A stretch of 32,000 nt of DNA from Pseudocitrobacter corydidari (lineage in GTDB: Bacteria; Pseudomonadota; Gammaproteobacteria; Enterobacterales; Enterobacteriaceae): the NCBI RefSeq assembly GCF_021172065.1, contig NZ_CP087880.1, forward strand, positions 1,308,583 through 1,340,582, in the 5' to 3' direction. The stretch's first letter is position 1; every line of letters begins with the position of its first letter. Under the pieces are notes generated by a model, which saw only the letters and a program-made list of their open reading frames with translations, did not search any database and was not told the origin of the DNA. Below are positions 1-32,000 of the stretch, one piece after another. The position numbers and the translations under genes are program-made.

Positions 1-458
1 ACTTTACCGCCCCCGTGCGTGGCATTGTTAAGGATATCGATGTGACAACGGTGGGCGGCGTTATTGCCCCCGGCGGCAAATTGATGACCATCGTACCGTT
101 GGATGAACAACTGTTGATCGAAGCCAAAATCTCGCCGCGCGATGTGGCATTTATTCATCCTGGACAGGCATCGCTGGTGAAGATAACCGCCTACGATTAC
201 TCGATTTTCGGCGGGTTAGCGGGCGAGGTCGCGGTGATCTCCCCTGATACGCTTCAGGATGAGGTTCGTCGTGATGTTTATTATTACCGGGTATACATTC
301 GCACCGACAGTAATCATCTGCAAAATAAATCCGGGCAGCAGTTCCCTATTTTCCCCGGAATGGTGGCGACCGTGGATATCAAGACCGGGCGCAAAACGGT
401 ACTCGATTATCTGCTGAAGCCGTTTAATAAAGCGCGGGAAGCGCTGCGTGAACGCTAA
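1..458 (+). CDS. HlyD-family type I secretion periplasmic adaptor (membrane fusion protein), C-terminal fragment; 5' end is outside the window
   Basis: The frame is open from the window edge to the TAA at 456-458. The C-terminal sequence (...ITAYDYSIFGGLAGEVAVISPDT...GMVATVDIKTGRKTVLDYLLKPFNKAREALRER) looks like the conserved HlyD/MFP C-terminus. Confidence 0.6.
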   Translation, partial: FTAPVRGIVKDIDVTTVGGVIAPGGKLMTIVPLDEQLLIEAKISPRDVAFIHPGQASLVKITAYDYSIFGGLAGEVAVISPDTLQDEVRRDVYYYRVYIRTDSNHLQNKSGQQFPIFPGMVATVDIKTGRKTVLDYLLKPFNKAREALRER

Positions 459-1318
459 TCCAGCTCGTGGATCATATACTCGCCGCTCAGCATCGGGCGG
501 CAGAGTATCTTATAGCCATCCTGGTCAAACCCTGTGGCGATACACGTCAGGTTATCGGCTTCCGTTAGCGACTCGACCGCACCCAGCCACAGCCAGTTAT
601 GAATAATATGATAGTGGGTGAGGGTGTCGCTTTTCTCTTCCAGCGCTACGGCGCCTTTCCATGGCCAACATATCAGTTGCAAATGCGCTAACGCACTGCG
701 GAGCCTGTCATTGTGATCATCTACACTTTCGCGGCCGCAGCAGGCCCCGGCGCAACGCCCCAGCATCGAACGAAAACAGGCGCGACCACGACTTAATGGC
801 TCCAGCCCCATGACGCCGTAGCACAGACGTTGCGCATCGGCGACAGACTTCAATGCCTCAAGGGCGGCGCGACGATTGGCAAAAAGGCCATAGAGGCCCG
901 GCGTGTGTGAAAAATCGACTTCGCGGGCATAAACAACCTGAGGTGTATTTCCCTGCAGGCGCAGGGAACAAAGTTGCTTGTTGCGGCGCAATCGTTTATT
1001 GAACAGCGGTTGTTGTTCTTTAATCAGACGAGCTTCCAGCAACAGCGCGCCAAGTTCCCCCGCCGTCGGCTGCCAGCTAATGCGTCGGGTCTGTTGAAGC
1101 AGAGCCGCTTCCTGCTGGGTGCGGAAATGCGACATCACGCGGCTGCGAATGTTAACGCTTTTACCGATGTAGAGAGGAAGCGTTTCACTGTCGCCGTGAA
1201 AGGTGTACACGCCAGGCAATTTCGGCAACGTTTCCAGGCAATAGCGGAGATGCTCAGGATAGGTATAAAGGGGGCCTTGAAGGGGCTCGGGCCGAACGGG
1301 GACCCTACGATTGACCAT
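455..1318 (-). CDS. cho: Excinuclease Cho (UvrC N-terminal homolog, GIY-YIG nuclease)
   Basis: 287 aa. The motif PGVYTFHGDSETLPLYIGKSVNIRSRVMSHF...ARLIKEQQPLFNKRLRRNKQLCSL closely matches the E. coli Cho sequence as I recall it. Confidence 0.85.
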   Translation of the reverse strand: MVNRRVPVRPEPLQGPLYTYPEHLRYCLETLPKLPGVYTFHGDSETLPLYIGKSVNIRSRVMSHFRTQQEAALLQQTRRISWQPTAGELGALLLEARLIKEQQPLFNKRLRRNKQLCSLRLQGNTPQVVYAREVDFSHTPGLYGLFANRRAALEALKSVADAQRLCYGVMGLEPLSRGRACFRSMLGRCAGACCGRESVDDHNDRLRSALAHLQLICWPWKGAVALEEKSDTLTHYHIIHNWLWLGAVESLTEADNLTCIATGFDQDGYKILCRPMLSGEYMIHELD

Positions 1319-1412
1319 AATAGCTCCAGATACTGTTTATGCATACAGCTTACCGGGCGGGATGATAATGTCAATCCTTCGCCCGGTGCTGTGAAGATGC
1401 ATAGCAGTTACC

Positions 1413-1970
1413 TTACGCGCGCTGATCCGTCAGCCAGCTTTTAAAGACATCCGTGCGCAGCGTTTGCATAAAATCGATGTTTCCTGAGCATCCCAGCTTT
1501 TTAATCAAATTGGTACGCATCTGATAAACCGTCTTGATGTGGACGTTCAGATTTTCCGCCATCTCGATAATTTTTTTGCCATCTGACATTTGATCCAGCA
1601 AGGTGGTTTCGCGTGCAGACAGTTTTACTTTGTGTTCAATATGGCAGTCGTCTTCATTCTTCTTACGAAGGCTTGTCAGGAACTTGACGATCTCTTCCGC
1701 AGAGGCTTTTGACGAAATATGATTGACGGTAAAGGAGTCAAGGAAATTGTAACGTTGACCGTCGCTCAACAGAATAAAACGATGCGTGCGCAGGTCGTAA
1801 TTATGACGTTTTACGTTTACATACTGACTGGCAGAAAATATCACGTAACGAATGTTTTTACGATCTAATCTGACATCTTTGAGTACTTCACATAAGCCAT
1901 ATTCAAGGAAATTGTCATCCAGCCAGAGATCGACCAATTCCAGTTTAACAGGGCACGCTTCGCTTTTCAT
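1413..1970 (-). CDS. LuxR/GerE-type HTH transcriptional regulator with a degenerate non-receiver N-terminal domain (RcsA/MatA-like architecture)
   Basis: 185 aa. The C-terminal LSARETTLLDQMSDGKKIIEMAENLNVHIKTVYQMRTNLIKKLG is a typical LuxR/FixJ HTH. I saw no Asp-pocket receiver signature. It lies 54 bp downstream of ariR on the same strand. Confidence 0.7.
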   Translation of the reverse strand: MKSEACPVKLELVDLWLDDNFLEYGLCEVLKDVRLDRKNIRYVIFSASQYVNVKRHNYDLRTHRFILLSDGQRYNFLDSFTVNHISSKASAEEIVKFLTSLRKKNEDDCHIEHKVKLSARETTLLDQMSDGKKIIEMAENLNVHIKTVYQMRTNLIKKLGCSGNIDFMQTLRTDVFKSWLTDQRA

Positions 1971-2024
1971 AATGACTCCACATTAAGATGGGTTATTTAA
2001 AAGTGGCTATCGTTCATCAATGAT

Positions 2025-2303
2025 TCAGATATCATCGAGGGTATAATCCACCACAATTTCTAACGTCTTGCGGATAACATCAGCGGAGAGTACGCTATCT
2101 GTGCATTCAAGAGAGTGAATCAGCGTCGCAATAATGTTTTTGTTGTTAATGGTTTCACCGGCAGCCATCAGATGGCGAACCGCACCACCGAGGATTTCTG
2201 CTTCATCAGCTAACATATCGCCGGCCTTCAGGAAGTGTTCGGACAATGCTTTATTCTGAATGGATTGGTAGAAATCATATTGCTGTAACATAGCGATTCT
2301 CAT
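2025..2303 (-). CDS. ariR: AriR/YmgB connector protein (biofilm and acid-resistance regulator acting through Rcs)
   Basis: 92 aa. Size, position after ymgA and similarity to E. coli YmgB support the call, as does the conserved ycgZ-ymgA-ariR gene order. Confidence 0.75.
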   Translation of the reverse strand: MRIAMLQQYDFYQSIQNKALSEHFLKAGDMLADEAEILGGAVRHLMAAGETINNKNIIATLIHSLECTDSVLSADVIRKTLEIVVDYTLDDI

Positions 2304-2338
2304 CTGTTAGTTGTAAAAGTGGTTTTCATTGAAAATCT

Positions 2339-2629
2339 TCAATGAATATTTCTATTTCTTCCATTCATCGAAAGTTCCTTTCGCCCGTCTGTGCGGGGTT
2401 TAACGCCTTTATGGCCAGCGGAGTTCGCTTCTTTCGATGCCGTAAAACTCTCTATTTCTCTTATTACCACGTACAATGCTGAGAGACGTTCTGAATCAAT
2501 TTCCAGACTCTGCATTTTATTCAGCTCATTTAACAAAGCCTGAGAATTAATAGACTTTTTGTCTTTAATAAGCCGCAGAGTAGCCTCACCAATTAAAGTG
2601 TCTTTCAGTTTTTTATTACTACTATTCAT
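2339..2629 (-). CDS. ymgA: YmgA-like connector protein
   Basis: 96 aa, located between ycgZ and ariR. The C-terminal ...NGRNRNIH resembles the E. coli YmgA tail ...NGKKINRIH. Confidence 0.65.
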   Translation of the reverse strand: MNSSNKKLKDTLIGEATLRLIKDKKSINSQALLNELNKMQSLEIDSERLSALYVVIREIESFTASKEANSAGHKGVKPRTDGRKELSMNGRNRNIH

Positions 2630-2728
2630 AACTGCTGTCTCTTATTGCTGTTAAACCATCGGGCTTACAGCATTAAGTTGTCTCAGGTGGTAGGGTATCG
2701 TCGTCGCCACGCTGAGCAAAAATCTCCC

Positions 2729-2980
2729 TCATGAATTTCGGTTTTCAAATAATAAACCAATCAACGCGTTGTAGTGCTTCTCTTCTTCCATGCCGGAAGC
2801 CTGTTCAAGGCGGCCCAATAATTTTGTACACAGCGACTTGCGGTTCAGGTTTTTGCCGGCGCTGAGAATTTCGACCACGATTTGCCCCAGCGTTTCCTGT
2901 TGTGTCGGAAGGGCAGCCTTATTGAAATAGCTGGAAATGGCACTGGCTGAATCCATGGTGTATTGACGGTTCTGCTGCAT
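2729..2980 (-). CDS. ycgZ: YcgZ two-component-system connector protein
   Basis: 83 aa. TQQETLGQIVVEILSAGKNLNRKSLCTKLLGRLEQASGMEEEKHYNALIGLLFE is nearly collinear with E. coli YcgZ. Confidence 0.85.
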   Translation of the reverse strand: MQQNRQYTMDSASAISSYFNKAALPTQQETLGQIVVEILSAGKNLNRKSLCTKLLGRLEQASGMEEEKHYNALIGLLFENRNS

Positions 2981-3040
2981 GTGTCGCTCCTGTTAAAGAC
3001 GTTATCGTGTATCACTTTGCGTTAACAAACTCATAAAAAT

Positions 3041-3153
3041 TGTACATAAATCCTGTACAAGTGATGCATTAATTTTTAGCATAAAGTGCTATTGCTTATA
3101 AATCATAAAGATATAAGGTGTACAGGCGTACAAAGATAAGAATTATCTGTACA
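3041..3153. promoter_or_regulatory. Divergent ycgZ / bluF control region with repeated TGTACA hexamers (candidate BluR/MlrA-type MerR operator half-sites)
   Basis: TGTACA occurs at 3041-3046, 3054-3059, 3119-3124 and 3148-3153, with GTACAA at 3127. The first copy sits in AAAAATTGTACA, which resembles the MlrA half-site AAAATTGTACA. Confidence 0.45.
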
Positions 3154-3297
3154 AACTTCGGAGGTTGTCCTTATAGAGGAGAGGGGGAAGATCAAGTGTT
3201 GGAATTAATTGAGAGTAATGTTAAATCCATGTATTAATTGAAAGCTATTTAAGCTTTTATCTGCTAATGTTGAGAAAACTTTGTAGTCGGAACCGCT

Positions 3298-4518
3298 ATG
3301 CTTACCACCATTATTTATCGCAGCCATTTATGTCACGACGTTCCCGTCAAGGCCCTTGAGGGAATGGTAGCGGCCGCTAACCTTAGAAATGCTGAGGCAA
3401 ATGTCACCGGAATACTGCTCTTTAACGGCACGCATTTTTTTCAATTGCTTGAAGGCCCGGAAGAACAGGTGCGACGGATTTATCACGACATTTCACAAGA
3501 CCCGCGCCACTACAATCTTGTAGAGCTTTTATGCGATCACGGCCCAACGCGCCGATTTGGCAAAGTGGGCATGGAGCTCTTCGACCTGCGCGAGCATGCC
3601 CGGGAAGAAGTGCTGCAAAACGTGCTGGATAAAGGCACATCTCCGTATCAACTCACCTATAACGATCGTGCATTGCAGTTTTTCCGCACTTTTGTCGAGT
3701 CGACAGAGAAGGGCAATTACTATGAAATTCCGCCAGCCGAGAGCTGGGAGTTTGTACCGACGACAATCAGCGATGAACTGGGTCCTTATAAAGCCTCTAC
3801 TGCCTCTGAGTATACCCTGGCCCTGCAACCGATCATTGATCCCCTGGCGCAGGAAATCATCGCCCTGGAGGCCTTAATCTTCACCCACGACGGTGAGATT
3901 TCGAATACCTATTTCGAGGGTTTATCCGGCGACGATATTTATGAAATCGATCTCACCAGTAAGAAAGTGGCGTTTGAGATGGTGAGGGAGCGCGATCTGC
4001 GTGGTCAAATACTGTCCGTTAATCTGTTGCCAATGACCCTGGTAAAAATCCCTCACGCCGTGGATTATCTGCTGCATGAGATAAAAATTAACGGTCTGGT
4101 GCCCGAGCAAATTGTCGTTGAATTTACTGAGCACGAGGTGGTTTCCGGTATTGAGGAGTTTACCGCTGCGGTACGTGTACTGAAGTCTGCGGGTATTAGC
4201 GTGGCCATTGATAATTTTGGTGCCGGCTTTGCCGGGCTGCAGTTGCTGGCGCAATTTCAGCCTGACAGAATCAAGATTAATGCTGAACTGATTCGCGATG
4301 TTCATAAAAGTGGCCCGCGCCAGGCGATTGTACAGGCCATTATTCGCTGCTGCCGTTCGCTGGAAATTGTGGTATCTGCCCTGGGTGTTGAAAAAGCGGA
4401 AGAGTGGATGTGGCTTGAATCTGCGGGCATTTCTCATTTCCAGGGCAATTTATTTGCCCGACCCTATCGCCAGGGTACGCCTTCCATCTCGTGGCCGGAA
4501 AAGAAAGAGTTATTGTAA
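3298..4518 (+). CDS. bluF: BLUF-EAL blue-light sensor, anti-repressor of BluR
   Basis: 406 aa. The N-terminal BLUF domain (MLTTIIYRS...GILLFNGTHFFQLLEGPEEQV) and the degenerate EAL domain (...QPDRIKINAELIRDVHKSGPRQAIVQAII...) are collinear with E. coli YcgF/BluF. Confidence 0.9.
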   Translation: MLTTIIYRSHLCHDVPVKALEGMVAAANLRNAEANVTGILLFNGTHFFQLLEGPEEQVRRIYHDISQDPRHYNLVELLCDHGPTRRFGKVGMELFDLREHAREEVLQNVLDKGTSPYQLTYNDRALQFFRTFVESTEKGNYYEIPPAESWEFVPTTISDELGPYKASTASEYTLALQPIIDPLAQEIIALEALIFTHDGEISNTYFEGLSGDDIYEIDLTSKKVAFEMVRERDLRGQILSVNLLPMTLVKIPHAVDYLLHEIKINGLVPEQIVVEFTEHEVVSGIEEFTAAVRVLKSAGISVAIDNFGAGFAGLQLLAQFQPDRIKINAELIRDVHKSGPRQAIVQAIIRCCRSLEIVVSALGVEKAEEWMWLESAGISHFQGNLFARPYRQGTPSISWPEKKELL

Positions 4519-4548
4519 TATTGTACAACTCTCCTGTTGCTTCTCTTT

Positions 4549-4575
4549 CCTCTTACGGCATTGCGCCGTAAGAGG
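4549..4575 (+). terminator. Stem-loop downstream of bluF (possible terminator, no strong T-run)
   Basis: CCTCTTACGGC (4549-4559) pairs with GCCGTAAGAGG (4565-4575) around a 5-nt loop. Confidence 0.4.
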
Positions 4576-4754
4576 GTGATTTATCCTAAATCCCCCATGC
4601 CTGCCGTTGATATTCCTCATTTTTTACAGCTTGTTTAATAAAAGTTAACGACTTTTATACTCATTACGCCCCAAAAGGCTGTACAATAAAAAGTAAGTTA
4701 TACAGACGGTACAGAACATTACCCAGGGATGTAATGGTTGAGTTGCGAGGCATT

Positions 4755-5486
4755 ATGGCTTTTTACAGTATCGGCGACGTGGCCGAAAGATGCGGAATCA
4801 ACCCGGTAACGCTGCGCGCGTGGCAGCGGCGCTATGGGTTACTCAAACCCCAGCGCAGTGAGGGGGGGCACCGCCAGTTCGACGAAGAAGATATTCAGCG
4901 TGTTGAAGAAATCAAACGCTGGATTAAAAGCGGTGTTCCTGTCGGGAAAGTGAAAGCGCTGCTCGAAGAGAGCCGCACCATTACGCACGATGACTGGACT
5001 TATCTTCAGGAAGAGATGATGTCCGTATTGCGTTACGCCAGCCCAACCAAACTTCGCGCAAAAATTGTTGCTGCCGGGCGCGAGCATCCGGTTGATGCTT
5101 TAATTGATCATGTTTATGGCCCTGTACGTCAGCGGCTCAGCCTTGATCACAATACGGCGCGTATTATGTGCAGTATGTTTGATGGCATTTTGATTGAATA
5201 TGTTGCCGCGACATTAACGGAACGTCGACGTAAGTCTGGAAAAGAAGCGTTGCTCATCGGGTGGGAAATTGACGATCGCGTTCGTCTGTGGCTTGAAGCC
5301 TGGCGTTTATCTCAGTCCGGCTGGCATGTATCTGTACTGGCTGAACCGCTCGAATCGCCTCGCCCTGAACTCTTCCCTGGTCAGATGTTATTTGTCTGGA
5401 CCGGCCTTACCCCTACAAGACGGCAACAAGAATTATTGCAGCACTGGAACGAGCAGGGTTATACCATTAAGTTCCACCAGCCTTGA
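4755..5486 (+). CDS. bluR: MerR-family repressor BluR (YcgE)
   Basis: [34 protein letters not shown] matches the E. coli BluR N-terminus. Starting at the ATG at 4755 gives 243 aa as in E. coli. The ORF track start at 4734 is probably an upstream extension. Confidence 0.85.
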
Positions 5487-6066
5487 TGACCGCATTGCGG
5501 TCTTTTCGGCCTTCGCGTTCGAGATACACCTCTTTTGCAGTCTGTAAATCGGCAAGCGTATCAATATCCAGCACGATACCGATATCGTCGACTTCAATAT
5601 TAAGTAACTGACCACATTGCCGTGCATGCTCCACAACGTCACGTCCTCCCGTCTCACCGGATAACGCCGTTAAATGCGGCAAATAGTGCCGTCCAAACGC
5701 GACGGGATGCCCGTTTTGCATGCAATAACGTGGTACGATCACCGTACCGTCGCGCAACGCTTTCGCTACGCGTAACAGTGTCTCTTTTTCAACCAGCGGC
5801 AAATCAGCAGGCAAGATAAGCCATCCTTGCGCCTGCTGAGTCGCCAGAACGCCCCGACGGATAGAATCGCCCATACCGGATGCTGACGCATCAGGTTGTA
5901 CCTGATACCAGGGTAAAGACGATTGTTGCACCGCTTCCAGCGTGCGATCGAGCACGCGCTTCCCGCACAGCTCCGCTTCAAGTTTATGTTGCGTCGCACC
6001 GGATGCGTAAAAGCGTTCACTTTTTCCAGCGGCAAGAACAATGACCACCGGCCCATAGCTCTTCAT
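5467..6066 (-). CDS. MobA/MocA-like nucleotidyltransferase (probable molybdenum cofactor cytidylyltransferase)
   Basis: 199 aa. The N-terminal [12 protein letters not shown] is the typical MobA-like NTP-transferase glycine loop. Its start overlaps the paoD stop (ATGA, 6063-6066), suggesting translational coupling with the pao operon. Confidence 0.7.
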
Positions 6067-6956
6067 AAGTGGAGACCTTGCCGGGCGTGGGCGACGTCGG
6101 CAAGTACCGACAATGCCAGCGTGCGCGAGTCACGCGCTTTGGGGATAAGGCCGATGGGCGCTGCAATGGCGGCGATTTCAGTTTCCGTCCAGCCACATTC
6201 CCGTAATAGCGCTTTTCGCCGCTGGTGGGTTCGCTCACTGCCCAGCGCGCCAATGTAAAACGGATGACTTATGCGTGATTGCGCCAGTAAGTATCGTTCC
6301 CGATCGAGGTCATGCCAGAGTAAAATCAACGCGCTATGTGTATCCATGAGCGCCGGATCGTCCGTCACCTCATATCCCGCCGTGCTCGCCAGTTGGCGCG
6401 TCATTTCGGCTTCAATATGATGCCCTGAGAGTATCAGCCGCACAATCGGGTGATAGGCGATTGCAAACTTTTCTTCCACCCATCCGGTATGCTGATGAGA
6501 GGCAATGCCTTCAAGCTGTCCAATGCTGCTGTTATAGATGAGGGAGACAGACTCACGCCGTGCCAGACTGCCGAGAATATCGCGCAGCGGGGCGCAGGAG
6601 CGCAGCGCGTGGATCGTCAGGGTGATACCGCCGCCGCAGGGCAAAACGATATCAAACCACGGCGATCCCTGTCCATAACGTACCGACTTATCTCTTCCGG
6701 TGGCAATCACCTCCAGCGCCTCACAGGCAATGGCGCTTTCAACGCATCCGCCCGACACGTAGCCGCAATATTGCCCATCTTCGCGTACGGCCATTTGGCT
6801 GCCCGGTGCACGAGATGCGCCCCCGTGTATATCAGTAAGCGTGACTAACGCCACGCCCATTCCGCTTTCCAGCGAATCGACGGCAAAACGAAGAATTGTC
6901 GCCGGATCGTCAGTCAGTTGCGCCTGCTTCGGCGTGCATTTCAAACGCTGCAACAT
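6063..6956 (-). CDS. paoD: XdhC-family molybdenum cofactor insertion chaperone PaoD
   Basis: 297 aa, immediately downstream of paoC. It has XdhC/CoxI-like features (...VTLTDIHGGASRAPGSQMAV...; Rossmann-like LILSGHHIEA). Confidence 0.75.
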   Translation of the reverse strand: MLQRLKCTPKQAQLTDDPATILRFAVDSLESGMGVALVTLTDIHGGASRAPGSQMAVREDGQYCGYVSGGCVESAIACEALEVIATGRDKSVRYGQGSPWFDIVLPCGGGITLTIHALRSCAPLRDILGSLARRESVSLIYNSSIGQLEGIASHQHTGWVEEKFAIAYHPIVRLILSGHHIEAEMTRQLASTAGYEVTDDPALMDTHSALILLWHDLDRERYLLAQSRISHPFYIGALGSERTHQRRKALLRECGWTETEIAAIAAPIGLIPKARDSRTLALSVLADVAHARQGLHL

Positions 6957-6965
6957 CTGAGCTCC

Positions 6966-9164
6966 TTACGCGTTTTCCGGCAGACCATGAAGCAGTTTAT
7001 CCAGCGTCAGGGGGTAATCCCGACCCCGTACGCCCGTCGCATTGTAAACGGCGTTGGCAATAGCTGCGCTGACCCCACACAAACCAAGTTCGCCGACACC
7101 TTTGGCTTTCATTGGTGAGGAGACCGGGTCCGTATCATCAAGGAAAATGACCTCCTGGTGGGGAACATCGGCATGCACCGGTACTTCATAGCCGGCCATA
7201 TCATGATTAACGAAATAACCCAGACGTGTATCCACCGCCAGCTCTTCCATCAGGGCGGCGCCAATGCCCATGGTCATTGCGCCTATCACCTGGCTTCGGG
7301 CGGTCTTCGGGTTGAGTATTCGTCCCGCAGCGCACACGGCCAGCATACGCCGCACGCGCACTTCGCCAGTTACGGCATCTACCGCCACTTCAACAAAGTG
7401 GCCAGCAAAGGTCGACTGCTGATACTGCTCCGCCAGTTGGTCAAATTCAATGTGGTCTTCTGCCTGCTCAGGCTGCCCGGCAAGGGCATCGATAAGGTTG
7501 ATACTACGCGAGCGATCGCTAATTTTTTCATTTTCAAACACCGCTAGCGTCGGATCGAGACCGGCTTTGCGGGCAATTTGCGCACGCAATTTGACGCAGG
7601 CGGCGTAAACGCCAGAGGTCGAGGTATTCGCTCCCCATTGTCCACCGGACCCTGCCGAAACCGGGTAGAGACTGTCACCCAAACGAACACTGACTTTTTC
7701 CAGCGGCACGCCCAGCATTTCGGCAGCGGTTTGCGCAAGAATGGTGTAGCTTCCGGTACCAATATCGGTCATGTCCGTTTCAACCGTCACGTCGCCCCCG
7801 GCGCTCATTAGCACGCGCGCGGCGGAGGTCTCGAGCAGGTTATTACGAAATCCGGCAGCCATCCCCATACCGACCAGCCAGCGACCTTCACGAATGACGC
7901 CCGGTGTGGCATTGCGTTTGCGCCATCCGAAATGTTCTGCGCCTGTGCGCAGGCACTCAATTAACTGGCGACGGGAGAAGGGACGTTGGGGATCGGACGG
8001 GTCAACCTGAGTATCATTCCGAATACGAAACTCGACCGGATCGATACCTGCCTTCTCGGCAATTTCGTCGATAGCGATTTCCAGCGCCATCAGGCCGGGT
8101 GCTTCACCCGGCGCGCGCATGGCATTGCCTTCGGGGAGATCAATCTGTGCCAGTCTTAATCCCGTGTGACGATTTGCCCCCGCATACAAGAACTGCGTCT
8201 GCTGTACGGCGGTCTCTGGCGTGCCGCCCGGTAGATTGCCAGACCAACTATCATGCGCAATCGCAACGATTTTCCCGTCGTTATCTGCGCCAATACGAAT
8301 ATGCTGAAGGGTCGCCGGGCGGTGGGTGGTATTATTCGCAATAGTTGGGCGCGGCAGCATCACTTTTACCGGGCGCTTAACCGCTTTCGCGCCCAGCGCC
8401 GCCAGAAGCGCATCGCTGCGTAAGAAGAGCTTGCCACCAAATCCGCCGCCTATATACGGCGAAACAATGCGGATATTCTCTTCGGGGATCTTCAACGTAA
8501 CCGCTAAATCTTTTTTACACCAGTTCACCATCTGGTTGGAGGTCCACAGCGTCAGCTTATCGCCCTCCCAGCGGGCGGTTGATGCGTGTGGCTCCATGGC
8601 CATATGGCTTTGGTCTGGCGTCGAGTACGCAGCATCCAGCTGATGCGCGCACCCGGCAAACGCCGTGGCAAAATCGCCGACGTTATTGTCCGGTGTGTCT
8701 TCGGGTGGCGTTGTCACCTGTGGTTTTTCTTCAGCCAGATCCCATTTACCTTGCTGGCGTTGATAGCTGACCTCAATCAGTGCCGATGCGGCACGCGCCT
8801 GCTCGAAGGTTTCCGCCACAACCAACGCAATAGCCTGATGATAGTGTTCGATTTCCGGGCCGCCGAGCAGGTGGGCGGCATTTCTTTCGCCTTTCCCTAA
8901 CGTACCCGCGTGCTTCGCGGTTATTACGCTAAGCACGCCGGGTGCCGCGTTGGCTGCCTGCGTATCCAGATGCGTAATGCGACCTTTTGCTATCGACGCG
9001 CCGAGAATATAGCCATAAGCCGCGTCAGGTGCCTCTTCATGGCGTTCATAGGCGTAATGCGCGCGTCCGGTGGTTTTTAGCGGGCCATCGATACGATCGT
9101 GTGGCTGCCCGACAACACGCAGTCTGTCTATCGGGTTATCTCCGGCAGGTTGAGTGAATTTCAT
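6966..9164 (-). CDS. paoC: Aldehyde oxidoreductase molybdenum-binding subunit PaoC
   Basis: Starting at the ATG at 9162-9164 gives 732 aa beginning MKFTQPAGDNPIDRLRVVGQPHDRIDGPLKTTG. This is collinear with E. coli PaoC (732 aa). The longer ORF-track start at 9401 overlaps paoB. Confidence 0.9.
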   Translation of the reverse strand: MKFTQPAGDNPIDRLRVVGQPHDRIDGPLKTTGRAHYAYERHEEAPDAAYGYILGASIAKGRITHLDTQAANAAPGVLSVITAKHAGTLGKGERNAAHLLGGPEIEHYHQAIALVVAETFEQARAASALIEVSYQRQQGKWDLAEEKPQVTTPPEDTPDNNVGDFATAFAGCAHQLDAAYSTPDQSHMAMEPHASTARWEGDKLTLWTSNQMVNWCKKDLAVTLKIPEENIRIVSPYIGGGFGGKLFLRSDALLAALGAKAVKRPVKVMLPRPTIANNTTHRPATLQHIRIGADNDGKIVAIAHDSWSGNLPGGTPETAVQQTQFLYAGANRHTGLRLAQIDLPEGNAMRAPGEAPGLMALEIAIDEIAEKAGIDPVEFRIRNDTQVDPSDPQRPFSRRQLIECLRTGAEHFGWRKRNATPGVIREGRWLVGMGMAAGFRNNLLETSAARVLMSAGGDVTVETDMTDIGTGSYTILAQTAAEMLGVPLEKVSVRLGDSLYPVSAGSGGQWGANTSTSGVYAACVKLRAQIARKAGLDPTLAVFENEKISDRSRSINLIDALAGQPEQAEDHIEFDQLAEQYQQSTFAGHFVEVAVDAVTGEVRVRRMLAVCAAGRILNPKTARSQVIGAMTMGIGAALMEELAVDTRLGYFVNHDMAGYEVPVHADVPHQEVIFLDDTDPVSSPMKAKGVGELGLCGVSAAIANAVYNATGVRGRDYPLTLDKLLHGLPENA

Positions 9165-9165
9165 G

Positions 9166-10116
9166 TTATGTCCTCGCTTCAGCCAGTACGGAGGCCAGCG
9201 TGCGCTTCGCCAGCGTGAGTTTGAATTGATTCGCCGGGGTAGGCGTGGCATCAGCAAAGAGTTTATCGAAGACCGCTTGTGCCCCGTCAGGTAACACATT
9301 ATCGGCTTCCATCTTTCGCCACGGTTGATGCGCCACCCCGCCAAAGGCCACCCGACCCGTTCCATCCTGGTGAATAACGGCGGCCACGGAGACCAGGGCA
9401 AACGCGTAAGACGCGCGGTCGCGAATTTTACGGTAGATATGCGTTCCCCCCAGTGGCGCAGGTAACGTGACGGCGACGATCAGTTCCCCCGGCGCGAGGG
9501 TGTTTTCTTTTTCAGGCGTGGAGCCTGGCGGCAGATAAAAGGCATCGATAGGAATACGCCGTTCGCGCCCATCGGGATTAACCGTTTCAACCACCGCATC
9601 GAGCAGGCGCATGGCTACCGCCATGTCGCTGGGATGCGTGGCAATGCACGCTTTACTGGTTCCCGCGACGGCATGCTGGCGGCTAAAGCCCTCCAGCGCC
9701 GCGCAACCGCTGCCGGGGACTCTTTTATTACACGGTTGGTTGGTATCGTAGAAATAGGGGCATCGCGTGCGCTGGAGCAAATTTCCGCCGGTGGTCGCCT
9801 GATTTCGCAACTGGCCGGATGCGCCTGCAAGCAACGCTCTGGCTAACACGGCGTAATCACGGCGAACGTGCATATTGGCCGCAAGATCGGTGTTTCGCAC
9901 CATGGCACCGATACGCAGCCCGCCTTCAGGCGTAACATCGATGCTGTTTAACCCCAGGCCATTGATATCTATCAGGTGGAGCGGCGCTTCAATCTCCAGC
10001 TTCATGAGATCAAGCAGATTCGTTCCGCCGGCGATGAACTTTGCCCCTGGGTTCTGCTGCGCGTTTTTTGCGGCTTCGGCGGGTGTTTTGGCCCGTTCAT
10101 AGGTAAACGCTTTCAT
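9166..10116 (-). CDS. paoB: Aldehyde oxidoreductase FAD-binding subunit PaoB
   Basis: 316 aa. [17 protein letters not shown]...[15 protein letters not shown] is the FAD-binding CO-dehydrogenase flavoprotein signature. The gene sits between paoA and paoC. Confidence 0.9.
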
Positions 10117-10781
10117 GATTTTTTCTCCCCGCTGACGTCATTAATCGCCGCCAGGATGTTGGCGTAGGCTCCGCAGCGACAAATGTTGCCGCTCATCCGT
10201 TCGCGGATTTCCTCGTCGTTCATTGATGGTGGCGAAACCAAATCGTGCGTGACGTGGCTGGGGATCCCCGTATTTAGCTCCTCAATCATGGCGACAGAAG
10301 AACAGATTTGCCCTGGGGTGCAATAACCGCACTGATAGCCATCGTGTTTGATAAAGGCAGCCTGCATCGGATGGAGGGCTTCCGGCGAACCCAACCCTTC
10401 GATGGTGGTGATTTCTGCATTTTGATGCATAACGGCAAGCGTGAGACAGGCGTTCACCCGACGCCCATCAAGAAGGACCGTGCAGGCACCGCATTGTCCG
10501 TGGTCGCATCCTTTCTTGGTTCCCGTGAGTTGAAGGTGCTCACGCAGGGCATCCAGCAGCGTTGTGCGGGTATCCATGTCCAGCGTGCAGGTTTTTCCAT
10601 TTACCTGAAGCGTAACGGGCATTATCTCAGGTGCTGGCGTATCGCGAGGAACGGATTCACCGATCGCGTGTTGAGGATAGACGGCAGCGGTTGCCGCAGT
10701 TGCAGCGCTGACTTTCAAAAGCGTGCGCCGTGTGAGGTTAAGTTCGGGGTGGTTTTCAGATGCTCCGCCTTGCTTGCTCAT
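10113..10781 (-). CDS. paoA: Aldehyde oxidoreductase 2Fe-2S subunit PaoA with Tat signal peptide
   Basis: 222 aa. A twin-arginine motif ([17 protein letters not shown]) is followed by two [2Fe-2S] cysteine clusters ([11 protein letters not shown]; CGYCTPGQ...CRCGAY). Confidence 0.9.
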
Positions 10782-11197
10782 GCCAGGCCTCCGGTAGGAA
10801 AAAATAGTTTGGCTATTTTTCTTAAAACATTAAGGATAGCCCCTATTTTAATAGGGAATATTCCTAAAACCGTCCGCAGTTGAGGAAGGCGTTGAGTAAA
10901 TTTTAGATTTAGCAATTAGTGCTATTTGTCGAAAAATAAGGCTGTGACAAATTTCCTGGTATCAGAAGTAATTGTCTTATTTTGCAGAAAGAGCAAATAA
11001 TTTATTTTTGAATGAAATAAGATATCTTCACTTTTAAATATTACCCATTAAGGTGGGTACGTAAATAAGCCAGATTGACACCTTTTTCCTTCCAGATGAC
11101 ACTCAATACAGACCTCTCATAAATCAATAAGTTTCATTTCCAATGTCTTGCTGTTCATCTCTTTCGTGGCTGTATTGCTTGTATATGGAGCGTTTAT

Positions 11198-14100
11198 ATG
11201 AATAGAATCTATCGCGTCATGTGGAATAGTACCCTCCAGGTCTTTCAGGTCTGCTCGGAATTAACTCGCCGGACAGGTAAGACATCCACTGTTAATCTGA
11301 GTAAGTCTCCAACCCTCAACAACAAAATCAACATGCTGGCGCTGAGTGTATTGATGGCGCTGGCTGGTATAGCCTCAGCTGCTCCACTCACGGTAGATAA
11401 TGATCAGACTATAAATATTAATACCGCTGGTGCTTACGACTTCTACCAGATCGGGTGGAGTGGCACTGGGGTGCTTAATATTTTGACTGGCGGTAATCTT
11501 TCCTTATCCACTCATACAACCAGCGTCGTTGGCGGTAATGTGGGGTCTGATGGTACCGTAAATGTTTTGGGTGGCACCTGGCGATTGTATGATGCTGGAA
11601 ATGGAGCCTGGCCTTTAAATCTCGGTCAATCAGGAAAAGGTACGCTTAATATCCGCAAGGCGGGTCACGTTGATGGGGGTTATTTAACGGTAGGCTCTCA
11701 GGCAACAGGTGTAGGGACGGTTAATGTTGAGGGAGAAGGTTCGGAACTGACGACTGAAATGTTCCAAATCGGAGGGTATGGAACGGGTTCATTAAATATT
11801 ACCGATAAAGGTTACGTCAATAGTTTACAAGTTGCCATTGTAGGTTATCAGGGGGACAGTAATGGTCAGGTTATTGTCGAAAAAGGAGGGGAGTGGGAGA
11901 TAGAAAATAATAATATACCAGTTGACTTCCAGATTGGCAATCAAGGGACGGGTGAAACGACTATTCGCGAAGGTGGCATAGTTACGGCAGGAGATACTTA
12001 TATTGGTGGTAATCCTACCGGTATCGGAACCTTGAATGTGCAAGATCCTGGCTCTGTAATCACGTTTACCAGACTCTATAACGGTGTTCGTGGTAACGGT
12101 ACGATCAATATTTCCAATAGCGGCCTCGTGAATAACGCGTCTTTTGCATTATTAGGCGGAGAGCCTGGTTCTCGTGGCGTCGTCAATGTGACTGATAAGG
12201 GGCATTGGAATTTCCTCGGAAGGGGTGAAGCTTTCCGATATATCTACGTAGGTGACGCTGGCGACGGTGAACTTAATGTTTCGGATGAAGGTAAGGTTGA
12301 TTCAGGCATCATCACTGCCGGGATGAAACAGACAGGGACAGGCAGTATTACCGTCAAGGATAAAAACTCGGTTATTACTAACCTCGGCACCAATCTCGGT
12401 TATGACGGCTACGGCGAAATGGATATCAGTAATGATGGGCTTGTGGTCAGCAATGGCGGAAGCTCACTCGGTTATGGTGAGACCGGTGTCGGGAATGTGA
12501 GCATTACAACGGGGGGGGGGTGGGAGGTCAATAATACCGTCTATACCACCATTGGTTTTGGAGGCGTCGGAAATCTTGATATTAGCGATGGCGGTAAGTT
12601 TGTATCGGAATATATTACTGTCCTGGGTGAAGAAGAAAGCGGTATCGGTACGCTGAATTTGAAGGATGAGACCTCGTCCTTCAGGAGTGAGGGCCTTATT
12701 GTAGGTAATTCTGGTAATGGCAACGTAAACGTCAGTAATGGTACAACCCTGACGTCTTCCGGATATGGTTTTATTGGTTCAAACATCACAGGTAAAGGGC
12801 TTGTCAATATTTCAACGGGTAGCCTTTGGAATATTCTCAACGAGGATGGTAATGGTCAGTTGCTTCGGGTTGGTTTATCCGGCAGTGGGGAACTGAATAT
12901 TACCTCCGGTGGCGAAGTGAAGGCCCTTGATACACAGATTGGTTCCTATGACACAGGTAAAGGAACTGTCCTGATTGATGGGCAAAACTCACTTCTTGAA
13001 ACCTTCAATATGCTGGTGGGCGCCACTGGTAAGGGAACAGTAACTCTGACCAATAACGGCACCCTGAATGTGGTTGGTGGAGAAGTTTACTTAGGTACTT
13101 TTGAACCTGCCGTAGGGACGCTCAATATTGGCGCAGCTCACGGAGAGGCGGCGGCGGATGCCGGGTATATCACCAACGCGACAAAAGTAGAGCTTGGTCT
13201 GGGTGAAGGCATTTTTGTCTTTAATCATACGGATAACAGTGATACCGGCTACCAGGTCGATCTGCTGATTACGGGTGACGACAAAGACGGGAAAGTCATT
13301 CATGACGCGGGACATACTGTGTTCAATGGGGGGAATACCTATAGTGGCAAGACGCTGGTCAACGGCGGGCTTCTGACCATTGCATCACATACCACGGATG
13401 GCGTCACGGGTATGGGAACGAGTGAAGTGACGATTGCCAGCCCGGGAACCCTTGAGATTCTCGCCTCTACAAACAGTGCCGGAGATTACACGCTGACCAA
13501 TGCGCTTAAAGGCGATGGCTTGCTGCAAGTGCAATTGTCATCTTCTGACAATAAGTTTGGCTTTACCCATGCGACAGGGACTGAATTCGCCGGTGTTGCG
13601 CAATTGAAAGACAGTGCTTTTACTCTGGAAAGTGATAACACGGCGGCGCTTACCCACGCGATGTTGCAGTCTGACAATGGAAATACCACATCGGTTAAAG
13701 CAGGTGAGCAATCTATAGGCGGGCTGGCTATGAATGGCGGCACGTTGATCTTCGATACGGATATTCCTGCCGCGACGCTTGCAGAGGGGTATATCAGCGT
13801 CGATACGCTGGTGGCCGGCGCGGGTGACTACACCTGGAAGGATCGTCACTACCAGGTAAACGGAACCGGCGATGTGCTTATCGACGTACCGAACCCGTGG
13901 AACGATCCGATGGCTAATAATCCGCTGACAACCCTCAATTTGCTGGAACAGGATGATAGCCATGTCGGCGTTCAACTGGTGAAAGCGCAGACCATTATTG
14001 GGTCTGGAGGCTCCTTAACGCTGCGTGATTTGCAGGGCGATGAGGTGACGGCGGATAAAACGTTACAAATTGCGCAAAACGGTACGGTGGTTGCCGATGG

Positions 14101-16618
14101 CGAATATGGTTTCCGCCTCACAACCGCACCGGGTGATGGCTTGTACGTGAACTATGGTCTGAAGGCGCTGAACATCTATGGTGGGAAGACGCTGACGTTA
14201 GCCGAACACGGTGGAGCCTATGGTGCGACGGCTGATATGTCGGCAAAAATCGGCGGTGAAGGGGATCTGGCGATCAATACGGTTCGACAGGTTTCACTTT
14301 CCAATGGTCAGAACGACTATCAGGGCGCAACCTACGTTCAGATGGGGACCCTGCGTACTGACGCGGACGGCGTGCTGGGCAATACGCGTGAGCTGAATAT
14401 CAGCAACGCGGCTATCGTCGATCTAAACGGATCGTCGCAGACAGTAGGAGCATTCACCGGGGAAATGGGCTCGACCGTATTGTTCAAAGACGGTTCCCTG
14501 ACGGTGAATAACGGTGGCATTAGTCAGGGAGAACTGGCTGGTGGCGGAAACCTGAATGTAACAGGAGGAACGCTGGCCATTGAAGGGGTGAATGCGCGCT
14601 ACAACGCGCTAACCAGCATTAGCCCGAATGCGGAAGTCAGCATCGATAATGCGCAAGGTTTGGGCAGTGGAAATATTGCCAATGACGGCCAGTTAACGCT
14701 GAAAAGTGTGATTGGCGAACTGCGTAACAGTATGAGCGGCAAGGGCGCGGTGAGCGCAACTGCCGAAACTGACGTTGAGCTGGATGGCGATAATAGCCGC
14801 TTTGCGGGGCAATTTAACATCGACGCAGGTAGCGCATTGAGCGTCAACGAACAGAAAAACCTGGGCGATGCTTCCGTTATCAATAATGGCCTGCTCACTA
14901 TTGCCACCGAACGTGGCTGGGCAATGACGCACAGCATCACCGGCAGCGGTGATGTGACCAAACTGGGCACCGGGATCTTAACCTTCAACAACGATTCTGC
15001 AGCGTATCAGGGGACGACGGATATCGTGGCCGGTGAAATTGCTTTCGGTTCTGGCGCTGCCATTGATATGGCAAGTCAACATATCAATATCCATAACAGC
15101 GGTGTTATGTCGGGAAATGTCACCACCGCAGGGGATGTGAATGTTATGTCCGGGGGGACACTGCGCGTCGCGAAAACCACTGTTGGCGGCAACCTGGATA
15201 ATGGCGGCACGGTTCAAATGAACAGCGAAGGAGGAAAACCGGGCAATGTACTGACCGTTAACGGCAACTATACCGGCAACAATGGCCTGATGACGTTCAA
15301 CACGACGCTGGGTGGCGATAATTCCCCTACGGATAAAATGAACGTAAAAGGCGATACGCAGGGCAATACCCGCGTTCGGGTTGATAATATTGGCGGCGTT
15401 GGCGCACAAACGGTCAACGGTATTGAACTCGTTGAAGTTGGCGGTAATTCTGCGGGTAACTTCGCGCTAACCACAGGAACTGTAGAAGCAGGGGCTTACG
15501 TCTACACGCTGGCTAAAGGGAAGGGTAATGACGCAAAAAACTGGTATCTGACCAGTAAATGGGACGGCGTGACGCCACCGGATACGCCCGACCCCATTGA
15601 TAATCCACCTGTTGTGGATCCGGAAGGTCCATCAGTGGTTCGCCCGGAAGCCGGGAGCTATATCAGCAACATTGCCGCAGCAAATACGCTGTTTAGTCAT
15701 CGCTTACACGACCGTCTGGGTGAACCGCAGTATACCGATTCCCTGCGCGCGCAGGATTCGGCAACCAGTATGTGGATGCGTCATGTCGGAGGACACGAAC
15801 GTTCCAGCGCCGGAGACGGCCAGTTAAAAACGCAGGCTAACCGCTATGTATTGCAGTTAGGCGGCGATTTGGCGCAGTGGAGCAGCACTGCGCAGGATCG
15901 CTGGCATCTCGGCATCATGGCAGGCTACGCCAATCAGCACAGTAATACACAAAGTAACCGCGTAGGTTATAAATCGGATGGGCGCATCAGCGGTTACAGC
16001 GTTGGGCTGTATGCGACCTGGTATCAGAACGATACAGATAAGACCGGCGCTTATGTTGACAGCTGGGCCCTTTATAACTGGTTTGATAACAGCGTAAGTT
16101 CCGATAACCGTTCAGATGATGACTATAACTCTCGCGGCGTGACGGCATCTATTGAAGGAGGTTATACCTTTGAAGCGGGAACCTTTAGCGGCAGCGAAGG
16201 AACGCTGAATACATGGTACGTTCAGCCGCAGGCGCAAATCACCTGGATGGGTGTGAAAGATTCTGACCATACCCGGAACGATGGAACGCGCATTGAAACG
16301 GAAGGCGACGGAAACGTGCAAACGCGACTCGGGGTGAAAACTTATCTGAACAGTCATCATCAGCGTGACGATGGCAAACAGCGTGAGTTCCAGCCTTACA
16401 TCGAAGCGAACTGGATCTATAACAGCAAAGTCTACGCCGTGAAGATGGACGGGCAAACCGTAAGTCGCGATGGCGCACGAAATCTGGGTGAAGTGCGTAC
16501 CGGGGTTGAGGCGAAAATGAATAATAACCTCAGCCTGTGGGGGAATGTCGGTGTGCAATTAGGTGATAAAGGCTATAGCGATACTCAAGGGATGCTGGGT
16601 GTGAAATACAGCTGGTAA
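11198..16618 (+). CDS. Large AIDA-I-type (type Va) autotransporter adhesin, intact
   Basis: 1806 aa, with four recognisable parts:
- An extended signal peptide region (MNRIYRVMWNSTLQVFQVCSELTRR...ALAGIASA).
- About 20 GxGxLN(I/V) beta-helix repeats.
- A Pro-rich linker (VTPPDTPDPIDNPPVVDPEGPS).
- A C-terminal beta-barrel ending GVKYSW.
Its position next to hipB corresponds to the yneO/ydeK/ydeU autotransporter pseudogene locus of E. coli K-12 (from memory). Confidence 0.9.
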   Translation: MNRIYRVMWNSTLQVFQVCSELTRRTGKTSTVNLSKSPTLNNKINMLALSVLMALAGIASAAPLTVDNDQTININTAGAYDFYQIGWSGTGVLNILTGGNLSLSTHTTSVVGGNVGSDGTVNVLGGTWRLYDAGNGAWPLNLGQSGKGTLNIRKAGHVDGGYLTVGSQATGVGTVNVEGEGSELTTEMFQIGGYGTGSLNITDKGYVNSLQVAIVGYQGDSNGQVIVEKGGEWEIENNNIPVDFQIGNQGTGETTIREGGIVTAGDTYIGGNPTGIGTLNVQDPGSVITFTRLYNGVRGNGTINISNSGLVNNASFALLGGEPGSRGVVNVTDKGHWNFLGRGEAFRYIYVGDAGDGELNVSDEGKVDSGIITAGMKQTGTGSITVKDKNSVITNLGTNLGYDGYGEMDISNDGLVVSNGGSSLGYGETGVGNVSITTGGGWEVNNTVYTTIGFGGVGNLDISDGGKFVSEYITVLGEEESGIGTLNLKDETSSFRSEGLIVGNSGNGNVNVSNGTTLTSSGYGFIGSNITGKGLVNISTGSLWNILNEDGNGQLLRVGLSGSGELNITSGGEVKALDTQIGSYDTGKGTVLIDGQNSLLETFNMLVGATGKGTVTLTNNGTLNVVGGEVYLGTFEPAVGTLNIGAAHGEAAADAGYITNATKVELGLGEGIFVFNHTDNSDTGYQVDLLITGDDKDGKVIHDAGHTVFNGGNTYSGKTLVNGGLLTIASHTTDGVTGMGTSEVTIASPGTLEILASTNSAGDYTLTNALKGDGLLQVQLSSSDNKFGFTHATGTEFAGVAQLKDSAFTLESDNTAALTHAMLQSDNGNTTSVKAGEQSIGGLAMNGGTLIFDTDIPAATLAEGYISVDTLVAGAGDYTWKDRHYQVNGTGDVLIDVPNPWNDPMANNPLTTLNLLEQDDSHVGVQLVKAQTIIGSGGSLTLRDLQGDEVTADKTLQIAQNGTVVADGEYGFRLTTAPGDGLYVNYGLKALNIYGGKTLTLAEHGGAYGATADMSAKIGGEGDLAINTVRQVSLSNGQNDYQGATYVQMGTLRTDADGVLGNTRELNISNAAIVDLNGSSQTVGAFTGEMGSTVLFKDGSLTVNNGGISQGELAGGGNLNVTGGTLAIEGVNARYNALTSISPNAEVSIDNAQGLGSGNIANDGQLTLKSVIGELRNSMSGKGAVSATAETDVELDGDNSRFAGQFNIDAGSALSVNEQKNLGDASVINNGLLTIATERGWAMTHSITGSGDVTKLGTGILTFNNDSAAYQGTTDIVAGEIAFGSGAAIDMASQHINIHNSGVMSGNVTTAGDVNVMSGGTLRVAKTTVGGNLDNGGTVQMNSEGGKPGNVLTVNGNYTGNNGLMTFNTTLGGDNSPTDKMNVKGDTQGNTRVRVDNIGGVGAQTVNGIELVEVGGNSAGNFALTTGTVEAGAYVYTLAKGKGNDAKNWYLTSKWDGVTPPDTPDPIDNPPVVDPEGPSVVRPEAGSYISNIAAANTLFSHRLHDRLGEPQYTDSLRAQDSATSMWMRHVGGHERSSAGDGQLKTQANRYVLQLGGDLAQWSSTAQDRWHLGIMAGYANQHSNTQSNRVGYKSDGRISGYSVGLYATWYQNDTDKTGAYVDSWALYNWFDNSVSSDNRSDDDYNSRGVTASIEGGYTFEAGTFSGSEGTLNTWYVQPQAQITWMGVKDSDHTRNDGTRIETEGDGNVQTRLGVKTYLNSHHQRDDGKQREFQPYIEANWIYNSKVYAVKMDGQTVSRDGARNLGEVRTGVEAKMNNNLSLWGNVGVQLGDKGYSDTQGMLGVKYSW
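12511..12520 (+). repeat. G10 homopolymeric tract inside the autotransporter coding sequence (in frame, encodes GGG)
   Basis: Read directly: acaac-gggggggggg-tgggag. The codons are ACG GGG GGG GGG TGG, giving ITTGGGWEV. Confidence 0.95.
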
Positions 16619-16626
16619 TCCGTAAC

Positions 16627-16660
16627 AAGCCGCATGTCGTTAAGGGCATGCGGCTTTAAT
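16627..16660 (+). terminator. Stem-loop terminator after the autotransporter gene
   Basis: AAGCCGCATG (16627-16636) pairs with CATGCGGCTT (16647-16656) and is followed by TAAT. Confidence 0.5.
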
Positions 16661-16820
16661 ATATTGTTAAGTATTTACCTATATTCTCTTTATGATTGAG
16701 CAGGGTAGAAAACTCTGAATTGTCTCTTCATCGCAGCGTAACTGGATGATTTAGAGTGCATTCCCGGCAGAGTCAGCTATGCTTAGTTGTGTGCTATTAA
16801 GATGATAATAGGGAGTTAAT

Positions 16821-16979
16821 ATGGGATTCTGGAGAATCGTTATTACGATCATTTTGCCGCCGTTGGGTGTATTAATTGGTAAAGGCTTCGGCTGGGCATT
16901 TATATTAAATATTATCCTCACGCTTCTTGGGTATATTCCGGGGTTAATTCACGCATTTTGGGTTCAAACTAAAGATTAA
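16821..16979 (+). CDS. yqaE: YqaE/Pmp3-family small hydrophobic membrane protein (52 aa), not in the ORF track
   Basis: My own translation is MGFWRIVITIILPPLGVLIGKGFGWAFILNIILTLLGYIPGLIHAFWVQTKD, nearly identical to E. coli YqaE as recalled. An RBS (GGGAG) lies at 16811-16815. Confidence 0.85.
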   Translation: MGFWRIVITIILPPLGVLIGKGFGWAFILNIILTLLGYIPGLIHAFWVQTKD

Positions 16980-16983
16980 CCTC

Positions 16984-17008
16984 AAACGGCGCATCAGCGC
17001 CGTTTTTT
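16984..17008 (+). terminator. Rho-independent terminator of the yqaE-like gene
   Basis: AAACGGCGC, loop ATCA, GCGCCGTTT. The T-run continues to give six consecutive T in total. Confidence 0.7.
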
Positions 17009-17021
17009 AATTCTTCTCTTC

Positions 17022-17135
17022 TATCCGCGATCGCGGATATCACTGCAATTATCCCGTATAGCGGATAAAATGAGTTCACAGATTGACTTTATCCTCAAGA
17101 AGGGATAAAAACATAAATATCCCTTTGCGCGGATA
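17022..17135. promoter_or_regulatory. hipBA promoter/operator region with four HipB operators
   Basis: Four TATCC-N8-GGATA palindromes lie at 17022-17039, 17050-17067, 17090-17107 and 17118-17135. This matches the known hipBA operator consensus and number. Confidence 0.85.
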
Positions 17136-17156
17136 ACTTTCCTGTGGACGAATGAC

Positions 17157-17423
17157 ATGAAGAGCTTCCCGATGATCTACAGCCCAACGCAATTAGCGAA
17201 TGCAATGAAACTGGTTCGTCAGCAAAATGGCTGGACGCAGAGCGAGCTGGCGAAAAAAATCGGCATAAAGCAGGCGACCATTTCCAATTTCGAAAATAAC
17301 CCGGATAACACCACGCTGACGACTTTTTTTAAGATTTTACAGTCACTTGAGCTCTCAATGACGCTATGCGAAACAAAAGACGCTGCGCCTGAATCTACTG
17401 ACCAACAGGATCTGGAGTGGTAA
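17157..17423 (+). CDS. hipB: HipB antitoxin (Xre-type HTH)
   Basis: 88 aa, almost identical to E. coli HipB (IYSPTQLANAMKLVRQQNGWTQSELAKKIGIKQATISNFENNPDNTTLTTFFKILQSLELSMTLC). The stop overlaps the hipA ATG (TAATG). Confidence 0.95.
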   Translation: MKSFPMIYSPTQLANAMKLVRQQNGWTQSELAKKIGIKQATISNFENNPDNTTLTTFFKILQSLELSMTLCETKDAAPESTDQQDLEW

Positions 17424-18736
17424 TGCCTAAACTTGTCACATGGATGAACAATCAGCGAGTCGGTGAGTTAACGAAACTGGCCAACGGTGCGCATACGTTT
17501 AAATATGCGCCGGAATGGTTAGCCAATCGTTATGCCAGGCCATTGTCACTTTCGCTACCGTTGCAGGTGGGGAATATCACCTCGGATGCGGTTTTTAACT
17601 TCTTCGATAACCTGCTGCCTGATAGCCCGATCGTGCGCGACAGGATCGTTAAACGTTATCGCGCAAAATCAAAGCAACCTTTTGATTTATTGTCAGAAGT
17701 CGGTCGAGATAGCGTAGGCGCAGTGACGTTATTACCGGAGGATGAAGCGGTGACAAATCCGGTTATGACATGGGAGAAATTAAGTGAGGCAAAGCTTGAA
17801 GAGGTGTTGTCGGCTTATAAATCAGATATCCCGTTAGGAATGATTAACGCAGAAAATGACTTTCGCATCTCCGTTGCCGGCGCGCAGGAAAAAACCGCGC
17901 TGCTCAAAATGGGCGCTGACTGGTGTATTCCGAAGGGAATAACGCCAACGACGCACATTATCAAATTGCCGATTGGCGAAATCAGACAGCCTAATGCGAC
18001 GCTCGATCTTAGCCAAAGCGTTGATAATGAATATTTTTGTCTGCTGCTGGCGAAACAACTCGGGTTGAATGTTCCCGGCCCCGAAATCATCAAAGCGGGA
18101 AGGGTGCGCGCGTTGGCGGTCGAACGCTTCGACAGACGCTGGAATACTGAACGGTCAGTTTTACTCCGCTTGCCGCAGGAAGATATGTGCCAGACATTCG
18201 GTTTACCGTCATCAGTCAAATACGAATCTGACGGAGGCCCGGGTATCGCGCAAATCATGGCTTTTTTGATGGGGTCCAGCGAGGCGCTGAAAGATCGCTA
18301 TGATTTTATGAAGTTTCAGGTGTTCCAGTGGTTGATTGGCGCAACGGATGGCCATGCAAAAAATTTCTCCGTATTTATTCAGGCTGGCGGCAGTTATCGG
18401 CTCACACCATTTTACGACATCATTTCGGCATTTCCGGTTCTTGGCGGTACGGGAATACATATCAGCGATTTGAAACTGGCCATGGGGCTTAATGCATCCA
18501 AAGGCAGAAAAACGGCAATCGATAAAATTTATCCGCGACATTTTTTGGCGACAGCAAAGGCACTGAAATTCCCGGAAGTACAGATGCGTGAAATCCTGAA
18601 TGAGTTTGCAGAGCAGATTCCCGCAGCACTGGATAACGTGACGACTGCATTACCGACAGATTTCCCAGAGAACGTGGCGATGGCAATCCAGACCAATGTG
18701 CTGAGGTTGCATGGGCGGTTAAGCCGGGAGAGATGA
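17423..18736 (+). CDS. hipA: HipA serine/threonine kinase toxin
   Basis: Starting at the ATG at 17423 gives MPKLVTWMNNQRVGELTKLANGAHTFKYAPEWL..., collinear with E. coli HipA. The ISVAGAQEKTAL autophosphorylation loop and the catalytic ATDGHAKNFS motif are present, and Gly22 is the wild-type residue. Confidence 0.95.
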   Translation: MPKLVTWMNNQRVGELTKLANGAHTFKYAPEWLANRYARPLSLSLPLQVGNITSDAVFNFFDNLLPDSPIVRDRIVKRYRAKSKQPFDLLSEVGRDSVGAVTLLPEDEAVTNPVMTWEKLSEAKLEEVLSAYKSDIPLGMINAENDFRISVAGAQEKTALLKMGADWCIPKGITPTTHIIKLPIGEIRQPNATLDLSQSVDNEYFCLLLAKQLGLNVPGPEIIKAGRVRALAVERFDRRWNTERSVLLRLPQEDMCQTFGLPSSVKYESDGGPGIAQIMAFLMGSSEALKDRYDFMKFQVFQWLIGATDGHAKNFSVFIQAGGSYRLTPFYDIISAFPVLGGTGIHISDLKLAMGLNASKGRKTAIDKIYPRHFLATAKALKFPEVQMREILNEFAEQIPAALDNVTTALPTDFPENVAMAIQTNVLRLHGRLSRER

Positions 18737-18823
18737 GTTTGAAGGAAAAATGGGCTTTTGGCGGGGATAAACGACCTGGGCAATCATAACCACAAAACAC
18801 CGGATTCTGCCTGGTTCTATGTT

Positions 18824-18856
18824 GGTGCGCATAATGTACGACTCGTTATGTTGAAA
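18824..18856 (+). other. attL hybrid dif-like site 1: XerC arm GGTGCGCATAA, 11-nt spacer TGTACGACTCG, XerD-like arm TTATGTTGAAA
   Basis: Compared with the E. coli dif GGTGCGCATAA-TGTATA-TTATGTTAAAT, the XerC arm matches 11/11, the first 4 nt of the spacer are identical, and the XerD-like arm matches 9/11 but is displaced by 5 extra nt. Confidence 0.7.
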
Positions 18857-18890
18857 AGGCCGCTGCGAAAATCGAATCCCGCAGCGGCCT
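18857..18890 (-). terminator. 11-bp GC-rich stem-loop; probable terminator of the 244-aa gene and tip of the att palindrome
   Basis: AGGCCGCTGCG (18857-18867) pairs with CGCAGCGGCCT (18880-18890) around a 12-nt loop. On the minus strand it is followed by TTTTC. Confidence 0.55.
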
Positions 18891-18919
18891 CTTTAGCATA
18901 ACGTCATTGTGCGTACCAA
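18891..18919 (-). other. Inverted dif-like site 2 (minus strand GGTACGCACAA-TGACG-TTATGCTAAAG)
   Basis: The reverse complement of 18891-18919 matches the dif XerC arm 9/11 and the XerD arm 9/11, with a 5-nt spacer. It is complementary to site 1. Confidence 0.6.
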
Positions 18920-18921
18920 TT

Positions 18922-19656
18922 TTATTCCTCAATAAAAAACCAATCTTTTTCATACCATTTATTGTGCATAGATAAACGTATAATAGTATCTCTCCATTCA
19001 CTAGGGCTTAAACTCTCTTTGTTTATGAACATCATATTGGCTATGGTATGATGAAAAACTAACCAAGAGCTTATTCCCGCACTTACTTGCTCGTCTATTT
19101 TTTCTATTTCAGCCAAATATTTATTTATCGTTGATTCCGTAACACCAATTGCGCTAGCTGTTTCAGCTAGGGTTTTTGACTCTATAATCATTTGATTTGC
19201 AAGTAGTTTTTTCTTTGTTGTGCTATATCTTATAATGTGTCTTTTTATTATGGCTTCTACTTTTAGAAGTATCTTATACTCATCGCTTTTTTGATATTCA
19301 ATCCATTTTAATTCATCCTCTTTTACTTTCGCATCAAATGGGATTTTATACTTATCTATGAAATCACTTGCGGCTGATGTGCTACTAAATATTTTTTTGT
19401 TGAGTTTTATATTTAATTTTTCTGATATTGTTAATATATACTCCATTTGCCGTTTGCTTGGCGGTTTTTCATCAAAATAGAGCATCCCTCTTAAAAAACA
19501 CTCTATTTTTTCTGCTTCGTTATTTTTGATGCTTGTTAATTGAGATTTTTTGTTTTTTTCAGATATAGAGTTATACAAAGATTTCGGTATTTCTATTAAA
19601 AAATCGCTGTTTCCAACTATTAATTTTACTATTTCTGTTTCAATTTTTAACATCAC
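18922..19656 (-). CDS. Hypothetical protein, AT-rich, with a possible C-terminal-half HTH (prophage accessory gene)
   Basis: 244-aa ORF with no competing frame. KTLAETASAIGVTESTINKYLAEIEKI looks like a sigma-70 region 4/LuxR-type HTH. I recognise no catalytic motif. Confidence 0.6.
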   Translation of the reverse strand: MMLKIETEIVKLIVGNSDFLIEIPKSLYNSISEKNKKSQLTSIKNNEAEKIECFLRGMLYFDEKPPSKRQMEYILTISEKLNIKLNKKIFSSTSAASDFIDKYKIPFDAKVKEDELKWIEYQKSDEYKILLKVEAIIKRHIIRYSTTKKKLLANQMIIESKTLAETASAIGVTESTINKYLAEIEKIDEQVSAGISSWLVFHHTIANMMFINKESLSPSEWRDTIIRLSMHNKWYEKDWFFIEE

Positions 19657-19758
19657 TGACTTCCTTATTGCTATCTTGTATTGGGGTATATCTTTCTACC
19701 GCGCAGCGGTTCGGGGTTCAGTGACACCCGAACTTTACCGTGGTTTCCCACGGTATTT

Positions 19759-20286
19759 TCACTTTTTCCCCTTCGGCTGCGGAAGGTTTAGCATCTTCAG
19801 CGTTTCTTCTTCTGTTGTGTAATTGTAGCGTTTGGTTTTAACACTGTTTATTGTGCGATCCAGATTCAGTAGGTCTATAAATTTTTCAAGAAAAACAACA
19901 TCATCTTTGTCTATGTCTCGGATCGCTGCCATAAGGCGCGTTTTTGCGGCAGCTTCACCTGCGGCATGACCTTGTAGCTTAAAATCAACACCGTAACCAA
20001 AAGCTGTCATATCTTCGCTAACTCCCTCAGGCGAAGGCAGGGTTGACTCACCAAATGCAAGCCACACTGGATTTTTTCCTGTCGCTTTAGCTATTTGTCT
20101 GATTTCTATCAATTTTGGTTCTCTTTCACCAGACGCCAGCCTTTTGAGGGTACTGACGCTGATACCCGTCTCATTTTCAATATCGTCATACGTGAAATTT
20201 TGAATAATGGATAGGCGTATACGTTCCGCGCACTCTTTGTCTGCTGCCATGTCTTCGGTCTTCTCGTACTGGTTATAAGGTCTCAA
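19759..20286 (-). CDS. XRE/Cro-CI-type HTH regulator (probable prophage repressor)
   Basis: 175 aa. IENETGISVSTLKRLASGEREPKLIEIRQIAKATGKNPVWLAFGE is an HTH_XRE signature. The gene is divergent from the replication gene. Confidence 0.7.
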   Translation of the reverse strand: MRPYNQYEKTEDMAADKECAERIRLSIIQNFTYDDIENETGISVSTLKRLASGEREPKLIEIRQIAKATGKNPVWLAFGESTLPSPEGVSEDMTAFGYGVDFKLQGHAAGEAAAKTRLMAAIRDIDKDDVVFLEKFIDLLNLDRTINSVKTKRYNYTTEEETLKMLNLPQPKGKK

Positions 20287-20445
20287 TCTTAACCTCCTTT
20301 TTTCAATGCTGAACTTTAAGTGTCAGTTGTGATGTTTTTTGGTGTCAGTATTGTTGACGTTCAGTATGTTTGGTAATAGCATTGTTGACACCGATTAGTA
20401 TCAATACTGAGCCTTGCGGTTCACCTGGACAAACTGAGAGATTCT
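20287..20445. promoter_or_regulatory. Divergent repressor/Rep control region with repeated motifs (candidate operators and promoters)
   Basis: - GTGTCAGT at 20320-20327 and 20342-20349.
- ATTGTTGAC at 20350-20358 and 20381-20389, each containing a TTGAC -35-like element.
- TCAGTATTG (20345-20353) is the inverse of CAATACTGA (20402-20410). Confidence 0.4.
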
Positions 20446-21561
20446 ATGTTTTACGACTGGTTAACTATCGAACAGGATTTCGGCTATCAGTTGCCGATAC
20501 TGAGCGATGTTGCTTATCAGCGTATACATCTTGAAAGCGGCGAGGCTTCAGCACTAAGCCAGCCCACATTCCAGCATAAGGGATCCTTTTGTGATGTCAT
20601 TTCGATCTCAATACGAGGATCATTGCTTAAGGTCTCAGGTAACCCGTCACGTTGGGGGAGGCTTGATAATCTTTTTGGTCTTAAGAGTGTTGATGCCTGC
20701 GTTTATGTTTACAACGAAATTCTTTCTTCTCTTGGTTTGCCAGTTTTTACAAAATGTACTCGGTTAATGCCAAGGCAAGGGAAAGAAAATGAAGCTGTTT
20801 CATTAGTCGCTGACGGTGCATGCATCAGAGAGTTACACATTACTTCAAATCGTTCTGTTGGAAAAGGTAACGAAGACGCCTATATTTCAGGCCTGTCTAC
20901 ATTACCATACAGAAATAGCGTTCCACGGCTCCATAGTAATGGTAAATCTGTTGACTGGTTATCTAAGAAAGGAAATGCCAGCCTTATTTACCCAACAGTA
21001 TATAACAAAGCACATGAACTAGCATTGCATTCACTACAAAAAATAAAATCAAAATTTGGTGATAACTCTAAAGAATATAACTACTTAATTAAAATAGTTG
21101 AGTATTGTTCAGAAAATGGCATTGTAAGATTTGAGCAAAAGTTAAAATCTAGATTTCTACAAAAATATCATTATTTATATTGGGGCTTATCAGATTACTC
21201 ATGCTTGAACGAATTACATAACCAATTTGTTAATCTTGATAAAACATTATCGGTGACTGCTATGGATTTTGATACTATCAGTGAACATTTAATCTCTCAG
21301 GGTGTTGTCGATAGTACAAGGTCGGCAAACACTACAGCTATGTATGCAATACAGTGGATGCATGGACATTCATTCGATTTTAATAAAAAACAAGTACAGA
21401 CGCACAGAGCAAGACTTAGAAAAATAGGCATTGATATCGCTCAACGTTGCAATATAGCAAAATTCAGCCCTGTTATTGTGAAAAATAAAAGAGATGTTGT
21501 TGTTTCTGATTGTAAAATTCCAGACTGGTATCATAAAGCAAGTCATTTAAAAGTTGCCTAA
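20446..21561 (+). CDS. Rolling-circle replication initiation protein (pII/RstA-like)
   Basis: 371 aa and the first gene of the plus-strand inovirus module. The N-terminal MFYDWLTIEQ resembles the conserved DWL(T/S) start of Rep_trans/phage replication initiators. The call rests on position and size. Confidence 0.65.
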   Translation: MFYDWLTIEQDFGYQLPILSDVAYQRIHLESGEASALSQPTFQHKGSFCDVISISIRGSLLKVSGNPSRWGRLDNLFGLKSVDACVYVYNEILSSLGLPVFTKCTRLMPRQGKENEAVSLVADGACIRELHITSNRSVGKGNEDAYISGLSTLPYRNSVPRLHSNGKSVDWLSKKGNASLIYPTVYNKAHELALHSLQKIKSKFGDNSKEYNYLIKIVEYCSENGIVRFEQKLKSRFLQKYHYLYWGLSDYSCLNELHNQFVNLDKTLSVTAMDFDTISEHLISQGVVDSTRSANTTAMYAIQWMHGHSFDFNKKQVQTHRARLRKIGIDIAQRCNIAKFSPVIVKNKRDVVVSDCKIPDWYHKASHLKVA

Positions 21562-21575
21562 AGTGGAGAATATGA

Positions 21576-21893
21576 ATGTCAAATTATGGGTTGTTTGTTA
21601 AAGGTAAGATGCTTGGCGCTCGTCAGAGAAACAAGGTGAATGGTCAGGGCTATTATAATGAAATCGGTATTGGCCTTGAAATACCTGATGGTTTTGGTGG
21701 TACAAAGCAGGACCAAATTATTATTCGAGTTTCACAAAATCTTGTGAATGCAGGCCTAATGAATCAGGCGAATACTTTTATCGGGAAATTAGTTCAAATT
21801 CCCGTGTATGTTCGCGCGTGGTCAATGGAGGGCAGGGAAGGTGTAACTTATAATTTTTCTTCTGACGGCGGCATTATAGAGATAAAGGGATAG
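21576..21893 (+). CDS. Putative ssDNA-binding protein (pV-like)
   Basis: 105 aa, immediately after Rep as in most inoviruses, with an RBS (GGAG) upstream. The call is by position and size only. Confidence 0.45.
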   Translation: MSNYGLFVKGKMLGARQRNKVNGQGYYNEIGIGLEIPDGFGGTKQDQIIIRVSQNLVNAGLMNQANTFIGKLVQIPVYVRAWSMEGREGVTYNFSSDGGIIEIKG

Positions 21894-21933
21894 GTGTGTG
21901 TCAATAAGGTTTCGTTAAATCTAATAAATTATT

Positions 21934-22203
21934 ATGTCAGATGAGATAATCATTAAGACTAAATATTGCAATCCGAATATGAGCTTTGGTAGCCCTGACG
22001 GATGTGATGAAGTGACTTTGAAATTACCGAAGTCAGAAGTTGTTAAATTACAGTCTTCGGTAGTTACTCAGGATAAGCCTGTTCCCGATATTGATTATTC
22101 AGTCGCGGCGCAATTCTGGGGACTGGCTTTTACGACAACCTTTTTCCTGTGGCTCTTTGCAAAGGGAATAGGTGAAATTCTTAAACACATAAGAAATGCA
22201 TAA
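21934..22203 (+). CDS. Small membrane protein, possible minor coat protein
   Basis: 89 aa with a C-terminal hydrophobic helix (FWGLAFTTTFFLWLFAKGIG) and a basic tail. It is located just before the major coat gene. Confidence 0.4.
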   Translation: MSDEIIIKTKYCNPNMSFGSPDGCDEVTLKLPKSEVVKLQSSVVTQDKPVPDIDYSVAAQFWGLAFTTTFFLWLFAKGIGEILKHIRNA

Positions 22204-22214
22204 AAGGAGTTTTT

Positions 22215-22463
22215 ATGTTTGGTAAGACTAAACAGGCTTTAACCCGTATTGGTGCTTTTACTCTGGCTGTAGCTGCACCTGCTGTATTTGCTGCTGAAGG
22301 TGATGTTGTTGGTGGTAAAGGTATTGACCTTTCGCCGCTGACCAATAGCGTTAATTTCGGTTCCGTCCTGACCGGGATTATGGCGGTAGCGGGTTCTCTT
22401 ATTGTTCTGTATGCAGGTTCTGCGGGTGTCCGCTGGATTTTGCGTATGGTTCGTGGCGCTTAA
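22215..22463 (+). CDS. Major coat protein (pVIII-like)
   Basis: 82 aa with a strong RBS (AAGGAG). The signal peptide ends AVFA|AEGD. It has an acidic N-terminus, a hydrophobic core (VLTGIMAVAGSLIVLYAG) and a basic C-terminus (RWILRMVRGA). Confidence 0.8.
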   Translation: MFGKTKQALTRIGAFTLAVAAPAVFAAEGDVVGGKGIDLSPLTNSVNFGSVLTGIMAVAGSLIVLYAGSAGVRWILRMVRGA

Positions 22464-22474
22464 TTCATAAAGGT

Positions 22475-22500
22475 AAGGGGCGTAACAGCCCCTTTATATT
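22475..22500 (+). terminator. Stem-loop terminator right after the major coat gene
   Basis: AAGGGGC, loop GTAACA, GCCCCTT, then TATATTT. Ff phages have a terminator in the same position after gene VIII. Confidence 0.55.
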
Positions 22501-22548
22501 TATGGCTCAATATCTTTTTGATTTTATGTGTTTTTTATGGGGGCTTTT

Positions 22549-24411
22549 ATGCGCCTGGGCGGTCATTCAGGGTTTGGAAAGTTAGGTATTACTATATTGT
22601 CCTTAATGGTTTCATCCGGTGTACACGCTGATGCAGTAACAGCAGACGGATTTGGACGTGTAATTCAGCAAATGGTTGAAACCCGTGAAGCTCAGGTTGT
22701 TTCTCAATCTGCGGGGCGTGTATTTGCAACGGGTGCCAGTTCTCTTGGTATGGGCGCGGGTATTGCTGTCGCTGCGGAGGTTATACGCGAACGTCCTGAC
22801 GTTTTTGATTCAATCCGCATGTGTGGCGAGAAAGTGGGTAATCCTCAGCTTTGTACCGGAACGTCAGTTTTCGCGGCTGCTTATGGGCTTGCGAAGCATA
22901 CGATTGACGATTCGATATCTACGGGTATTTCAAGTTTTGGCAGTAATATGATGGCTGCCGGACAGACAACATGGGGATTGCTGGGGCAGGCGGCGGGCGT
23001 TATTTCCGTTGCTGACCTTGCTTTAAAGCAGGGCGCAAAAGCTGTTGAATATATTACAAGTGGAATAAAACAGGATGATGGATCTTATTTACTTAATTTG
23101 CCCAATGGTGCTACTGTTACTTCTTATGTTGCACCTTCACCTAAAAGCCCTGTTGCTGTTTATCTGCCCTCTGATGCTACTGGCTTTTCTGCAAAGAAAA
23201 TTCAGGATACGATAGACCCGTATAATCAGCAGGTTAAACCTGTTCAGGTTGCGCCTACATATTATAATGTTGATGCACCACCGCCGATAAGTCAGCCATT
23301 CCCGAATGATGTATATCGTGTGTCAGTGAAAGGTACTAAATATCCTTATTCGGCTGATATCAGGGATACAAAGGGAGATGCTGTTCTTGTTAGCGATAAT
23401 CCTGTAATGATTGCGCTTTATAAGTCGATTAATGGTTATTCTCATTCCAATGTGACTTATCATGAGGCGTCTGACGACAATAACTTACATATCAGAATGC
23501 CCAGAAATTTTAAGGTTTATTCGGTTTCTGTTAAAGACTTTCAGTATGTAAAGCCGAACCCTTATTTTGGTGGATATTCATCGATTGTAACTGTGGTTTT
23601 ATCTGTTGCGACAACAACAGTTACGCTTGAAAATTCATGGGATTTATGTAAAAGCGAGAAAGTACCTGTGCCGGGCAGTACGGCTGATAATCCCAAAACG
23701 CAGTGGAAAAGTATTTGCCACCCTGAGAAGGCTGTGTATAAAACAACTAATGATGTTCAGGACGTTAAAGACCAGATATTTTTTAATACAAATTTTGATA
23801 CATCAAACTTACCTCAGGTAATTAATGGTGAGGTTATTGATAATATAGATTTCAAGCCGGAGGAACTGTTAAACCCGGCTGCGCTGGTTAATCTTATTAA
23901 TGGCCTTGCAGGTCAGACTGTTGTTCAGGAGGGATATCAGGGTATACCGCTTGATAAACCTTTTACGGCAGCTGAACTGACGGCTGCAGCTAATGCAGTT
24001 GGCGTAAAACTTGATAAGGGTTTGCTTTATAGTCCGGTTGTCGTTCCTCAGTCGTGGGTTAATGCCAGACCCGGTGCAGGAACGGATACAGGTGTACACC
24101 CTGGTACAGGTACAGATACCGATATTTCTGTTGATTTAGGCGAAGACCCCGGCATTAAATCGCCGGAACTTGAAAAGCCGCCTACTGGTGAGGAAATTCT
24201 CAAGCCGATTACGGAATTAATGCCGGACATTAAAAACCTGAGTATTTCATCGAAGGATGTACAGTGCCCTGTGTGGTCGTTCGAACTCTGGGATAATAAA
24301 TATTCCATTGATTCACACTGCGAACTTCTGGAAAAAATCAGGCCCCTTTTGAAAGCGGTATTCCTGCTTATCTGGGGCATTATTTCTCTGCGTATCATTC
24401 TGACGGCGTGA
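22549..24411 (+). CDS. Receptor-binding/adsorption minor coat protein (pIII-like)
   Basis: About 620 aa. It has a signal peptide (MRLGGHSGFGKLGITILSLMVSSGVHA), a Gly/Thr/Asp-rich linker (GAGTDTGVHPGTGTDTD) and a C-terminal membrane anchor (LLKAVFLLIWGIISLRIILTA). Alternative starts lie at 22528 (GTG) and 22537 (ATG). Confidence 0.7.
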   Translation: MRLGGHSGFGKLGITILSLMVSSGVHADAVTADGFGRVIQQMVETREAQVVSQSAGRVFATGASSLGMGAGIAVAAEVIRERPDVFDSIRMCGEKVGNPQLCTGTSVFAAAYGLAKHTIDDSISTGISSFGSNMMAAGQTTWGLLGQAAGVISVADLALKQGAKAVEYITSGIKQDDGSYLLNLPNGATVTSYVAPSPKSPVAVYLPSDATGFSAKKIQDTIDPYNQQVKPVQVAPTYYNVDAPPPISQPFPNDVYRVSVKGTKYPYSADIRDTKGDAVLVSDNPVMIALYKSINGYSHSNVTYHEASDDNNLHIRMPRNFKVYSVSVKDFQYVKPNPYFGGYSSIVTVVLSVATTTVTLENSWDLCKSEKVPVPGSTADNPKTQWKSICHPEKAVYKTTNDVQDVKDQIFFNTNFDTSNLPQVINGEVIDNIDFKPEELLNPAALVNLINGLAGQTVVQEGYQGIPLDKPFTAAELTAAANAVGVKLDKGLLYSPVVVPQSWVNARPGAGTDTGVHPGTGTDTDISVDLGEDPGIKSPELEKPPTGEEILKPITELMPDIKNLSISSKDVQCPVWSFELWDNKYSIDSHCELLEKIRPLLKAVFLLIWGIISLRIILTA

Positions 24412-24421
24412 GGGAGGCGTT

Positions 24422-24709
24422 ATGTTCGGTATTCTGGTTTCAGCCTTTAACGTGGCGCTTGGTTTTGTGCTACGAACTGTGGTTGTTAAATTCATTCTGT
24501 TTTTTGGCCTGTATTTTGTCGTACAGGCGTTTGTTCCGGTTCTGGCGTCACTGTTGCCAAAATCTGTTGATATTGCCGGGTTATTTTCCTCACTGCCTGA
24601 CAGCGTATGGTTTTTCGTGAATATGTTTATGGTCACGGAAGGAATTAAATTGATGTTTTCAGCATTGTTAACGCGTTTTATTATTCGTCGCATTCCTCTG
24701 ATTGGTTAA
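24422..24709 (+). CDS. Hydrophobic minor coat protein (pVI-like)
   Basis: 95 aa with multiple hydrophobic helices and an RBS (GGGAGG). It lies between the pIII-like and pI-like genes, as in Ff and CTXphi (Ace position). Confidence 0.55.
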   Translation: MFGILVSAFNVALGFVLRTVVVKFILFFGLYFVVQAFVPVLASLLPKSVDIAGLFSSLPDSVWFFVNMFMVTEGIKLMFSALLTRFIIRRIPLIG

Positions 24710-24712
24710 TTT

Positions 24713-25747
24713 ATGGCTATTTCTGCGTATGTGGGCATTCCGGGTAGCGGTAAATCTTACGAAGTAGTGGCAAGCGTCATTATTCCCGCCTGTATCGCGG
24801 GGCGTCGCATTGTCAGTAATATTTACGGCCTTGCCACGCAAAGTATTTATGATTACTGCGTTGATATTAAAAAGGCAGACAGGGAGTCTCTTGGTGAAAT
24901 TTTACTTGTTCAGAATGAAGACGTTCAGAACGATAACTTTTTCCCTTACAAAACAGACTCAGGCATTGCGGAGGATACGTTCTGTCGTCCGGGGGATTTA
25001 ATTTGTATTGATGAAGCATGGCGTATATGGGAGAACGATAAGGGCATCCCTGCCAATCATCGTTCTTTCATTGCTGAACATCGTCATTTTGCCGATGAAA
25101 AAACGGGTATTACCTGTGATTTAGTGGTTATGAATCAGTCCGTTGCCAACCTTCCGCGATTCATCAAAGACCGGGTGGAAACCACGTACCGCATGAGTAA
25201 GCATGTGGCGCTGGGGTTGCACAACCGCTACCGGGTGGACGTATTTACGGGCATTAAACTGTTTAAGTCTAACCTGACGAACAGTTATCAGAATAAATAT
25301 GACAGGGCGATATTTCCTTTATATAAATCCCATGAAAACGGGCAGGGAAGGGAGCTTGTCACGGATAAACGCCAGAATATTTTCAGTTCCAAAATGCTGT
25401 GGTTTAAAGCCGCTGGGTTACTGATTCTGGCGGTGATTGCCATTTTTTATCTGTTCTGGTTCTTTACGTCTAACGGTAATTCAGAGCCTGAACAGCAGAC
25501 TAAAGATTTACCCGCCGCAAATAATTCAGCGTCTTTTGTACCTACCGCGCCAGCTAAGCCCGTTGTGTCGGACAAATGGCGACTTGCCGGACGGCTTAAA
25601 CGCGATGGTCAGGCATGGGTTGTTGTTGCAGACACGTCAGGCAGATTGCGTATAGAGCCGGCTTCGCAGTTCAGCTTTGACGGCATGATGATGACGGGTG
25701 AAATCGACGGCGAAACGGTGACGGTTTATTCAGGGGCGATACGATGA
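24713..25747 (+). CDS. Zot/pI-family phage assembly ATPase
   Basis: 344 aa. It has a Walker A motif (GIPGSGKSYEVV), a Walker B-like motif (LICIDEAW) and a central TM segment (LWFKAAGLLILAVIAIFYLFWFF), which is the Zot/pI architecture. Confidence 0.9.
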   Translation: MAISAYVGIPGSGKSYEVVASVIIPACIAGRRIVSNIYGLATQSIYDYCVDIKKADRESLGEILLVQNEDVQNDNFFPYKTDSGIAEDTFCRPGDLICIDEAWRIWENDKGIPANHRSFIAEHRHFADEKTGITCDLVVMNQSVANLPRFIKDRVETTYRMSKHVALGLHNRYRVDVFTGIKLFKSNLTNSYQNKYDRAIFPLYKSHENGQGRELVTDKRQNIFSSKMLWFKAAGLLILAVIAIFYLFWFFTSNGNSEPEQQTKDLPAANNSASFVPTAPAKPVVSDKWRLAGRLKRDGQAWVVVADTSGRLRIEPASQFSFDGMMMTGEIDGETVTVYSGAIR

Positions 25748-27006
25748 AGCTGATAACAGGTTTACTTTTTTTACTGGTTCCGGGGCTGGTTATGGCGAAG
25801 GGCGTCAGTCTGGAGCTCAACGCTGTTCCGCTGCCGCAGGCGCTGAACATGATTTACGTTCAGGTGTTCGATAAGCCGTTTATGCTTGACCCGGAGCTTG
25901 CCAAATCCGATAAGGTGGTGACGTTCCGTATCACGCCGGATATCGATGAACGGGCATTTATTAAGCGCTATCTCGGCAATATGAACATTGCGATTTATAA
26001 CAAACAGGGCATTGACTACGTGGCGCCGTTCACGCCGAAAGCGTATGTGCCACCGCAGGAGACCTTTGTTTATCGTCCGCGCTTCCGTTCCGTGGCGTAT
26101 CTTTCTGACATTCTGGCCGGGCAGTTTACCGGGCAGTTTAACAGCCAGCGTAATTCGTTACCGTCCGGGCAGATATCACCGGAAGCGGCTGTAGCGGGTA
26201 CGGCATCGGACTTCATGAACCGTACCGGGGATGTGCTGGTTTATTATGGCCGGAAGTCAGAAATTAAGCGGTTGCAGACGCTGTTACCGCTGATTGATAC
26301 CGCTTCTGAGGAAGTGATTGTGGCCGCTTACGTGTTTGAGGTTCAGACCAGCGAGCGTAACGGCTCAGGGTTGGCACTGGCGGCGAAGCTGCTTTCCGGT
26401 AAGCTGAATATTCAGATTGGCGCATCGGGTGGTTTTGACAACTTTATCCGGGTGAATACAGGCTCTCTCGATGCGTTGTATGAGTTGTTCAGGACGGACA
26501 GCCGTTTTCATGTCGTCAGTTCGCCGAGGCTCAGGGTGAAGGATGGCGCATCAGCCACGTTTTCAGTCGGTAATGAGGTTCCGGTGCTGGGCCAGGTGAG
26601 TTACGCCGATAACAGGCCGATACAGTCGATTGAATACCGTTCCAGCGGCGTTATTTTGGACGTGAAACCGCAAATCCGGACTGACAATATTGACCTCGTA
26701 ATCAGGCAACAGCTTTCCAGCTTTGCGAAGACGGATACGGGCGTCAATAACAGCCCGACGCTGATTAAGCGCGAGGTCAATACGGAGGTATCAGCGGCTG
26801 ACGGGGATATCATTTTGCTGGGTGGTCTGGCTGAGTCGAAGGTCACGAACGCCGATACCGGATTTAGTTTTCTGCCAAAAGGCTGGCTCACCAGTTCATC
26901 TGACGAGAAGAATAAGACGGATATTCTTGTCGTGTTACAGGCGAAAAAAGTCAGGCGCGCCAGCGCCGCGCACGCACCGAGTTCCCACGAGGAGCGCGCG
27001 CGGTGA
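25744..27006 (+). CDS. Phage secretin (pIV-like, GspD/PulD superfamily)
   Basis: 420 aa with a signal peptide and secretin C-domain motifs (VVSSPRLRVKDGASATFSVGNEVPVLG...ILLGGL). Its start overlaps the pI-like stop (ATGA). Confidence 0.9.
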   Translation: MKLITGLLFLLVPGLVMAKGVSLELNAVPLPQALNMIYVQVFDKPFMLDPELAKSDKVVTFRITPDIDERAFIKRYLGNMNIAIYNKQGIDYVAPFTPKAYVPPQETFVYRPRFRSVAYLSDILAGQFTGQFNSQRNSLPSGQISPEAAVAGTASDFMNRTGDVLVYYGRKSEIKRLQTLLPLIDTASEEVIVAAYVFEVQTSERNGSGLALAAKLLSGKLNIQIGASGGFDNFIRVNTGSLDALYELFRTDSRFHVVSSPRLRVKDGASATFSVGNEVPVLGQVSYADNRPIQSIEYRSSGVILDVKPQIRTDNIDLVIRQQLSSFAKTDTGVNNSPTLIKREVNTEVSAADGDIILLGGLAESKVTNADTGFSFLPKGWLTSSSDEKNKTDILVVLQAKKVRRASAAHAPSSHEERAR

Positions 27007-27086
27007 TGGTGGCGACGGGGTGACGTGATGGTATATCCGGTTTTAATGTCGTCAGGTATGTAGGGCGTGTATTATGTTTTTATCTT

Positions 27087-32000: not shown

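Follow-up and report, generated by a model that had tools for sequence, protein, structure and literature searches.

The question raised by this locus is how a filamentous prophage whose scanned ORFs revealed no integrase or recombinase domain came to be inserted at the dif locus of its host, Pseudocitrobacter corydidari. The window analysed here is a stretch of 32,000 nucleotides, and the left junction between chromosome and prophage within it is occupied by an imperfect palindrome of 98 nt. The original prediction took this palindrome to be a phage attachment site of the CTXphi type, in which two inverted dif-like sites would come together as a forked hairpin in single-stranded DNA. The data described below make it probable that the palindrome serves as attP for a filamentous prophage without an integrase (an IMEX) at host dif, with a CTXphi-type mechanism the most likely route of entry.

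The prophage and its att palindrome

The features of the locus are as follows:

17157..18736, plus strand: host hipB-hipA, left of the prophage
18822..27831, plus strand: prophage copy 1, 9,010 bp
18822..18919, plus strand: att palindrome at the left chromosome-prophage junction, 98 nt; identity with the inter-copy junction starts at 18822
18824..18856, plus strand: site 1, with XerC arm GGTGCGCATAA (18824-18834), 11-nt spacer TGTACGACTCG (18835-18845) and XerD arm TTATGTTGAAA (18846-18856)
18858..18889, plus strand: inner G+C-rich clamp GGCCGCTGCG / CGCAGCGGCC, a 10-bp stem with a 12-nt loop (18868-18879)
18891..18917, minus strand: site 2, inverted, with XerC arm GGTACGCACAA (18917-18907), 5-nt spacer TGACG (18906-18902) and XerD arm TTATGCTAAAG (18901-18891)
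18922-19656, minus strand: ORF of 244 aa with no assigned function; copy 2 equivalent at 27932-28666
19759-20286, minus strand: HTH regulator, prophage copy 1
20446-21561, plus strand: gII, prophage copy 1
21576-21893, plus strand: gV, prophage copy 1
21934-22463, plus strand: small coat genes, prophage copy 1
22528-24411, plus strand: gIII-like gene, prophage copy 1
24422-24709, plus strand: gVI-like gene (DUF2523), prophage copy 1
24713-25747, plus strand: Zot/gI, prophage copy 1
25744-27006, plus strand: secretin/gIV, prophage copy 1
27832..27929, plus strand: att palindrome at the copy 1/copy 2 junction, identical to 18822-18919, with its sites at 27834-27927
27832..32000, plus strand: prophage copy 2, 100% identical at an offset of 9,010 and running past the window end

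The 9,010-bp unit is a complete inovirus, and it forms a head-to-tail array of at least two copies that are 100% identical over this period up to the window end. The hipBA genes on its left are about 86% identical to those of E. coli, and since these neighbours flank dif in E. coli, the insertion in the window lies at the dif locus. The same order of hipBA, attL, prophage and dif is also seen in E. coli relatives. The recurrence of the palindrome at 27832-27929 had been pointed out previously, and the two copies are indeed identical; the second occurrence is the phage's own attP context, as expected for the packaged circle. A BLUF-EAL (BluF/YcgF-like) gene (3298-4518, plus strand) with a ymgB-like neighbour is also found less than 15 kb from hipBA and dif.

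The minus-strand ORF of 244 aa, which has no Pfam or PHROG match, stops three bases past the att hairpin. The region just 3' of att differs in almost every relative and therefore looks like a hot spot for accessory cargo. Further on, between two minus-strand ORFs, lies a 60-bp segment (19700-19759, and again 28710-28769) that matches the major intergenic region of phage If1 at 96.7% identity; the If1 counterpart lies about 220 nt past gene IV. The segment contains two small hairpins, and its probable role is that of a complementary-strand origin or of a packaging element. When the whole prophage and att were used as queries against INPHARED, the 60-bp If1 segment was the only match and att itself had none; YpfPhi and CUS-1Phi evidently have no free-phage entries in that collection.

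From 18822 to 18919 the palindrome is ordered TTGGTGCGCATAATG-TACGACT-CGTTATGTTGAAAAGGCCGCTGCG-AAAATCGAATCC-CGCAGCGGCCTCTTTAGCATAACG-T-CATTGTGCGTACCAA. Only four sites composed of a dif-like XerC arm and XerD arm are present in the 32-kb window, and these make up two inverted pairs, one per att copy. The arms of sites 1 and 2 match dif, which reads GGTGCGCATAA TGTATA TTATGTTAAAT in E. coli relatives, at 9-11 of 11 positions. As claimed from the outset, neither site is canonical as duplex DNA, the arms being 11 bp apart in site 1 and 5 bp apart in site 2, as against 6 bp in a canonical site. The proposed sharing of TGTA between the start of the site 1 spacer and that of dif is likewise borne out by the dif sequence in the E. 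coli relatives, these being the first four bases of the spacer TGTATA, and central-region homology is confined to the XerC side. The point of XerC cleavage and crossover is predicted to fall between 18834 and 18835.

Folding and conservation of the hairpin

If the plus strand of the att region (18815-18925) is folded in silico as single-stranded DNA, the XerC arms pair with each other, the XerD arms pair with each other and a bubble forms on the central region. This forked hairpin is stable, as had been anticipated, with a folding energy of -31.2 kcal/mol and a z score of -7.94, and none of 200 shuffled sequences folded as well. The minus strand of the att region likewise gave a good fold, at -28.2 kcal/mol (z = -7.0), which speaks against taking the fold as proof of the mechanism. 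In an 800-nt single-stranded context the mean pair probability was 0.96 for the outer stem and 0.80 for the inner stem. A recount gave exactly the pairing originally described, namely 13 Watson-Crick and two G.T pairs in the outer stem (18822-18836 with 18905-18919), and 19 Watson-Crick pairs, two G.T pairs and one A/C mismatch in the inner stem (18846-18867 with 18880-18901). The 12-nt terminal loop also stood; the bubble, described as 9 nt opposite 3, had to be revised to 7 nt (TACGACT) opposite 1 nt (T), because the centroid fold also pairs CG at 18844-18845 with CG at 18902-18903. Pairing of the arms does not in itself prove that the substrate is single-stranded, since any two inverted protein-binding sites will pair. 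An Rfam scan of the palindrome returned generic hairpin matches below threshold only.

Related att loci were fetched from viral and genome collections with patterns that described site 1 only, namely its XerC arm, then a spacer exceeding the canonical length, then the beginning of the XerD arm. Nearly all of the loci selected in this way carry the inverted site 2 and adopt the same forked fold; there are four exceptions. Three of them (L023, L035 and L032) are chance matches that have no partner site and were set aside. The remaining exception (L012; IMGVR_UViG_2548876521_000001, ~4419-4480) is a true relative, 97-99% identical to the window phage, in which a deletion extends from the att terminal loop to the If1-like intergenic segment (window-phage positions 52-876). 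It has lost site 2, together with the 244-aa minus-strand ORF, so the hairpin could not form.

An alignment of 32 distinct hairpins (A1) was examined for signs that base pairing itself is maintained. In this alignment 94.9% of the cells are paired, and 11 pairs have changed on both sides, compared with 3.5 +/- 0.9 in shuffles (0/500 reach 11) and with 0-2 in slid controls. In L040 and L046 the G+C clamp has been swapped for a different but complementary sequence, an instance of compensatory change, and in L003/L019, L025 and L029 the hairpins between the arms are wholly different. Column entropy, calculated for the stems without the columns fixed by the search pattern, is 0.19 bits at paired positions versus 0.86 bits in the unpaired bubble and loop (p = 6e-6). 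The TGT at the start of the spacer is invariant in 32/32 variants, although its third base, T, was not required by the search. Moreover, the strand that bears site 1 is more stable than its complement in 16/16 sequence clusters, which include five independent hairpin architectures. In the window this is the coding strand and therefore, as for inoviruses, the packaged strand.

Parts of this signal may have other sources. Covariation of the outermost pairs may arise because each arm follows the sequence of the host XerC site, and at left junctions the 5' arm comes from the host; covariation of the inner stem would equally suit an RNA terminator. In the stems G.T exceeds A.C by 100 to 34 when cells are counted, but by only 11 to 7 when positions are counted, which is not significant; this excess is not independent evidence, and C-to-T deamination of a single-stranded genome could yield it. 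The strand bias was judged from the energy difference across the clusters instead.

Across the variants the spacer measures 9-12 bp in site 1 and 5-7 bp in site 2. The main cassette has spacers of 11/5 or 10/5 nt, the divergent hairpins L003/L019, L025, L029 and L040 have 9/7, 10/6, 9/7 and 12/6 nt, respectively, and CTXphi has 12/7. Added together, the two spacers of a hairpin come to 15-19 nt, a hint that the geometry of the bulged central region is constrained.

The conserved block is sharply bounded. Precisely where the hairpin ends on its 3' side, conservation falls from 0.85 to 0.44, and 32 different downstream contexts follow the cassette among 49 loci. It is present in Y. pestis, Enterobacter, Erwinia, Phytobacter, E. 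coli and about 50 viral contigs, and at a coverage of at least 80% it is found in 176 of 5,426 complete E. coli genomes (about 3%). The att region was without annotation in every RefSeq match inspected. Two contigs, titled Actinomadura monticuli (L019) and a Candidatus Nanosynbacter MAG (L017), carry att cassettes of enterobacterial type within E. coli-like flanks, and contamination or mis-binning is the most likely explanation.

Copies of the cassette on plasmids were considered as working attP sites and rejected, as they are truncated fossils. On E. coli plasmid NZ_CP072977.1 (12615-12685; L064, 3001-3071) only the inner hairpin and site 2 remain, site 1 having been lost beside an IS200 fragment, and the remnant lies directly against a minus-strand gene of the 'STM4504/CBY_0614 family', in the vicinity of macB/tolC-like genes. 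The same type of remnant occurs on about 450 other large E. coli plasmids and seems to be an IMEX fossil passed down in a plasmid lineage. A second, 2.2-kb remnant lies near iroB on an IncF plasmid of K. pneumoniae (CP128789.1; L059, 3501-5712). In its att cassette the site 1 XerC arm has been replaced (ACTTCGCTTAA). This remnant also contains HTH genes and, at 97% identity, the final 920 bp of the window phage; its right end lacks any Xer arm.

Junctions, mechanism and alternatives

In the window, attL is a hybrid in which the chromosomal flank and XerC arm are followed by the 11-bp phage spacer, as the original prediction had it. The right junction of the array lies beyond the window end, so the predicted regeneration of an intact dif at the distal junction was followed in relatives, where it holds. 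In E. coli A37 the phage exists as a circle of 7.4 kb and also as an array in the chromosome. In the circle, the phage end is joined through GGTGCGCATAA to the phage spacer, and the inter-copy junctions are the same as this circle junction; at the chromosomal attL, the host flank is joined through GGTGCGCATAA to the phage spacer; and at attR the phage end is followed by GGTGCGCATAATGTATATTATGTTAAAT, an intact dif. The junctions in E. coli MS20655 follow this pattern as well, again with an intact dif at attR. Judged from these junctions, the crossover fell somewhere in the stretch formed by the XerC arm and TGT, which is what cutting by XerC at the boundary between arm and spacer should produce. 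At the 18822 junction, host and phage are identical over the XerC arm as far as TGT, so that this part could come from either.

Together, the occurrence of the partner site in the survey, the covariation, the conservation of stems over loops, the strand bias and the attR of the relatives support the reading of the palindrome as a forked-hairpin attP in the style of CTXphi. By this mechanism, site 1 and the inverted site 2 would anneal in the packaged or rolling-circle plus strand. A duplex XerC arm and a duplex XerD arm would thereby form around a bulge of 7 nt opposite 1 nt, in a hairpin closed by the 10-bp G+C clamp with its 12-nt loop. Host XerC and XerD would then bind, XerC would cut after GGTGCGCATAA, and a single strand would change places with the top strand of dif, an exchange presumably stabilised by the TGT(A) that the two have in common. 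The resulting pseudo-Holliday junction would be turned into an integrated prophage by replication, leaving on the left a dead hybrid site with an 11-bp spacer and on the right an intact dif. As neither duplex phage site should be usable by Xer, new phage DNA would have to be made by rolling-circle replication running through adjacent copies, and the tandem array in the window is consistent with this. The single-stranded substrate, catalysis by XerC only and resolution by replication are the inferred steps of this scheme. In the accessible literature we found no experiment on single-stranded DNA integration, or on use of a folded strand, by enterobacterial XerCD. One published observation counts against a CTXphi-type mechanism: YpfPhi is reported to superinfect preferentially between resident copies (PMC4266046), a preference that the classical model did not predict.

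The most serious alternative is that XerC catalyses a crossover between dif and the double-stranded replicative form for which site 1 suffices, as in phages of the VGJphi type, and that the hairpin is irrelevant or serves another purpose. A duplex crossover at site 1 would give the same junctions and the same prophage orientation, and circular double-stranded forms do exist (L056). However, Xer sites such as dif, cer and psi work with spacers of 6-8 bp, and the site 1 spacer is 9-12 bp in all variants. Nor would a duplex reaction account for a site 2 that accompanies site 1 in nearly all loci chosen without reference to it, or for the covariation, the stem-versus-loop conservation and the plus-strand bias of the hairpin. 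In addition, the attP of VGJ-type phages is a single site (PMC4246890). Integration through duplex site 1 is therefore considered unlikely.

It is less probable still, and in our view hardly to be expected, that the palindrome is some other cis element, either a bidirectional intrinsic terminator or a packaging signal or complementary-strand origin hairpin, with dif-like arms that are incidental. The position of the palindrome, between the plus-strand late genes and a minus-strand ORF that stops at 18922, would suit a terminator, as would the 10-bp G+C stem followed by TTTT on the minus strand and TCTTT on the plus strand. The packaging signals of Ff phages are also long imperfect hairpins, and covariation of the inner stem suits any hairpin function. 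Incidental arms are nevertheless difficult to reconcile with matches to dif at 9-11 of 11 positions and with an exact chromosome-prophage junction at the dif locus. The If1-like segment at 19700-19759 is, moreover, the better candidate for an origin or packaging element. The terminator scan made no call at the palindrome, the inner stem having been missed because its 12-nt loop is longer than 8 nt. A terminator in the inner stem would in any case be compatible with the attP role and is no alternative to it; the inner clamp, which has an A/T-rich XerD arm end on either side, possibly has a second role as a bidirectional terminator between convergent units. Chance or an assembly artefact, raised only because the window contains a perfect tandem duplication and supported by nothing else, can be dismissed, given that none of the 200 shuffles folds equally well, that the cassette is found in several genera, in about 50 viral contigs and in 176 complete E. 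coli genomes, and that such tandem arrays are annotated in finished genomes.

Relationship to known phages and wider significance

With the palindrome taken as a CTXphi-type attP, its closest counterpart is the att region of YpfPhi. An alignment proposed in the original prediction showed 97/98 positions to be identical between the window and Y. pestis NCTC5923 (L016), the only difference being an A in Y. pestis in place of the T at 18914. The T converts a G/A mismatch to a G.T wobble. By literature account, CUS-1Phi of E. coli O18:K1:H7 has the same ~98-nt att cassette, and CUS-1Phi and YpfPhi are reported to be 99% identical outside their accessory regions (PMC7307601). Like the window phage, YpfPhi integrates at dif in tandem copies, two to four in number; its insertion rebuilds dif at the 3' end (PMC4266046), as is also seen in the E. 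coli relatives with this type of cassette. The backbones are unlike: in a comparison that covered 4.2 kb of the Y. pestis prophage in L016, the window phage shared, beyond att, no more than an 80%-identical piece of gV and a few weak segments of 66-87% identity. Its structural module is 95% identical to that of the E. coli MS20655 prophage, which has yet another replication module. The window phage is thus not YpfPhi, and is a mosaic backbone carrying a common cassette.

A CTX-type reading of this cassette was published between 2005 and 2014, and the site is not new. The encapsidated YpfPhi genome was described as containing a potential inverted pair of XerC/XerD sites that may act like the CTXphi structure (PMC4266046); the YpfPhi and CUS-1Phi att regions were interpreted in the same way, citing Val et al. 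2005 (PMC3089051); and both phages were listed in the CTX class (PMC4246890). As the same cassette, differing by one base, had already been described for these two phages, the attP as such is ordinary.

Comparison with CTXphi itself shows a shared plan. Both phages have two inverted dif-like sites with a long and a short spacer (12 and 7 in CTXphi, 11 and 5 here), pairing of the arms in the plus strand around a central bubble, and homology to dif on the XerC side only (TGT). Both also have an irreversible layout, with a dead attL and, as seen for the present type of cassette in the E. coli relatives, an intact dif, and both have tandem arrays and no integrase. In contrast to CTXphi, whose hairpin is about 150 nt with about 90 between the sites, the window hairpin is 98 nt with 34 nt between the XerD arms. 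Its bubble is 7 opposite 1, compared with roughly 9 opposite 4 as judged from published CTXphi sequences (PMC3089051). Furthermore, the window phage belongs to an enterobacterial host with an E. coli-type dif, and there is no att homology beyond the Xer arms. IMEX of the VGJphi and TLCphi types resemble it in exploiting XerCD and dif without an integrase, but have single duplex sites with near-canonical spacing and integrate reversibly (PMC4246890), whereas the window phage has two inverted sites with spacers of 11 and 5 bp. UPphi belongs with dif-integrating tandem inoviruses of E. coli and relatives and, like the window phage, has reverse-oriented accessory ORFs just past att, but its IKe/I2-2-like backbone is 7.56 kb as against 9.0 kb (PMC7307601). 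The description of UPphi refers only to 'a copy of the dif site', and the inverted second site goes unmentioned there (PMC7307601).

What the present analysis adds is modest, and consists of the covariation, the strand bias, the sharp edges of the module and its prevalence of about 3% in complete E. coli genomes. Judged from sequence, the residual novelty would lie in an att module that appears to be compact, sharply bounded and widely exchanged. No biochemical test of a CTX-type mechanism outside Vibrio was found in the literature located. The findings should nonetheless help annotation, which routinely overlooks prophages of this kind together with their att sites.

For the biology of the organism, the window contains a dif-integrated tandem inovirus that exploits the Xer system of its host. 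A more tentative extension, for which the 32 distinct downstream contexts and the compactness relative to the CTXphi hairpin speak, and of which no explicit account was found in the accessible literature, is that the ~98-nt cassette might be a self-contained, portable integration module, swapped between many unrelated inovirus backbones of enterobacteria and doubling as a bidirectional terminator, with a bulge that tunes integration. We regard this as a speculative possibility, and would sooner bet against it. If it were true, one possible route of exchange would be the formation of hybrid genomes by rolling-circle replication across mixed tandem arrays, and the nearly free variation of the 6-7 bulged spacer bases might tune the efficiency of integration or the choice of target.
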